IMG/VR virus record: IMGVR_UViG_3300037067_013258
Origin: an uncultured virus (IMG/VR IMGVR_UViG_3300037067_013258)
Lineage: Duplodnaviria > Heunggongvirae > Uroviricota > Caudoviricetes
Length of the DNA stretch: 64,000 nt
Direction: 5' to 3' (one strand)
Shown here: in pieces, positions 1 to 64,000 of the stretch
How positions within the stretch are numbered: the first letter of the stretch is position 1
Layout of the letters: the number at the start of each line of letters is the position of its first letter
Position numbers and translations under genes: made by a program
Notes under the pieces: model-generated
What the model saw: the letters and a program-made list of their open reading frames with translations, nothing else
Told to the model about the DNA's origin: nothing
Databases searched by the model: none

Positions 1-403
1 TATCGGTAATCATATGCAAACTGCCACACCAAAGAGGGAGACAGGAAAAATCAAATTCCGCCCCGTTCAATTTCGCCCCGATCAATTTCGCGTTGTTCAA
101 TTTCGCGTTGTTCAATTTCGCCCCGTTCAATTCCGCGTTGTTCAATTCCGCGTAGTTCAATTTCGCGTTGTTCAATTTCGCGTTGTTCAATTTCGCCCCG
201 TTCAATTCCGCGTTGTTCAATTCCGCGTAGTTCAATTCCGCGTAGTTCAATTCCGCGTTGTTCAATTTCGCGTTGTAGGGAAAAACAATATTAATCAGAT
301 CGCAGTCTGAAAAATTCATTTGTTTTCCTGTGCAGTTATCAGCGTTCCATAATTGATGTTGTGCATATGCATCGTCAAATTCTTGTTGGGTTATTATTTT
401 CAC
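1..403 (-). CDS. Pentapeptide-repeat protein (runs off the left edge; absent from the ORF track)
   Basis: Manual translation: GGAGG RBS, GTG at 403, MKIITQQEFDDAYAQHQLW...(A[K/E]LN[N/Y/G])x~14...AEFDFSCLPLWCGSLHMITD, open to position 1. Confidence 0.85.
   Translation of the reverse strand, partial: MKIITQQEFDDAYAQHQLWNADNCTGKQMNFSDCDLINIVFPYNAKLNNAELNYAELNYAELNNAELNGAKLNNAKLNNAKLNYAELNNAELNGAKLNNAKLNNAKLIGAKLNGAEFDFSCLPLWCGSLHMITD
53..277. repeat. 15-bp tandem repeat, ~15 units, encoding the pentapeptide repeats
   Basis: Units GTTCAATT(T/C)CGC(GTT/GTA/CCC) are directly visible. Confidence 0.95.
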
Positions 404-447
404 AATTTTCCTCCTATAATTTTTATCCGCAACTAATGGCAGATTAT

Positions 448-717
448 TTATTTTCCGTACTTCATCCAGGCTTGATTTGCTTTATCACTCATTTCGATGA
501 TTTCCCCGTCAGTGTAGTTTTTACCTGGATTTTGTTTGCGAAATCGAGCAATAAATTCTGCATCGGTTGTAACAAAACTTCCTGTTTTTTCTGCCATTTC
601 TGCATCATTTATGTGCATTGCTCTGACAACCGCATGAATTTCAAGCTGTGCCGTTACCAGCAGACTTTTTGCTTCCTGTCCACTTTTCCTAATCTGATCT
701 ATTGTCTTTGTTTCCAT
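448..717 (-). CDS. Hypothetical protein
   Basis: ORF track; start trimmed to METKT after a GGAGG RBS. Confidence 0.7.
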   Translation of the reverse strand: METKTIDQIRKSGQEAKSLLVTAQLEIHAVVRAMHINDAEMAEKTGSFVTTDAEFIARFRKQNPGKNYTDGEIIEMSDKANQAWMKYGK

Positions 718-820
718 GGCTATCCTCCCTCTTTGCATGTTTAGCATTACCCGGCTGCACGTGGTCAGTTGACCGGACGCCTGCAATCGCAGCCATAAGC
801 CCGCGGCTGCGGGAAGTAAG

Positions 821-1201
821 CTATCGTAATTCGATTGTCGGTATAATTTCGGACGGTTTAAAAATTACCTTATACTGTCGCGTTGAAACATCGACGCTAT
901 CGAGAGCTTCCGAAAAATATGTGACATTATCAGACAGCCCTAAGTAATGTTTTAAGAATTTTCCAGCTTCTGTTTTTACGGTTACAACGAGATCACCGTC
1001 TGTATCTACGATGATTGCCAACATCCCCTCGATTGTCAGGATGTATTCTCCTGTAATTCCGTTGTAAAAAACAACTCTCCGGTATACACCAAAGTTTTGT
1101 TCTTGCCTTTCCAGATTATACCTGGCAATAGATGCATCATCCGAACATCCGACAAATGACATGATGATAATTACTATCATCAAAAAACATAATCTTTTCA
1201 T
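821..1201 (-). CDS. Phage lipoprotein
   Basis: Signal peptide with lipobox FVG|C; RRVVFYNGITGEYIL motif common in phage lipoproteins. Confidence 0.75.
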   Translation of the reverse strand: MKRLCFLMIVIIIMSFVGCSDDASIARYNLERQEQNFGVYRRVVFYNGITGEYILTIEGMLAIIVDTDGDLVVTVKTEAGKFLKHYLGLSDNVTYFSEALDSVDVSTRQYKVIFKPSEIIPTIELR

Positions 1202-1204
1202 AAA

Positions 1205-1360
1205 TACTTCCTTTTGTGGTAGGCCACAACCCAAAATATTCCCCGGCCAGGCTTTGATCTCTGACCAGGGAAGCTGTAGGAGCGTTTAGCTATTGCGCTC
1301 CCACGATAAACCCGCTCACGGCTCCGCCCCGTGTCTATAGCCCTCCGGCGTGCGGGTAGA
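1205..1360 (-). ncRNA. Candidate structured leader RNA with several stems
   Basis: GC-rich intergenic stems 1214-1229, 1239-1272, 1277-1303 and 1310-1357. The mismatches become G.U pairs only on the minus strand. Confidence 0.45.
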
Positions 1361-1364
1361 TTGT

Positions 1365-1625
1365 TTATTCTATATCGATCCTGACCCGGCCTGTAGCTGA
1401 CGAATTTCCAGGCTGACTGTTATTTTTTGTAGGCCGTAACGCCTCGAAAATCTGGCCATAATAGCCACCGGTCAACCCGTTATCGCGATTAAAAAAATAA
1501 CGTTTCCCGTACAGTTTTTTTACTGCACGATCAATCATTTCTTCGGTAGTTTCAAGCAGATTTGCTCTGATTCCGGTTGATTCAGTTTTGTCCGATTTTG
1601 ATAATCCTACGATTGTAATTTTCAT
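1365..1625 (-). CDS. Hypothetical protein
   Basis: ORF track; start MKITIV after an AGGAGG RBS. Confidence 0.7.
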   Translation of the reverse strand: MKITIVGLSKSDKTESTGIRANLLETTEEMIDRAVKKLYGKRYFFNRDNGLTGGYYGQIFEALRPTKNNSQPGNSSATGRVRIDIE

Positions 1626-1673
1626 CTTCACCCTCCTACAGGCCGGTTGCTTTTGTTGCAACCTTATATATAT

Positions 1674-1702
1674 AATATACATCTTTTATGCTTTAAAGTC
1701 AA
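1674..1702 (-). promoter_or_regulatory. Sigma70-type promoter
   Basis: TTGACT-17 bp-TATATT on the minus strand, with an AT-rich upstream tract. Confidence 0.7.
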
Positions 1703-1837
1703 GGAAAAAAAGAAAATATTTTAATTATTTTTTATCTTTATTTTCTTTTTTATTCTATTATACAGGGAGGATTCTGTTTTTTAAGATTCTCTGATTGCAT
1801 TTTTATAATGCCTAAATTACTACTCAAATGATAAGTA

Positions 1838-2218
1838 TTATTTCTGATTTTTAATCTCTGCTTTTAGTTTAATCAACTCTATATTATGATTGTCATCAAT
1901 TGTACGCATCCTGTCTTCCAGTTGCTTTGCAATTTCCGTTTCCATCATACCTGCTTCTGCCAAACACTCGCAAGCAATTAGTTTTAATTCTGTCGGAGTT
2001 TTATGCTCCTTAAATTCTTTCCAATTAAAAACTTTCTGCCTATTCGATATTGCAAGGGCCAGTAAAAAAGCAGCTGCAATAATAGCAATAATTATACCAA
2101 GCATGATGTTTCTGTCTGATTCATTAAAATATGATTGCATAAACATACACCAAAATGAAACAAACAAAGCAACAAAAATAATAAATGCTGTCAATAAAAA
2201 AATCATGCTACTTTTCAT
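1838..2218 (-). CDS. Membrane protein (2 TM segments plus coiled coil)
   Basis: Two hydrophobic N-terminal segments. Confidence 0.7.
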   Translation of the reverse strand: MKSSMIFLLTAFIIFVALFVSFWCMFMQSYFNESDRNIMLGIIIAIIAAAFLLALAISNRQKVFNWKEFKEHKTPTELKLIACECLAEAGMMETEIAKQLEDRMRTIDDNHNIELIKLKAEIKNQK

Positions 2219-2537
2219 TCTCTCTCCTTGTCCTCTGTGAACTGCTCATAGATTTTTCCTTATTGCTTCTTACCGTTAAAACAGTCTGCCTGAAACTGAC
2301 TTCTTTTGCACCTTTTAAAACAGCAAGGGCTCTTTGGTTTTCATTCAAAACATACCTGGACAGGAAACTGTCTGATTTGTAGAAATTCCTGGATACACCA
2401 ATTTTGAATGCAAAAAAATGAAGTGCATTAACATCATTTGAATCTGAATACAGATTACATCCTTTCATTTTATTGTCTATGGATGTGATAGGAACTGAAT
2501 CATCCTTTATTTCTCTTAACTCATCAACACAAATCAT
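2208..2537 (-). CDS. DUF4031-like protein (divergent)
   Basis: ICVD...CNLYSD...LHFFAFKIG...QRALAVLKGAKEV pattern. Confidence 0.55.
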   Translation of the reverse strand: MICVDELREIKDDSVPITSIDNKMKGCNLYSDSNDVNALHFFAFKIGVSRNFYKSDSFLSRYVLNENQRALAVLKGAKEVSFRQTVLTVRSNKEKSMSSSQRTRRENEK

Positions 2538-2771
2538 TTCACCTGCTCCCTTTCCACCCTTTGAATCTTAATGGCTGTTTTGTTGCTTTATTTGTTTTCC
2601 TGAAAAACAATTTCCACAAATTCAATAAAATAAAAACTTGAAACATCTTAAAATTAAAAAAGTCTTTTAAGAACCATTCCCTTAATAAATTCATAACATC
2701 ACTACGACCTCTGGAAAAACCCGGATGTGAAAAATAGAAAAAATCTACATAATAACAGTACCCATACATAT

Positions 2772-2972
2772 TTAATCCTCTATATTATCATAATGAATAG
2801 GAAAATACGTTTGTGTGTATGTTCCCCCTCTATCACTTGCTGATACACTTTTTCCAGATCGGATCTCTTGTTTTTCACTATTTGAAATACCCTGTATATT
2901 GTCAATCCTCACCCTATCTTTTCTAGGATAATCTAACCAGTAATCCCTTATACAATAAACTTGATCAATCAT
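2772..2972 (-). CDS. Hypothetical protein
   Basis: ORF track; likely start MIDQVY. Confidence 0.5.
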   Translation of the reverse strand: MIDQVYCIRDYWLDYPRKDRVRIDNIQGISNSEKQEIRSGKSVSASDRGGTYTQTYFPIHYDNIED

Positions 2973-3178
2973 TCCCCCACACCCCCACAACTCATCATTA
3001 TTCCTTAAGCACCCATTCAAGGGTTATTATTTCAGTTTCTAATGCCAGTTGTGTTAATGCCTTATGAATGTCTGTTCCTACATTATAAACAGGACACGTC
3101 AATCGTTCATCCTGTTTAAGTGTTTCTATTCTTTTATGTATTTCATCCTCTGATTTCATCCTTGCACCTCATAGACAT

Positions 3179-3208
3179 ATTATACACAACTACCTGAAAA
3201 TAAAAACA
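3179..3208 (-). promoter_or_regulatory. Class-II promoter motif (TGTTTYTRTTTT-N12-TATART), copy 1
   Basis: TGTTTTTATTTTCAGGTAGTTGTG-TATAAT; same geometry at 9283-9312 and 30882-30911. Confidence 0.55.
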
Positions 3209-3363
3209 CTTTTATTTGATTTCCCTTATGATTAAGAAATATTGCTTCTTACCCCATCTAATTGTCAGTATTCTTTCATCGCTGAATAAAATCACCTGCA
3301 ATGAAATGTATACACCAAACACAACACCCACAATAAAAAACAAAACCATGCCAATGAGTTCCA

Positions 3364-3549
3364 TCACTTAATCCTTGATGCTAATTCTTTAGCTTCAACA
3401 TTCGACCGTCTTCTTGCTTTTTTAGACAAATGAAGTTTAACAGTTTTTGATCTTATCTCTCCATGCTCTCCCCTGTAATACTGATTACCAGACAGGATAA
3501 ATGTCCTGCCTTTCAACTCTTTGTCCTTATGCATCTTTTTTTGTTTCAT
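3364..3549 (-). CDS. Small basic hypothetical protein
   Basis: ORF track, co-directional with neighbours. Confidence 0.55.
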   Translation of the reverse strand: MKQKKMHKDKELKGRTFILSGNQYYRGEHGEIRSKTVKLHLSKKARRRSNVEAKELASRIK

Positions 3550-3563
3550 TTACGCCACACCCC

Positions 3564-3953
3564 TTATTTTAAATATTCAAATCGTTTCCGTTTACATTTC
3601 CCGGTATCTGGATTCGATGCTTTGACCAATCTCTTAATTACTGCCTTTTGTGTTCTCCAGGAACCTTTCTTTTTATAGTTTTCAAATGCTTTCATGATCA
3701 TGTCAATATGTTCCTGTTGTGTAATGATCCTGTCCAGACTATGATGAAAAATAATATTAAAACAATCTTTAAATACATTTTTATTCTTATCCACCATATC
3801 CGTGTATTGCTTTTTTATTGTGGGTGAAGTCTCCAGGAAATCTAAAATGAATTGTGTGTCATGTTTCTGCTCCATTTCCTGCATAGAACTGAAGAAATTT
3901 TCCTGCTTATCCATTTTATCAACAAACTCTGATTTGATTTGTTTTATGTTCAT
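3564..3953 (-). CDS. Hypothetical protein
   Basis: ORF track; RBS present. Confidence 0.65.
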   Translation of the reverse strand: MNIKQIKSEFVDKMDKQENFFSSMQEMEQKHDTQFILDFLETSPTIKKQYTDMVDKNKNVFKDCFNIIFHHSLDRIITQQEHIDMIMKAFENYKKKGSWRTQKAVIKRLVKASNPDTGKCKRKRFEYLK

Positions 3954-3960
3954 AAACCCT

Positions 3961-4515
3961 TTACTCCATTAAAATATTTTCTATATTCCAACATATCCCT
4001 GATGCTTCCATAATTTCTTTATTTTCTTTCCACCACTTCTTAAGACCCTCAAACACAACATCAAATTGTATTTTCCTAAAAGTGGCTGTAGACACAAAAT
4101 ACTGTTGCAACAGTGTACGTGTTGCCTTTTCATCCATCGAAAGAATAAAAATCAACATTTCCTTACTACTATCTGAAATCTCATTCAGGGCCTCATTAAA
4201 AAACAATTCAGCCTGGTCATAGTTTTTTACAACATAATCAAAAATATCATCAAATTGAACACAATCAGGTTTAAGATAATTTGTTTTAACATAGCTGTTA
4301 AGACCATTCTTAAGACAAGTGTATAAAAAAGTTGAAAATGAAGCTTTTTCTGGATTGAAAGAATCCACAGCCTTACAGAAAATCAAAAAACCCTCTGCCT
4401 GCAAATCCTCAAAGGTATCTCTATCGTTACATTTTTTGATTTTCCTGGTAAAATACCAAGCTGCCTTATTTATCATATTTCTATATTGCTTAAAAAGTTT
4501 TTCTTTACCTTCCAT
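3961..4515 (-). CDS. Phage RNA polymerase sigma factor (sigma70 region 2)
   Basis: EDLQAEGFLIFCKAVDSFNPEKASFSTFLY resembles region 2 (DL.QEG..GL..A...FD....FSTY). Confidence 0.75.
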   Translation of the reverse strand: MEGKEKLFKQYRNMINKAAWYFTRKIKKCNDRDTFEDLQAEGFLIFCKAVDSFNPEKASFSTFLYTCLKNGLNSYVKTNYLKPDCVQFDDIFDYVVKNYDQAELFFNEALNEISDSSKEMLIFILSMDEKATRTLLQQYFVSTATFRKIQFDVVFEGLKKWWKENKEIMEASGICWNIENILME

Positions 4516-4521
4516 AATTCA

Positions 4522-4550
4522 AGCATACCACAATTAAAAATAAAAGTCAA
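4522..4550 (-). promoter_or_regulatory. Sigma70-type promoter of the sigma gene (probably leaderless)
   Basis: TTGACT-17 bp-TATGCT with a TG extended -10; only 6 nt to the ATG. Confidence 0.65.
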
Positions 4551-4556
4551 ACACTT

Positions 4557-5141
4557 TTAAAATATATTTTCAAGATAATTTTCTACTTTCTCTACTTTTA
4601 CATGCTTCCATGTATTCCTGTTCACAATATCTCTCACAGCACTTTCAGAAATGTTATAAATAGCTGCCAAACAATCAACCGAAAGCTCACTTGACAAAAT
4701 AGACCTGACAGTATCCTCATCAATCACAGCCTGCGGGTGGTCTTCACCCCTGCATGACCTCTCCCTTTCAACCATATCACGCATGTTTTCTATGTGTGTT
4801 CCCGGTATAAGATGTCCAGGATTGCAGCACAAAGAGTTGTCGCAGGTATGTCGTAAAAGCTTATATTTAAGATCCTGCAAAGGAATGCTGTTGAAAAATC
4901 CATAAGTAAAATGGTATATAAAATAATGTTTATTTTTAAAAGGAATTATAGTTCTATCCCTGCCTGGAATAGAATAATGACTATCACAAATCCAGCAATT
5001 ATTATCTGCTTTTTTTAAATCAATAGATTTTTTAACATGAGCTCTTTTTATGATAATTTTATTACAATCAAATCGAACGTAGAATAAAGTGTCCTCATAT
5101 TCATATTGTAATGATGCTGATTTACAAAAAGGATTGTTCAT
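4557..5141 (-). CDS. HNH endonuclease, probably homing
   Basis: LRHTCDNSLCCNPGHLIPGTHIENMRD HNH motif followed by a C-terminal HTH-like region. Confidence 0.85.
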   Translation of the reverse strand: MNNPFCKSASLQYEYEDTLFYVRFDCNKIIIKRAHVKKSIDLKKADNNCWICDSHYSIPGRDRTIIPFKNKHYFIYHFTYGFFNSIPLQDLKYKLLRHTCDNSLCCNPGHLIPGTHIENMRDMVERERSCRGEDHPQAVIDEDTVRSILSSELSVDCLAAIYNISESAVRDIVNRNTWKHVKVEKVENYLENIF

Positions 5142-5143
5142 TG

Positions 5144-5662
5144 TTATTTCAGTGCTTTAACAGAGTTTTTCATAAGTGCCTTTTCTTTTTCAGAAACAAA
5201 CAATCTCACAAATTTTTCAAACAGACACCAATCTATAATAACAACAGGTTGTTTCATACCATTACGTTTATACACTATCAACCAGTCTGTGCCATCCTTC
5301 TGATTAGACTTTGCCTGTTCTATTGTTTCATTGACATTAAGTTTTTCAGTATTTTTGCATTCTATCGAATAAGGCAACAAATCCGCAGCCCTGTCCCTTA
5401 ACACAATATCGACGTTTCTCTGGCCCATTTCCCTGGAATGGATCATACATTGATCATCCGATTGATCATAATTAATACCGATTAAAGTAGCCAGCTTTTC
5501 ACACACCCACTTTTGCAGATTACGGCCTTTTGCTTTTGCAGAAGAGGTCTTTATCCTCTGTTTAAGCAACTTCTTTAATATGCTTAAAGCATATTTTGAT
5601 GTTCCCATATTGTTTTTTAAAAATACAATTTCACTTTCACTTAATGTTATTTGTTTTTTCAT
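5144..5662 (-). CDS. Holliday junction resolvase (PD-(D/E)xK)
   Basis: SAKAKGR...VDIVL...SIECKN. Confidence 0.75.
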   Translation of the reverse strand: MKKQITLSESEIVFLKNNMGTSKYALSILKKLLKQRIKTSSAKAKGRNLQKWVCEKLATLIGINYDQSDDQCMIHSREMGQRNVDIVLRDRAADLLPYSIECKNTEKLNVNETIEQAKSNQKDGTDWLIVYKRNGMKQPVVIIDWCLFEKFVRLFVSEKEKALMKNSVKALK

Positions 5663-5801
5663 TTTGCCTTTTCCTTCATAACCTTTAATTTTTTAATTAC
5701 CTGTTGTGATAATAAAAAATCATCTTCATCTTTTTGTACATTCATTCCGCTCACACAATTTAAAACAAAACAAATTTCTTCATATGTCAAGATTACTTGT
5801 T

Positions 5802-5987
5802 TCATACTTTCACCCCTTCCTGATAATCTTCTAATAAACAGTCTTTATGTATTTCACTTCCAGGATGAAAGGGGTTTCCATTTACAAGCAACCTGCAATA
5901 AACTCTTCCGAACGAATATTCACCACAGGGGCAAATACTGCAATTTTGTATTTTTCTAACACCTGTTTTTAACATGATTTGCTTCAC
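5802..5987 (-). CDS. Small Cys-containing hypothetical protein
   Basis: CxxCP...C...C; GTG start with an RBS. Confidence 0.5.
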   Translation of the reverse strand: MKQIMLKTGVRKIQNCSICPCGEYSFGRVYCRLLVNGNPFHPGSEIHKDCLLEDYQEGVKV

Positions 5988-6258
5988 ACTTACTCCTTTT
6001 TATCATCTCTCCCATTTTACCAGAAATTGCCTTGATTCCTATTACTGCAAATAACTGGACAACATTACTATGAATTGTGCTGTTATTTTCAATAGCATCC
6101 ATAACCCTCTTAAAACTCCAACCCCTTTGCAGATAATTACAAACACAAAGAAATGATTGAAACAATTCACCCTGGTCTACCCCAAACTCTGCTTGTAATT
6201 CTTTCAACTGTATTTCCCAGGTCTGTCCACTTTGATTTCCTGTTCGATTGCTTCCCAT
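5956..6258 (-). CDS. Hypothetical protein
   Basis: ORF track; start uncertain because it overlaps recA. Confidence 0.45.
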   Translation of the reverse strand: MGSNRTGNQSGQTWEIQLKELQAEFGVDQGELFQSFLCVCNYLQRGWSFKRVMDAIENNSTIHSNVVQLFAVIGIKAISGKMGEMIKRSKCEANHVKNRC

Positions 6259-7406
6259 TTGTTTTTTACCCTTCTTGTCAATTCTGCTTGTAAATTATTT
6301 TGTTCAATGTGTCTGATAAGTTCATCCCTTGTAAATGTTTGTCCATATTGCTTTTTAAACTCCTGCTTAATTTCAGAACCATCTTTTTGATCTTGTATGT
6401 ATTCAAGCATGGAATTAAGTTTATCTTTTTTAGTTTTCAGTTCCTTTCCCTCTGCCCACTCCTGATATGTATCAAACACATTGGACTTCTCCAGTAATTC
6501 AGTGATATTTTTTAGTTCTATCTTATTTGTGCCTTCCTGCTTATTCCATTCAATTGCTTTTGCTGTGGACAACAGGTCAAAGTCTTTGCCACGTAAATCA
6601 TAAAGGAAATCTATGTTTGCACCTATGTTGTCAATTCCATAGGTGAAGTAAAGAGGGAACACACATTCCCGGTATGGTCGAGGGGTTTTGCTTTTTTTGG
6701 CACTTGCTTTGATTATCACACCTATTACCCTTCCCTGCTTTTTGATCTTATGCACATTTGCAAGCCACAAACAACAGAATGCGTAAAAATCAAGGGCTTT
6801 TCCACCACTTCTTTTTTGCTCTGCAAACATCGAGTTGATTGCATCCCTGGTCTGTGAAATTATAATCAAAAGGCAATTCTTTTCATCCGTCATTCCAGCC
6901 AAACCACGGAAAAACTCTTGAGAAAGAAATTTAGGTGTGCCCATTTGATAACTACCCTTATTAAAATCCTTGCCTTTTTTAAAGGCTGACACCCTGGCTT
7001 TACCTCTCTCTTCAATCTCATCCGATGAAAGGCCGTCAAGAGAATCCAACACATAAATTCCAAACTCATCTTTTTTTATTGATTCAAGAAATAATCGGTA
7101 ATTGCAATAAAATTCTTCCACTGTCCTGCTTTTAATGCCTTCAATATCGTCAAATTCAAAATGGTAAATTTCCTTAACATCATGAGTAAGACCACTTTCA
7201 GCATTATCATACCTTTTCTTCAGTTTCTTGCCTAATCTATGATGTGCTGCTGCCACAGCTTCTAATGCCAATGATGTTTTACCCCCTGATTTATCAGACA
7301 CTATGTTAATGATTTTGCCACCTGGATAACCTTCCCATATACCACCCCCCACCACCTCATCAAGCAAATCCGATCCAGTGTGAAAACACAATTCATTATT
7401 TGACAT
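6204..7406 (-). CDS. recA: RecA/UvsX-like recombinase
   Basis: TGSDLLD..VGGG..G.P.GKI, Walker A SDKSGGKTS, Walker B VLDSL, IISQTR, SGGKALDFYA. Confidence 0.9.
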   Translation of the reverse strand: MSNNELCFHTGSDLLDEVVGGGIWEGYPGGKIINIVSDKSGGKTSLALEAVAAAHHRLGKKLKKRYDNAESGLTHDVKEIYHFEFDDIEGIKSRTVEEFYCNYRLFLESIKKDEFGIYVLDSLDGLSSDEIEERGKARVSAFKKGKDFNKGSYQMGTPKFLSQEFFRGLAGMTDEKNCLLIIISQTRDAINSMFAEQKRSGGKALDFYAFCCLWLANVHKIKKQGRVIGVIIKASAKKSKTPRPYRECVFPLYFTYGIDNIGANIDFLYDLRGKDFDLLSTAKAIEWNKQEGTNKIELKNITELLEKSNVFDTYQEWAEGKELKTKKDKLNSMLEYIQDQKDGSEIKQEFKKQYGQTFTRDELIRHIEQNNLQAELTRRVKNKWEAIEQEIKVDRPGKYS

Positions 7407-7773
7407 TCTCATTTGCTCCTTTCTTTTTTATCAATTCCAGATAACGGCTTTCGTTATAAGCCTTTAATCTTCGTCTGCCATATTCAACACACTCTTCATG
7501 CAACATTATAACATACACCCTGTTATAGGATGTACTATATTTTTTAGCCAGCTGTTCAATTGTCATATAACCAACCGGCAAATCTTTCAAAGTCAAATCA
7601 AGGTATGATTCCATTTTTTCCTTTAAATACGAATAGTGGAATTCATCCTCTGCCTGTTCAACAAACCCATTCCTTTTAGCAAGGTGGAACAGGCCCTGGT
7701 GTGTTATACCATGGCCTGTTTTTTCCCTGTACAAGGATAATGCTTCTTTTCGACCAATCCTTGTCACCCGCAT
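7396..7773 (-). CDS. Putative DNA-binding protein
   Basis: YMTIEQLAKKYSTSYNRV is HTH-like. Confidence 0.5.
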   Translation of the reverse strand: MRVTRIGRKEALSLYREKTGHGITHQGLFHLAKRNGFVEQAEDEFHYSYLKEKMESYLDLTLKDLPVGYMTIEQLAKKYSTSYNRVYVIMLHEECVEYGRRRLKAYNESRYLELIKKKGANENVK

Positions 7774-8721
7774 TTACTTTCCTTTTTTAGCACGTGCACA
7801 GGCAACATACACCTTGCAATCATCACAGTCATCCTCAAATTCGTCATTGTCCGTTCCGAATTTGTGACCTTGTGGGCATTCTGTGCTGGTTTCTTTCTTT
7901 TTGTCTTTTTTCACTGGCTCTTCATCGTCTTCTTTTTTTTCATCCTGCTCTGGCTTTTCATCGTCGTCGTCATCATTTGAATACAACATTTTTTGAGCTT
8001 CATCATATGACGGAATTTTCAGGAATTCATCCAGGCAAAAAGGTTTGTTAAGGAAATCCAATGGCAGATCATCTTCTTTTGATATTGGTTTAAAGCTTGT
8101 ACCGTCAGCCAATTTGAGAAATTTTCTTGAATTGAATGTTTCTTCCTTGACCATGTATTTGATGACACAACCTTTCTTGTCCCTGTAAGGAAATCCAACC
8201 AAATCCTCATCATCGTCTGCCGCAGTACGTGCAGCCTCGATCATGCCTTTTTCAAAAGAAAAATGTGGCTGTGATAAGATGTAGAATACTTCCTTACCTT
8301 CCTTTATATCATAGACAATATAGGCTGTTTGCTTTTTTGCTTTTATCTTTTCTGCAATGTCCTTCCTGCCCTTATCAGCCATTTCATCCATGTACTCACA
8401 AATAGGGCATTTCTTATTAAAGGTGTGTTTGAGGCATAAGCACATTCCTTTTTCATCAACACCCATTCCCTTATGGACATGAAATTCGATGCTGTACACA
8501 TACTCACCCTTTCTGAAATCACCTGACTTCACCAATGGGTGATTCTCCCCGGCAGGCCAGGCGACAATCAAGTGCCGGTACTTTGTGTCTTTTTCCCACT
8601 TGAATATTTTTACACCAGAAGGGGTATTAAACAATTTACTCCCTGTACCATCATCCTTATGCTCATAACTCCTTTTTGCCTGCCTGGATAAGGAATCACC
8701 CTCATGTTTATCTACTCCCAT
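7774..8721 (-). CDS. Single-stranded DNA-binding protein (gp32-like)
   Basis: H...CLC...CPICE zinc motif, acidic tail, located between the UvsY-like gene and recA. Confidence 0.75.
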   Translation of the reverse strand: MGVDKHEGDSLSRQAKRSYEHKDDGTGSKLFNTPSGVKIFKWEKDTKYRHLIVAWPAGENHPLVKSGDFRKGEYVYSIEFHVHKGMGVDEKGMCLCLKHTFNKKCPICEYMDEMADKGRKDIAEKIKAKKQTAYIVYDIKEGKEVFYILSQPHFSFEKGMIEAARTAADDDEDLVGFPYRDKKGCVIKYMVKEETFNSRKFLKLADGTSFKPISKEDDLPLDFLNKPFCLDEFLKIPSYDEAQKMLYSNDDDDDEKPEQDEKKEDDEEPVKKDKKKETSTECPQGHKFGTDNDEFEDDCDDCKVYVACARAKKGK

Positions 8722-9264
8722 TTACTTTTCACTCCTTTCATTTAATCTTTTATTTGTCTGTCGTGAGAAATCACCCCCAGCAGACTGCTTTTGTGTGTCT
8801 GGTTTGCTGTAATAATTACCAAGCCACAGACTGATTTCACCTTCAAGCATAGACTTTCTCTGTGCAAACACTTTCACAACAGCACCAATCTTGCCCACTT
8901 TCCTTTCAGCAAGGATTAATTGCCTTCTTGTTTCACACACATCCTTATTGCTGTTAACCAGGGCAGACACGACAGCTTCAGTCAGTTTAACATCTTGATA
9001 TTCAATAGGAATGATGCCGTCTTCTTTTAGTGTGTCTGAATTTGCTTTTTCGGCCCTGATTTGCAATTCTACTTTACTTTCAACCTCCTTTATTTTTGCC
9101 TTTAAAAGGTCACGTTCATATTCAGCATCAACAAGCATGTCAGAATATCGATGATAAACGTTGCCATTTTCTTCACATTCGACATCCAGCTTGAATTTGT
9201 TGATCCGTAATTCCTTTAAAGCTTCTGAATCAATTTCAAATAATGAAATATTTTCTTTTGCCAT
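8722..9264 (-). CDS. UvsY-like recombination mediator
   Basis: Helical protein, KLTEAVVSALV...AQRKSMLE...GNYYS; next to SSB. Confidence 0.55.
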   Translation of the reverse strand: MAKENISLFEIDSEALKELRINKFKLDVECEENGNVYHRYSDMLVDAEYERDLLKAKIKEVESKVELQIRAEKANSDTLKEDGIIPIEYQDVKLTEAVVSALVNSNKDVCETRRQLILAERKVGKIGAVVKVFAQRKSMLEGEISLWLGNYYSKPDTQKQSAGGDFSRQTNKRLNERSEK

Positions 9265-9282
9265 AATTACCTCCATACTTGT

Positions 9283-9312
9283 ATTATAATCAGACACCTA
9301 AAAACAGAAACA
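9283..9312 (-). promoter_or_regulatory. Class-II promoter motif, copy 2
   Basis: TGTTTCTGTTTTTAGGTGTCTGAT-TATAAT. Confidence 0.55.
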
Positions 9313-9318
9313 TTTTTA

Positions 9319-9978
9319 TTAAAATATTTCTGGCAACTTCTCCTGCAATTCCTTTTGCAATGGCAACATCAATTCCCGCATTTGTGGATGTGCAGCATAA
9401 TCACAACGTAAAGAAAAAATGTGCTGCCACTCCCTCAAATTTGCGGTAATAACAATTTCAGTTTTAATTGAATTAGGAAGTACAGACCGGGCTTGCTGTG
9501 GTGTCCAACCCAATTTCAATAATTCAAGATAGTATTCTTCACTTTTATACATACTATCAACCCATAACTTTTGTGAATCGTCAATTCTCATATCATATGC
9601 AGGCTGTTCAATGTTTTTTATATACTTACCGGAAACCAAAAAACACCATTCAGGAATAATAAAAGTTAATTGATTTCCAAATTTGTCTTTACTATAATTA
9701 CAATATCGTGTACTTTCTTGACTAAACGACGCAATCCTATGACGCACCAATTCATGAGAAACTCCCCGATCACAGATAAACTTTATAGTAATTATCTCAT
9801 GCTCTAATACTGAAAAGTGCTTTCTGCCCTTTATGTTTTCCACAAACTTGATTGCAGAATCCTCTGTGATTTTTTCTTCACTCTTGTAACAAACTCTTCC
9901 GCATAGTTCAATTTTTTTAAGAATTGCCACACGGTCAATCTGTGTCATAATTTCATAGCTTGGTTTAATTAGTATCAT
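9319..9978 (-). CDS. thyX: FAD-dependent thymidylate synthase
   Basis: HFSVLEH, RGVSHELVRHRIASFSQESTRY, ARSVLP, NLREW. Confidence 0.97.
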   Translation of the reverse strand: MILIKPSYEIMTQIDRVAILKKIELCGRVCYKSEEKITEDSAIKFVENIKGRKHFSVLEHEIITIKFICDRGVSHELVRHRIASFSQESTRYCNYSKDKFGNQLTFIIPEWCFLVSGKYIKNIEQPAYDMRIDDSQKLWVDSMYKSEEYYLELLKLGWTPQQARSVLPNSIKTEIVITANLREWQHIFSLRCDYAAHPQMRELMLPLQKELQEKLPEIF

Positions 9979-9984
9979 CTACCT

Positions 9985-10344
9985 TTACCTTCCTTTTATT
10001 TGTGTATGCTCTGAATCATACAAAGCATTAAAGATACCGTCACCCTCTTCAAATTCAAGCAAACAAAGATTTGCAATGTCAACTAACACCTCCTTATTTT
10101 TTGTCTTCCTGTACAAAAGTATTCTTTTTTCAATGCTTTTTATTCTATCATATTCTGCCTTATCAATCCCATTTAATTTGCCGTAACGAAAAGCACCCAT
10201 CAACAACCTGTTTTTCATCAACTTTTCAAAATAACATGACCACTCTGATTTTTTTAATTGCATAAAATCCTCTTTACCATAATTCATTTCAGAAAATCCA
10301 CATTTCCACAACCATAAATTTTTAAGGAAAAATTCTCTTTTCAT
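9985..10344 (-). CDS. Putative all-alpha dNTP pyrophosphohydrolase-like protein
   Basis: RLLMGAFRYG...EVLVDIANLCLLEFE resembles the MazG/DUF550-like helical motif. Confidence 0.4.
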   Translation of the reverse strand: MKREFFLKNLWLWKCGFSEMNYGKEDFMQLKKSEWSCYFEKLMKNRLLMGAFRYGKLNGIDKAEYDRIKSIEKRILLYRKTKNKEVLVDIANLCLLEFEEGDGIFNALYDSEHTQIKGR

Positions 10345-11246
10345 TTTACAAGCACCTGGTAGCAAGCAAGAGTGAGCCCTGCTTTACCTGTAGCATAAAA
10401 TGGTTCCCTAAACTCATAAATAACCTGTGCTGCCCGGTCATCCTGCTTTCCATTCAACAAAACTGCATTCATATACCCAATTACTGCATACCGTATTTTC
10501 TCAGGGTCAATATCTTTTAACCCTTTAAGAATTGCAGCACATTCACTCCATGACACACCCTTAAACAACCCCTGGCACAGCTCTTTGACTTCCGCATCTT
10601 CGATTGATCCCTCTTTAACCACCTTTAATGCTTTTGCCCTTTCCATTCCCACCACTTTTTCAAGCAATTTCAAAGCATTCCTGGACGACCCCTGACAATT
10701 GTCTGCAATTGCCTCTGTGACATCCTCGTGCACATCAATATGCTCTTTTTCAATCACCCTGGAAAGAACTTTATAGATTTGCTGCTCTGATAGTGTATCG
10801 AAATTAAATACAGTACATCTGCTTCTTATAGTGGGCAAAAGCTTTTGTGGATCTGTGGTACAAAGGAAAAAATACACGTGCTTTGGTGTGTCCTCAAGTG
10901 TTTTAAGCATATTATTCTGAAAAGTACCTAAAGTCATATGTACTTCATCCAGTATAAATGCCCAGCTCTTAAACTCACCAATTGGTCTTGTTTGCATCTG
11001 CTCTGCTATTTCCCTGGCGATATCAATCCCCCTGTTATCAGCTGAATTGATTTCTATAACAACTGCATTAACCAATGATGCACAAATACGGGCAGCCGTT
11101 GTTTTTCCACATCCTGGATTACCTGTGAATAAAAAAACGTGTGAATGATTCTCTTTTTCAAACTGCTTTTTAAGGCTTGCAATCTGATCCTTGTTTCCAA
11201 CCATTTCATCAAATGAATTTGGCCTGTATTTTAAATACAATTCCAT
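10341..11246 (-). CDS. dnaX: Clamp loader AAA+ (DnaX gamma/tau-like)
   Basis: LYLKYRP..F, GNPGCGKTT, ILDEVH, PTIRSRC. Confidence 0.9.
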   Translation of the reverse strand: MELYLKYRPNSFDEMVGNKDQIASLKKQFEKENHSHVFLFTGNPGCGKTTAARICASLVNAVVIEINSADNRGIDIAREIAEQMQTRPIGEFKSWAFILDEVHMTLGTFQNNMLKTLEDTPKHVYFFLCTTDPQKLLPTIRSRCTVFNFDTLSEQQIYKVLSRVIEKEHIDVHEDVTEAIADNCQGSSRNALKLLEKVVGMERAKALKVVKEGSIEDAEVKELCQGLFKGVSWSECAAILKGLKDIDPEKIRYAVIGYMNAVLLNGKQDDRAAQVIYEFREPFYATGKAGLTLACYQVLVK

Positions 11247-11407
11247 GTTAATTAACCTCCTGTATTTTTATTATTTCATATTGCCCTTTTCTTACTGCAT
11301 GTTTTAACTCTATTTCACTTTCTGCATACAATCGTACAGCATCTTCATTTAAGGATTCCAGGTACAACACATCATGCAGTTTCACGTCACCTACTACATA
11401 TTCAATT

Positions 11408-11701
11408 CTAAATTCTTTGTTCATGTTTTACTCCTTTTAACTGTCCTACTCTAGGCCAGTATAAATAATGGTTATCAACCAATACAAGGTAAGACACATG
11501 ATTTCTTTTCTTTCCGTCACTTAATTTTGATTTACTATACTTTGCAAACTGTTCATAAGTTTTTCCTATAAAACACCTTAAAGGATAATTATAAAACTGA
11601 ATACCAGCAGGAATAACAGCCACAATCACACCTTGCTTTTTCGTAAAACTGCTTTCCCATTCAACACAATCACCCACTTTAAAAATATTAGTTTGTTTCA
11701 T
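11408..11701 (-). CDS. Hypothetical protein (SH3-like)
   Basis: FKVGDCVEW...SYLV...YWPR. Confidence 0.55.
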   Translation of the reverse strand: MKQTNIFKVGDCVEWESSFTKKQGVIVAVIPAGIQFYNYPLRCFIGKTYEQFAKYSKSKLSDGKKRNHVSYLVLVDNHYLYWPRVGQLKGVKHEQRI

Positions 11702-11702
11702 A

Positions 11703-11891
11703 TTAAACACCTTCCTTTAATTTAAAATTCACTCTCTGCTTTCTTGCAGCATCTTGACCCACATTAAAATTCTTTACCTGCCTATAATATCCGACAATGC
11801 GGGTGTACACCTCTGTCTCTGTACCCTTAACATTATCCAAAGAATCCTTTAACACTTTAATTCTATTTTCAATCTGTTTTATTTCTGACAT
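11703..11891 (-). CDS. Stand-alone NrdD C-terminal glycyl-radical peptide
   Basis: TEVYTRIVGYYRQVKNFN matches the RxxGY glycyl-radical loop of class III RNR; only 62 aa. Confidence 0.8.
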   Translation of the reverse strand: MSEIKQIENRIKVLKDSLDNVKGTETEVYTRIVGYYRQVKNFNVGQDAARKQRVNFKLKEGV

Positions 11892-14479
11892 GAAAGCACC
11901 CCCATGTTTTCCATTTCTGCCCATGACCCCCCGATACTTGACCTTTCTTTTTCAATCTTTAATGGCACTATTAACCAATCATAAATTTTTGGCAGTATGT
12001 TTGTTACAAAATCATAATACATAAAATCAATTTCCTTTTCATCATCCGGGTGCATGTTCCAAAAAGTACTGTCATACACCTGGTTGATTAAAAAACTTCT
12101 TTTGATTTTTCGTTTTTTCAATTCTTTTGAAATCCAAATAATCAGTTGCAATAAACAATGAAAAGCACATCCTTGTGCAGGGTAACAAATCACATCATTC
12201 TTTTTCATCCACCCCTGCAACCTAAACCCGGTCAAAGTGTCAATGTAGCCATTTTTTAAATATTCCCTATAAATGCTTTTCTGCCATTCTGCATAAACAT
12301 GAAATTTTTCCCACAATGCCCTTTCAACTATTTTCACATGCTCTTCAAAATCAAAATAATTCTGTATTCCACATTCCCTTAAATGTTGTTTAGTCACATC
12401 TGGCATATTTTTCCATAAATCAGGAGCAGTCTGTTTGTAATAACTACCGTAAAAAGTAGCAAACACAAAACTATTTTTACAAACAAAAGCCTCGATCTTG
12501 TCTATGTCCTTTTTTTCCTTCATAAAAAGAATAACGGCTTGATCCGTATGTAAATGTGATTTTTCCTGTCTCACATATTCCAATAAAACCGGGTCTTTAT
12601 TAATGCAAGCATTTATACAAACTTCGAGCTGCTTAAAATCATACTCAATTAAACAGCACTCTTCTCTGGGAACCACCAAAGAACGCATTATAGTCTTTGT
12701 TTCCTCATCTCTTTTTGCTATGTTTGCAAAATTAGGGTCACTGGTAGACGGTCTAAATGTTCTTGCAGTATTCAAATTAAAATTGGGATGCACCAAATCG
12801 TCTACAACTTCCCTTTCAAATTGATCAATACAGGCTAAAGTTCTTTGCCATTTCTTCCACCTCAAAATCAATTTAATGAACGGATACTTCTTTTCATACC
12901 TTGGCAAATTCTTTTTATCAAGTGAGGGTTGCCCTTTTTTTGTCAGCTCTTCCTTTTTTGTGGGTTTCGGTATCTTAAGAATATCAAAAAGCAGTTTCGG
13001 CAAATCCTTGTTACTGGTGTATGAAAACTTTTTTACAGAATCCCACTTATTTGCAACCTCTTTTGACTGCATTATTTCAGCATCCAATTGCTTTAGCTTT
13101 CCCTCAATTTCTTTTTTAGTTTGCTGCAATAATTCTGTATTAATCCTTATTCCTTTTTGTTGTGCATCAAGCAAATACGTTCCACCTTCAATCAATAAAC
13201 CAAGCCCTTTTTTTTGAAAACCCCTTAATTCCTTTTCAAAGTAATCGCCTAACTTATAGCAAAGCAAAGAATCAAGACCGTTATAAAGTAAAAGCTCATC
13301 TAAATCTGCTTTTTCTATTTCATTAAATGAATTACTTGATTTTTCATTCTCCCCTTTTCTTTTACTCTTAATATACCTTTCAATTTCAGAATCATAGCCA
13401 AGCATTCCAAACAAAACATACACCCAAAATTTAAGCCCCGTCCTCATCCGATTACTGAAGCAATGAGCAGCAAGCATAGTATCATACAACTTTCCGACCA
13501 TATTGTATTTCAAAGTAGTCTGTGTCCACATACCCTCAAATCTGATATTGTGTGCTCTGATTTCCTTATCACCTTTCAACAACATTTTCCATACTTCTTG
13601 AAACTCTTCATCCTTAAAATTAGGGAACGAATAGGCAAACATCCCATCACTGAATGACATGCACTTAATCTCGTGCCCTTTCCTATGAGGCTTTAGTCCA
13701 GTTGACTCATAGTCAATTCCAATTATTTCAGCTTTATCGATTGCATTATTTATCCAGGATATCGCTTGCTGCTTATTTTGGGTTGTAAATACCTCCGATT
13801 GATAATTATTAACGTAAAAAGGCTTTTGCATAATGTCCAGAACCTTTTTAAGATTACGTTCCCACAAAAGCCTGACAGACGTATCTTTTACTCTTCCTGT
13901 TTTATAATCCTTGCTATTTTCTTCACTCCTTATAACATACGAAGGGTGATACATTACACCAATCCACATTTTAAAAGCCTGGTCAGGTATGCATTGCCCC
14001 ACAAAATCCTTAAATTGATGTTTTGATAAATGCTTTTGCACCTTTACACCCAATAAACTCTTGAAAGCAGTCTCACCCAAAAGAAGAATTCCAACAGGCT
14101 TATATTTTTCAATCGCATTAATCACATTCACCTTACAACATTCTACCTGCTCATTTGTCGGCTTTGCATTATTTAGTGGTCTGCATATAATTGCATTTGT
14201 TTTCCAAAAATCAACGTTTAAATCATAACCAAGTTTTTCAAGAGATTCTCTTAAAAATTGTCCAGCATCACCAATAAGATGCATACCTTTTTCATCCTCT
14301 TGTCTGCCAGGAGCTTCAGCAATAATTAATATTTTCTTTTTTCCCTCACCTGTAGGTTTCATCTTTGGTGTCTTGCATGTCCTGAATAACCCGCAGGTGA
14401 AACAATCCATTTGCTTTTTCCCTTTTTTATGTGCTATCACTTCATTAAAAAGTGAATCATCAAAAAAACCTAACTGCAT
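11879..14479 (-). CDS. polA: Family A DNA polymerase with N-terminal uracil-DNA glycosylase domain and 3'-5' exonuclease
   Basis: UDG family-4 motifs CxxC, AEAPG, CRP, YHPS. Exo motifs DYESTG, HNIRFE, YNGLD. Pol motifs DFKQLE, K...FYG, QVYDS. Confidence 0.92.
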   Translation of the reverse strand: MQLGFFDDSLFNEVIAHKKGKKQMDCFTCGLFRTCKTPKMKPTGEGKKKILIIAEAPGRQEDEKGMHLIGDAGQFLRESLEKLGYDLNVDFWKTNAIICRPLNNAKPTNEQVECCKVNVINAIEKYKPVGILLLGETAFKSLLGVKVQKHLSKHQFKDFVGQCIPDQAFKMWIGVMYHPSYVIRSEENSKDYKTGRVKDTSVRLLWERNLKKVLDIMQKPFYVNNYQSEVFTTQNKQQAISWINNAIDKAEIIGIDYESTGLKPHRKGHEIKCMSFSDGMFAYSFPNFKDEEFQEVWKMLLKGDKEIRAHNIRFEGMWTQTTLKYNMVGKLYDTMLAAHCFSNRMRTGLKFWVYVLFGMLGYDSEIERYIKSKRKGENEKSSNSFNEIEKADLDELLLYNGLDSLLCYKLGDYFEKELRGFQKKGLGLLIEGGTYLLDAQQKGIRINTELLQQTKKEIEGKLKQLDAEIMQSKEVANKWDSVKKFSYTSNKDLPKLLFDILKIPKPTKKEELTKKGQPSLDKKNLPRYEKKYPFIKLILRWKKWQRTLACIDQFEREVVDDLVHPNFNLNTARTFRPSTSDPNFANIAKRDEETKTIMRSLVVPREECCLIEYDFKQLEVCINACINKDPVLLEYVRQEKSHLHTDQAVILFMKEKKDIDKIEAFVCKNSFVFATFYGSYYKQTAPDLWKNMPDVTKQHLRECGIQNYFDFEEHVKIVERALWEKFHVYAEWQKSIYREYLKNGYIDTLTGFRLQGWMKKNDVICYPAQGCAFHCLLQLIIWISKELKKRKIKRSFLINQVYDSTFWNMHPDDEKEIDFMYYDFVTNILPKIYDWLIVPLKIEKERSSIGGSWAEMENMGVLSCQK

Positions 14480-15579
14480 TATTTTATGACTCCTTTTTGT
14501 CTAAGAAAGGTAAAAGCAAAAAGTCTATCATTTAAATTTGTAAATGTTGCTTCTTTGCCACCCCCATTTTTTAAAAATGAAAATGTAAGCTTTTCTCTTA
14601 AACCAAACTTTAATAAATCCAGATTAACTGACACAAAAAAATCTTCAAAAGAACCCATTTTTCCTTCCCACTCAACAAATTCCTCAAATTCACCCCTATT
14701 TTTTTTAGCACTTACTGTCAAACCATTACTGGAAAAACAAAGATCTACTTTAAAAATATCATTATATTTTTCAATAAAAAGCAGGGCTCTGTCAAGTATT
14801 CCCTCTAAATTACCAGGTAAAAAAGCATTAAAAAAGGCACCCTTTTTAAAATGAGAGTTCTTAACCCGTTCACAATCAACTAGTGGAAACTTGTAATCAA
14901 TCAACCTGGAACTAAAAACTATTTTTCCATCATCTGTTGAAAAGTGTGCCCAATCTTCCGATACACAATATTTTTTTAACCCTTCAATTTTCATAATATT
15001 TTTTATACAGTTTTCTGTAATAAAAAAAGCATCCATTTCACTATTTAATTTAAACCAAGACATACAATTACCTGCGGCACTGTACACATCACATCCACTA
15101 ATATTGACACCTGCTTTATAGCTTTCCATTACTATCGATGAAGAAATAAAAGAAAAATTAAGGGCTTGAAAAAAATTATCAGGGATTGCTTTCCATTCAA
15201 CACCTTTCAACACATTTTTAAGTTCCTTCACACCGCCATCTATGCAATAATTATTATCGTCTGAAACAGTCCCTGATAATTTCACATTCATTTTACCGTC
15301 TTTTATTATCAGTGTATCATCTTCATATAACAGCACGATGTCATTGCCTTTCATCCTGTCAAAAATCCCTTTTAATTCCTTTGCATTTATCAGCATATAA
15401 TCGATATCAAAATCATCTGATAATTTTACTGATATGCTCATATAATTATTATAAGCGTGCACAAAACCGTCCTTAAAAAGAAAGCAATCAAAATTTGCAT
15501 TGTAAAGGCCACTTTTCTGTTCAACAACCGGAAAGCACTTTTTTAAAATTTCATTGAAATTCACTCTGTTAACTATCAT
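14479..15579 (-). CDS. DNA sliding clamp (DnaN-like)
   Basis: 366 aa from the RBS-supported MIVN start; beta-rich pattern; next to polA, with a clamp loader nearby. Confidence 0.7.
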   Translation of the reverse strand: MIVNRVNFNEILKKCFPVVEQKSGLYNANFDCFLFKDGFVHAYNNYMSISVKLSDDFDIDYMLINAKELKGIFDRMKGNDIVLLYEDDTLIIKDGKMNVKLSGTVSDDNNYCIDGGVKELKNVLKGVEWKAIPDNFFQALNFSFISSSIVMESYKAGVNISGCDVYSAAGNCMSWFKLNSEMDAFFITENCIKNIMKIEGLKKYCVSEDWAHFSTDDGKIVFSSRLIDYKFPLVDCERVKNSHFKKGAFFNAFLPGNLEGILDRALLFIEKYNDIFKVDLCFSSNGLTVSAKKNRGEFEEFVEWEGKMGSFEDFFVSVNLDLLKFGLREKLTFSFLKNGGGKEATFTNLNDRLFAFTFLRQKGVIK

Positions 15580-15682
15580 ATTATTTATACTCCTTATTTG
15601 TTTTTTTTTCCATTCATTATAAAGGCAATGTTCATTTTTTGACAAAGCCCCATTTTTTGTTATTGTGCACCCCTTAACCCAA

Positions 15683-15901
15683 TCACAAAATGAATAATGA
15701 TGATCTAAAACCCATATACACATAATCTTTATTTTTGTGTATTAAAATAGTCTTTCCAATGACCACACCAAACTGTTTGTCAAATTCAACCTGGCATGCT
15801 GCTTTAAGCTTTTCTTTATTTTCACTCAAACTGTCTCCCAATTGCTCAATAATAGCTTCAATATTTTCAATTTCAACTGTTTTCTTAAATTTTTGTTTCA
15901 T
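15683..15901 (-). CDS. Hypothetical protein, possibly frameshifted
   Basis: ORF track; a protein-like continuation lies in the +1 frame. Confidence 0.45.
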   Translation of the reverse strand: MKQKFKKTVEIENIEAIIEQLGDSLSENKEKLKAACQVEFDKQFGVVIGKTILIHKNKDYVYMGFRSSLFIL

Positions 15902-15915
15902 AAAACACACTCCTT

Positions 15916-17358
15916 TTACTCCTGTTTTTTACCAGGTTTGTTATATTTTTGCTTTTCTTTAGGGATGAAAACTTCATCCACATATTTACTATCAACACAG
16001 GGATTCCCTATGTCTAAACACTGTAAAACATATGCTTGTTTAAAATTTCTTTTTCCCTCTCTTACAAACAAATTTGCAATTCGTACAGCTGAATTGTTTT
16101 CATCGAATGAATTTTGATTTATTGCAAACATAGCCTCCACATGCCCCGATTTTCTTTTATCCTCCGGCACCATTGCTTTTGTTATGTCTTTATCATAACC
16201 AAGCTTAGAACACTGTGTTGCAGAAAATACACAACACTCTCTTTTTTGTGACATCCCCCGCATACCGCCCCATATATCATTCAATTGATGTCTTGTTTCA
16301 CTTTTCATAAATCTAATACTTGGCAATAAATTGTCACCGTAATCAATCACAATTAAATGAGGATTATAATTGTAAAAATATAAAAGATTGTCTATTTCTA
16401 TATTCAGCTCTTTTAATCCAGCTGAACCTACGGGAAAAGTTAAAAATACAATATTTCCTGATTTATAATACATTCTAAAGGTGGCTTGATCCTTTTCTAT
16501 AGTGCTACAATCCACACCTTCGATTTCTTTTTTCTTAAATTTCACATTAAATAATTTATCTTGTGTTTCATCCTCTTCAAAAAAGGGAATATCAACCTCT
16601 TGTTTTTCTCTTGGTCTTCTTTTCAAATATTGCCATGATCTTCTACCCATTTGATCTTCATCCATTTCCAATGATACATAGATAACATGCAGACCATAAC
16701 TCATAGCAATTTGTGCTGTATACATTAACCACCAAGTCTTTCCCATTTTTTCACCCGCAATAAAAGAATAAAATCCCTTTTTCCTAAAAAAACCACACAC
16801 TTCGCCAAGCACCCCTGGAAACTTAAATAAAAAGTTATTTTCTACATTAAAAGCACTTTCAATCCTTTGAGAATCTCTTAATAAAAAAAATGGTTTCGTT
16901 TTCTGTATTTCAACCCTTCCATAATTTGCAATAGCATTTTCTCCATATGTTGGATCATTCTTTTGTACAGATATTTCTAACTGCTCTTTTAAAATATCAA
17001 GCGAACGCACCTTAAAATATGTAATCGCCTTTGAAACAATTACAGATATATTGCCTAAATCCTGATAACTTTCCCATTCACTCGATAGTGATTTCAAAAA
17101 ACTTGATACCATTTCCAGTTCATCTTCATTTCGGATTGTACTATACCGGGATTCATAAATATCTTGTATATGTTTTCCAGGTGCTTCCTGATATTGATTA
17201 AAATGGTCAACTATCCACCCACACAATAAACGGGAATATGTTGATTTAAAATATTTTGAATTTATAGCCGGAAGTATTTCCTTAAGAAATTGTGAAGACA
17301 CAATCATATGGATGAGTATCTTCCGCTCCTGTGACAGATCAATTTTTTCTTGTTTCAT
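15916..17358 (-). CDS. DnaB-like replicative helicase
   Basis: AGEKMGKT, YVSLEM, IVIDYGD, SATQ. Confidence 0.88.
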   Translation of the reverse strand: MKQEKIDLSQERKILIHMIVSSQFLKEILPAINSKYFKSTYSRLLCGWIVDHFNQYQEAPGKHIQDIYESRYSTIRNEDELEMVSSFLKSLSSEWESYQDLGNISVIVSKAITYFKVRSLDILKEQLEISVQKNDPTYGENAIANYGRVEIQKTKPFFLLRDSQRIESAFNVENNFLFKFPGVLGEVCGFFRKKGFYSFIAGEKMGKTWWLMYTAQIAMSYGLHVIYVSLEMDEDQMGRRSWQYLKRRPREKQEVDIPFFEEDETQDKLFNVKFKKKEIEGVDCSTIEKDQATFRMYYKSGNIVFLTFPVGSAGLKELNIEIDNLLYFYNYNPHLIVIDYGDNLLPSIRFMKSETRHQLNDIWGGMRGMSQKRECCVFSATQCSKLGYDKDITKAMVPEDKRKSGHVEAMFAINQNSFDENNSAVRIANLFVREGKRNFKQAYVLQCLDIGNPCVDSKYVDEVFIPKEKQKYNKPGKKQE

Positions 17359-17692
17359 TCAGCAACCTTTCTTGTACATCCTTTACAACCTTACTTATAC
17401 AGTTACAGCATTCCACGATTCCATATGGTTTTTCGCCTTTAAAAGCACATCTAAATAATCTATAGTATTTTTCATCCTTGACTATTTTTTTACCACAAAT
17501 TTCACAAACATAAATTTTCCTTGCTCTATAACATTTTACTTTTCTTTCTTTATATTTACACAAAATAATCCTTATAAACGGAATTTTTAAAATATAATAC
17601 TTACATTTTCTACAATTAATAGAACCCACACGGCACCATACATCATTATTGAGACAATCTGTTTCAATTATAGTAGTACTTCTATTTGTCAT
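17339..17692 (-). CDS. Cys-rich hypothetical protein
   Basis: Several CxxC pairs. Confidence 0.5.
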   Translation of the reverse strand: MTNRSTTIIETDCLNNDVWCRVGSINCRKCKYYILKIPFIRIILCKYKERKVKCYRARKIYVCEICGKKIVKDEKYYRLFRCAFKGEKPYGIVECCNCISKVVKDVQERLLNETRKN

Positions 17693-17712
17693 TTTATATT
17701 CTAATAACACAG

Positions 17713-19407
17713 CTACTTTCCTTTCTTAAATTCTGCAATCAAATCATGCAATATTCCAGCATCAAAATGTTTTGTCTTATCATCTCCGTCTAACACTTTA
17801 TTGACATTACTTGATTTTCTCTGTATTATCTGAATAATTGTTTCTTCAATAGTTCCTAATGCAATCAAATAGTAAATACTAACAGAGTTTAACTGACCCA
17901 GCCTATGAAGACGGTCGGATAGTTGCTCATGCTCTGCTGCATTCCATCCTAATTGCACAATCACCATATTTGATGCTGCCGTCAACGTTATTCCTTCACC
18001 CATAGCATTAATCTGACCAACTAACAATTGAACAGACTTATCATTTTGGAACCTGTCAATTATCACCTGTCTTTTTTCCATGGACACAGACCCGTCAATT
18101 TTGTCACACTTAAAATATTCAACCAGATCATCAATTGCTTTTCTGTGGTATATACCAACAACAAGCTTTTCACCGGATTCTAAAAAGTTTTCAATCCACT
18201 TTACAACAGAGTCCCTTTTTGCAATATAGGCATGTTGCTTAAGTATCTCGAAAACGCCCTTCATTTTAATTTTTATCTTTTTTCCCTCTGCATGAATTGC
18301 GTTATTTTCAATCCATTCTTTTAATGCCTTTGTAGAATTATTATACTTTTCTAATTCAATGTCTCCCACGTCAATATTTTGTATGATGACATTTTTCTCT
18401 GGTAATTCTTTCAGCACATCATTTTTCTTGCGCCTTATCATTACTGATTGTAATAAGTTCCTTAACTCCTGCCAATTTTCCAATCCATTATAAGTCCAAC
18501 CCCAATACCCTTTCTTTGCCCCACAATACTTTTGTAGAAATGCCCACTTACTTGAAAAATTAACAGGATCAACCAGGTTTAAAATAGTAAAAAACTCTGA
18601 CACCCTATTTTTTATTGGTGTGCCTGATAAACCAATAATACAATTTTTTATCTGCTTTGAAATAGAGACAACTGCTTTTGCACGTATACTTGACCCCTCT
18701 CCTATTCTGTGGACTTCATCTATAATGATTGCTTTCAACTTGCATTCCTTTAACAACTCAATCCATCCATGAAGAGCTACAATTTTTCCTTTTTTTAATG
18801 TGTTGCCTTCTTTGTCTTTCTGTCTTTCAGCAGTTGCAAGTATGTCATAGTTAATTATGTAAATTGATGAATCTTTATAAAAATAATTTCCTAATGGATT
18901 TCTACCGTTAAGAATTTGCACCTTTTCACCTGTTAACCATTTATCAATCTCACGCTTCCAATTAATCTTTATAATTGCAGGGCACACTACCAGGGCAGGC
19001 CTTAACTCCGGGTGAAGCTTTAAATAACCTAATGATTGGGCTGATTTTCCTGTTCCCATTTCATCCCCTATAACACCTAACCCCTGATTGTTTTCAAGAA
19101 ACTGTACACCTTCTATTTGATACTCACGAAAACCAAGAAATAGACTCTTGTCAATTGCTTTTATTTTACTCTTTTTATGTTCAATTGCCTGTGTATAATC
19201 TGCAATTGAAAATTCCATTTCAAAACCAAAACTGAACAATAGATCATAATTTGTTTTTGATGCCGGACAAACCCAATAAGTTTTTTTAAAATCTCTGCCT
19301 ATTAAAGTTTTCACCTGTTCAAGTATTTTATTAAAAACTTCTCTTTTAGGGTCTGAAAAAGTTACTTTAAATTGTTTGTCTTCTCGAACCCAATAAACTT
19401 TTTTCAT
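17713..19407 (-). CDS. SNF2-family (HARP-like) helicase
   Basis: DEMGTGKS, LVVCPA, IIDEVH, LSGTP, EGITLT, DRLHRLGQ. Confidence 0.92.
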   Translation of the reverse strand: MKKVYWVREDKQFKVTFSDPKREVFNKILEQVKTLIGRDFKKTYWVCPASKTNYDLLFSFGFEMEFSIADYTQAIEHKKSKIKAIDKSLFLGFREYQIEGVQFLENNQGLGVIGDEMGTGKSAQSLGYLKLHPELRPALVVCPAIIKINWKREIDKWLTGEKVQILNGRNPLGNYFYKDSSIYIINYDILATAERQKDKEGNTLKKGKIVALHGWIELLKECKLKAIIIDEVHRIGEGSSIRAKAVVSISKQIKNCIIGLSGTPIKNRVSEFFTILNLVDPVNFSSKWAFLQKYCGAKKGYWGWTYNGLENWQELRNLLQSVMIRRKKNDVLKELPEKNVIIQNIDVGDIELEKYNNSTKALKEWIENNAIHAEGKKIKIKMKGVFEILKQHAYIAKRDSVVKWIENFLESGEKLVVGIYHRKAIDDLVEYFKCDKIDGSVSMEKRQVIIDRFQNDKSVQLLVGQINAMGEGITLTAASNMVIVQLGWNAAEHEQLSDRLHRLGQLNSVSIYYLIALGTIEETIIQIIQRKSSNVNKVLDGDDKTKHFDAGILHDLIAEFKKGK

Positions 19408-19415
19408 TATTCCCT

Positions 19416-19625
19416 TTACCACTCATTCACAAAATATGTATTTGATTTCCCTAATAATGGGTGCTCCCCAATCTTAAGCATTCCCTTATGCACCATTTCG
19501 TCAAGTTTTATTTTCGATGTTGTTATTTCACCAATTCTATAATATTCAATGTACTTTCCAATTTCTATTGGATATGGAATATCTTTTTTAAGTTCCTGTA
19601 TAATTTCCTTTTCTCTTTGTGTCAT
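19416..19625 (-). CDS. Small winged-helix-like protein
   Basis: ORF coupled to primase by ATGA overlap. Confidence 0.5.
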   Translation of the reverse strand: MTQREKEIIQELKKDIPYPIEIGKYIEYYRIGEITTSKIKLDEMVHKGMLKIGEHPLLGKSNTYFVNEW

Positions 19626-20524
19626 ATTCCCATTTCTCCCCGTATTTCCTTTACTTCACTTTCTGTCAATTCTCCAGGATCAAGTCCGTTCTGCATATCA
19701 AAAATTATACATTCAATCCCAAAAACAGAAACGGAATTTGCTGCTTTTCTTGCAAATTTCTCTGACAACTCATCATTACAATCAAGTAACCAAAAAATCC
19801 TTTTAAACTTTGCACTCACCAATAATGCAATTTGATTTTCTGTAATATTTTTCCCTAAAGAAGCAACCACACCTTCACCCATTTTCCATTTATCAATTAC
19901 ACCCTCTACTATACAAACAGTATCTCTTCCCCTCACTTGATCAAACCCATAAAATATGCTTTTCGGATCAACTACACCCCTTTCCTTCTCTAAAGTTTTA
20001 TACCGCAAATACTGCTTATTAGTCACATCCCTACCCTGGTATGACACAATCCTACCCTGATATATGATAGGAATAATCACCCTGTACCTCCAATCACCTG
20101 TTAAATCACTGCCTTTCACCTGATAACGATTGAAAATGTAATCAGGATCAAAACCCCTTTTTTCCAGATACTTTCTGTCACACGATAAAAGCTTTTCACT
20201 TCCAGGAAGTATGACTTTTTTAACCCTGGTTTTTTCTGCTTGCTTTTTTCCTATGACGTACTTTTCTGAAAACTCACTATATATCTTTTCAGCTTCATTA
20301 TATGTGCAATCAAGTAAATTCTTAATGACTGTAGACACATAATGCCCACCACACTTCCAACAAAAATAATAACCACCAGCAATATTAAAACCTCCATGAT
20401 CCGATGTATCGCCACAATCAGGCATAGGGCAAGTGATTCCTGCCCAACCTTTCTGAACATTCTTACCGGAGAGGGAATAGTCAATATTATAATTGGTTAA
20501 AAATTGAAGTGCATCAAATGTCAT
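19622..20524 (-). CDS. DNA primase (Zn finger plus TOPRIM)
   Basis: CP..CGD..DH...CWKCG; YQGR; IVEGVID; LDC; DPG. Confidence 0.88.
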   Translation of the reverse strand: MTFDALQFLTNYNIDYSLSGKNVQKGWAGITCPMPDCGDTSDHGGFNIAGGYYFCWKCGGHYVSTVIKNLLDCTYNEAEKIYSEFSEKYVIGKKQAEKTRVKKVILPGSEKLLSCDRKYLEKRGFDPDYIFNRYQVKGSDLTGDWRYRVIIPIIYQGRIVSYQGRDVTNKQYLRYKTLEKERGVVDPKSIFYGFDQVRGRDTVCIVEGVIDKWKMGEGVVASLGKNITENQIALLVSAKFKRIFWLLDCNDELSEKFARKAANSVSVFGIECIIFDMQNGLDPGELTESEVKEIRGEMGI

Positions 20525-20739
20525 TTTTTATTTAACACCTTTTCTTTTCTCTTTTTCCTGGCATTCAATATCTGATTTCTATATTCAATCAAGTACTTTG
20601 ACATTCGCCTTATACAATTACTGCACGTCACATCTGCTGGGTTTGTTGTTTTGCGTAATTGTTTTGGACTATCAAACAATCCCTGTTTACAACAATCCAA
20701 ACCCACAAAATGCAAAACTCTGCTTCTTCTCTTTTTCAC
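20521..20739 (-). CDS. Small basic Zn-binding hypothetical protein
   Basis: H...CC...VTCSNC. Confidence 0.5.
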   Translation of the reverse strand: MKKRRSRVLHFVGLDCCKQGLFDSPKQLRKTTNPADVTCSNCIRRMSKYLIEYRNQILNARKKRKEKVLNKK

Positions 20740-21353
20740 TTTACAACCTCTATCACAGATTCCTTATACTCCCCATGCTTCTTTGCACTTACTTTAAACA
20801 CTCTGTCTGCGTACTCTTCCATATCAGGATTATGCGTACTCATTATCACCTGTACATTCAATTCCTTTGACAACTGCTGTATGATAGTTCCAGCCTTATG
20901 ATGCAGATCCCTGGACAATGCAGAAAAAGGCTCATCCAGTAACAATGTTGATCTTGTATCACCTAATGACAAACAAGCAACCCTGAAAACAAAAGCCAAA
21001 ATGTCAAGCAGCCCTCCACCGGATTCATCCTCCGGGCTCTCTTCCTGGTCATCCTTAAGGAACATCAACCTACATTCTGTCTTATTTGCATTGACCTTAA
21101 ACTCCATTTGAAATTCATATTCACCCGGAAAGCAAATATCCAAAGCCATCTGAATAACTTTTTCAAAATGAAATTTAATTTTATTTTGTGTTTCAACAGC
21201 CACTGCTTGAACTAATACTTGTGCCTGTTCAATAATTTCAAGCTTGTGCTCCAAATCCAATTGTGATTTTTTTCTTTTTTCAATATTGCTTTGAATAAAT
21301 TCCTTCCTGCCTTGCGCCTTGTCAAGTGTTTGTCTGTATTCAATTGCATTCAT
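20736..21353 (-). CDS. SbcC/Rad50 C-terminal half
   Basis: Coiled coil, then signature SGGG, Walker B LLLDEPF, H-loop STH. Confidence 0.85.
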   Translation of the reverse strand: MNAIEYRQTLDKAQGRKEFIQSNIEKRKKSQLDLEHKLEIIEQAQVLVQAVAVETQNKIKFHFEKVIQMALDICFPGEYEFQMEFKVNANKTECRLMFLKDDQEESPEDESGGGLLDILAFVFRVACLSLGDTRSTLLLDEPFSALSRDLHHKAGTIIQQLSKELNVQVIMSTHNPDMEEYADRVFKVSAKKHGEYKESVIEVVK

Positions 21354-21357
21354 AATT

Positions 21358-21389
21358 TTTTATAGTAGGTATATATACCTACTATAAAA
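21358..21389. repeat. Perfect 32-bp palindrome
   Basis: TTTTATAGTAGGTATATATACCTACTATAAAA equals its own reverse complement. Confidence 0.95.
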
Positions 21390-21621
21390 CCTCCCAGTCA
21401 AATTCAATTTCAAGCCTGGTTAATAAATTTGTTTCCCTACTTTCAAGCTTTTTAATTTCAGAATTCAATAATTGATTTTTTTCCTTTGCTTTTTCTAATG
21501 AGTCAATTTTCTGTGTACTCCATTCCTTTTCAATGTTTTCGATGTCACGTTCAACCTGTATTTTTTCAATTTTCAATCTGTCTATTCTTTTCTGCAATTT
21601 TTCAAGATCTTGTGTTGTCAT
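21382..21621 (-). CDS. Small coiled-coil protein of the SbcCD locus
   Basis: Heptad pattern throughout. Confidence 0.65.
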   Translation of the reverse strand: MTTQDLEKLQKRIDRLKIEKIQVERDIENIEKEWSTQKIDSLEKAKEKNQLLNSEIKKLESRETNLLTRLEIEFDWEVL

Positions 21622-22526
21622 TTCTTAACATCCCCTATCATCTTTTGCACAAATTCGATACAATCATCATTCAAACTATTACCCACAATTGCTTCCTTTA
21701 AATTATCTAAAAATGATAATGTAAATTTCTTTGTTGAAACACCTTTTAACATTTCAACAAACACACCAATATTTTCATCCTTCATTTCTTTTTTTTCTAC
21801 ATGAGAATCCTGCACCAATTCACCCGTATCAATCACATTTTGAATTCTTTTTATTACAAAATTATCATCATTTTTACTTGAATACAACACAACTGAAGGC
21901 TTGTAATCCCTCATATCATATGCTTGTCGAATTAAACAACCAGGCACCACAACAGTCCGTCCATTTTCTCCATAATATTCAAATCCATTATGATTGTCAC
22001 CGGCAAAAATAATATCAGCCCTGGTAACATTCTGCAATAATTCCTTTGCACCCACACAATTTCCAAAACTACTAACAGTGTTAGGACATAATATATGTGT
22101 GAAATACAACCCATTTTCTGTACCCTCAAAAGTATTCATTCCAAAAGGTGCAACCCTGCCAATATCTTGCATTAATCGCAAAGGTGTGCTTCTTTCTCCT
22201 GCTATCTTTTCCAGCACCCCATAACTTGTCTTATCGATTGTTTCCAATGAATGATACAAAAGATCATGTTGCCCTGGTAAAATATATGTCTTTGTTTCCA
22301 ACTGACCCAATGCAATTGATAAAAACATATTTAACAACTCATTCGACACCTTATCATAATGAAAAATATCACCACAAATACAAACATCTGCATCATGCTC
22401 ACATGCTTCTGTATAAACAAAATCAAGGGAATCCATTTGCAGCTTAAACCAATCCTCACATTTCGGTCTGCACCTAGGACGGTCATCGCGTAGATGCCAA
22501 TCTGCCGTTACAATCAAGTTTTTCAT
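21618..22526 (-). CDS. SbcD/Mre11 metallophosphoesterase nuclease
   Basis: ADWHL, CGDIFH, PGQHD, GDNH, VPGC. Confidence 0.88.
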   Translation of the reverse strand: MKNLIVTADWHLRDDRPRCRPKCEDWFKLQMDSLDFVYTEACEHDADVCICGDIFHYDKVSNELLNMFLSIALGQLETKTYILPGQHDLLYHSLETIDKTSYGVLEKIAGERSTPLRLMQDIGRVAPFGMNTFEGTENGLYFTHILCPNTVSSFGNCVGAKELLQNVTRADIIFAGDNHNGFEYYGENGRTVVVPGCLIRQAYDMRDYKPSVVLYSSKNDDNFVIKRIQNVIDTGELVQDSHVEKKEMKDENIGVFVEMLKGVSTKKFTLSFLDNLKEAIVGNSLNDDCIEFVQKMIGDVKK

Positions 22527-22738
22527 ACTTTCATAAACTCCTCTACAGACTCTTTAAATGCGAAATGTTTGCACAAACAAACACCTATCTCATCCTTAAC
22601 AATCCACAAAGCACTACTTTTAAAAAATTGTAATGTCCTTTTATTTCTCTGATTCACCAAACAAACATCGTTATTTTTTAAAACATTCATTATTGTAATA
22701 TAAGCATTTTCAAGTTCAATTTGTAATTTAGTTTTCAA
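22523..22738 (-). CDS. Hypothetical protein
   Basis: ORF track; stop/start coupling. Confidence 0.5.
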   Translation of the reverse strand: MKTKLQIELENAYITIMNVLKNNDVCLVNQRNKRTLQFFKSSALWIVKDEIGVCLCKHFAFKESVEEFMKV

Positions 22739-23295
22739 AATGGTATCTCCTCTATAAACCCAAGCCTGAACATTTCCTTAAACTGTTTAAAAAGATCAAC
22801 TCTTTTTTCTTTATTATTCATTAATAAATATTTCATTTTTTCATTCCTGCATAAATTTATCAAAGATACAGTTGCAAATTTCCATTTACGAAAAACATCC
22901 TTTGTCTGACAAATTATAATGTTAGTTAGTTTGTTTTGATAATTAATGAGCACATTCCAGGTTTCGACATTTTTATTATCATTATAGTCTGTACCTTCTA
23001 AAAAATTTGCATAGTGCTTTTCCATTGTGCTGTTAAATTCTCTGATTTCTTCTTCATAGTTCTTAATAAAAAATGGTTGTTCGACCAATAAACCCCAATC
23101 ACTGCCAAGTATCAAAAAATCAAAATCAGAATCAGAATTCCCCTGCACATATTCCAAACCAAAAAAAGCACCACTCCCTGTAGGGTAAAAAAATTTATTT
23201 GTGTCATCATGTAACACACTTAAAACACTGTGCAAAAAATCCCCTGATTCTGGATAAAACATCAAACACCCGTTTTCTGTTGTTTCGTATTTCAT
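22735..23295 (-). CDS. Pol-beta-type nucleotidyltransferase-like protein
   Basis: YPTGS...SDSDFDFLI (hGS...DxD); ends in EEIPF. Confidence 0.55.
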   Translation of the reverse strand: MKYETTENGCLMFYPESGDFLHSVLSVLHDDTNKFFYPTGSGAFFGLEYVQGNSDSDFDFLILGSDWGLLVEQPFFIKNYEEEIREFNSTMEKHYANFLEGTDYNDNKNVETWNVLINYQNKLTNIIICQTKDVFRKWKFATVSLINLCRNEKMKYLLMNNKEKRVDLFKQFKEMFRLGFIEEIPF

Positions 23296-23312
23296 ATCCT
23301 TTTATTCCCCTC

Positions 23313-24371
23313 TTAACCAAACAACTTATCAAGTATTGTGCACACATATCCCTCATTTATCACAAATTCGGGGTCATTCAATTGTTTTCTCTGTAATGCC
23401 TCTATCAATTGCATAAAATATGCAGAATCAACACCCACAAGTTGATCCTCTAAAACTGCAATGTCTGTTAAATCCAGATTTGAAATTGCATAACATATTT
23501 TAAGAATCTGACCTGCATTTATTGTAAACCCTCTATAAATAAATTTCCGCATTCTCATTAAAGAACATATCGGATATTTACTTCCCTGATACACCAATTG
23601 TTTGTTTATTATCGCTTCTAATGCTTTTGCAGGTAAAGCCAATTCGTTGTTCCACGATGTCCAGTAACAAGTACAATGAATAAAACCATAATTTTTATGT
23701 ATTTCCTCCGGTTCCCCGTAAAATCTTACAACTATCTGAATTTTGTTCGATAGTGTGATCGCATTTGCTGATAAAAATACCGGAAAATATCTGCCTTTTT
23801 CTTCCTTTTCAGCCTCATCTTCTTTTACTTCATCTGCATTTTCAACAGCATTCTGATAAATATTTTGTACAGAATCTTCTCCCACAATATCAGTGTCATA
23901 AACATCTTCAAAAGGTTCCTGGTTTTCACCTGCCACCCCGTCAGACCTGACAATAATCTTGATTCTATCCAGTGTAAGATTATGGATCATGTGTGAATTC
24001 CAATCTCTTTTTTCTGTCCCGTCATCGTTTACACCTAATACAGGATTGTCTGTACTTTTAAGCTGTTCCTCAAGATTAAGAGCACCATCAAGCACAAAAG
24101 CTTTATGTAAATGTCCTATTTTATTTTGATGTGCTCCATTCCTATCATTAAACTTTTTAACATAATACTGTGCAACCTTCAAAACAGAATCTTTATTTCT
24201 AAAGTACACATCAAAATCTTTTACCTTTTCATTCAATAAAAGATTTACAATTGCACCACCTGTAATAATTATATTTTCCTTAATAATCTTCTTTATCTCT
24301 TCATCGTCAACATATTTTAACCAATCATTTATTTTCTGATTAAAAATCTTCTTAATTGTTTTACTTACCAT
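23313..24371 (-). CDS. Nucleotidyltransferase-like protein (CCA/poly(A) polymerase-like head motif)
   Basis: IITGGAIVNLL...KDFDVYF. Confidence 0.65.
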   Translation of the reverse strand: MVSKTIKKIFNQKINDWLKYVDDEEIKKIIKENIIITGGAIVNLLLNEKVKDFDVYFRNKDSVLKVAQYYVKKFNDRNGAHQNKIGHLHKAFVLDGALNLEEQLKSTDNPVLGVNDDGTEKRDWNSHMIHNLTLDRIKIIVRSDGVAGENQEPFEDVYDTDIVGEDSVQNIYQNAVENADEVKEDEAEKEEKGRYFPVFLSANAITLSNKIQIVVRFYGEPEEIHKNYGFIHCTCYWTSWNNELALPAKALEAIINKQLVYQGSKYPICSLMRMRKFIYRGFTINAGQILKICYAISNLDLTDIAVLEDQLVGVDSAYFMQLIEALQRKQLNDPEFVINEGYVCTILDKLFG

Positions 24372-24377
24372 ATCCTT

Positions 24378-25454
24378 TTAACTCCTTTTCATTTTATTTC
24401 CACATACAGGACAAATTGTAGGAAGTTTCTCTGTCTCTTCCACTAATTGATTTGCAATACTGGACAACCTCTCCCTTTTCTCTTCATAAGCATTAATACT
24501 GCCATCCAATCCTTTTAACTCTTCACCTTTCAGCACCTTCTCTTTTTCAATTTCTCTTATCTCTGTTATTATACTTTCCATACCAGAAACACAAACACAT
24601 TTTTTAATAATTTTCTGTGCTTCCTGGTATCGTTCGATAGAATCACTTAAGCTTTTCTCTGCGTTTCTCTTTTCATTCAGACCAGTTTCAACACATCTAA
24701 TTTCTGCAATCAACTTTTCAGCACTTCCAATTGTTTGAAACTTACTTAAACTACTTTTTAATTTCACGTACTCATTAATTGATTCTGATAATCCACTTAA
24801 AGCACCTTCCTTCTCACCCCTTTCACTTTCCAGCCTTTCAACCTTCTTAAGTAGACAATCAGCATCGTCAATCCAGTTCAATTTCAATAAATCATTTTCA
24901 AGTGTTTCCAGTTCCTTCACATTTTGTTTCAATCCACTTTCACACTCTGTTTTTTCACGCTTAACATATGTTAAGCAATCATCAATCACGTCAAGTTTAA
25001 TTAGTGAGTTCAAATATTTTGCAGCTTCACCAGGTGTGAATGAAATCAAAAAAGGCTGTTCTTTTTGTCTCTGGATATTCACGTCTGACATATTGATAAA
25101 CTTAATTATTTCTTCCGGGATACTGCCCTTAAGCGCATCATAATCAACACCATCAAAGCTATAATAATTGTTTCCCTTTTCTCTGTCCTTATCCCTACCC
25201 CTTATGATAGTCTTATCATCAATGCACAATTCAATTTTTGTAGGTTTTACCGGATCACCTTTATTGTCTCGATTCCAATAAGATATAACACTTTTACCCA
25301 ATGGCCTGTTATTTATCGTCCAGTATAGAGCCCTGAAAATGGTTGATTTACCATTATTTGATGACCCCACAAACAGGCTTATTCCAGGGTGAAAAGTGAA
25401 TAATTGGTCAACATAACTTCTGAAATTGATTAGTCGAATTGATTGTATCATCAT
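24378..25454 (-). CDS. SbcC/Rad50 N-terminal half ending at the zinc hook
   Basis: LINFRSY, Walker A GSSNNGKS, Q-loop NIQRQ, coiled coil, terminal CPVCG. Confidence 0.88.
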   Translation of the reverse strand: MMIQSIRLINFRSYVDQLFTFHPGISLFVGSSNNGKSTIFRALYWTINNRPLGKSVISYWNRDNKGDPVKPTKIELCIDDKTIIRGRDKDREKGNNYYSFDGVDYDALKGSIPEEIIKFINMSDVNIQRQKEQPFLISFTPGEAAKYLNSLIKLDVIDDCLTYVKREKTECESGLKQNVKELETLENDLLKLNWIDDADCLLKKVERLESERGEKEGALSGLSESINEYVKLKSSLSKFQTIGSAEKLIAEIRCVETGLNEKRNAEKSLSDSIERYQEAQKIIKKCVCVSGMESIITEIREIEKEKVLKGEELKGLDGSINAYEEKRERLSSIANQLVEETEKLPTICPVCGNKMKRS

Positions 25455-25455
25455 T

Positions 25456-26355
25456 TTACTCCAAATCAACACCTTTCATCTTCTTAATTCCACTGACAAT
25501 TAGTCCTATATGCCTTTTTTCTTCCTTTTTAATTCTCTCAAATTCTTCCATATCTAAAAAATTAAGAATATTGTCTGTTATTGTACTGTCAATCACAGAA
25601 GGATCAAGGGCGTCCAATTCCCATGATTCATCTCCATAATTTGAAATATATGATTTACACCTTGAATCTGTAATTTTTGCAAAATTAGGCGGGGGATCAT
25701 ATTCCCCTATTTGATCCATTGTTAATGCAATTCTTATCACATTAACACACGCACCAAAAACTTTATTTAACCTATTCTCAATATCTCTTGTCATATCAAT
25801 TCCAGAAGGATCGTGATCTCCAAGATATAAAAGAATGCATTTTTTACCGTGTTTATAATCAACATCTTTGAATCTATCCGCTGCTTTATACATTTCTGAT
25901 TGTGACACATATCCCCGACATGAAAGGCAACAAACCTCATACACACTACAAACTTTCCTTACAATTGAAATTAAAGCATCTTTTTCAACCCACACTTCCA
26001 CATAATTATCATTAGTCACCCATTTATCCAAAGTATAACCGTATTTTACAGAACTCTCCATAAGTGCTTTATAATTTGTATATTCCCCTCCAGATCCATG
26101 CACCCCTCTAGTTCTATCCTCAATTAAATCCCAATCAATCAAACCAGCAAGTCTTGCGTCATTTATTATCGAACCTAAATTTTTATAACTCTTTTGATTA
26201 TTTTCAATGAGTGCTCTGGAAACAAATTGATAATATAGTTGCCTTAATGTAAGTGTATACCCTTGTACCATATATTCATCAATGATTTCATTTGCCTTTT
26301 TTATTATTGACATGCTGTTTGAATTAAATTTTTTAGAAATAAACAATTCTTTCAT
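25456..26355 (-). CDS. Topo VI-A/Spo11-like wHTH-TOPRIM protein (Mini-A-like)
   Basis: TLRQLYYQ, VWVEKDAL, RGYVS, YLGDHDPSG, WELDAL. Confidence 0.75.
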   Translation of the reverse strand: MKELFISKKFNSNSMSIIKKANEIIDEYMVQGYTLTLRQLYYQFVSRALIENNQKSYKNLGSIINDARLAGLIDWDLIEDRTRGVHGSGGEYTNYKALMESSVKYGYTLDKWVTNDNYVEVWVEKDALISIVRKVCSVYEVCCLSCRGYVSQSEMYKAADRFKDVDYKHGKKCILLYLGDHDPSGIDMTRDIENRLNKVFGACVNVIRIALTMDQIGEYDPPPNFAKITDSRCKSYISNYGDESWELDALDPSVIDSTITDNILNFLDMEEFERIKKEEKRHIGLIVSGIKKMKGVDLE

Positions 26356-26367
26356 TCAATACTTCCT

Positions 26368-26574
26368 TCACCCATTATTATTTACAAACCTTTGATAAAT
26401 ATTATTAAGTGTTTTTGATTGCAGCCTGGTCAGCTCTCCAAACCTTTCTAGGGCATGATTGCAAATGTTTGTCCAGTACAATTCATTTGTAGTTAACTCA
26501 TTCCTATATTTAATAAGTGTTGTTATTTTATCACTCCACACTTTCTTATACTCATTCAATTTTATTCCATCCAT
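26368..26574 (-). CDS. Hypothetical protein
   Basis: ORF track; start MDGIK after GAGGTG. Confidence 0.5.
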   Translation of the reverse strand: MDGIKLNEYKKVWSDKITTLIKYRNELTTNELYWTNICNHALERFGELTRLQSKTLNNIYQRFVNNNG

Positions 26575-26622
26575 ATAACACCTCTTTAAAAGTGGGCAGG
26601 ACATCACCTGCCCTGATTTCAA

Positions 26623-26766
26623 TCATTCATCGTCATCCCCAAATTCAAAATCAACATCATCACCAAATTCGTCATCATCATCATTGCATTCACATTCATT
26701 GCAATCACAATCCTCGTCCATGTCATCATCTAACATAGAAGTAATTGTTTCTTTTGTTTTTCCCAT
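26623..26766 (-). CDS. 47-aa extremely acidic protein (not in the ORF track)
   Basis: AAGGAG upstream; MGKTKETITSMLDDDMDEDCDCNECECNDDDDEFGDDVDFEFGDDDE. Confidence 0.6.
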   Translation of the reverse strand: MGKTKETITSMLDDDMDEDCDCNECECNDDDDEFGDDVDFEFGDDDE

Positions 26767-26794
26767 AATGTCAATCCACTCCTTTAATTTATTT

Positions 26795-27517
26795 TTATAC
26801 AGACACCTGTATTTTTTCTTTAATCACACCTAATTCAATTAATTGCTTTTTATATTCCGGTTCCATCTCATTACTTTTTAAAGCATATTTACTGCATGAA
26901 ATGCTTTCAAACATTGGTTTTCCCTTGTACCCTTTTATCCAGATAAACCAGGCATAGACATTCATGGCTGTGGGAAACTTTCCGTCCTCCCTTATCGGTG
27001 CACGCAAATCAGGCATACGATCAAACACTGATACGTGAGCAAGCCCCTCATAAACTTTTCTTTTAGCCCTTCTCTGGCCTGACAAGTAATTTGTCCTTAA
27101 CAAAAAACAAAACATTTCTGGTTCCAATTCCTTTGCACGCAAAACAAAATTATCAGCAATAGAAAAAGGAGGATTTGTGATAATGTATGGGAATTTTTGT
27201 TGAAAATCATAAGTTAAAAATGAATACTGAATATCTATATTTGATGCCATAGGGACATTTTTTATAAAAGCAAGACTTCCATACACAGGATCATAAGCAG
27301 CGACCTTATTAAAATACGTTTTTAACACAAAAGACATATGACCTTCACCTGCTGCCGGTTCTAATGCTGCTTTATCAAAATCAAAATCAATACCGATATT
27401 GTGCTTTGCATTTTCAAATAACAATTCAGTCAGTGAATAATGTGTTGAATAGTTATCACCTTTTCTGAACTCCGGCCTTTCACTTTCAGCCATTTTATGT
27501 GCACATGCTTTACCCAT
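26795..27517 (-). CDS. DNA adenine methyltransferase
   Basis: LEPAAGEG (motif I) and IITNPPF (motif IV). Confidence 0.85.
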   Translation of the reverse strand: MGKACAHKMAESERPEFRKGDNYSTHYSLTELLFENAKHNIGIDFDFDKAALEPAAGEGHMSFVLKTYFNKVAAYDPVYGSLAFIKNVPMASNIDIQYSFLTYDFQQKFPYIITNPPFSIADNFVLRAKELEPEMFCFLLRTNYLSGQRRAKRKVYEGLAHVSVFDRMPDLRAPIREDGKFPTAMNVYAWFIWIKGYKGKPMFESISCSKYALKSNEMEPEYKKQLIELGVIKEKIQVSV

Positions 27518-27634
27518 TAATCACTCCGATAATATCAAAATTTGCACAATGAAGTACATCTAAATTATCATTAAAGTAAGCAGTATACATATCCTGCAAA
27601 AAATCTAAAAACATAGAAATTGTCATAGTTGTTT

Positions 27635-27820
27635 TCATACACCCTCCTTTAGAAAATTAACTGTTTTAAATAATGACACATATTCATCACACATATTTTC
27701 TATTCTGCTTTGTGATTCACGTGTTTTCTTTTTTCTTTGTTCCATTTTTATTATATGTGAAAGCTTATGTATTTCATATTCTAAAATAGAAATAGCTGGT
27801 TGATGCTGGTTTTCATCCAT
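27635..27820 (-). CDS. Hypothetical protein
   Basis: ORF track. Confidence 0.5.
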   Translation of the reverse strand: MDENQHQPAISILEYEIHKLSHIIKMEQRKKKTRESQSRIENMCDEYVSLFKTVNFLKEGV

Positions 27821-27983
27821 TCTTTTTTTCCTCTATACTTTTGTTACTCACATACAACCTCATTCCATTATCCACATACTCGATAAGTGAAGATGTATCA
27901 CCTTTTGAAACAATCAACACCTCCCGTTTTGGTCTGCTTTTACCGTTTGGGAAATAACCGTCTGGTACACAGTATCTTTTCAT

Positions 27984-28295
27984 TCAATCATCATCCTTTA
28001 AATAAAATATCCTTACTCTCACTTTTTCCAAATCATCAAAATTGCTGCTGTCAAAAATAGTTCCTGTTTTTCTTTGTATTTTAATTTTATACCTTTTACT
28101 ATCATCATGTATAACTACATTTTCTAAAAACCACACATATAACTCATTTTCAAAACACTTTGAATCAAAAGAATTTCCATTATCATCAATAATGACAGTT
28201 AAAATAATGGAATATGGACTAAATGGGATATCAGACACACAATCCTCTTTAGCATCCATGTTCCATCCCTTATATTCAAAAATTGCTTTTTTCAT
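27984..28295 (-). CDS. Hypothetical protein
   Basis: ORF track; ATGA coupling. Confidence 0.55.
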   Translation of the reverse strand: MKKAIFEYKGWNMDAKEDCVSDIPFSPYSIILTVIIDDNGNSFDSKCFENELYVWFLENVVIHDDSKRYKIKIQRKTGTIFDSSNFDDLEKVRVRIFYLKDDD

Positions 28296-28558
28296 TTTTC
28301 TACACCATTAACACAACCAAATTCCTCTCCGGTGTACATATGCACACAATAATCACTGCCATCTCTTAATGAAACACCTGTTATATCAGGACTTCTTTCA
28401 AAACGTGTTATTTTCGTACTTTTACATTCATGAACTTCAAAAGGCATTTTTTTAAGTTCATATGTATCTTCATCTTCTGGATATTCTATTGGAGCACGGT
28501 CATTAGGATCACTTGCTATCCAAAATTTACATTTTTTACATAAACACATTGCCAACAT
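28292..28558 (-). CDS. Cys-containing hypothetical protein
   Basis: CKKCKFW...TGEEFGCV, a common small-phage-protein pattern. Confidence 0.55.
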   Translation of the reverse strand: MLAMCLCKKCKFWIASDPNDRAPIEYPEDEDTYELKKMPFEVHECKSTKITRFERSPDITGVSLRDGSDYCVHMYTGEEFGCVNGVEK

Positions 28559-28564
28559 CCCTTT

Positions 28565-28804
28565 TTACCAATTTTGTCTACCAACAACAGCATCGAATAG
28601 TTTTCTTTTCTTTGAAACAAAACCAGGAATGATCTTTTTGCATTTTTGCCTTAATTCCTTTTTCCAATCCCTTAACATAGTATCTGCTTTTCCGCCTTGA
28701 ACAAAACCATGTCTATAAATATCATTAAGAATTTCCGTAAGAAAAAAGAAATCCTTAACACTCAAATTCTTTTCTGCCTTCTTAATATACTTCCTTTTCA
28801 TCAT
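28565..28804 (-). CDS. Hypothetical protein
   Basis: ORF track. Confidence 0.5.
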   Translation of the reverse strand: MMKRKYIKKAEKNLSVKDFFFLTEILNDIYRHGFVQGGKADTMLRDWKKELRQKCKKIIPGFVSKKRKLFDAVVGRQNW

Positions 28805-28815
28805 TCACTCTTCCT

Positions 28816-28998
28816 TTACTTTCCAAAAGTTTTATCTTGACATTCCTGACAAATACCAGAAATCTTAAATTCCCTTACTGATATTCTATCCCTAAAATCT
28901 TTTTCAGAAACATTTTTTCCACAAAAAGGGCAGTTTCCTTTTAACACCTCACCCACTTGTTTTGTAAACCCTGCTTTATTCATAATATTAATGTTCAT
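28816..28998 (-). CDS. Small zinc-finger protein
   Basis: CPFCG...FRD.IS.REF.ISG.CQ.CQD. Confidence 0.7.
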   Translation of the reverse strand: MNINIMNKAGFTKQVGEVLKGNCPFCGKNVSEKDFRDRISVREFKISGICQECQDKTFGK

Positions 28999-30103
28999 CT
29001 TTTACCTTCCTTTCCTTTAAAAGCATCTTCTCCAAAAAAGCCACTAATCGACTTTTCTGCTTTTCCTTGCGTCTTAAAAATAATGCAACACTTATGCTAA
29101 GAGGTGCTATAATATCAAAGAACACCGAAGGAAAACAACTCACTAAAAACTCTAGTGTGTCCCCTTTCATTCCTAACAACCTACCAGCAATAGTGTAAAA
29201 ATCCTCTCTTGTTATACTCTGCACCACCCCTGCCTGTTGCTCTTCATTTAACACCCTATCTTTGCTATCTCTGATTGCATTCAATTCCTTTTCAGCAGCG
29301 GTGATCTTTTTCTCCTGCTCACCTACTTTCTTATTTGTATCATCATACACTTTCTTTCCAGATTCAATTAATTCAGGTGTGTTGTACTGTCTTAATATTT
29401 CATTCAATTCACTTAACCTGATTTTAAGATTTTCAATATCAACTTCCTTTTCACCCTCCCTTTTCAACAAGCCATTCCATTTCATACTTTCCCTGGTTAC
29501 GTCATTACTACTCACAACTGCCTGCACTTTCTTCTCATTAGATGCATTATACATATAACGTATCGATGATTGCATAGAAAAAAGCAATACTACTAACCAG
29601 GTAATAAAATAAACTGTTGCCATTTTCCACTCACCATTTCTGGAATAGATGCCCGCCACCTGGAATGCACACACTGAAAACACTATCAATGTCACACTCA
29701 AAATAAATGCAAAGGAATCATTTTCAAGATGATCCTTGCCCCATGAATAAGTGAAGAGTAAAAGCATGATTATTGCACCAATTCCCACTAACAGCATGAT
29801 TACTCTTAAAATACCAATGAAAATGTCATCAAGTGACCACTTCTTTATTTTTGCCTTCACCTGCTCTGTAATAGTCTTTACGGGTTCCTCTTTTTTTGGA
29901 GGCTCAAATTTATATTGTGAATAATTACGCTTAAAAATACCTTTATCAACCAATTGTCGAAAACAAAGCTGTACCACTCTATGCTCCAGGTTTAGTGCTT
30001 TTTCAACATCGATAAATTGTGGTGTTTTCTGATATTTCTTAAGATAATCAAATATGAATGTTTTTACCTGTTCAATTGTTTTTTCATCCACCGCATATGT
30101 CAT
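28988..30103 (-). CDS. wHTH + 3 TM + coiled coil + TM membrane protein
   Basis: LexA-like N-terminal wHTH pattern, hydrophobic segments, long coiled coil. Confidence 0.65.
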   Translation of the reverse strand: MTYAVDEKTIEQVKTFIFDYLKKYQKTPQFIDVEKALNLEHRVVQLCFRQLVDKGIFKRNYSQYKFEPPKKEEPVKTITEQVKAKIKKWSLDDIFIGILRVIMLLVGIGAIIMLLLFTYSWGKDHLENDSFAFILSVTLIVFSVCAFQVAGIYSRNGEWKMATVYFITWLVVLLFSMQSSIRYMYNASNEKKVQAVVSSNDVTRESMKWNGLLKREGEKEVDIENLKIRLSELNEILRQYNTPELIESGKKVYDDTNKKVGEQEKKITAAEKELNAIRDSKDRVLNEEQQAGVVQSITREDFYTIAGRLLGMKGDTLEFLVSCFPSVFFDIIAPLSISVALFLRRKEKQKSRLVAFLEKMLLKERKVKDEH

Positions 30104-30315
30104 TATTTACTTTCCTTATAAAAAGACAAAATTCTTATTACATTTTTAACAGAAATTAGCCCCATTTCTCCTGCTTTTTCTAATTGCTTTTCAAACACTT
30201 CTAACTTTAATTTAAATGTTTCAAAAGACAACTGATTTATTCTTATATTTTCAGCTTTATCTTTTATGCCCTGTGATAATGCTTTTTTCTTTTGCTTTTC
30301 TGTTAAATATTTCAT
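30103..30315 (-). CDS. Hypothetical protein
   Basis: ORF track; RBS. Confidence 0.5.
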   Translation of the reverse strand: MKYLTEKQKKKALSQGIKDKAENIRINQLSFETFKLKLEVFEKQLEKAGEMGLISVKNVIRILSFYKESK

Positions 30316-30321
30316 ACCTTT

Positions 30322-30855
30322 TCACTTCCCCTTATTCAATTCTACACATCTTTTATGCAAATCAAACATAAAAGCTATATTTTTTCTGTAATCATCCCCA
30401 TACTTGTTACCAAAGGGATAAACAGAATTAACCCTGGTTTCAAATTCCTGCAATGTTCCTTTCCAACAACCACACACAATTTCTGTACGCACATTATCAA
30501 AATACATGGTTGTTTGTGCATCACGTGATCCAACACATCCAGTCACAAATCGCTGAGGATTTTTCTTCCAACCACTGCAATAATTGCAATCACTGCAATC
30601 ACTGCAATTACTGCAATTACTGCAATATCTGCAATTACTGCAATTACTGCAACCACTGCAACCACTGCAACCACTGCAACCACTGCAATCACTGCAACCA
30701 CTGCAACCACTGCAATACCTGCAATCACTGCAATCACTGCAATATCTGCAATTACTCAATGTGTTTGAAAACATTTCTGCTTGGTCTTTGGTATAGATTT
30801 CTTTATTCCATTTATTATTATTTTCATCTACATAGTAACCGTTTAATAATTTCAT
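30322..30855 (-). CDS. (Cxx)20 cysteine-repeat protein
   Basis: 20 Cxx triplets followed by VGSR...CGCWKGTLQEFE. Confidence 0.8.
   Translation of the reverse strand: MKLLNGYYVDENNNKWNKEIYTKDQAEMFSNTLSNCRYCSDCSDCRYCSGCSGCSDCSGCSGCSGCSGCSNCSNCRYCSNCSNCSDCSDCNYCSGWKKNPQRFVTGCVGSRDAQTTMYFDNVRTEIVCGCWKGTLQEFETRVNSVYPFGNKYGDDYRKNIAFMFDLHKRCVELNKGK
30571..30750. repeat. 9-bp tandem repeat, 20 units
   Basis: Variants of ACCACTGCA/ATCACTGCA/ATTACTGCA/ATATCTGCA. Confidence 0.95.
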
Positions 30856-30881
30856 ATCTTTTCACCTTCCTTCAAAACAAT

Positions 30882-30911
30882 ACTATATTCAAAATTTCCA
30901 AAACAGAAACA
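30882..30911 (-). promoter_or_regulatory. Class-II promoter motif, copy 3
   Basis: TGTTTCTGTTTTGGAAATTTTGAA-TATAGT. Confidence 0.5.
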
Positions 30912-30918
30912 CAATTTT

Positions 30919-32310
30919 TCAATTTTTTACCAATTCTCTTTTTTTCGCAGGATACTTATCATCATACCTTTCCTCAGCATTATTCAATTCCTTCTCCCCT
31001 ACATCAATCACATAGCCATGCTCTTTTTCCAACCAAGATAGGAACAGATCCCACGTTTTACAATTCATGCCGAAATTATTAACAGACCACTTCCCTTTCC
31101 AGGTTTGTGCAAATTCGTATATCATGGCAATTAAGTCTGAAAAACAACCAAGATAAGATCTAAAACCGTCCATACCCCTTAAGGTATGGTACTTACACAA
31201 TTTTTTCACCCTGGCTGAATACCACAAATAGAGCTCTTTTGCTTTTGGGTAATACGAAAATTTAGGCCATGTATCCTGCCCTATCACTTCACCACCACCA
31301 AAATCAATTATTGTTTCCTGCACATCCTCTGGCAGTGATTCTATAACCTTTTCTGCACAGGTTTCCTGCATTTCCTTAGGATCGTTGAACAGGCAATACA
31401 AGAACCAGGAAGTTTTTTGTTTAAAATTGTACAGGAAATTTGCAAAGTTAAGGGTGAGCTTTTCCTTGTCAGCAGGCCAGTATCCTTCTTTTCGCATCAA
31501 TGCATAGTTTTTCACAGACTTTTCAAACATTTCTTGTATGTCATCATAGGGAAGTCTGCTTTGACCATTGGCTCCCACAGCCTTTTCACGTAATACCTTA
31601 AAATCTATGTGATTACGTTCAAGCCACTTGTCATCGAATAGGTAATTAGACTTGATCTTGCACTCATGCAGGGAATAAAGAAATTCCTGGATTCGTTCAT
31701 AAGTTTTAGTGGGGCAAAATTCGTCAGTTTCGTCCGGGAGGCGGTTGAAAAACTCGACGGCGGAAAAGCTTGTTTTAGTGATTGCTAATATCCTCTTATT
31801 TATCTTAGTTAAATTTACAGGATGATTATTGGTAGATGGCTTAGCACCTGTATTTTCAGGTGCTTTATCTACTCTTTTATTATCTGTATGTTTATCATAT
31901 GGTTTATTATCTGGTATTGGTTCGAGGTTTTTTATAATTCCATTTGTAGAATTTCCATTTTCCATTTCTATTTTTTCACAAATGGAATTGTTATCTTTTA
32001 TAAAGATTTCTTCATTTTCAAAAGCATACCATAATGTTCGATCATATCTTACCTGATTATAATTTCCTGTAATGATTATTTTTTGGTCTATAAGATTTTT
32101 TAACACTCTGCGTATTTGATTTTCAGTCCAGAATGGGAAAAGTCTTTTGAATGAAACAATAGAATTATATGTCCATGTATGTTTATCATGCATGTGTTTC
32201 TCGTTTGCTTTATTTTTTGCAATCCAAAATTTTAAATTTTGAAGCATTATTGCTTCGTCGAGACCATATTTTATAGCTTCATCTACATCAAAACTATAAA
32301 CTAAACTCAT
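30919..32310 (-). CDS. Replication initiator-like protein (N-terminal wHTH, lambda O-like layout)
   Basis: SFDVDEAIKYG..EAI.LQNLKFWI.KN...WTYNS...FPFW...YDRTLWY, a common phage replisome-organiser N-terminus. Confidence 0.7.
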   Translation of the reverse strand: MSLVYSFDVDEAIKYGLDEAIMLQNLKFWIAKNKANEKHMHDKHTWTYNSIVSFKRLFPFWTENQIRRVLKNLIDQKIIITGNYNQVRYDRTLWYAFENEEIFIKDNNSICEKIEMENGNSTNGIIKNLEPIPDNKPYDKHTDNKRVDKAPENTGAKPSTNNHPVNLTKINKRILAITKTSFSAVEFFNRLPDETDEFCPTKTYERIQEFLYSLHECKIKSNYLFDDKWLERNHIDFKVLREKAVGANGQSRLPYDDIQEMFEKSVKNYALMRKEGYWPADKEKLTLNFANFLYNFKQKTSWFLYCLFNDPKEMQETCAEKVIESLPEDVQETIIDFGGGEVIGQDTWPKFSYYPKAKELYLWYSARVKKLCKYHTLRGMDGFRSYLGCFSDLIAMIYEFAQTWKGKWSVNNFGMNCKTWDLFLSWLEKEHGYVIDVGEKELNNAEERYDDKYPAKKRELVKN

Positions 32311-32592
32311 TTTTAACACCTCACTTATTTATAAATTCTTTCCAGTTTTCAAGATTTTTTTGATTATCAGCTAAAAATTTGTGCCATTCACCCGTTTTGA
32401 TATCAAGTTCTAACATAAGCATGATTTTATCATCATTTTCATTGCTTTTTCTTTTTGGACTTCGGTAAAATTGCTTCTTAAGTATTTTCATATAAAACGT
32501 CCTCTTTAATTTTAAAAATATCTCGATTGATGAAACTATATATTTTTGTACTTATGCACTTAAAATTCATTAAATTACCGTGCATGTTTTTA

Positions 32593-32901
32593 TTAAACTG
32601 ACCTTTTTAAAATAGGTTTTAGATTGTCTTTGTTTCCTTTTTTGTTTGGATTTTTCCCTTTTTTAAAAAGAAATAAAGGGCATTCTGTAAAAGAGCATTT
32701 TTTAATATTTTGAACACCGTCACTACAATCAATGCAATACTCTTTTATTTTTTTAATGGGTCTTATGTCTGAAATTTCTTTTTTTCCAAATCTTAAATTA
32801 TAGAAAGGGCAATCAGTAGAAGGGCACTTTAAAACTTCATTTGATTGATGATTCATACAAGAATCAACACAATATTTTCTTATCGCTGTTAATGGTCTCA
32901 T
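32593..32901 (-). CDS. Protein with a duplicated Cys-rich Zn-binding module
   Basis: Two copies of I(R/K)xYCxDxC...C....CP(F/L). Confidence 0.7.
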   Translation of the reverse strand: MRPLTAIRKYCVDSCMNHQSNEVLKCPSTDCPFYNLRFGKKEISDIRPIKKIKEYCIDCSDGVQNIKKCSFTECPLFLFKKGKNPNKKGNKDNLKPILKRSV

Positions 32902-32920
32902 AAAACCTCCCGGAAAATAA

Positions 32921-33064
32921 AAAGCCCTTTCAGGGAGTGTGCCCGGCCAGGCATAAAAACTGTCGATGCGAAAACAGTTTTTATTTTTAACACTCCCTTT
33001 AAGGGCTATGTTCTCTTATTTTTCACATCTATTTTTTTGTTATCTTGTGGCCTGTTGATAACAT
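32921..33064 (-). ncRNA. c4/CI-like structured leader RNA with complementary upstream sites
   Basis: Three-way junction 32923-33007; both loops are complementary to upstream sites 33020-33029 and 33048-33052. Confidence 0.55.
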
Positions 33065-33070
33065 AAATCA

Positions 33071-33099
33071 ATAATACTCCCAATATTTTGTTTTGTCAA
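33071..33099 (-). promoter_or_regulatory. Sigma70-type leftward promoter
   Basis: TTGACA-17 bp-TATTAT. Confidence 0.75.
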
Positions 33100-33109
33100 C
33101 AAAAATCTC

Positions 33110-33138
33110 TTGACTTTATGATATTTTTGTAGTAATTT
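33110..33138 (+). promoter_or_regulatory. Rightward promoter candidate (sRNA)
   Basis: TTGACT-17 bp-TAATTT, back-to-back with the leftward promoter. Confidence 0.45.
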
Positions 33139-33144
33139 TGAATT

Positions 33145-33236
33145 AACGACTTTGTGCCTTTTCCTTATATTTTCCTTTTATCCTAAACCTTCCTGGGTGG
33201 TTGATCGATTTCCCGTTGACAGCCACCCTTCTTTTA
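33145..33236 (+). ncRNA. Candidate ~90-nt pyrimidine-rich sRNA ending in an intrinsic terminator
   Basis: Promoter upstream; hairpin GGGTGGTTG/CAGCCACCC (U.G wobble on the plus strand) followed by TTCTTTT; no ORF. Confidence 0.45.
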
Positions 33237-33259
33237 ATGAAAATAATTGTAAAAAGTAC

Positions 33260-33288
33260 TTTACTTTATTTGTAAAAAGGTGTATATT
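33260..33288 (+). promoter_or_regulatory. Sigma70-type promoter of the accessory block
   Basis: TTTACT-17 bp-TATATT. Confidence 0.6.
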
Positions 33289-33327
33289 TGTAGTATCAGA
33301 TCGAAGGAAATAATCTGAAAAGGAAGG

Positions 33328-34077
33328 TTGGGTTTGTTAAAAATAGGATTTGCTAATAAATACTATACTTTATGGAATGTGTATGATCTTGACGGATGGA
33401 CACATTACGAATATCAGCAGAATTTAAGTTTTGATTTTAATATTGCTGTACAAAAAGCAGGCACAAAGGATTATGATGAATTTTTAAAAGGTGAAAGCAA
33501 ATCCTTTAAAATAGCAAAAGTATATGAAGATCTTGGCGGAAATACTATAATCGATTTCGGCAAATATTCTGGCAGCACATTAGATTATATTGTACAGAAC
33601 GATTATTCATATATTGAGTGGCTTATTGATAACTGTTGCAACACACAATTACGATCTATTATTCAAAATCTAGATATTGTTAAGGAAAAAGAAAACCAAA
33701 AAACTCAAGAGACTGCCGCTTGGTTAAAATCAATTCAGGAAATACCAGTATTCGAGATTGATTCTAAAATAGAATTAACTATTACTTTTGATAGGAACCT
33801 TTCATTTTTTGATGGATTAAAAAAAGCTATGTGTAGACAAAATCTTGAAACTAGATTGACAGTTGATTTATTATTTAATGATTCAAAGGAATTTTTTTAT
33901 AATGGCCATTCATATTGGTTGCCAACAATAAACGGAAAGGCAAAAAGAATCAAAGGCAAAACTATTAAAATTATAGGTATTGCTAAAGATATCGACATAA
34001 GTAAATATGCAAAATTACAACAAATTGAAGTGCAATCTTTTAAAATATTAAAGGAAGGGTTAAATGGGAAAAATTAG
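33328..34077 (+). CDS. Hypothetical protein with FGKYxG motif (DUF3820/ExoX-C-like)
   Basis: IDFGKYSGSTL...DYSYIEWL. Confidence 0.6.
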   Translation: MGLLKIGFANKYYTLWNVYDLDGWTHYEYQQNLSFDFNIAVQKAGTKDYDEFLKGESKSFKIAKVYEDLGGNTIIDFGKYSGSTLDYIVQNDYSYIEWLIDNCCNTQLRSIIQNLDIVKEKENQKTQETAAWLKSIQEIPVFEIDSKIELTITFDRNLSFFDGLKKAMCRQNLETRLTVDLLFNDSKEFFYNGHSYWLPTINGKAKRIKGKTIKIIGIAKDIDISKYAKLQQIEVQSFKILKEGLNGKN

Positions 34078-34480
34078 ATTTTTTTATAATGGCTTGAAAA
34101 CCGAATCAGGTAAGCTTGAAAAAGCTTACTTTTCTTATAGTACAAAATCAGACGGTTCAAAGCATGTCATGTGTTATAAAGATAGTTATGACCATTTTTC
34201 AGAAACAATCAGAAAGGAATTGCAGGCCATAAACAAATCTGATTACCAGACTGACTATGTTGTGCATGACCACATTGAATTTAATGCAAATTCCCCATAT
34301 TGGATCGAAGCATTAAAAATGGCAAAAATCACCATAGAAAAAAAGATTGTACGTATTACAAAAAAAATAGAAAATCCCAAAACAGAAAAGTATTTATTGT
34401 CAGGGCTTATCAGGGATGTTGAATATGCAAAAAGAGAAAGTGCAGAAATCAGTGCACTTATTGGAAAGGCTGGAAAATAA
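34064..34480 (+). CDS. Hypothetical protein
   Basis: ORF track; IRFFYNGLK...NKSDYQTDY. Confidence 0.65.
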   Translation: MGKIRFFYNGLKTESGKLEKAYFSYSTKSDGSKHVMCYKDSYDHFSETIRKELQAINKSDYQTDYVVHDHIEFNANSPYWIEALKMAKITIEKKIVRITKKIENPKTEKYLLSGLIRDVEYAKRESAEISALIGKAGK

Positions 34481-34481
34481 C

Positions 34482-34691
34482 ATGAAAGCATATGACAAAG
34501 AATTTATTGAAATACAAGAGCAATTTGAAAAATTCATTAAAAGTAGCACAATCAGATACCCTGTCGAAAGGGTGAAACCAGAAGAAAAGACAGTAAAAGA
34601 TGAATTTTATCATAATGGGGATATCAATAATCTATTCAAGGTATACATGGCTGGTTATAGCCACGGTCAATATGCCGGAAGAAATGAATAA
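34482..34691 (+). CDS. Hypothetical protein
   Basis: ORF track; start trimmed to MKAYD. Confidence 0.6.
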   Translation: MKAYDKEFIEIQEQFEKFIKSSTIRYPVERVKPEEKTVKDEFYHNGDINNLFKVYMAGYSHGQYAGRNE

Positions 34692-34707
34692 TATATAAAA
34701 ATAGTGC

Positions 34708-34736
34708 TTGACTTTATAATCGAAATGTGTTAACTT
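34708..34736 (+). promoter_or_regulatory. Sigma70-type promoter
   Basis: TTGACT-17 bp-TAACTT. Confidence 0.5.
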
Positions 34737-34775
34737 ATGCTTAACGGTGAGGGAAACACCGAAAGGAAGGTTAAT

Positions 34776-35066
34776 ATGGAAAAAAATTATCAAGATTTAC
34801 TTAATCATTTAAAAAACCATGAACAGTCCGTTTACCTGGATGTCCAGGGTGTAATTATCCTGGAAGCTGAAAAGAACAATCAGCTTTTCTATGATTGGCT
34901 TTTATTGAAAGGCACAGAAAAATCCTTACAGGGTACCACAGCAGCTCTTGATCTTAACGGGCAGGATCCTTTAACATTTGAAAAAATCCCGGAATGTTTT
35001 AAAGAGCCTGGATGGGATTGTATCGATTATGAACGGTATGCTGACAGGGGGATGGAAGAAAATTGA
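34776..35066 (+). CDS. Acidic hypothetical protein
   Basis: Start MEKNY after AAGGAAGGT; own promoter and downstream hairpin. Confidence 0.65.
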   Translation: MEKNYQDLLNHLKNHEQSVYLDVQGVIILEAEKNNQLFYDWLLLKGTEKSLQGTTAALDLNGQDPLTFEKIPECFKEPGWDCIDYERYADRGMEEN

Positions 35067-35092
35067 GGAACGGGGCGAAAGCCCCTTCCTTT
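35067..35092 (+). terminator. Intrinsic terminator-like hairpin
   Basis: GGGGC-GAAA-GCCCC followed by TTCCTTT. Confidence 0.6.
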
Positions 35093-35121
35093 AAAATACA
35101 AGGAAAAGGAAGGTTGAAAAT

Positions 35122-35436
35122 ATGGAAAACCATACAGGAAATATTGTGTATTTACATGAGACAATCAAAGGTCTGATTGTCTGGATAAATAATCAGGAAA
35201 GTATTCCTGATTTTGAAAAAGAAAGTAAAATAAAAGAGTTGATAGAAGATTTAAAGGAAACAGGCTGCACCATATCCTCTGTCAAATGCATGGGTTCATG
35301 GACAAAGGGGATGCATTACACCCTTATGAATTTGTTTGTCACTGCGGATGGTATGGGGACCTGGACTTGCCCTATGTGTGGAAGTGCTAAAAAAGCTGTA
35401 AAAATACAAGGGTTTTGGTTTGAGGATCAAGAATAA
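35122..35436 (+). CDS. Hypothetical protein
   Basis: ORF track; WTCPMCG. Confidence 0.65.
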   Translation: MENHTGNIVYLHETIKGLIVWINNQESIPDFEKESKIKELIEDLKETGCTISSVKCMGSWTKGMHYTLMNLFVTADGMGTWTCPMCGSAKKAVKIQGFWFEDQE

Positions 35437-35437
35437 G

Positions 35438-35464
35438 TAAAGGGGGGGGGTTACTCTCCCTTTA
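35438..35464 (+). terminator. Hairpin (terminator or stabiliser)
   Basis: TAAAGGGGGGG/CTCTCCCTTTA. Confidence 0.45.
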
Positions 35465-35492
35465 AGTTCAATAAAAGGAAGACTGAAATAAT

Positions 35493-36368
35493 ATGGAAAA
35501 TGAAAACAAACAAAACGATCTTTATAATGAACGTAAGGCAAATTATGAAGAAAAAAGGGAACGCAGGATTGACAAATATAAATCCAGAGCAAGAAAAGCC
35601 TCTATAAGTTCAGAGCAGCACAGAAAAATTGCAGACGATGCAGTATCCGGTATTGTGCCAGGTCAACCTATTCTCATAGGTCATCATTCAGAAAAAAGAC
35701 ACAGGGCAGCCCTTAATAAATGCCATTCCCATATGGACAAAACAATTGAAGAACAGGACAAAGCTGCTTATTATTTTGAGAAGGCAATAGCAGCAGAAAG
35801 TAATACTGCAATTTCTTCCGATGATCCAGACGCTATAAACAAATTACAGGAAAAAATCGATAAATTAAAAGTAGAACAGGAATTCATGAAAAAGGTCAAT
35901 CGGGAATACAAAAAACATATTACAGCAAAAGCAAAAGGTGAAAAGTACCCTATGCAACTAACTGAAGAAGAAAAAGTCATTGTCATGGAGAGCATTAAAA
36001 GAATGCGTTCCTATGACCGTCAACCATATCCAGGTTTTGAATTGACCAGCATCAACAACAAAATTAAAATAGCTGAAAATAGGATTAAGCAATTACAAAA
36101 ATTTACTGCAAATAACACTGAGAATAAAAAATACACAATCGAAGGAATACCAGGGGTTGAATTTGAAAATAATGTGGTTGAAAATCGGTTTAAAGTGTAT
36201 ACAAAAATGGGTAAAGTGAAATCTTTTGAACTTGGTTTGCCTGGTATTTTTAAAAGGCTTGGTTTTATTTGGTGTGGCACAGATACTTGTTATCAAAGGA
36301 AACTATCAACTTTGAGTGGTTATGTGAAAGCTTCATTGGTTGAAGCGTTAAAAGAAGCATTGAAGTAA
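35493..36368 (+). CDS. DUF3560-domain protein
   Basis: PGQPILIGHHSEKRHR and AISSDDPDA. Confidence 0.85.
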   Translation: MENENKQNDLYNERKANYEEKRERRIDKYKSRARKASISSEQHRKIADDAVSGIVPGQPILIGHHSEKRHRAALNKCHSHMDKTIEEQDKAAYYFEKAIAAESNTAISSDDPDAINKLQEKIDKLKVEQEFMKKVNREYKKHITAKAKGEKYPMQLTEEEKVIVMESIKRMRSYDRQPYPGFELTSINNKIKIAENRIKQLQKFTANNTENKKYTIEGIPGVEFENNVVENRFKVYTKMGKVKSFELGLPGIFKRLGFIWCGTDTCYQRKLSTLSGYVKASLVEALKEALK

Positions 36369-36664
36369 TGGCACAAAAAAAGACTGACATACCAAAAGAA
36401 TTATTATATATACATAATCTTTTTAATGCATTTTATGGTTATATTTGTTTTGACTGTTTTCCGTGCCATGAATTTGATGTTTATAAATATGTAGTTGGTT
36501 TTTCACCCGATCCGCCAAGAGGATCGTGTGTTGAAGAAAGAACGATTGCAATGGTGAGTGAATGTCCAAAATGCTTTAGAATATTTTGGTTGCACTGTGA
36601 AGGCAAAGAGATAGAAGGGTACTTGCGATATAAAAAGAAAATGGCAGAATCAGGGGTGAAATGA
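36368..36664 (+). CDS. Cys-containing hypothetical protein
   Basis: CFDC...ECPKC. Confidence 0.55.
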   Translation: MAQKKTDIPKELLYIHNLFNAFYGYICFDCFPCHEFDVYKYVVGFSPDPPRGSCVEERTIAMVSECPKCFRIFWLHCEGKEIEGYLRYKKKMAESGVK

Positions 36665-37092
36665 TGGAGATTAAAATCAGGTATGTTGTAAAAGATCCAG
36701 TTGGAAAAATTACAATGAAATCATTCATGCTAAAAGAAGTCGAAGACGGTTTGCTTAATTATTGGCTTGCCGGTTTTCAAGATTCGGATATAAAAATAAT
36801 TTCCCGTGATTTATTTACAGGGAAACAAGATTGCACACGAACAAAAGAATTCCCAAATGGTAAAGAAATTTATTCGGGTGATATAGTGAAAAGTGAATAC
36901 AGAAATTGGATTTTAAAAATAGAAATTGGAGAAGCAAAATATTTAGGGATTGGTGTAAACATAATTGGTGTTATAGCACATTCTTGCAATGACAGCAATA
37001 AGCGATCGGAACCGTGGATGCATGATTCTGGGGTTTATGATTGGGAAATTATCGGCAATCGTCATCAAAACCCTGAACTATGCAAGGAGTAA
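36661..37092 (+). CDS. YopX-family protein
   Basis: FTGKQD...GKEIYSGDIV...EIIGN.HQNPEL. Confidence 0.85.
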   Translation: MMEIKIRYVVKDPVGKITMKSFMLKEVEDGLLNYWLAGFQDSDIKIISRDLFTGKQDCTRTKEFPNGKEIYSGDIVKSEYRNWILKIEIGEAKYLGIGVNIIGVIAHSCNDSNKRSEPWMHDSGVYDWEIIGNRHQNPELCKE

Positions 37093-37094
37093 AT

Positions 37095-37385
37095 ATGAAA
37101 GCACCTAAAATTATTTATTCAGTGACAGAAAATGATTTGCTAAAACGTTTTGAATTTATTGCTATGGTGTCAGGCCAGAAAAACAGAGCCTGGTATAGAG
37201 AGTACGGATCACCAATTACGGCTTATGTCAATCTTTATAAGATGACAAATAACGTGAATGGAGAGCAATACTATATTGATAAAAAAATTGCCATACAGCA
37301 AGCAATAAAAGTTTTGGAAAGTTCGATAAAAAGCAAGCAGACGTATATCGATGAATACAAAGCAGAATTAAAGGAAGAGCAATGA
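37095..37385 (+). CDS. Hypothetical protein
   Basis: ORF track; RBS AAGGAG. Confidence 0.6.
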   Translation: MKAPKIIYSVTENDLLKRFEFIAMVSGQKNRAWYREYGSPITAYVNLYKMTNNVNGEQYYIDKKIAIQQAIKVLESSIKSKQTYIDEYKAELKEEQ

Positions 37386-37543
37386 ACAAACAATACGAAA
37401 AAGAATATCACAGGCTTGTAATCGAATATAATAAAAAAGAATATCATAAGTTTATAACCAAATGCATGATCACTGTTTTATGTTTGGTTGTAGGTTTAAT
37501 AGCTACGATTATAATTTTTAGTAGATAGAATTGGAGGGTTTAA

Positions 37544-37834
37544 ATGAATAAAAATAATGTGCCAGTGACAAATATCTGGTTTGATGGAAGTATTCTTATT
37601 TGTCGTATGATCCATGAGGATAACGGCTATGGATTATCATTAGGAAAAACTGGAATTGTACGGGAAATAAATAAACCTATTTCAGGATTAAGACATACTT
37701 CTGATACTGATCACGCAGAGCAGGTATTCAGATTGTATTTTGATAAAAAAGAATCTATCGATGCATTAATAACAGAACTAACTATATTAAGGTTAGAACA
37801 ATTTGAAAATTATACAATTGAATTTAAGGAGTAA
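37544..37834 (+). CDS. Hypothetical protein
   Basis: ORF track; RBS GGAGG. Confidence 0.6.
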   Translation: MNKNNVPVTNIWFDGSILICRMIHEDNGYGLSLGKTGIVREINKPISGLRHTSDTDHAEQVFRLYFDKKESIDALITELTILRLEQFENYTIEFKE

Positions 37835-37976
37835 CCATGAATAAGAAAACAAAAGTTAAACTTGCACCTAATTTTAAAAAAACTGTTGACGCTCTCAAAA
37901 AAACTCCTGAATATTGGATTGAAACAATTAAATTTGGAATTTCAGTTTTTTTCTTAAAATTATTTCGGAGGATAAA

Positions 37977-38423
37977 ATGAATGGTAAATCAAAACTTTTT
38001 TATAAAAAAACTATTGTCTCTTTTTTGTGGGTTGTTTCTATTGTGTTGTTTTTTATCGGCGGATATTTCTCCAATCGCACAAATCAAAGCAGAGGCGATA
38101 GCGATACAAAACAAATTGGCGCTATTGGAGCAGCAGAGAGTACGGGACTCACAGAAATTAACAGACTTAAAACTGAACTCGAAAAATCAACAAGACGAAA
38201 TATCGAGTCTGAAAAAATCATCTCTGGACTCCGAAAGGAAAATCGAGAAGTTACAAAAATTGCAGATAGCCTCCGCAGTCGGGAACTACATACAACGCAA
38301 ATGCTTGACGGGCTTATTACGGCAGACAGCCAGGAAACGGATGCTCTTGGTGCAATTAAGCGCTCTGCTCAAAACATTGAAGCAGTCTGTGAGTTTTTGG
38401 AAGACAACGGCTATAGTCGGTAG
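37977..38423 (+). CDS. N-terminal TM plus coiled-coil protein (i-spanin-like)
   Basis: Basic N-terminus, one TM segment, long coiled coil; GGAGG 5 nt upstream. Confidence 0.6.
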   Translation: MNGKSKLFYKKTIVSFLWVVSIVLFFIGGYFSNRTNQSRGDSDTKQIGAIGAAESTGLTEINRLKTELEKSTRRNIESEKIISGLRKENREVTKIADSLRSRELHTTQMLDGLITADSQETDALGAIKRSAQNIEAVCEFLEDNGYSR

Positions 38424-38466
38424 CCTGGCAGGGTTAGCGATTGGCTGGATATTGGGAGGATTGTAG
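37981..38466 (+). CDS. Signal peptide + coiled coil + C-terminal TM protein, overlapping in the +1 frame (spanin-like partner)
   Basis: KKLLSLFCGLFLLCCFLSA signal, heptads, C-terminal AIVGSLAGLAIGWILGGL; same GGAGG 9 nt upstream. Confidence 0.6.
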   Translation: MVNQNFFIKKLLSLFCGLFLLCCFLSADISPIAQIKAEAIAIQNKLALLEQQRVRDSQKLTDLKLNSKNQQDEISSLKKSSLDSERKIEKLQKLQIASAVGNYIQRKCLTGLLRQTARKRMLLVQLSALLKTLKQSVSFWKTTAIVGSLAGLAIGWILGGL

Positions 38467-39003
38467 AAATGATTTTTGAACATATAAAATGCCCTATAAA
38501 TAAATATACTTTTTCAGTAAAGCAAATCAGGGAATGGGTTGTTAAAAATTGCGAAAATTGTAACGGGAAGATATTAAATCTCTTCGCAGGATTAACAATC
38601 TTGCCTTTACTAAAAGAAGTAAGAAACGATATAGACAAAACAATGATAGCTGATTATTACATGGATGCTGTTGATTTTTTACGAATGGCAATAAATGATA
38701 AAATGATATTCGATGCTATTATCCTTGATCCACCTTACGCATATCGCAAATCAATGGAATTATATAATGGACATTTAAACAGCCGTTTTAAAATGGTTAA
38801 AGATTTAATCCCTGACGTATTAATAAAAAATGGTCGAGTTATAACACTTGGTTATCATTCGATAAGCATGGGGAAACAAAGAGGATTTTCCATAGAGGCT
38901 ATTGCACTATTTTCGCATGGTGGGGCAATTCACGACACAATTGGCACTGTGGAAGTGTATAATCATTAATTATTATCAGATATTGGGAGGATTGTAAAAA
39001 TGA
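38448..39003 (+). repeat. 25-bp direct repeats (38448-38472 and 38979-39003) flanking the MTase gene
   Basis: GATATTGGGAGGATTGTA(G/A)AAATGA, 24/25 identical. Confidence 0.9.
38469..38969 (+). CDS. DNA methyltransferase (N6-A/N4-C type)
   Basis: LNLFAG and ILDPPY. Confidence 0.8.
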   Translation: MIFEHIKCPINKYTFSVKQIREWVVKNCENCNGKILNLFAGLTILPLLKEVRNDIDKTMIADYYMDAVDFLRMAINDKMIFDAIILDPPYAYRKSMELYNGHLNSRFKMVKDLIPDVLIKNGRVITLGYHSISMGKQRGFSIEAIALFSHGGAIHDTIGTVEVYNH

Positions 39004-39287
39004 AAAAAGAAACAATTGAAAAAGGTAATATTATTCTAAAAGAAATAGAAACTATCAATCAGAAAATAGACACATTTAACCGAATAGCTGAAGACACCTT
39101 TAGCATTAATTTCCACGAAGAAGAAAACAAAATATATTGCCCTATTTTTGAAATCAAAAAGATGAAGGAGAACAAATATTCAGACATCTGCTTTCCTTCT
39201 GTGGATGAATTTTTTGATTTTTGGAAATCAAAGCTGGTAGCACATAAAAAAGAACTTGAATTGAAATTCAAAAATCTTAAAGATTAA
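39000..39287 (+). CDS. Hypothetical protein
   Basis: ORF track; RBS GGAGG. Confidence 0.6.
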   Translation: MKKETIEKGNIILKEIETINQKIDTFNRIAEDTFSINFHEEENKIYCPIFEIKKMKENKYSDICFPSVDEFFDFWKSKLVAHKKELELKFKNLKD

Positions 39288-39618
39288 AGGAGTGCAAAAA
39301 ATGGTTGTATTACAGTTTACTGACCAGGTTGATTTGAAAAATCTGGATTTGTGGGAACAAGGATATAATTACATTGAAGGTGAAAGTTTCATATAAAGCA
39401 AGGAAGGAGAATTAAAGTGGATCAACTTGCAATTCCAGTCTTGTTAAAAAATATGACCAGTTTTCGATCAGGGATTTCTCCTTTCGGTACAATTGATAAT
39501 CTGGTCGGATTTTCAAACGATATTTGTTTATGCATCGTAACAAAAAAGAGCGATGATGTTACGGACAAACAGATCATCGATATAGGATTTAAATGTTTTT
39601 TTGAATGAGGGTAAATAA

Positions 39619-40005
39619 ATGAAACAACAGGTTTTCAATAATGCAATGAAGGAATACAAAAAACTATGCAGATCTGCAAGTGCTGCTCTTGACTGGTACA
39701 ACAAATATGTCAAACCAGTTAATGGGTATAGCTGGGTATTTTTTGATAAAATAGATGATGACAACGATCTTTGTTTTTCAGGTCATAAATACTGGTCACA
39801 AGGTGGACATGAAGAGTATTATTTCAGTGTCGATAGCAGGGTGTTATATGACAAGGAATACAGAAAGCAACTCATAAACGGCCAAAAAGAAAAAATTGCC
39901 AGGGAAAAGGCAGCACAGGAAAAACACGACAGGGAAATTGCAGAAAAGAAAATCGAAAATGAAAAGGCTACATATTTACGGCTTAAGGAAAAATATGGAG
40001 AATGA
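39619..40005 (+). CDS. Hypothetical protein
   Basis: C-terminal YLRLKEKY, a frequent phage ending. Confidence 0.65.
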   Translation: MKQQVFNNAMKEYKKLCRSASAALDWYNKYVKPVNGYSWVFFDKIDDDNDLCFSGHKYWSQGGHEEYYFSVDSRVLYDKEYRKQLINGQKEKIAREKAAQEKHDREIAEKKIENEKATYLRLKEKYGE

Positions 40006-40235
40006 AAATGAAATGCAAAGATTTGAAAGCATTTATCAAAAAAAATAAATTGCATGTAGGTAAAAAAAGTTTTGAATTTGTGTTAAAAACGAGTTCAGAA
40101 AAATATAGGAAAAAACGTGATGCAAAATTATGGGAGTTTAAACCGATGGAACCGATAAAAACCAATTATAGGGCTTCATTTTATATGCATTATTTTTTAC
40201 CGGAAATTAATCATATTATAAATGTCAAAGCGTAA
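40002..40235 (+). CDS. Basic hypothetical protein
   Basis: ORF track; ATGA coupling. Confidence 0.5.
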   Translation: MKMKCKDLKAFIKKNKLHVGKKSFEFVLKTSSEKYRKKRDAKLWEFKPMEPIKTNYRASFYMHYFLPEINHIINVKA

Positions 40236-40246
40236 GGAGCAAGTCA

Positions 40247-40573
40247 ATGAACACTGAAAAATACACTACTAAAGAGTTAAAAAACTATTACATTTGTCGG
40301 TGTATTAATTGTGGATGGATAGGTCTATCAAGAGATACAAAAGGCGGAGAGTACAATGGTGACGATTATGATGATATTTTATGCCCAAAATGTGAATCAG
40401 ATAATATAGCGGAAGAAAATTTTACTTTTGGAATCCGTGTCAGAATAAAATGGCTATTAAAGAAAATATTTTTTATAGAACCTATAAAGAAATTAATCAA
40501 AGATTATAAATTTAATAAGTATTTAAAACAGCTTGAAAATGAATATAGAAAAAATGTAAAGGAGCAGACATGA
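40247..40573 (+). CDS. Zn-ribbon protein
   Basis: CINCGW...CPKCES. Confidence 0.65.
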   Translation: MNTEKYTTKELKNYYICRCINCGWIGLSRDTKGGEYNGDDYDDILCPKCESDNIAEENFTFGIRVRIKWLLKKIFFIEPIKKLIKDYKFNKYLKQLENEYRKNVKEQT

Positions 40574-41247
40574 ACACTGTAAAATATATTGTTGAAGCAC
40601 ACCAACAGGCGATTGATAGCGGGGATTATAGATGCTCGGAGTGTGGTGGTAAAGGCTGGAAAGTATTTATTAACACAAAATGGCCAAATTCAGAACCTTT
40701 TCAAGACAGAGAGCAATGTGTGCATTGCCAAGCAACCGGCATAGATCAAAATAAAAACATAGGTGAGCTGCTCATGGATATTGTGGGCAGTTTATGGAAG
40801 GTGACAGAAGCACACAGAAAAAATGACTTTACGCATGATTATTTTCCTGATAAGAATGATTTAGAGAAATATATCGGCATGTTTTTGCAGAATCCAGGAA
40901 AATGTAAATCAGGATTTGAAACCACCATTAAAGACACCTTCGAGGATAGTCTTGCCGACGTTTTTATAAGACTCTTTGATTTAATGGGTTATTTAAAAAT
41001 TGAAATTGGAGAAATTGTAGATTCATCCTTTAATTTTACCACAGATAATTTGTGTAATCAGATACTACATATCACAGGGCTGGTATATGATCTTGAAAAA
41101 AAACATGATTGGCATGGATTTTCTTTTTTATGTTGCATGTTGCATAAATTTTGTACCATTCACAACATCAATATTGAAAATCACATAATCGCAAAACTGG
41201 CATATAGCAAAATCGGGGCGTATAGACATGGGAAAGAAAACCAATAG
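40570..41247 (+). CDS. MazG-like protein with a DnaJ-type Zn-finger insert (catalytically degenerate?)
   Basis: CSECGGKG...CVHCQATG; KDTFEDSLADVFIRLFDL; YRHGK. Confidence 0.65.
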   Translation: MNTVKYIVEAHQQAIDSGDYRCSECGGKGWKVFINTKWPNSEPFQDREQCVHCQATGIDQNKNIGELLMDIVGSLWKVTEAHRKNDFTHDYFPDKNDLEKYIGMFLQNPGKCKSGFETTIKDTFEDSLADVFIRLFDLMGYLKIEIGEIVDSSFNFTTDNLCNQILHITGLVYDLEKKHDWHGFSFLCCMLHKFCTIHNINIENHIIAKLAYSKIGAYRHGKENQ

Positions 41248-41285
41248 ATCGTTGATCTATATATAATTTATCAAGGAGTAAATAA

Positions 41286-41666
41286 ATGGAATTTAAACAT
41301 CTTATCGAAGAGACTATGGGTAAAAAATGGGTCAAGCCAGCAATGGTTATCATCATGCTCATAGTTGCTTACATTTTTTTTGCATTGGTTTTTTCATTTT
41401 GGCCTTTTTTAATTATTCAAAAAGTAGCAAATGCCAATGCTATCATCCAAAATTATGAATGGTTTTATGACCAGTATAATAATATCGAAGCTCAGAAAGC
41501 TAATATTCAAATAATGAATATAAATGCGGAAGAGTTGCCTGGAATGAAAATGGTTTTAAATAAATCAATAGCAGAGTATAACTCAAAATCAAAACAGATT
41601 ACAAGGAATTTATGGAAGGCAGATGATTTGCCTTACCAAATAACAATAGAGGGAGTAAAAGAATGA
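41286..41666 (+). CDS. Membrane-anchored protein
   Basis: N-terminal TM; IQNYEWFYDQY...AEYNSKS. Confidence 0.7.
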   Translation: MEFKHLIEETMGKKWVKPAMVIIMLIVAYIFFALVFSFWPFLIIQKVANANAIIQNYEWFYDQYNNIEAQKANIQIMNINAEELPGMKMVLNKSIAEYNSKSKQITRNLWKADDLPYQITIEGVKE

Positions 41667-42163
41667 AAAAAATTTTAATGGTTTTATTTTTAATTTCTGT
41701 GCTTTTAGTATTATGCAGTTATAGCTGTGATTCCGCAAGAAGTACAATCGAAGAACAGCAAAAGCAAATGGCCATTGATTCGTTGACTGCTGTACCCATT
41801 CCAATTGTAAAATATTTTCAAGAAAAGAAAACGATAGCAGAATGGGCAAAGCGCTGGGATACACCGACTATTCCAACATACGTATATTTAATTTCATATG
41901 GTAAAATACTTGGTTATTATGTGTGTAACGGAAAACCGGCATCTACAAGATCCTACATAATGCCAGAAGAAAGCTACTATTATGAGGGTGCTGTCCTTTC
42001 AAATCCTGATATAGATGGAACATATGGGGATAATAATCCTGGCATAAGATTTTTTACAGCTGAAGGTGTTGCTGTTGAATGGGCAGGGGACGGTGCAAGT
42101 TATATCTACAGTGATGCCCCATTGCCTCTGGAAGTTCCCAGATTTAATGTTTCTAAAAAGTAA
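41663..42163 (+). CDS. Phage lipoprotein
   Basis: Signal peptide ending in Cys; DIDGTYGDN...FFT. Confidence 0.7.
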   Translation: MKKILMVLFLISVLLVLCSYSCDSARSTIEEQQKQMAIDSLTAVPIPIVKYFQEKKTIAEWAKRWDTPTIPTYVYLISYGKILGYYVCNGKPASTRSYIMPEESYYYEGAVLSNPDIDGTYGDNNPGIRFFTAEGVAVEWAGDGASYIYSDAPLPLEVPRFNVSKK

Positions 42164-42284
42164 AAGTGGAATAAATGTTTTTAAAGGTGTTGATTTTACA
42201 AGTTGTTAACTTGTTTACTATTTTATTTTAGGAGGAACCCCCTATAAGATAGCCAAAAATAATACTACTATTATAACCGCATTA

Positions 42285-42323
42285 AAAAGCCCGGTTAAAA
42301 GCAATAAACTTTTCCGGGCTTTT
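42285..42323. terminator. Bidirectional terminator between convergent blocks
   Basis: AAAAGCCCGG...CCGGGCTTTT. Confidence 0.75.
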
Positions 42324-42341
42324 AATTGATAAGAGGTTAGT

Positions 42342-42641
42342 TTATGTTAAGGGAGGATTCTCTTTTTTTACTTTAAACCTATCCACAATAAGATCATAAC
42401 CTAATGTAGTAATGGCAAGCAATAGAAAACAGGATTTAACAGTTAACACAATAATCGCAAGTGAAAAAGTGTAGCTATTCAATTCTATTGCATAACAAAA
42501 AGCCAGAAGTAAGCAAATGATAATTTGCAAAGTAGCATATTTGCATAACCCCTTTTTATTGCTGACATTTTTAATGAACTCTATTGCGCCAACTACACCT
42601 GCACCATATATTAATAAACTACTATCAGTAAATAATTCCAT
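42342..42641 (-). CDS. Holin
   Basis: 99 aa, 3 hydrophobic segments, charged tail, next to the lysin. Confidence 0.65.
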   Translation of the reverse strand: MELFTDSSLLIYGAGVVGAIEFIKNVSNKKGLCKYATLQIIICLLLAFCYAIELNSYTFSLAIIVLTVKSCFLLLAITTLGYDLIVDRFKVKKENPPLT

Positions 42642-42643
42642 GA

Positions 42644-43267
42644 TTACACCTTCCTTTTTAATTCAAAAAATGAAGGGGTGTACACATATTTTTTATTGAA
42701 AAAATCATTCAGTGTTCCGAAACCATTATAATAACCACCTTGACCAATCATCAACTCTAATTCAGATTTAGTGTTAAACTGTGGTGACACAATTCCAACA
42801 TGACACTGGTTTGCTCCCCGCCCTAATGCAGCAACTAGTACAGGAATACCGGCATTTGCTTTTAAAATAGTGTCTTTCCAGGTTAACTCAGTGCAATTGG
42901 TTTTATCTGCTTTTGCGTTTTCATACATTTCTTTTGCAGTTGTATAACCAATATCTTTATAAACCTTGTCCAGAATTGGAAGACAGTTGTATCCCATATT
43001 ATTAAGGATATGATAAGCAACAAAAGTACACCATGTCGCTTTACTAATACCAGAAACAAGTGAAACACCATAATCACTGATTAAACTTCTTACTTCCCTA
43101 TCTTTTCCAGAATACAACAGAAATCCTGGTTGATATTCTGGTAATTTAGAAACATCTATAATGCATTTGAAAAGTGTTATCATGGGATCTTTGGGGCTGA
43201 CCCCTGATGCTTTTGCTTGTCTTAAAAATGTTTCTACATATTCATAATTCTGTGATCTTAACTCCAT
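42644..43267 (-). CDS. Putative endolysin (CHAP/NlpC-P60-like Cys-His peptidase)
   Basis: TWCTFVA...HVGIV...IGQGG; adjacent to the holin. Confidence 0.6.
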   Translation of the reverse strand: MELRSQNYEYVETFLRQAKASGVSPKDPMITLFKCIIDVSKLPEYQPGFLLYSGKDREVRSLISDYGVSLVSGISKATWCTFVAYHILNNMGYNCLPILDKVYKDIGYTTAKEMYENAKADKTNCTELTWKDTILKANAGIPVLVAALGRGANQCHVGIVSPQFNTKSELELMIGQGGYYNGFGTLNDFFNKKYVYTPSFFELKRKV

Positions 43268-43291
43268 ACAATTGTACTCCTTTATTTTTAG

Positions 43292-43723
43292 TTACAACCA
43301 ACCCTTTGCTTTCATCATAGCCTGTACAAGTAATAGTACAGCAGGTGAAGCAAGTATGCTTAAAATTATGCTGATTATTTTAGGCCATGATAGTTTTTTT
43401 GGTGTAACAAGATTTTCGATTGTTTTCATACCATCCTGGATTTTCTTTTCCAAACTTTCAAAAAATTCTTGCAATTTTGCAATTTTGCTGTCACTTTGTT
43501 TTTGTGCAGTTTCAATTGTCTCCATTTTGAATTCGAGCTCCCTGATACGTATTTCTGCTTTAGAAATTCTGTCCTCATTGCTATCAGAAGATGTGATAAT
43601 GGTATTCAGTCTTTCACCAATGAATTTGAAATGTATTTCAAGTTTTTCACTTATGTTTTCTTTGATTTCTTTTTTTATATCATTTATTGCATCATAAAAT
43701 TCTTTCATGTCCATTTTATACAT
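43292..43723 (-). CDS. Coiled-coil protein with C-terminal TM (lysis-associated)
   Basis: Heptads followed by a hydrophobic C-terminus. Confidence 0.55.
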   Translation of the reverse strand: MYKMDMKEFYDAINDIKKEIKENISEKLEIHFKFIGERLNTIITSSDSNEDRISKAEIRIRELEFKMETIETAQKQSDSKIAKLQEFFESLEKKIQDGMKTIENLVTPKKLSWPKIISIILSILASPAVLLLVQAMMKAKGWL

Positions 43724-44204
43724 CCTCTGGTTTATTTATAATGTAATTAAGCACGTAAGCACCCAAATAGAAAAAAGATATTGTAATAACATTATTTAAA
43801 GAAATGTTAAAAATTGCAAATTTTATAAAAAGCACAAAGAAAAAAACGGGCATGGTTATTAAATACACTGCTTTTTTGTTCACACTTGAACTTTTATCAA
43901 AACAAGAAAGTGATAAAAAAATAAAAATGGCAGATCCAACATCTTTCTCACCTAAAAATGTGAAAAATAATCCTGCGATTAAATATAAAATACCATGGCA
44001 AGTCCAGGATTTCATGAATAAGAAAATCACAGACATTAGCCACAGTATAATAAAAGGTGCAGTGTAAAGAATGTATGTACTTATCACCGTATTTTTCAAT
44101 ATGGCATTGTAAATATTAAATGACATAAAAATAGTGAGTAGAAAAATGTTGATTATGCCAATCAATAAGACAATTGAAATTTTAAAAGCAGGAAATTTTA
44201 TCAT
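43716..44204 (-). CDS. Multi-pass membrane protein
   Basis: About 5-6 hydrophobic segments. Confidence 0.6.
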   Translation of the reverse strand: MIKFPAFKISIVLLIGIINIFLLTIFMSFNIYNAILKNTVISTYILYTAPFIILWLMSVIFLFMKSWTCHGILYLIAGLFFTFLGEKDVGSAIFIFLSLSCFDKSSSVNKKAVYLITMPVFFFVLFIKFAIFNISLNNVITISFFYLGAYVLNYIINKPEDV

Positions 44205-44654
44205 TTAGAGCATCCAAAATCCACTTGTTTCCGCAGCAGCAATCAGTTGATTTTCATAATCAGTAAACTCGACACTTTCTTTTTTCATAGTGGTGTCAAT
44301 TGACACATTACGTGCATCAATAGTTGCAACACTGTCAGTATCTGTATGCTCTGCTTTTCTATGTGCAAGGACAATTTTTTCAGCAAGCAATAAAAGTTTT
44401 CCTTTTAATTTTTTTGCATTGTACAGTTCTTCAGTTGTGTCATATTTGTAACCACCAAAATCAAACACAGCCAATTCAGCACGCACATGAGCGGGCAGAC
44501 TTCCAGGAATAAATGTCTTGTCCATGTATTCTTTATCGAACACCAGGGCTGCCATGTTTTTATTTAATTGTGGGTAGTTAAGTGGAAGACTATTGTAAAT
44601 AGTTTCCGTAAAATACTTTTTCAAATCCTTTAATGTAATTTTTTTTGTTTCCAT
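44205..44654 (-). CDS. Hypothetical protein
   Basis: ORF track; RBS AAGGAG. Confidence 0.6.
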   Translation of the reverse strand: METKKITLKDLKKYFTETIYNSLPLNYPQLNKNMAALVFDKEYMDKTFIPGSLPAHVRAELAVFDFGGYKYDTTEELYNAKKLKGKLLLLAEKIVLAHRKAEHTDTDSVATIDARNVSIDTTMKKESVEFTDYENQLIAAAETSGFWML

Positions 44655-44674
44655 AAACAAACTCCTTAAAAATA

Positions 44675-45418
44675 TTATTTTTCCCGTTTATACTGCATAA
44701 CGGCAGTCATCACAGGAGTACTGACACCCATTAGTTTTGCAAAGGTGTTAAAAGCAGGTATGTCTTTATCTAGACAAACTGATTTCCATCCTGGAGAGTC
44801 ATCATAAACAAAAGTATGTGACCTTGGAGCTCTAGGATCTTTTAAAAAAGCTTCTCTAACTTTGTGATAATCAATACCAAAAGCTTTTGCAACATTTGCA
44901 AATTCATTACAGAATGAAACCATCATTCCTAAATAACAATTTTCCATGTACTTTGCAAGCTCAGCTGTTTTTGCATCTGTATAATGAATATCAAATAGAG
45001 CAGAATGTTTTTTTATAAACACATTGGCAACCACATGACAATCTTTATCGTCACCACCAAGGGTGATAAAATTAAAATTGACTGTTAGATTGTGTATTGT
45101 TTCCCCGTAATATTCAGGAGAGAATACAATCCGCTTTTTATACTTTTCTTTTAATGCATCTGTGGTGCCGGGTGGAATAGTTGACCGTATACAAAAAACA
45201 TCAACATTTTCAGTTTCTTTGATCACACTTTCAACTATTGATGTGTTGCAAGTTCCATCCTCATTTTTTGGAGTTGGCACACAAACAAAAGCTACATCAT
45301 AATGCTTTCCAGGCTTTCTGCACAGCCCTTTTAATGGATCATGCACATCTGTATTAGGAAATTCTTTCAACATATTGCTTCCAACTACACCACAACCAAT
45401 AATTAAAATATTTTCCAT
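44675..45418 (-). CDS. UDP-glucose/GDP-mannose dehydrogenase family protein (short form)
   Basis: IIGCGVVG, FVCVPTP, RSTIPPGTT, FSPE, AELAKYMEN, CLDKD. Confidence 0.85.
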   Translation of the reverse strand: MENILIIGCGVVGSNMLKEFPNTDVHDPLKGLCRKPGKHYDVAFVCVPTPKNEDGTCNTSIVESVIKETENVDVFCIRSTIPPGTTDALKEKYKKRIVFSPEYYGETIHNLTVNFNFITLGGDDKDCHVVANVFIKKHSALFDIHYTDAKTAELAKYMENCYLGMMVSFCNEFANVAKAFGIDYHKVREAFLKDPRAPRSHTFVYDDSPGWKSVCLDKDIPAFNTFAKLMGVSTPVMTAVMQYKREK

Positions 45419-45505
45419 AAAAAATCCTTTCAATAATGATAATTAATCATTATTATAATTGATGTCAATACTAATAATAAAACCAGCAATTAAAAACAAG
45501 TTTCA

Positions 45506-47908
45506 TCATGCTGTTATCAGCCTTATCTGAAACTCTTTTACTCTCACAGTACCGGCAGCAATATTCACATTGACTGCAAACATACCTCTGATATAAGCAG
45601 CATCCTCGTGTACTGTCCCGGGATCATAAATATTTGGATGCTCTCCACCATTGCCTGCTGCCGCTGCCCCTGAAAAGTAGCCCTTAAATTCTTCCCAATC
45701 ACCTGGAGGCCAGCCTATCTGGTCTTTTGCAAAATAATGTTGTTGTGAATGCAGATCTGCTCCGTTTATGTTTGCCATTGTCACACCGTCAGATTTAACC
45801 CCTTCTATTCCAATATACAAACTATTTGTTCCGGCAACACATTTGACAATAGCACGTATTTCATATAATTTTGTAGAGTCATAAGGGATTAGTTTGCTAT
45901 GCCATAATCGTCTCATATCATCCCCGGCATTATTTCCAATAGAAATAACTTTATCACTTCCGTCTATAACGGATGTTATTTCTCCTGACCCTGAAAAACT
46001 ATTCCAATATTTTAAAAAGTGTGTGTCTGAATAATACTGCATGTGGTCATAAAACCAATTTTTATTATTGATGACATAATCAATTACAGTACTTTCAGGG
46101 CATTCCCTTAAATCGAAAGTAACCTTCCCATTTTCAAGATCTGGTTTCCTGGAAATAATCTTGCATCTTTGTACACCTAAAAAAGTCCTGTCTCTCCAAT
46201 CAGAAGAAAGTAAGTTTCTATCTCGGTTAAGGTAATATTGTGTGAAATCGATGCTGACTATATCTAATGCTCGAATAGAAAAAGCAGATATTCCATCCAG
46301 TTTGCACACTGTTCTAAATCTGGATTTTTGTTTGTCTTCTAGAGTAATGATTGATCTATCAATAGCTGTTTGTTCTTCTATAGCTTGCAATTCAATATCG
46401 TCTGATTCTATATCCTGGTTACCGTATTCCCTTTTTACAGCAGTTTCATAATCAGTATTGGTGTATGAATGATAACGGCCTGAAAATCTGTCAGGGTTGT
46501 ATTTCACAATTGCTTTAGTGTAATAATCATCTTCGAGTATATTGTATTCAGTACTGACATTTAAAAGGTTTTCTACGGCTTGAATGGTGCGTGATACTGC
46601 ACGATTAGGGTTGTCAATGCGTAAAGTCCTGGTATTATAGATGTGTTCAAAATAAAATCCAAAATTGCTGCTATTTTGCAATAATTCAATAATTTCAAAT
46701 ATTGACTTTTTGCTGTCAATATAGATTCCCACATCTTCCAGATAATTGTCTTCATCTGTCCATTCAGCCATATTGTAATTGGAAGCATCGAACACTATGC
46801 CGTAGTAAGTGAGTAAAATGTATTTTATAATTTCACCGGGGCTGGAAGTTGTGACAGGATTTCCAAAACATGCATCAACTTTCATGTTAAGTAATGCCCC
46901 GCTATCAGTTCCACCTTCATAAATGTCAGCTTCGGCTATTTCAATCAACCCGTTTACCAGGTCAATACTTGCATAACTTTTACGTTCCCATGTGTCGTTT
47001 GGCTGTTGCACCCATATGTCATAAAGCACATCAATTGCAGGTACTTTGAATGTTTTGCTTCCGGCTGCATTTGTATCGATACAAATACCAGGCACACCCA
47101 TATTGACACCAAAGGCAATGGGAATCTCTTTGCCTACAAGGTCATTACTTATATCAGGGTAAGTAATTGCATCAAAAGTATATTCAGGTAGTTTTTTGGT
47201 AAGTAATGATCGTCTGTCTTTTACAGAAAGTGAACATTCAAAAGGTGAAACATTGTGATTTGTGATTTTAAATCTGGCAAATTGAATAAGTGAAGCATAA
47301 GCATAATCATCAAGGCCGTATAAAAGTGAAATTAGATTCCCTTCCGGGTTGTCTAAATAAGAGTCATCCCAATAACCAAGCATGCCAATAAAATCGGTTG
47401 GCCAATTGTTCAATACAAAGTTTCCACCAAAAAAAGAAAACAACTTATAAATTCCTGTATTTATAGATACTTCCATACTTGGTATTTGTTTAAGAAGGGG
47501 TTTGTATAAAATGTCGTTATAGATAACCGGATCACCATTTGCTCTATTGTGATTAACAAAGCCAATTGAATTGCTTGCATATATTTCATAAGCAAAAATA
47601 TGGTAAGTATGGTTAAGGTGAATATAAAGAATTTGGTTTGCAATATCAAAATAAAAAGACTCTTCATCTGCTTTCATATCAGCATAAGAGGTTTTCAAAG
47701 CATAATCTACAGTGTTTATAGTGATGGCTGTTATGTTACGTCGGACAGTATTGGCATTATTAACTGCACCGTATGTGGTAATGAAGTATGAAGTGTAATT
47801 GTAAAAGGACAATTTTTGCCTATAAATAAACGGTTCTTCATAAACAAATTTATATTTGTCCAGGTCAAGAGTTTTTTCAAGTTCGACTACCGTAAGATAT
47901 TGTGCCAT
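45506..47908 (-). CDS. Tail tip/hub protein with C-terminal carbohydrate-binding-like domain
   Basis: Position after TMP and distal tail genes; IPIAFG; beta-rich C-terminus. Confidence 0.65.
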   Translation of the reverse strand: MAQYLTVVELEKTLDLDKYKFVYEEPFIYRQKLSFYNYTSYFITTYGAVNNANTVRRNITAITINTVDYALKTSYADMKADEESFYFDIANQILYIHLNHTYHIFAYEIYASNSIGFVNHNRANGDPVIYNDILYKPLLKQIPSMEVSINTGIYKLFSFFGGNFVLNNWPTDFIGMLGYWDDSYLDNPEGNLISLLYGLDDYAYASLIQFARFKITNHNVSPFECSLSVKDRRSLLTKKLPEYTFDAITYPDISNDLVGKEIPIAFGVNMGVPGICIDTNAAGSKTFKVPAIDVLYDIWVQQPNDTWERKSYASIDLVNGLIEIAEADIYEGGTDSGALLNMKVDACFGNPVTTSSPGEIIKYILLTYYGIVFDASNYNMAEWTDEDNYLEDVGIYIDSKKSIFEIIELLQNSSNFGFYFEHIYNTRTLRIDNPNRAVSRTIQAVENLLNVSTEYNILEDDYYTKAIVKYNPDRFSGRYHSYTNTDYETAVKREYGNQDIESDDIELQAIEEQTAIDRSIITLEDKQKSRFRTVCKLDGISAFSIRALDIVSIDFTQYYLNRDRNLLSSDWRDRTFLGVQRCKIISRKPDLENGKVTFDLRECPESTVIDYVINNKNWFYDHMQYYSDTHFLKYWNSFSGSGEITSVIDGSDKVISIGNNAGDDMRRLWHSKLIPYDSTKLYEIRAIVKCVAGTNSLYIGIEGVKSDGVTMANINGADLHSQQHYFAKDQIGWPPGDWEEFKGYFSGAAAAGNGGEHPNIYDPGTVHEDAAYIRGMFAVNVNIAAGTVRVKEFQIRLITA

Positions 47909-48225
47909 TATTTTGCTTTATTTAGCCTTTCACTTATGATTGCATTAAGCACATTTTCAAGTTGTGCAATTTCATTTTTGCAAAAATAAAAGTTCACACC
48001 TTCAATAGGCATGTCTTCAATAATGTGTTTATGGTGGTTGTAAATCTTATGCCCATCTTCATTGGTGTAAAGTTTAACAGTCAAAAGTATTCTGCCATTG
48101 ATAGCTGTTTTGTTTTCCTGGTTGTCAATCATTTCCTTGCTGAAATCAGTATCAATTTTAATTTCTGATATTCGAGCAAAAGTTAATGTGTCTTCAAAAT
48201 GTTTATAGTTAATTTTCATAATCAA
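47908..48225 (-). CDS. Hypothetical protein
   Basis: Translationally coupled within the tail module. Confidence 0.5.
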   Translation of the reverse strand: MIMKINYKHFEDTLTFARISEIKIDTDFSKEMIDNQENKTAINGRILLTVKLYTNEDGHKIYNHHKHIIEDMPIEGVNFYFCKNEIAQLENVLNAIISERLNKAK

Positions 48226-49883
48226 ACCGCATAAAAAGCATAAATATAACCCCTATTAACAGTTGCATCATTAAAACTTGCACCATCAAAGTATCCACCA
48301 GTTCTTCTGTATAAGTTTATTATAGTAGATAATGCACCAGCCACACCTCCTGCAATAAGTGTTGGATCTGCCGCATTAGAAAAATTTAAAAGAAAATACG
48401 CCGTGCCGGCATCTGAAAATATTATGGTAGAATAAAAAATAATTTTAGTTGATAATATCCCAGTGTAAACGCTGACAGAGGTACTGCCAGTGGCTGCACT
48501 CATGTCCCATGCTCCAATTGGAATTTTTTTCATTTTCCATTGTCCTGCACCATTATCAATGCTATTAACTGATAATTGGTTGAATCCAGCGTTTCCACTT
48601 TGTAATATTTGCCAGTTTTGACCTATACCAGAAAGCATTTTAGTAACATCAATCACATACGGAAGTACAGTTCCACCATCATAATTATCATAATACGTGT
48701 CTACATAATGTGCATCTAATCCAAGATCAGAGATATAAAAATTTGTGTCACTATAATTGGCGTACCCAGTTGTCAGTATATTTGATGCCCCAATTGTACA
48801 ATTTGTCTTTGTCATATTAAGTCCAGTTATGGCAGCAGCACCTCCAGTTACAGTTTTTGTGCCGTGTGCAATACCGTCCATTTGTATACCATTTATCCAC
48901 ACCTCCATATTATTATTTACTTTAGAATATTTAATATAAAAATCTGTCCATATCTGCAAAGTAGGATTATCTAAATATTGGTCAGATAAAATTACTATTT
49001 TATGTGTTTCATCATCCATGATTCTGAAAAACCATTTATCATCCCCTTGATTATATCTGAAAGTAAAACTATCATTATCAACACCTGAAAAATTATTTGC
49101 ATTTAATATAGTCACATTTGTTGCAACAGTGTATGCAAAATTTGGCTTTATTCTTACTGCTATTACTTGCTCATTCCCAAATGCATATGTGTATGCAACA
49201 AATTCAGCATTAAAATAAAAAATTCCCCTATTTGTATGTTTTGCATTTGCATTATTGTGGTCTAACCACAATCCACCACTTCTGAATAATGGGGCATTGC
49301 CTGCACTATCTTCTAAATTTTGGTTTGAAAAAGGAAAATATGTTAAATCTGCCGGTAAAGGCAATGCACCCAGTAAATCATCCTGTACAAGTGTTTTCAT
49401 TGCAGCAAATGGGTATACCTGTGCAGCTGTGGCAAGGTCAGCACTTTCCCCAAATTGATGTGGAAGCAATTTTGTTTTTTTCCAATAAGTACTATCATAT
49501 TTTAACAACACATAGGGAAGCAATTGTGTGCCATCTGCATGATACCAGCCGCCTTTAATCGGATCAAATGTATATCCTGCGTCACTGGTTACAAATTCAG
49601 CGGTAATTACACCAAGTGTTTCTGTTAATTTTATATATACATATCCATCCGCAGGTGCACCTGCAATAGCCTCATCTGCTAACTGACATTCATACAAGCC
49701 CCCGTCATGTACAAGTCTTGCACCGACTGCAATTTCTGGCTCTGTGGTTGTATCCCATTCAGTAAGAATATCATTGTGACTTCCCATTCCGTGTAAAGCT
49801 TGTTGTAAAGCATTTTGATAATTATAATCAGCAACACCTAATGGTGCACCGGCTGTCGGTTCTGGAATTAAATTGATTGCCAT
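48222..49883 (-). CDS. Tail fibre/receptor-binding protein with ConA/LamG-like domain
   Basis: Beta-sandwich pattern ...W..FYIKY...MEVWING...IGA; tail position. Confidence 0.6.
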   Translation of the reverse strand: MAINLIPEPTAGAPLGVADYNYQNALQQALHGMGSHNDILTEWDTTTEPEIAVGARLVHDGGLYECQLADEAIAGAPADGYVYIKLTETLGVITAEFVTSDAGYTFDPIKGGWYHADGTQLLPYVLLKYDSTYWKKTKLLPHQFGESADLATAAQVYPFAAMKTLVQDDLLGALPLPADLTYFPFSNQNLEDSAGNAPLFRSGGLWLDHNNANAKHTNRGIFYFNAEFVAYTYAFGNEQVIAVRIKPNFAYTVATNVTILNANNFSGVDNDSFTFRYNQGDDKWFFRIMDDETHKIVILSDQYLDNPTLQIWTDFYIKYSKVNNNMEVWINGIQMDGIAHGTKTVTGGAAAITGLNMTKTNCTIGASNILTTGYANYSDTNFYISDLGLDAHYVDTYYDNYDGGTVLPYVIDVTKMLSGIGQNWQILQSGNAGFNQLSVNSIDNGAGQWKMKKIPIGAWDMSAATGSTSVSVYTGILSTKIIFYSTIIFSDAGTAYFLLNFSNAADPTLIAGGVAGALSTIINLYRRTGGYFDGASFNDATVNRGYIYAFYAV

Positions 49884-50621
49884 TTATAAGCACTCCCTAT
49901 AAATAAGTTTAATGTCTCTATGTTTAAATCGAGTGTCATTCTGTGGAATCCACCCGGTGTTTTCATTTTTAATATGTGCATAAAAGGATTTGTCAGCAAC
50001 ACTCTCATAAAAGTCTATGAAATGAGGCATCTGCCCTATTGCATTCACATATGTTTTTAAGGTCTCTAAAATAGTATCAGTTTCAATATAACTGAAAACA
50101 ATTTCCCATTTATTACGTAATCCCCGTATCTGACCGCTCACCTGGCCTGTGAGTGTTTCATCGCAAGGCGCAAGATCACCATAGCCGGATGCTGGTTTGC
50201 TTTGAAAATCAGGCAAATCAATTCTGCTGCCTGCCCACATAGTACCAATATAAAAAACAACCGCATCTGCATTAGTGATAGTTATTTCTATGCTTCTGAT
50301 AGTTGTTAATTCTGTGAAATATGACTTCACAATATACCAGGATGCCTTGACCAGGTTATCAGTAAAGATAGTTGCACCACCAGCATTTTTATAGACACAA
50401 ACAATAGTTGACGTTAAAGCCATACTGGAAAAACCAAGAAAAAAACAATCCATACTTTGGTCACTTGTAAAGGTAACTGTGATTTTAGTGTGGTCTGTTG
50501 TGGTTTTAGTGTATGCAGTCAGAAATGTGCTGAATATATTTTCAACCGGGAAGTTGCTGTCTTCATGATCCATGGTGATTGCAGAATAGTCTTGTAATTT
50601 GTTATAGTATAAAGCTCTCAT
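49884..50621 (-). CDS. Distal tail-like protein
   Basis: Immediately downstream of the tape measure gene. Confidence 0.55.
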   Translation of the reverse strand: MRALYYNKLQDYSAITMDHEDSNFPVENIFSTFLTAYTKTTTDHTKITVTFTSDQSMDCFFLGFSSMALTSTIVCVYKNAGGATIFTDNLVKASWYIVKSYFTELTTIRSIEITITNADAVVFYIGTMWAGSRIDLPDFQSKPASGYGDLAPCDETLTGQVSGQIRGLRNKWEIVFSYIETDTILETLKTYVNAIGQMPHFIDFYESVADKSFYAHIKNENTGWIPQNDTRFKHRDIKLIYRECL

Positions 50622-53600
50622 TTTTCAATAGCCCTCTGTTTTAAAGTAACAACACCATTATTCATCACATTTGCAACAGCCCTTGCAGTTTCCTTGCTAT
50701 CTTGTTGTAAAATAACAGTCACATTCATTCCACCACCTATTTGATTTGCGATTCTGTTTGCAAAATTATTAAGTAACCCTTCACCTTGACTACTATCATT
50801 TAAAAATAATTCATTGCTGCCTTTTTCAGCTGCTATAACAGGTGTACCCCGCATCTGACTACCCATGACAATACCACCTTCAATCATGGCCGGGGGTTGT
50901 GGCTCTGTAATAGCTTGTTTTGCAAGTAATATTCCTGTGCCTATTGTGGTTGCTGTGACAGCAGGAAGGTTCCATGGCCAGGGTGCACTTTTCCAGGCTT
51001 GGGTCATAGCTGTTATGCTATTGGCAACTGTAGCAAGGTTATTCAGTATCCATGCGGTATGAGCAGCCTTGTACGCCACCTGTGCACTTTTCTCTGCTGC
51101 CTGGTCTTCTATTATTATTTTCTTGTCAGCAGCCTCTTGAATAAGGGTTTCTTTAGCAAGCTCTTTTTCTTTTTCTGCAATCAACTCTGCATCATTATTT
51201 GCTATTGCTTCATTAAGCTCTGCCTGTAGTTTTTCAATTGTAGATTGTTCGGCTAATCCGGCAGCTTCCAATTGTGCTTGTAACTGCTCATCAATTGCTT
51301 TTATCTGTGCATTTTTTACAGTGTTGATTGTGTCAATTTCTGACTGTGCTTGAACGTTAGCCAGGTCAGCAAAGGCAGTTGCCATAGATGCAATCGAGTT
51401 TAATGTGGATGTTGCCAGCCCTTTCATTTTGGTAATAAAAGTGTCAAAAGCTGTTTTTTCTTCTAATGCGTCATAGTACTGATTAACCATGTCAATTGCA
51501 CCTTCCATAGAATCAGCGCTGCCTTTACTGGCCTTTATTTCTTCTATAGCTCTTTGTCTTTCTTCAGCCAGAAGGTCAACATTGACGTCTGTTAGTTTAT
51601 ATAATTTATTTGCATAATCATCTGCTTGTTTAGCAAGGTCTTTATCAATATTTTTGAGCTCTTCTTTTTTCTTTTGTGCTTCGTTGAAACGTTTAAGAGT
51701 TTCTATGTTATTTTTTATTAACTGGTCATTTTGTGCAATTATCTCATTTGATTTTTCTGTTGCTTCTTTATCTGCAATTTCTGCCTCTGTTTTCTTTTTT
51801 AATGCATCGTAGTAAGCATCAATTGAAACCTTTGCTTCTGTTTTCAATTTGTCAGTTGCTTGCAATAGATCGACTTCGGCCTTTGCCCTGTTGCGGTCAA
51901 GTTCTATTTTTTGTAAATCAGTTGCATTCAGGTCTTGTAATTGCTGTGTAGTTTTTTCAATGGATGCTTGCAATTTCTTATTTGAGTCAATCTCTTCAGA
52001 AGTTAAAGTAGTTCCTTCATTTATTGCTTTATTTTCTGCATTTTTAAGCTTTATAATTTCTGCTTGATCCTTAATCTTTTTTATTAACTCTTTGTTGTTA
52101 AGTTTATTTAAATCAGATTCTTTAATTACACCAGCAGCTAGTTTTTCTGACAATTCAACTACAAGTCGTTCATTTGCAATTTGTTCAGCTCTTATCCTTA
52201 CTTGTTTTGCAAGAGTCTCACTAATTGCCTCAACCTGTTCTATTTGTAAAGCTCCTATTGATACAGAAGCAGCCAATCCATTAATATAGTTCTGTAAACT
52301 TTTGTTTGACTCACTATATGCTATTTTTTCATTTGCTAGATTAGTATTTAAGGTTGTCACTCGATTATTTGCAGCTGTTATATAATCTTGTATGTTTTTT
52401 ATTGCTTTACTTACAGCCATTGCACTCCCGTCACTTCCAGGAAGACCTATAGCTGGGGCTGTCATTCTGACACCTTTTTTCTCTAAATCTTTTAAGTATT
52501 CCATCCATTTCTTATAATAATCAAGATCTTCTTTAGCCTTATTTAACTGTGATCCAAATGTTTCAATGGAGTCATTTTGTTTGTTTTGTTCTTTTGTTAA
52601 CTTTTCAAGTGCCTTTATATTTTTTTCAAGATTGGCAGTGGCATCCAGACTTGCAAGTTCCTTTCTATTCTGCAAAGTTTTCTTTTCAGTTTCATTTAAA
52701 GTTTTTGTTTTGGTGTTCAACTCATCGTTTGCTTTCTTATATTCGTCTGTAGATGTTTTTAAAGCATCTGTATTTTCTTCTAATCCTTTCTGTGCTTTCT
52801 GTAAATTTATTGTGTTGCTTATCCCCTGATTAAAAGCCCTGTATAACAAAATAGATCCAGCTGTTAATGCTGATATTGCACCTATTGTGGCAACTATCGG
52901 GAGCATGGCAGCACCAATAGTGATACCAAGTAGAGCAGCAGCACCATTAACAACTGCAATTGATGCAGCCCCGGCAAGCAGCACCCCTATCAAAACCTTT
53001 AAAGGTGCGGGCAAATCTTTTACTTTAAATAGAAGGTCAGCAATAAAGTTATTTGCATCCTTCATACCAGGTGCAAATTCTTTTAATATTGTGTTGCCAG
53101 CTGCCTGCATAGCATTACCAACACGCTTTAAACTGAATTGCAAAGTGTCATTCTGGATAGCAGCAGCATTTGTTGCTGCACTTGTACCGGTAACAACTTC
53201 AGTATACTTTTTGATTTCCCCTTCACCTGCTTGCAAAAGTTTTATCATGGCTGGCCCCGCACGGTCACCAAACACTTCCATGATCTTACCACCATTACTT
53301 GCTATTGGTGATAAGTTCTTTATAATTTCTTGTAATCTGGTTACACCTTCTGTAGTGCTTTCAAGAGCCGGGTTAACCATTTCAAAAGTAATGCCTAATG
53401 CTTTCAGTTTATCATTTGCAGGACTGGCAGCATTTGACAAATCGGCCAGCATCCCTCTTAATGCTGTCCCTGCCTGGCTGGCTTCAAAACCAGCGTTGTA
53501 AAGAATGGATAAAGTGCCGGTCACTTCTTCAATTGATATCCCAAAAGTAGCAGCAACCGGGCCAACATACCGCATAGACGTTGCCAGCTTATCGATAGTT

Positions 53601-54172
53601 GCTTGCGATGCTGCACACCCGGCTGCAAATACATTTGCGACTTTGGTTGCATCCTTTGCCTCTAATCCGAACTGGCTTATGGCAGCAGCTACAGTTTCAC
53701 TGGTAAAAGCAAGGTCTGATTGTGTTGCACTTGCCAGAGCCAACACACCGTCAAGAGCATCAACCGATTGTGTGGCTGTAAACCCGGCACTTGCCAAATA
53801 GTACAAAGCATCGGCTGCTTGTTTACCGGAAAAGGCTGTTGCTTCACCGGCATCAATTGCAGCCTGTTCAAGCTTTTTCATATCTTCTGCACTGCCTGTT
53901 GCCACTGACCGGACATTTGCAACAGACTGTTCAAACTCTGCGTAACCGGATACAAATTTTTTTATTGCCACACCAATGGCAGCAAACAAAGCAACGTGTG
54001 CTAAATTGATTTGTTGTAAATTATCACCTATTTTCTTTTTAGTGGTGTCCGATGATTTGCCTAATGCTTCACCCATTTTGTCAAAGCCGGCTTGTACCTT
54101 TTGAATATCACCATTTAAAGCATCGAGTTGAATTCTTATTTCACTGTAGATACTGCCAGCATCAACACCCAT
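50618..54172 (-). CDS. Tail tape measure protein (TP901-family core)
   Basis: 1184 aa, Ala-rich; AADALYYLASAG, AGTALRGML; long helical region. Confidence 0.92.
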   Translation of the reverse strand: MGVDAGSIYSEIRIQLDALNGDIQKVQAGFDKMGEALGKSSDTTKKKIGDNLQQINLAHVALFAAIGVAIKKFVSGYAEFEQSVANVRSVATGSAEDMKKLEQAAIDAGEATAFSGKQAADALYYLASAGFTATQSVDALDGVLALASATQSDLAFTSETVAAAISQFGLEAKDATKVANVFAAGCAASQATIDKLATSMRYVGPVAATFGISIEEVTGTLSILYNAGFEASQAGTALRGMLADLSNAASPANDKLKALGITFEMVNPALESTTEGVTRLQEIIKNLSPIASNGGKIMEVFGDRAGPAMIKLLQAGEGEIKKYTEVVTGTSAATNAAAIQNDTLQFSLKRVGNAMQAAGNTILKEFAPGMKDANNFIADLLFKVKDLPAPLKVLIGVLLAGAASIAVVNGAAALLGITIGAAMLPIVATIGAISALTAGSILLYRAFNQGISNTINLQKAQKGLEENTDALKTSTDEYKKANDELNTKTKTLNETEKKTLQNRKELASLDATANLEKNIKALEKLTKEQNKQNDSIETFGSQLNKAKEDLDYYKKWMEYLKDLEKKGVRMTAPAIGLPGSDGSAMAVSKAIKNIQDYITAANNRVTTLNTNLANEKIAYSESNKSLQNYINGLAASVSIGALQIEQVEAISETLAKQVRIRAEQIANERLVVELSEKLAAGVIKESDLNKLNNKELIKKIKDQAEIIKLKNAENKAINEGTTLTSEEIDSNKKLQASIEKTTQQLQDLNATDLQKIELDRNRAKAEVDLLQATDKLKTEAKVSIDAYYDALKKKTEAEIADKEATEKSNEIIAQNDQLIKNNIETLKRFNEAQKKKEELKNIDKDLAKQADDYANKLYKLTDVNVDLLAEERQRAIEEIKASKGSADSMEGAIDMVNQYYDALEEKTAFDTFITKMKGLATSTLNSIASMATAFADLANVQAQSEIDTINTVKNAQIKAIDEQLQAQLEAAGLAEQSTIEKLQAELNEAIANNDAELIAEKEKELAKETLIQEAADKKIIIEDQAAEKSAQVAYKAAHTAWILNNLATVANSITAMTQAWKSAPWPWNLPAVTATTIGTGILLAKQAITEPQPPAMIEGGIVMGSQMRGTPVIAAEKGSNELFLNDSSQGEGLLNNFANRIANQIGGGMNVTVILQQDSKETARAVANVMNNGVVTLKQRAIEK

Positions 54173-54173
54173 T

Positions 54174-54839
54174 CTATGCTACATCCTCATGATTTTTCCG
54201 TTTTTCATACAACAGCATAAAGGCACGCTTATCAATATCCATCTTGTTGAAATCTGTGAACATTCCAGTAATGTATTCATGTGGTGCTTTATGCCATTTT
54301 TCAGCCAATACAGCAGCATTCAGAAGCATTTCTTCTGTTATCCTCTTAATGTCACTCCGGTTTAAATCCAGGGCATAACAGAAGATACCGGACAAAAAGT
54401 CCTCTGGTAGTATTAGGTCAACCCATATGCGTTTTTTGTCAATTTCATCTTCTAATTGTTTACGCTGTAAATCAAAAGGCAACCCTTGGCATTTTAATCT
54501 TAACTCTTCCAGTTTCTTCTTTGTGTTAATGCACAATTCATTTGCCTGTACCATGTCCATTATCTGTCCGTATGTGGGCTGCACTAAAGACTCTTTGACA
54601 ATGTTGTGCATGGTATTTGCATATTCAATAATCTCTTTGTTAGTCAATTTCTTTATCTGATTGATTCTGTCCTGCTCTGTTTGAATAAGTGAGAACTCAC
54701 CACATGCCTGAATCTGTGTAGACGTAAGAAGTCTGCATTTCACCAGAGCAGGAGAACCATGATAATTTACTGCAATTAACGGATATTGTGCAGCTTCGAG
54801 CCTGTCAATATCCGTTATAGTTTCTTTTTTGTTTCTCAT
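54174..54839 (-). CDS. Tail assembly chaperone-like protein
   Basis: Located between the tail tube and TMP genes. Confidence 0.55.
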   Translation of the reverse strand: MRNKKETITDIDRLEAAQYPLIAVNYHGSPALVKCRLLTSTQIQACGEFSLIQTEQDRINQIKKLTNKEIIEYANTMHNIVKESLVQPTYGQIMDMVQANELCINTKKKLEELRLKCQGLPFDLQRKQLEDEIDKKRIWVDLILPEDFLSGIFCYALDLNRSDIKRITEEMLLNAAVLAEKWHKAPHEYITGMFTDFNKMDIDKRAFMLLYEKRKNHEDVA

Positions 54840-55780
54840 TACAGGTTTGCCACATCCAGTGTTTCAAAATCAGCTTTGGAAAGCTCTTCTTCTTCTGTGT
54901 CACCATAAGCAACGCCTGCCGATGTTTTTGGAGCCATGCCGGTCAAGGTGTAAGGAACTTTCACCCATGATTTGCCCTGTGTTTCACTTCCCAGGTCAGC
55001 AACACCTTTCCAATATTTTGACCACAGATACCACAGGAAATCACTCTTTGCGTTTGCTCCCCGTGCATAGCAGCTCTGGAACGTCATCATCCAAAAATAT
55101 GTTTTTGCTTCAGTGTCCAATGGAGCAACGTATACACCAAGCCCTGTAATTGGATCTACAGTGTAAGAACCGCCCTGTAAGATTCTTTTCACATACGGAT
55201 CACATGCGGTGTCTGTCCAGGTGCCTTTCCATCCGAGACGTTTGGAGTCTGTGAAAATCCATGTCTTAAGTGCATTGGCATCTTCCAATTCCAACTTTTC
55301 ACCTGCCTGAATATCGGGAGAGATTTCCAGGGTTTCCGTTGTGTCAATTATGATAAACTTGCACCCTTTGCCCTGACCAATCAAAGACAATTCAGCGGCA
55401 GCACCATATACCTGGACAAAGGTATGAGCAGCCCCGGTGCTTGTGTCTTCAATCATCAAATATCCTGTCACTGCTTCAACAGTTGCCAAAACATCTGTGA
55501 AACCGGCAGCATTTATCAGCACTGCTAACTGTGCTGCCGTAACTGCTGTCAACACAACACCTGGAATACCACTGACATTCAAATTGAACGTCATTACAGT
55601 TTCAGTGTCAAAACGAATCGACAAAGGAACTGCTGCCGGTGTTGCATATCCTGAAAAGTCGAATGGCCCCGGCCCGCCCACAACTCTGTCAGGCCAGGGA
55701 ACAGTCAGATCATAATTTAATGGCTCTATAGCCATTAAAGGCTGTCCAAACCAGTATCTTGCATTAGTACTTCTTAACAT
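54839..55780 (-). CDS. Major tail tube protein
   Basis: Position, size and Thr/Gly-rich composition. Confidence 0.6.
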   Translation of the reverse strand: MLRSTNARYWFGQPLMAIEPLNYDLTVPWPDRVVGGPGPFDFSGYATPAAVPLSIRFDTETVMTFNLNVSGIPGVVLTAVTAAQLAVLINAAGFTDVLATVEAVTGYLMIEDTSTGAAHTFVQVYGAAAELSLIGQGKGCKFIIIDTTETLEISPDIQAGEKLELEDANALKTWIFTDSKRLGWKGTWTDTACDPYVKRILQGGSYTVDPITGLGVYVAPLDTEAKTYFWMMTFQSCYARGANAKSDFLWYLWSKYWKGVADLGSETQGKSWVKVPYTLTGMAPKTSAGVAYGDTEEEELSKADFETLDVANL

Positions 55781-55794
55781 ATCTTTTACACTCC

Positions 55795-56157
55795 TTACAT
55801 ATTACTAATTGCCACATTGGGCATTAAAAAAACCATTTCTTTACTTATCGTTAAATCATCACTCGTAACTACTATGTCAACATAGTCATCTACCATCAAC
55901 TTGTTTGAATTACCCCTGGATGTTATCGTTTCCCAGTTATTCAATAAATTCATTACTTCGATTTCCAGATAGTCATCAAGCCAGTCAATTTGTAAGCTCT
56001 GGAAGTGTGCAATAATTCTAAACAGTATTCCCCGGCTAACAGGATCAGGCTCTTGCTTAATCACTACATATGGTGGCTGGAATTGTAAACCAGAACCAAA
56101 ATAAGTAACATTTTTTACTGTTCCAGTTTTCAACCTCTCTTCAATTTTAGTCAGCAT
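55795..56157 (-). CDS. Tail completion/terminator protein
   Basis: PPYVVI motif; synteny. Confidence 0.55.
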   Translation of the reverse strand: MLTKIEERLKTGTVKNVTYFGSGLQFQPPYVVIKQEPDPVSRGILFRIIAHFQSLQIDWLDDYLEIEVMNLLNNWETITSRGNSNKLMVDDYVDIVVTSDDLTISKEMVFLMPNVAISNM

Positions 56158-56512
56158 ACATTTTTCTCACATCTGCTAAAAAGCGTCCTGCATAATGTTG
56201 CACAATTGGCCGTAATGATTCATGTTTTCGGTCATTTGCCAATTCCAGATAAACACCATAGTAAACACCATGTGCCAAAAACCAACCAACAGACCTCCCA
56301 TCCCTGAATGCGTCAGAAAACACCCTTGCTGCCGCCTGTGCTGTTTGGTTATCCCAAAAATTACCAAAAGAATGTGGTGCCATTCTTTGCTGCATTTGAA
56401 AATTAAGCAAAGCCATTGCTGCATATTGCAAAGATATTCCATAAATCTGCGCCCGGCGTTTTTCATAAATACTCCGTACCCGCCTTTTCACTTTTTCCAC
56501 GTCTGGTTTCAT
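56147..56512 (-). CDS. HK97 gp10-like neck protein
   Basis: WDNQT...LAHGVYYGVYLE. Confidence 0.7.
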   Translation of the reverse strand: MKPDVEKVKRRVRSIYEKRRAQIYGISLQYAAMALLNFQMQQRMAPHSFGNFWDNQTAQAAARVFSDAFRDGRSVGWFLAHGVYYGVYLELANDRKHESLRPIVQHYAGRFLADVRKMYAD

Positions 56513-56723
56513 CTATCAATACACTCCCTGATATGCTGTTTATAAGCATCATAGCCTCTTGCCTGGTTAACCATTCCTTATTAAACATAATGTTGTGAAT
56601 ATAAGCAGCATCAATCAACACTTCTTCTTGCTGTGCAATATCTTTTTTAATCTCATCTGCTGCACTACCCGGTAAATCAAGCATATCCTTATCATCTGTT
56701 AAGTATTCATCTGTTAATCTCAT
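56463..56723 (-). CDS. Hypothetical protein
   Basis: ORF track; located in the neck module. Confidence 0.45.
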   Translation of the reverse strand: MRLTDEYLTDDKDMLDLPGSAADEIKKDIAQQEEVLIDAAYIHNIMFNKEWLTRQEAMMLINSISGSVLIDETRRGKSEKAGTEYL

Positions 56724-57139
56724 CAAGTGCTCCCTGTCTCATTTTCAGCAACCATAATGGGTGCCTGGTAACCTATAATTTCACCAAAGGCAAGTAACGG
56801 ATCAAGCAGTCCTATACACCACCTTTTGCCAAGGTAATCGACAATCGAATCCTCTGCATAGATTATTGTTTCCCAATCCACCAAAAGGAACCGTGACATA
56901 TTTGTCCCTAATCCTGCCGGTACAGCATCCGGCTTTAAGGGAATTCTGCTTTCGTGAGAAATTCTGCCTGTAATTGTATGCTGCACAGCTGTACCAAAAG
57001 GGTTTTCTACCATTTGACCATGTCCATTATCAACCAATGGCAGGCGTTCAAGTATCAGAGTTTCCGGGTTTTCCAGAATCACTTCCAACAGCCCCGCACG
57101 CTCCTGCGCAAGCATAAGTTCCCTATCCCCATTGGTCAT
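56723..57139 (-). CDS. Head closure-like protein
   Basis: Synteny and beta-rich composition. Confidence 0.5.
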   Translation of the reverse strand: MTNGDRELMLAQERAGLLEVILENPETLILERLPLVDNGHGQMVENPFGTAVQHTITGRISHESRIPLKPDAVPAGLGTNMSRFLLVDWETIIYAEDSIVDYLGKRWCIGLLDPLLAFGEIIGYQAPIMVAENETGST

Positions 57140-57633
57140 ACTTCACCCCCTGCAATTTCTGGATCATGAGTTGTGTACCACTTCCCAGTTGTATTTAATG
57201 CAGCGGAATTATTGTTTGCTGTCAATTTCTTGTATAAGTCATTATAAAAAGCAAGCAAAGCACTCAGACTTGTATACTCTTTACTTTCAGCACCGGTTCC
57301 TGTTTTCACCAATAATCTTTTTGATGCTATCTGTGCAATAATAAGTTGTATCAACGAAGGCAGGGCAGCAGCAACACTACCTGCACTTGTAATGTAAGCA
57401 CCTATAGTTGCATCGGACAAGTACAATTCCTTTACTTTATAATCACCTGGTACAGCACCAGAGGTCTTGATAGTTGCCATATAATATGTTGTACTCAAAA
57501 CCTTATACACTGTTTGAGGTGTAGGGGTAGTAGGCAGACTCGAAGCGTCGGCAACCTGTGATATGGTAATGTACCCTGCTGGATCTGCAAGAGCTTGTCT
57601 AACCTGTGTTATTTGTGCAAATGTTACTGCCAT
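57136..57633 (-). CDS. Head-tail adaptor-like protein
   Basis: QVRQALAD...YLSDATI pattern; synteny. Confidence 0.55.
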   Translation of the reverse strand: MAVTFAQITQVRQALADPAGYITISQVADASSLPTTPTPQTVYKVLSTTYYMATIKTSGAVPGDYKVKELYLSDATIGAYITSAGSVAAALPSLIQLIIAQIASKRLLVKTGTGAESKEYTSLSALLAFYNDLYKKLTANNNSAALNTTGKWYTTHDPEIAGGEV

Positions 57634-58179
57634 TTACTCCACCCTATAGAACCAGCACCGGTTCTCACCTAATACAATTTTTTTACCAAACATTTCATCA
57701 ACCGCTTTCTTTACTTCACCCTGATCTGGATGTGCATAGTCATGACCACTTATCCAGCCTCCCTTTTTCACTTTTGGCAGCCAGGCAACTATGTCATGCT
57801 TGCATCCTGCATATGAATGATCAGCATCAATGAACACCAGGTCAAGGGAGCCATCCGGGATATTCTTTGCCATTTCAGCACTTTCACCCCGGAGAATCAT
57901 GCACCGCTTTTTATACTGCCCTGCAATTGCTTTACAATTTGCATAAGTGCGGTCAAAGTAATCCTGTGCTTTTACCACAATAGAAGCGTCACTTTTTGCA
58001 TAGCTGCTTTCTACCGGAGGTTTTTGCCACCAATCAACCATATACAATATGAGCCCTGGATGTTTAATCAATAATTGCTTTGACAGTTTTCCATTATCAA
58101 CACCAATTTCAGCAATTACCGGTGCTTTAATGTCCTTTACTCTTTTAAGTATTTCGTCCCACCGTTTTAATCCACTCAT
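57634..58179 (-). CDS. Class I SAM-dependent methyltransferase (Methyltransf_24-like)
   Basis: AEIGVDNG, MVD, DLVFIDADHSY, GGWISGHDY. Confidence 0.88.
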   Translation of the reverse strand: MSGLKRWDEILKRVKDIKAPVIAEIGVDNGKLSKQLLIKHPGLILYMVDWWQKPPVESSYAKSDASIVVKAQDYFDRTYANCKAIAGQYKKRCMILRGESAEMAKNIPDGSLDLVFIDADHSYAGCKHDIVAWLPKVKKGGWISGHDYAHPDQGEVKKAVDEMFGKKIVLGENRCWFYRVE

Positions 58180-59645
58180 TTTCTTAAACCTACCTTTTCA
58201 ATTATCGCATACTCCACTGTCTGTGGTTTTCTTCCGATACTTTTCGGCTTTGTAGCCTGTAAAAATTGATACACCTGATATTTGTTGTCACTCCATTGCA
58301 TAATATAATCCGGTAATACTTTTCTGGTAAAATGAAAGGGGTCTGTGGGTGTTGCCTTTGATACCTCATGCTGTATAGTGTATTCTATAATTAAACGCCC
58401 TTTAGGTGACAATTGCTTAAGCCAGATTGGTATTGTTTCCATTGGATTGTATACATGGTCAAGGCAATTTGTAAAAACCACATCCATCCTGCCTATCCAG
58501 TCAGGATTGACTTTATTAAAGTCCCATATAACTGTATGAGGGATATCCTTTAAATCAGGGCATATTTCAGTACCAAAGGCAGCACAGCCTTTAAGATATT
58601 TTCTAAACCATTTTTGCTCATCACCATTACGGGAGCCATGCACTAAAATAGTTTTTACATCGGGATTCAGACTTTTTATCACTCCACAAAGATATTTAAT
58701 ATTCTCTTCCAGTTCCCATGTGGACTTTAAAGACGCTTTTTGTTTTGTGGCATTAATCTGTGCTTCCAGGTAAGCCCCATAACCGCCTGCATAATGATAA
58801 AGATTTTCGTGCATTTCTCTTTCCTGAAGAGTAGAATTTTTAACTTTTCCAAACTTTTTGGGGTAGTTGATGATTTCTTTTTTAGTTATGCCTGCCAATG
58901 CTTCATACTTTTTCCATAACGCATAACACTTTTCCGTTTCTTTTGAAGTACGATCGTATAAACAAGCTTGTCGTAATTCTGATTTAATGTGAATGATGTA
59001 CGCATCCTCATTAACCATAGGCCAGTATCCCCGGCAAAGATTGTAAATTGAACAGGGGATGTTCAACACGTGTGCTTGTTTATCGTTATGGTTTTCTTTA
59101 TCAAAATAAAACCTGTCTTTAAATTCATTTATTACAGCACCAAAGGCCGCCTGATTCATGCCTGCATATTTCTTTATGTACTTTGCATGGTAGGCATGAT
59201 TTTTAAACATTTTCATATTTACATCTGCCCAAAGTTTCATGAAATCTTTTGCTTTTTGTGTGTTCTTTACAAACACCACACCGCCATTATAAGGCAGACT
59301 GCCAATGCTGTGTTTTGTGACAGCAACATCAAAGCTTTTATTAAATACAGACGACAGGTCTTTTAAAACAAGCATGTCACAATCCATAAATACAATATAA
59401 TCATTTGGGTGCTGCTCCATAACATTTACCCAATCATTTATTTTAACAGTGTTCGATATCATGCATCTTTTTGGGGTGCCGTGTGTATCGGGTGCAGGAC
59501 GTTTATTCAGTATCACCTTTGCATTAGGATTGTTTGCTTTTGCACTACATTCCCATACCTGAGAAAGTACTGCATAAGCATTTGATTCTCTAAAATCAAA
59601 AACATCTGCAAATAAAATAACTTCTGGTTTCTTTTCTTCAGCCAT
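58176..59645 (-). CDS. GT-A glycosyltransferase fused to a methyltransferase-like domain
   Basis: FMDCDML (DxD), YNGGVVF, NQAA, IIHIK; C-terminal LVHGSRNG...DVVFTNCLDH...PKGRLIIE. Confidence 0.8.
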   Translation of the reverse strand: MAEEKKPEVILFADVFDFRESNAYAVLSQVWECSAKANNPNAKVILNKRPAPDTHGTPKRCMISNTVKINDWVNVMEQHPNDYIVFMDCDMLVLKDLSSVFNKSFDVAVTKHSIGSLPYNGGVVFVKNTQKAKDFMKLWADVNMKMFKNHAYHAKYIKKYAGMNQAAFGAVINEFKDRFYFDKENHNDKQAHVLNIPCSIYNLCRGYWPMVNEDAYIIHIKSELRQACLYDRTSKETEKCYALWKKYEALAGITKKEIINYPKKFGKVKNSTLQEREMHENLYHYAGGYGAYLEAQINATKQKASLKSTWELEENIKYLCGVIKSLNPDVKTILVHGSRNGDEQKWFRKYLKGCAAFGTEICPDLKDIPHTVIWDFNKVNPDWIGRMDVVFTNCLDHVYNPMETIPIWLKQLSPKGRLIIEYTIQHEVSKATPTDPFHFTRKVLPDYIMQWSDNKYQVYQFLQATKPKSIGRKPQTVEYAIIEKVGLRK

Positions 59646-60331
59646 TACACACATCCTTTGAAATCATAATAATACTGTTCACCTTCGATAAAATTTATCT
59701 TGCCGCCAAGGTAACGAAAAATAGCGGTGCGTGAATGTTTGGGATGTTCAATAAATTCAAATACCTTTTTATTTGCATTCATCAAATCCCTTTGATACAC
59801 CCTGGATTTATAATCATGAAAATCTTCATAAAAATAAAAATCCATAAAAAAAATTTTAGTCAATCCTGGTATAAAATAGGGTTGAAACATTTTAAGGATA
59901 CAGTCTGTTATGCCTTTATCAATCCCGATATCGTCAATCAATAATTGTACAGGTTCCCAAATATATGCAAAATCCTTTATGTTCTTTTTAAAATAAACAA
60001 TATTTGCACCCGCATCCATAAAAGGCTGTAGGTTTTTTACAAAAGACGCCTGCAAATCTGTTGTTTCAACGTGTCTGCTTTTCAACCAAACCCTGTATTT
60101 TTCTTCGATTTCCCATTTATCAATGGCATATATCCTTGATGCTTTATTTCCAGCATCAATCAAGCCACGTGATAAAAAAGCAGTGGTGGAACCAAGGAAA
60201 GGAGCAATGTCTACTATGGCATTTCCTTGTTTAACTTCTTTAGCAGCGTTAAAAAGAAAACCCTTTATCTTACGCCCACCGTTTCCCATTTCTGGTATTT
60301 TGTTTGCAAGTATTTTTATGTCTTCCATCAT
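59645..60331 (-). CDS. Class I SAM-dependent methyltransferase-like protein
   Basis: IVDIAPFLGSTT, YAID, LLIDD; resembles the neighbouring gene. Confidence 0.7.
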   Translation of the reverse strand: MMEDIKILANKIPEMGNGGRKIKGFLFNAAKEVKQGNAIVDIAPFLGSTTAFLSRGLIDAGNKASRIYAIDKWEIEEKYRVWLKSRHVETTDLQASFVKNLQPFMDAGANIVYFKKNIKDFAYIWEPVQLLIDDIGIDKGITDCILKMFQPYFIPGLTKIFFMDFYFYEDFHDYKSRVYQRDLMNANKKVFEFIEHPKHSRTAIFRYLGGKINFIEGEQYYYDFKGCV

Positions 60332-60976
60332 TTACCCTAAATATAAGAAAAAAGCTTCACTTGATTTGTCACCATTAGGATTAACAATCCTGAATAAGTA
60401 CTTGTAATGCTGCTTGTTTGCTTCCATGAAATCACGTTGGCATTCATACCCTTTACCTGGTTTCTTTTCCCAATAATGAAAATCGAGCAAACCCACAATT
60501 GTTTTTTTTGGAATAAAAAAGGGTGAAAATGTTTTCATGGTGTGCAAAAATGCATCCCTTTTCTTACTTGCATCATCAACAAACAAACCGATTTTGCAAT
60601 TTCCGTCATACTTGGCAGATTTAATGTCACCCCGGTGCATGATGAAAGGAATATCAAAAGGCTTTAAACTTTTCTGCACCATTTCAAAATAAGACTTTTC
60701 ACTCTGTAGTTCCACACCAAACTTAGCAGCTTTTTCAACCTGTGAAGTATATGTGATAAATCGGTCATACATATGCAAGGTGACATTTGTCTTGCCACTT
60801 TCTTTGACTCCCAGCATCATAGCAGCAGTACATGCACCGAGCCATGTCCCCACCTCTACAATCACCTGCCCGTCTTCCACCTGTTGTGCATATTCACGTA
60901 ATTTGTCTTTTACGGTCTGCCAATTCATAGACGGTATTTTCAAAGCTTTTTTTTCTAATGTTGCTATCAGCATCAT
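60332..60976 (-). CDS. Class I SAM-dependent methyltransferase
   Basis: IVEVGTWLGACT, MYD, LFVDD. Confidence 0.78.
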   Translation of the reverse strand: MMLIATLEKKALKIPSMNWQTVKDKLREYAQQVEDGQVIVEVGTWLGACTAAMMLGVKESGKTNVTLHMYDRFITYTSQVEKAAKFGVELQSEKSYFEMVQKSLKPFDIPFIMHRGDIKSAKYDGNCKIGLFVDDASKKRDAFLHTMKTFSPFFIPKKTIVGLLDFHYWEKKPGKGYECQRDFMEANKQHYKYLFRIVNPNGDKSSEAFFLYLG

Positions 60977-60989
60977 ACACTCCTTTTAT

Positions 60990-61018
60990 AAAGGGCAGGG
61001 GTTTGCACCCCCACCCTT
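60990..61018 (-). terminator. Hairpin after the major capsid gene (weak terminator)
   Basis: AAGGGTGGGGG/CCCCTGCCCTT followed by a short U tract. Confidence 0.55.
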
Positions 61019-61029
61019 AAGACCTTACA

Positions 61030-62289
61030 TTAGGTTTCCGATGTTGGTAATTCGATCTTTACTACGTAACCAAAGCCAGACACATACTTTGTGCCAGCCA
61101 GATCACCGGAAGATCCCATCCACTCATCATAGTAACTGCCGTAACAATACCACCAGGCACGCTGTTCCTGTGTGAGAGTGAGCACGCTGCCTCTCCCCAC
61201 TTCCTGTGTCAACGGTGCTTTGTTGATTGTGAAATACGGTGCTCCGGCTGTACCAGGCACTACCAGGTAGGCTGTGTTTGCAGGAACCCCATCAAAGCTG
61301 ACAACCTCTTCACCCCATACCCACGAATCGCCCTTGTACACCAGGATATCATTGATGTCGATTGGTGAGAGGTTGATGACTTTTGAATTTTCACCGCCTC
61401 TCAACTGCCCGTAAATAACCCGGTTGATAGCCCAGCTTGTTACCTCATCACCCATAATAAGCATGAGTCTCGGTGCAGGAATTGCTTTCCCGGTCTGCAT
61501 GTCGAACAGCCCTTTGACACGTTTGTAGGCCTTCAGTATTGTGTTGTACACACGCTCATCATATGTGTCACCTTCAGTGTCAGCCGGTTCTACCTGTGAC
61601 GTGTGCCAGGTTGCATTGATCAAAGGCCCCATTACAGTATCATTTCTTTCACCCCTGTGTGCCTGGGCAACAGCGTCAAACACTTTCTGCATGGAAAATA
61701 TGTCCAGGTCGAAAAGTACAGAATACAAATCCCGGTCAAATCCGATATCCAGAATCTTCAGGTCAATCGAGGATTTTGCACCTGTTTTCTGTTGGATCAA
61801 AGGCACCTGCCCACCTGAAACGTATTTTTTGAACTTACCAGCAAAAGGCAACATTTCCCTGATTGGAAACGGGTTAGCCGCATTTGGCCTGGTCGATTCT
61901 GCCGATATAATACCCGTAATGTCAACCTCATCTGCCGCTCTCCGGGTTATGTCCATCATGATAGCCGGGAACAGCTCATAATAGTCAGGGGGAAAACCCA
62001 TTGTATTGGATTTCAATTCATTCTTTACTTTCTTGCGCAGGTGCTCGATCTTGTCCCATGCTTCCGCTTCAGTTTTTGACCCTTTGTACTTTCCTTCACC
62101 AATGGAAAGTCTCTTAACCATTGGTTTTCCTGTACTGTCCTTCATAACATAATCTTCAGCATTCTGTTTTTCTGCGACCACTTTTCGCGATTCGTCATAA
62201 CCAGCGGAAATAAACACTTTTTGTTTATTCCGTCTTACGATTTCTTCCGGTGTCAGAATAATATTTTTAACTTCGTTAGGTGCTGTCAT
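61030..62289 (-). CDS. Major capsid protein
   Basis: 419 aa, strong RBS, follows scaffold and decoration genes, precedes a hairpin and neck genes. Confidence 0.75.
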   Translation of the reverse strand: MTAPNEVKNIILTPEEIVRRNKQKVFISAGYDESRKVVAEKQNAEDYVMKDSTGKPMVKRLSIGEGKYKGSKTEAEAWDKIEHLRKKVKNELKSNTMGFPPDYYELFPAIMMDITRRAADEVDITGIISAESTRPNAANPFPIREMLPFAGKFKKYVSGGQVPLIQQKTGAKSSIDLKILDIGFDRDLYSVLFDLDIFSMQKVFDAVAQAHRGERNDTVMGPLINATWHTSQVEPADTEGDTYDERVYNTILKAYKRVKGLFDMQTGKAIPAPRLMLIMGDEVTSWAINRVIYGQLRGGENSKVINLSPIDINDILVYKGDSWVWGEEVVSFDGVPANTAYLVVPGTAGAPYFTINKAPLTQEVGRGSVLTLTQEQRAWWYCYGSYYDEWMGSSGDLAGTKYVSGFGYVVKIELPTSET

Positions 62290-62304
62290 CTACTCATCCT
62301 CCTT

Positions 62305-62733
62305 TTAGGTTGTTGGTTCTAATTCCCAAAATCTTTTTTTCAGGAATGCAAAATTGAGTGCTGTTGCTGTCTGTATTTGGCTCACATGCCCTACCATGTA
62401 CCATCCGGCAACGGCCACACTGGAAAACATGCGTGTGGCCGTGTCAAACCACACTTCAGCACGAAGAGTCAAGAATGTGCTTCCGGCAGCGATTCTATCC
62501 GAACCCACTGCATAGTCAATCCCTTCTTCAATCGTACCATGACATTCTGCACCAATAGCAGCATCATCTTCAGCCGCCAACACGTACGGCCCCACTATTT
62601 CCAGATCACCGGGTTCTGTTGCATGTGTTGCTGTAAAGTCAATATGGTTCTCACATCCAGGCCGACCAACTGTCACAAAACCTGTGTAATTTGTTCTCAC
62701 ATCCTGATTTGCAGGCCAATCATTTAACACCAT
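62305..62733 (-). CDS. Capsid decoration/cement protein
   Basis: Small beta-rich protein between scaffold and MCP. Confidence 0.55.
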   Translation of the reverse strand: MVLNDWPANQDVRTNYTGFVTVGRPGCENHIDFTATHATEPGDLEIVGPYVLAAEDDAAIGAECHGTIEEGIDYAVGSDRIAAGSTFLTLRAEVWFDTATRMFSSVAVAGWYMVGHVSQIQTATALNFAFLKKRFWELEPTT

Positions 62734-62744
62734 AGGTTACCTCC

Positions 62745-64000
62745 TTATTCCACTTTTTCAACAGGCACACTGTTGAAGCCTTCATACGGTTTGTCTGCTG
62801 GTTTCTTCTTGTCACCAACCACAACATTGATTTTGCTTTCACCGTCTGCAAACTGCTCTGCAATGGACTTGGCTACAATGTCATTTTCTTTGAAGTTTTT
62901 CAAAGCAGCATCATAATCTTTGTCCAGTACATTACCGAGTTTCTCTCCCGCATACGCACGCAGGGCATTGGCTTTTTTCTCATTACCGATTGTCAGTTCC
63001 AGAAAGCCGAACTCTTTGTCCAGCCTGGCATTCCGCATAATGGAGAAATTCATTTTTACGTTTTCACGTAATTCTGTGATTTCCTTCACCGGATTGTCAC
63101 AACCTAATGCTTTCAAATCATTCACTGTTTTGACTGCATTTTTATGCACATCCGTTACAATTTGATCACTTACTCCAAACACCTGTACTACTTCGGGGAA
63201 TGTCAGGGTATTGGCTTTAAGTGAATCAATAATTTCTTGTTTTGTAGGCATATTATCCCCTTTATTATAAGATATATTATCACCGGGAACCCCGGATTCT
63301 TTCTTGTCAATCAAACCTATCAATTCACTTGCTGTGTTTGATAGTTCATCCCAATCCTGTTGGCCTGCTCTGCTTGCAACTGCACGTAAACCAGACCGGT
63401 ACAACTTTCCATTTTTTCCAAAGACATATTTGTATCTGCCTTTTGTTTCTTCGTTATAAGCAGTGTCTTCCACAAAAAACCATTTCTTGTAATTTGCCCA
63501 GTCATTATCACCGAGTATCTTGTCACTGTCTTCACCTGTGAATGACCAGGAACTGGCAGCATCGTACTTGCCTGAATTGATCAAGCTTTTTGCATGTCTC
63601 ACACTTGCGGTCATGATGCTTTGAGTTTCTGCTTTATTTTTTTTATGGTTTACCTTTTGTTTCATAGCACCTGCACCGTTATCAACTACGTCATTTCTTT
63701 CTGCACCTTCACTTGCAACTACATGCCATTCCCATTCTCTGTCTTCATTCATCCTTAATTCATCCCTGGTCATGCTTACAAGGGAAAAATGGATCATGTT
63801 TGACCGGAATTCTTTTCTTAAGTTCCCATCACCGGGCAGCAAGTAATTTTTGAAATACACCTTTCCAGTTCCATCACCATTTGATTTAACCAAGCCACCC
63901 ACCAACAGCAGGTCAGTCTTGCCCCGTGCACCATATGAATGCCCCAATGCACTGCCTGCAAATGGTCGTTTTGTATTGGATTCCAGAAAAGATTTGAAAA
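62745..64000 (-). CDS. Prohead protease/scaffold-like protein (5' end outside the window)
   Basis: Frame stays open to 64000; GHS...HFSLVS; helical C-terminus; position upstream of MCP. Confidence 0.55.
   Translation of the reverse strand, partial: FKSFLESNTKRPFAGSALGHSYGARGKTDLLLVGGLVKSNGDGTGKVYFKNYLLPGDGNLRKEFRSNMIHFSLVSMTRDELRMNEDREWEWHVVASEGAERNDVVDNGAGAMKQKVNHKKNKAETQSIMTASVRHAKSLINSGKYDAASSWSFTGEDSDKILGDNDWANYKKWFFVEDTAYNEETKGRYKYVFGKNGKLYRSGLRAVASRAGQQDWDELSNTASELIGLIDKKESGVPGDNISYNKGDNMPTKQEIIDSLKANTLTFPEVVQVFGVSDQIVTDVHKNAVKTVNDLKALGCDNPVKEITELRENVKMNFSIMRNARLDKEFGFLELTIGNEKKANALRAYAGEKLGNVLDKDYDAALKNFKENDIVAKSIAEQFADGESKINVVVGDKKKPADKPYEGFNSVPVEKVE

Follow-up and report, generated by a model that had tools for sequence, protein, structure and literature searches.

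Two reading frames, A and B, lie almost entirely on top of each other in the viral DNA analysed here, a stretch of 64,000 nt (the window), and several independent lines indicate that selection holds both of them open. We tentatively read them as a real dual-coding pair and, most likely, as a spanin-like module that contains no lipoprotein. A is clearly a gene. B is probably one as well, since its frame is kept open, shows an excess of synonymous changes and encodes a hydrophobic C-terminus beyond the stop of A.

The features of the locus are compiled in Table 1. Both frames open behind the same GGAGG, which is likely to serve as their common ribosome-binding site and is identical in the homologous contig L001. 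The spacer to the A start reads ATAAA, and the ATG of B follows one base past that of A, being the first possible codon for this frame. B is in the +1 frame relative to A; the common stretch, 37981-38423, measures 443 nt, so that B begins at 0.009 of the length of A and 99% of A is shared with it. An initial annotation of this DNA had described one GGAGG and two ATGs opening ORFs of 148 and 161 aa with a 443-nt overlap, and its coordinates were all confirmed. A tandem repeat or a self-similarity of A and B was rejected as an explanation: no repeat is present and the two proteins are mutually dissimilar. Translational coupling of A and B to the short upstream ORF is possible. In L001, the loss of 1 nt from an A-run shifts this ORF to 39 aa; therefore, it is perhaps no gene, or the L001 contig contains an error here.

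Table 1. Coordinates of the A/B pair and of neighbouring features in the window.
Feature	Position	Strand	Details
Upstream ORF, uncertain gene	37837..37980	+	47 codons; TGA overlaps A ATG (ATGA), abuts B ATG
GGAGG, Shine-Dalgarno-like	37967-37971	+	read directly; 5 nt before A start, 9 nt before B start
Gene A	37977..38423	+	148 aa; ATG 37977-37979, stop TAG 38421-38423
Gene B (probable)	37981..38466	+	161 aa; ATG 37981-37983, stop TAG 38464-38466
B-only tail	38424..38466	+	AIVGSLAGLAIGWILGGL; residues 144-161; most of the C-terminal hydrophobic segment of B, past the A stop
DNA methyltransferase, same operon	38469..38969	+	phrog_11619, E 4e-29; GGGAGG inside the last codons of B
Candidate lysis region, end of late operon	42342..44204	-	99-aa membrane protein, 207-aa Cys...His protein, 143-aa coiled-coil protein with C-terminal TM, 162-aa multi-TM protein

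The openness of both frames is non-random. In the +1 frames of 56 other window genes no stop-free run exceeds 81 codons, and the +1 stop frequency is 0.070 per codon. None of 20000 trials in which A was resampled synonymously with the codon usage of the window left B open, and none of 20000 with B resampled left A open. Shuffling the codons of A left B open in 0.018–0.030 of trials, and shuffling those of B left A open in 0.0007–0.0017. The B frame stays open because A avoids NTA codons: for Leu, Ile and Val it uses them once in 32 cases, compared with 1158 of 3422 (34%) in the other genes (Fisher p 4e-5), where the lowest share in any single gene is 17%. Thus, the earlier statement that both ORFs are stop-free over the overlap holds, and chance is excluded by the resampling and by the NTA avoidance. 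The codon-usage score of A (0.23) falls within the range of the window genes. That of B (-0.005 per codon) is lower than in every window gene (minimum 0.191) and higher than in every +1 frame of the 56 genes (maximum -0.277).

The sole homologue of the pair is found in the metagenome contig L001, where A has an identity of 90% and B one of 86%, each at full length; reads of the sequencing run at this locus represent only the window haplotype and that of L001. Despite 36 substitutions within the 443 nt of overlap neither frame of L001 contains a stop, so in this single homologue both frames are conserved, a check to which the initial annotation had pointed. The upstream DNA differs by 2 substitutions and 1 indel in ~372 nt, and the A/B stretch thus diverges about 16-fold faster than its upstream flank between the two haplotypes. 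A shows 15 synonymous and 15 non-synonymous codon changes. At least 15 synonymous changes in A were reached in no more than 0.5% of simulations with selection on B only or under neutrality, and A is under purifying selection. For B, 10 synonymous codon changes were counted in the overlap against 2.8–7.6 expected under A-only and neutral models. With selection on A only, B remained open in 0.12–0.20 of runs and had at least 10 synonymous codons in 0.02–0.14, both jointly in 0.006–0.03; all of these figures refer to one sequence pair, window and L001, and to a simple mutation model. Of the 161 residues of B, 22 are replaced between window and L001, and some of these exchanges are radical (L to E, I to K, V to Q). 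Its tail beyond A has 2 differences up to position 38456, after which the similarity ends within the last codons of B.

A is predicted to be a type II membrane protein with an i-spanin-like layout, consisting of an N-terminal TM helix, a short linker and a long helix. The region of hydrophobic 19-mers spans residues 7-33 (Kyte-Doolittle up to 2.34), AlphaFold2 places helices at 5-35 and 44-143 (mean pLDDT 83), and the heptad contrast is z=3.0, a value attained by 1 of 300 shuffles. A therefore has the i-spanin trait of an N-terminal TM followed by a helical or coiled-coil domain, and the earlier description of one protein with N-terminal TM and coiled coil fits it in hydrophobicity and heptads alike. 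Its family matches are weak, both to an Rz-like spanin (phrog_1152, E 0.02) and, on a par with this, to Sie-like families (phrog_8545, E 0.009; phrog_4980, E 0.14). Pfam gave nothing above cut-off for A or B.

B has hydrophobic segments at residues 5-35 and 143-161 (Kyte-Doolittle 1.78). Its outline is a signal-peptide-like or anchor N-terminus with three Cys, a polar, basic, helical-looking middle and a hydrophobic, Gly-rich C-terminus; for comparison, a C-terminal 19-mer of similar hydrophobicity occurs in 26 of the 441 ORF fragments obtained from all six frames of the window. The residues in front of the three cysteines are SLF (Cys16), FLL (Cys22) and LLC (Cys23), and none of these cysteines is in a lipobox of the form [LVI][ASTVI][GAS]C, the consensus given in excerpts of PMC6139136. 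Consequently, B is not a lipoprotein. Scanning the whole window for the pattern yielded one ORF, antisense in the replication block and different from B, and none in a plausible place. A crude test detects no heptads in B, whose z of about 0 is reached by 145 of 300 shuffles (z 0.4 for B of L001). Of the features initially assigned to B, the hydrophobic segments at the N-terminus, with Cys, and at the C-terminus were recovered, but the coiled coil was not.

Besides L001, no relatives of A or B were found in viral contigs, genome contigs or cultured phages by blastn and tblastn. In the protein collection, A retrieved only itself and P0003. For B, 0 of 296 candidates passed there, a HMMER search with the B profile gave 0 matches among 1.84 billion representatives, and no spanin family matched among the PHROGs. 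The PDB sequence search returned nothing relevant, and neither the upstream 96-aa gene nor the DUF3560 gene retrieved anything when used to search for synteny. In the ESM Atlas the nearest clusters are unnamed hypotheticals (0.91 for A; 0.93 for B, where 210 features are shared and recognition is lower than usual), to be taken as a lead only.

The same co-initiated layout was found in five distinct viral contigs (L052/L082, L083, L084/L085, L086 and L087). In all five both frames are open; B is always in the +1 frame, starts 4-10 nt after A and ends beyond the A stop, with identities going down to 22% (A) and 31% (B). As in the window, A has an N-terminal TM and a helix, one SD region precedes both starts, B runs from a signal-like N-terminus with Cys through a polar middle to a hydrophobic C-terminus whose codons lie past the A stop, and there is no conserved lipobox. 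When a filter for the layout was run over the window and 82 loci, only the window locus, L001 and L052/L082 passed. All three sequence types of the analogues directly follow genes for peptidoglycan hydrolases (Amidase_3, 9e-52; Glucosaminidase, 4.8e-24; VgrG3-like C, 6e-30), and heptad scores of z 2.4-8.7 were obtained for all six of their A- and B-type proteins tested. This differs from the window, where the pair lies beside a methyltransferase gene and B is without heptads; a homologue of that methyltransferase lies inside the lysis region of L052. The A proteins of the analogues match Rz-like spanin families weakly (for L052, three PHROGs with E 6e-4 to 3e-3). The A protein of L052 had only partial matches to hypothetical proteins in cultured phages (E 0.2-0.7) and its B protein none; for the analogue B family, no relatives were found in genome contigs.

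Sequence relatedness of the window pair to these analogues is only hinted at. In hhalign comparisons, B reached a probability of 67% with the analogue B family (E 5e-5, 78 columns) and A one of 33% with the analogue A family, and BLASTP of the window pair against that of L084 gave E 0.021 and 0.047. Among the 441 six-frame ORF fragments of the window, the analogue-B profile ranks this locus first and second (E 0.0045 and 0.012), the analogue-A profile third (E 0.17).

Both the tests on the frames and the analogues bear on the possibility that A is the only gene here, with B an untranslated or non-functional frame that is stop-free by accident. We regard this as rather unlikely. Gene callers pick A alone in both the window and L001, codon usage is typical for A and not for B, and B has neither heptads nor relatives, although overlapping frames of this kind are seldom called as genes. 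The N-terminal hydrophobic stretch of B could be an echo of the T-rich TM codons of A, and its polar middle may likewise reflect the composition of A. Furthermore, with the one homologue at hand B stays open by chance in 12–20% of the A-only simulations, and shuffled codons of A leave it open in about 2-3%, in a window of ~60 genes. Against this, the codon set of A is unusual in just the respect that eliminates +1 stops, and an open B frame with so many synonymous changes is jointly rare under A-only selection. The hydrophobic C-terminus of B is encoded outside A, and its ATG keeps a close distance to the GGAGG. Finally, the layout recurs in the five contigs, and in L052 it is the B-type frame that gene callers chose (P0004).

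The pair is part of an early/middle operon, where it adjoins the methyltransferase gene among genes for replication and modification, outside the lysis cassette. The + strand block to which it belongs extends from 33.3 to 42.2 kb and includes genes for an ExoX-like protein, DUF3560, YopX, the methyltransferase and a pyrophosphatase; the immediate neighbours are small unknown genes and the methyltransferase, with no peptidoglycan hydrolase adjoining. No terminator-like site was found on the + strand between B and the methyltransferase gene, a promoter and terminator scan of the window gave nothing informative, and the window contains no tRNA. The candidate region with which the late operon ends may act in lysis, to judge solely by its position and membrane features; at the thresholds used, none of its genes was assigned to a Pfam or PHROG family, tblastn matched them to no phage, and its 143-aa coiled-coil protein has no significant similarity to the 173-aa counterpart in L052. 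The pair lies ~4 kb from these candidate genes and on the opposite strand, as had been noted at the outset.

This location is an argument for a second reading, which we likewise consider unlikely: both proteins would be real, but would serve an early/middle function at the envelope, such as superinfection exclusion or another change of the host membrane, and not lysis, and would be expressed together with the methyltransferase and replication-associated genes. The Sie-like matches of A are as weak as that to the Rz-like spanin, and the roughly 16-fold faster divergence is as expected in phage-phage or phage-host conflict. However, all of these family matches are far below significance, the sole analogues found directly follow endolysin-type genes, and the local divergence may equally well result from a recombination mosaic, because the gene downstream of the pair is wholly different in L001. 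That B is the only gene and A the accidental frame is very improbable: B is longer than A and directly adjoins the gene that follows, and the B-type frame of L052 is present in the protein collection, but the 15 synonymous changes in A hardly ever arise under B-only or neutral simulation, A has genome-typical codon usage, heptads and a confident helix prediction, and shuffled codons of B leave A open in only 0.07-0.17% of trials.

The spanin-like pair is a reasonable reading because the frames are kept open and the layout recurs beside endolysin-type genes. A spanin-like role is plausible but unproven, by analogy: the analogues follow hydrolases, yet the pair in the window is placed in another operon and B has no lipobox. 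The proposal of a spanin-like pair in the initial annotation is borne out in its geometry and by the analogues next to endolysin genes, whereas B shows neither a lipobox nor heptads, the pair is outside the lysis cassette and no spanin homology reaches significance (best E 0.02, for A).

Compared with known spanin systems, the pair resembles the embedded type (lambda Rz/Rz1, T7 18.5/18.7) in that a second gene lies in the +1 frame within the gene of an inner-membrane protein with N-terminal TM and helix, that both products are envelope proteins, and that the second frame is missed by gene finders. It differs in that B starts at the very beginning of A, runs past its end and is longer than A, has no lipobox but a C-terminal hydrophobic anchor, is not proline-rich or unstructured-looking, and that the pair is outside the lysis cassette. 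Additional file 5 of Kongari et al. 2018 (PMC6139136) covers 178 embedded o-spanins, none of which begins below 0.1 of the i-spanin length (L); for 119 of them the start falls at 0.4-0.5 L. In the overlapped pairs the shared part never exceeds 0.7 of the i-spanin. The geometry seen here is thus outside that published survey, with regard to all 178 embedded and all overlapped cases.

In overlapped spanins (P2 LysB/LysC; LambdaSo SO_2972a/b) the second gene is also in the +1 frame and extends past the stop of the first, but B begins only 4 nt after A, uses the same SD and has no lipobox, whereas the Rz1 of LambdaSo, according to excerpts of bioRxiv 10.1101/2024.01.23.576932, starts at position 340 behind an SD of its own and carries a lipoprotein signal that is cleaved. 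With the unimolecular spanin gp11 of T1, as it is portrayed in portions of PMC6139136, B shares the outline of an N-terminal secretion signal with Cys and a C-terminal TM; it differs from gp11 by lacking a lipobox, by sharing its DNA with a second membrane protein and by showing no sequence similarity. A precedent for spanin genes far from other lysis genes is T4 pseT.3/pseT.2, located away from holin and endolysin genes according to passages of the same article; these are separate, non-overlapping genes, however, and their o-spanin is a lipoprotein. A literature search, with most subscription journals outside its scope, retrieved neither a description of a co-initiated full-length two-frame spanin-like pair nor a link of spanins to phages of Negativicutes.

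If the spanin-like reading is correct, one mRNA segment with a single GGAGG and two ATGs 4 nt apart would be translated in two frames. A would sit in the inner membrane in type II orientation, with its long helix in the periplasm, and B would begin with a signal or anchor segment, continue with a polar helical middle and end in a hydrophobic anchor partly encoded past the A stop. The two proteins would bind each other as an envelope-spanning module acting at the last step of lysis. The translation of B, the A-B binding, the topology and the function in lysis are what we infer from the layout of the locus.

In a wider sense, the window and its analogues may represent a recurrent, unpublished design for breaching the envelope in several unrelated lineages, in which both membrane-anchored subunits of a lipoprotein-free spanin-like module are encoded on the same 400-450 nt and initiated a few bases apart behind a single ribosome-binding site, and which in the window has moved to an early/middle operon with loss of the coiled coil of B. 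This is a doubtful but conceivable extension, and the window locus is a lead rather than a settled case, because it is supported by two haplotypes and by analogy. If such a design exists, a single piece of DNA would fix both the stoichiometry and the co-evolution of the two helices.

Should both frames be translated, a gene of ~440 nt with one ribosome-binding site would have almost all of its bases read twice, far beyond the overlap of lambda Rz/Rz1, and would yield two products, both envelope proteins. Searches based on the lipobox and gene finders that suppress overlaps are blind to such pairs. This bears on the 91 of 677 phages of Gram-negative hosts without a recognisable spanin, which excerpts of the 2018 survey (PMC6139136) leave as an open question. 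The locus would also offer a compact natural case of two helical proteins on one sequence, and of the choice of the ribosome between starts 4 nt apart.

The locus bears out the co-initiated two-frame layout described in the initial annotation. Behind a GGAGG element, the start codons of gene A and of its +1-frame partner B are separated by a single base, and the two frames have 443 nt in common. The stop of a 47-codon ORF upstream overlaps the ATG of A and abuts that of B, and a methyltransferase gene starts 3 nt past the stop of B.

Features of the window, of its homologue L001 and of the phage contigs L052, L083 and L084
Feature	Position	Strand	Remarks
Replication module	1–32.3 kb	-	DNA polymerase, helicases, primase, clamp loader, thymidylate synthase, UvsX-like recombinase
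Small-gene block	33.3–42.2 kb	+	ExoX-like protein, DUF3560, YopX, DNA methyltransferase, pyrophosphatase among others
Upstream ORF	37837–37980	+	47 codons; L001 counterpart 233–352
GGAGG	37967–37971	+	5 nt before ATG of A
A	37977 (ATG)–38423 (stop)	+	148 aa
B	37981 (ATG)–38466 (stop)	+	161 aa, +1 frame of A
Structural genes	42.3–64 kb	-	incl. tape measure, tail fibre
Candidate lysis region	42342–44204	-	four membrane/unknown proteins, end of structural block
207-aa protein	42644–43267	-	adjoins small multi-TM protein
Coiled-coil protein, C-terminal TM	43292–43723	-	L052: 2049–2570
Sugar-modifying genes	44675–45433; 57634–59654	-	within structural block
Overlapping ORFs	56147–56512; 56176–56466	-	121 and 96 aa
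Lysis regions ending in a co-initiated pair	L052 2049–4931; L083 1356–3453; L084 1838–3468		three sequence types

The double openness of these frames exceeds chance. In the 56 other genes of the window, 7% of the +1 codons and 11% of the +2 codons are stops, and no +1 frame stays free of stops for more than 81 codons. When one protein was fixed and its codons were redrawn from the usage of the window, the second frame was open in none of 20000 trials in either direction, with approximately 10–11 stops expected. Shuffling of the actual codons left B open in 1.8–3.0% of trials and A in 0.07–0.17%. The B frame is open because A nearly avoids TTA, CTA, ATA and GTA, the source of +1 stops: they encode one of its 32 Leu/Ile/Val residues, compared with 1158 of 3422 (34%) in the other genes (Fisher p 4e-5), none of which has a share below 17%. 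A repeat or duplication origin was rejected, as tandem repeats are absent and A and B are mutually dissimilar.

The sole relative of A and B in all databases searched is on L001, a metagenome contig of 1198 nt, and these two haplotypes are the only ones in the contigs of four public sequencing runs. Conservation of both frames, by which the initial annotation wanted its claim judged, holds in this sole homologue, where the ORFs have full length, exactly 148 and 161 codons. The 372 nt upstream differ by two substitutions and one 1-nt indel and the overlap at 36 of 443 sites, that is, the A/B stretch is 8% divergent versus approximately 0.5% just upstream (window 37600–38466 against L001 1–861). 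The similarity stops within the last codons of B, and beyond lies a different gene whose ATG overlaps the TGA of B; it carries a CxxxCxxC motif, presumably radical-SAM-like. This pattern reflects either a recombination mosaic with a junction at the end of B or fast evolution of the A/B locus. In L001 a single-base deletion within a run of adenines leaves the upstream ORF with 39 codons, perhaps because it is not a true gene, perhaps through an error in the contig.

In comparison with L001, 15 codons of A changed synonymously and 15 by replacement. Simulations without selection on A reached this synonymous count or a higher one in at most 0.5% of cases, so this gene is, judged by its codon changes, under purifying selection. 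For B, the overlap contains 10 synonymous and 19 replacement changes. Under models with selection on A only, calibrated to its own counts with or without a preference for conservative replacements, B was open in 12–20% of runs, had at least 10 synonymous changes in 2–14% and showed both in 0.6–3%. These simulations suggest selection on B, a real but modest signal that depends on a single pair of sequences and on a simple mutation model.

A is almost certainly a gene. Its codon-usage score falls inside the real-gene range, residues 7–33 are hydrophobic, and AlphaFold2 (mean pLDDT 83, two-sequence alignment) predicts a transmembrane helix (5–35) and a single long helix (44–143). The coiled coil initially ascribed to both proteins was recovered for A (heptad pattern z=3.0) and not for B, which lacks heptad periodicity (z about 0). 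B was also thought to have a signal peptide with Cys residues and a C-terminal TM; its N-terminus is indeed hydrophobic (5–35) behind two lysines, and the C-terminal 19-mer (143–161), coded mostly past the stop of A, is hydrophobic and Gly-rich, but none of the three Cys lies in a lipobox. Comparable hydrophobic ends occur in 26 of the 441 six-frame ORF fragments of the window. The middle of B is basic and rich in Leu, Lys and Gln. B, too, is probably a gene. The converse, a silent B frame, is less likely but a serious alternative: it is favoured by the missing heptads and by a codon score (-0.005) below that of every real gene (minimum 0.191), but the same score exceeds all +1 frames of the 56 genes (maximum -0.277).

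The same layout occurs in other phages. To examine synteny, we used the adjacent methyltransferase gene to collect 80 viral loci, which were searched for pairs of ORFs on one strand. With thresholds of at least 80 aa per ORF, at least 240 nt shared, no more than 45 nt between the starts and a hydrophobic N-terminus on each product, only the pair of the window, its L001 counterpart and one pair on the uncultured-phage contig L052/L082 passed. The starts in L052 are GTG-A-ATG, for a 135-aa protein with an N-terminal TM plus helix (A-type) and a 178-aa protein with a signal-like N-terminus with Cys, a helical middle and a Gly-rich hydrophobic C-terminus ending in Phe (B-type). This pair is just downstream of an Amidase_3 endolysin (Pfam 9e-52; PHROG endolysin 2e-58), with one 85-aa ORF between. 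Its B-type protein as a query led to L083 and to L084 with the close relatives L086 and L087. Both frames are open in all five distinct contigs, the B-type frame always being +1, starting 4–10 nt after the A-type one and ending past its stop; identities go down to 22% (A-type) and 31% (B-type), with matching indels. The preceding genes encode Amidase_3, a Glucosaminidase with N-terminal anchor or a VgrG3-like C-terminal hydrolase domain. Heptad patterns are strong in all six analogue proteins tested (z 2.4–8.7), and the A-type protein of L052 has matches to three PHROGs of Rz-like spanins (E 6e-4 to 3e-3). As the Cys near the signal end is not conserved, B-type proteins are not generally lipoproteins. 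These contigs show, at the level of predicted proteins, that the usual site of spanin genes can hold co-initiated two-frame pairs in which both products are helical and membrane-anchored, and that such pairs are conserved there.

In L052 and L083 the B-type protein ends in an alternating, Gly-rich segment whose last residue is Phe; we take these ends to be reminiscent of outer-membrane beta-signals. In L084–87 the B-type C-terminus is a plain TM helix. L052 also encodes a homologue of the methyltransferase of the window, in the interval from a holin-like gene to the amidase.

The pair of the window shares this layout, and homology with the analogues is only hinted at. By hhalign, B matches the B family with a probability of 67% over 78 columns and A the A family with 33%; in single-comparison BLASTP against the AT-rich L084 pair, B reached E 0.021 and A, aligned collinearly along 145 residues, E 0.047. 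Among 441 six-frame fragments of the window, the B-family profile ranked the locus first and second (E 0.0045 and 0.012), the A-family profile third (E 0.17). Unlike the analogues, the B of the window has no heptads and the pair does not follow a hydrolase: it sits in the middle of the plus-strand block. An early envelope function, for instance superinfection exclusion, is a less likely but serious alternative reading of the pair.

The window represents 64 kb of an approximately 72-kb uncultured tailed-phage contig. Four membrane/unknown proteins closing its minus-strand structural block look like a lysis region, in which no recognisable spanin was found; canonical lipobox ORFs were sought along the entire window, with a single match, antisense within the replication block. 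The 207-aa protein in this region has a Cys...His arrangement suggestive of a CHAP/NlpC-like cysteine peptidase, gave no match in Pfam, PHROG or phage tblastn, and is possibly a novel endolysin. In both the window and L052 a coiled-coil protein with a C-terminal TM is encoded upstream of lysin/holin-like genes, the two having no detectable similarity (BLASTP E 0.044). Elsewhere in the structural block, two same-strand ORFs, located some genes upstream of the tape measure, may represent a frameshift arrangement for a tail chaperone or may overlap by chance, and the sugar-modifying set comprises a UDP-glucose dehydrogenase-like gene, a methyltransferase and a nucleotide-diphospho-sugar transferase.

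Two-component spanins consist of an inner-membrane protein and an outer-membrane lipoprotein, with embedded, overlapped or separated genes (Kongari et al. 2018, PMC6139136). In Additional file 5 of that survey, none of 178 embedded o-spanins has its start within the first 10% of the i-spanin gene (119 start at 0.4–0.5 of its length), and in overlapped pairs at most 0.7 of the i-spanin is shared. According to the survey, the T4 spanin genes lie away from holin and endolysin, and in 91 of 677 phages a spanin was not found. The 'extensively nested' LambdaSo pair belongs to the ordinary overlapped class, its Rz1 being a lipoprotein that starts at position 340 (bioRxiv 10.1101/2024.01.23.576932). 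The literature searched yielded no description of a co-initiated two-frame pair. The preferred, if tentative, reading of the pair of the window is a geometrically new, lipobox-less variant of the two-component spanin idea; by analogy, it may act in lysis in this phage.
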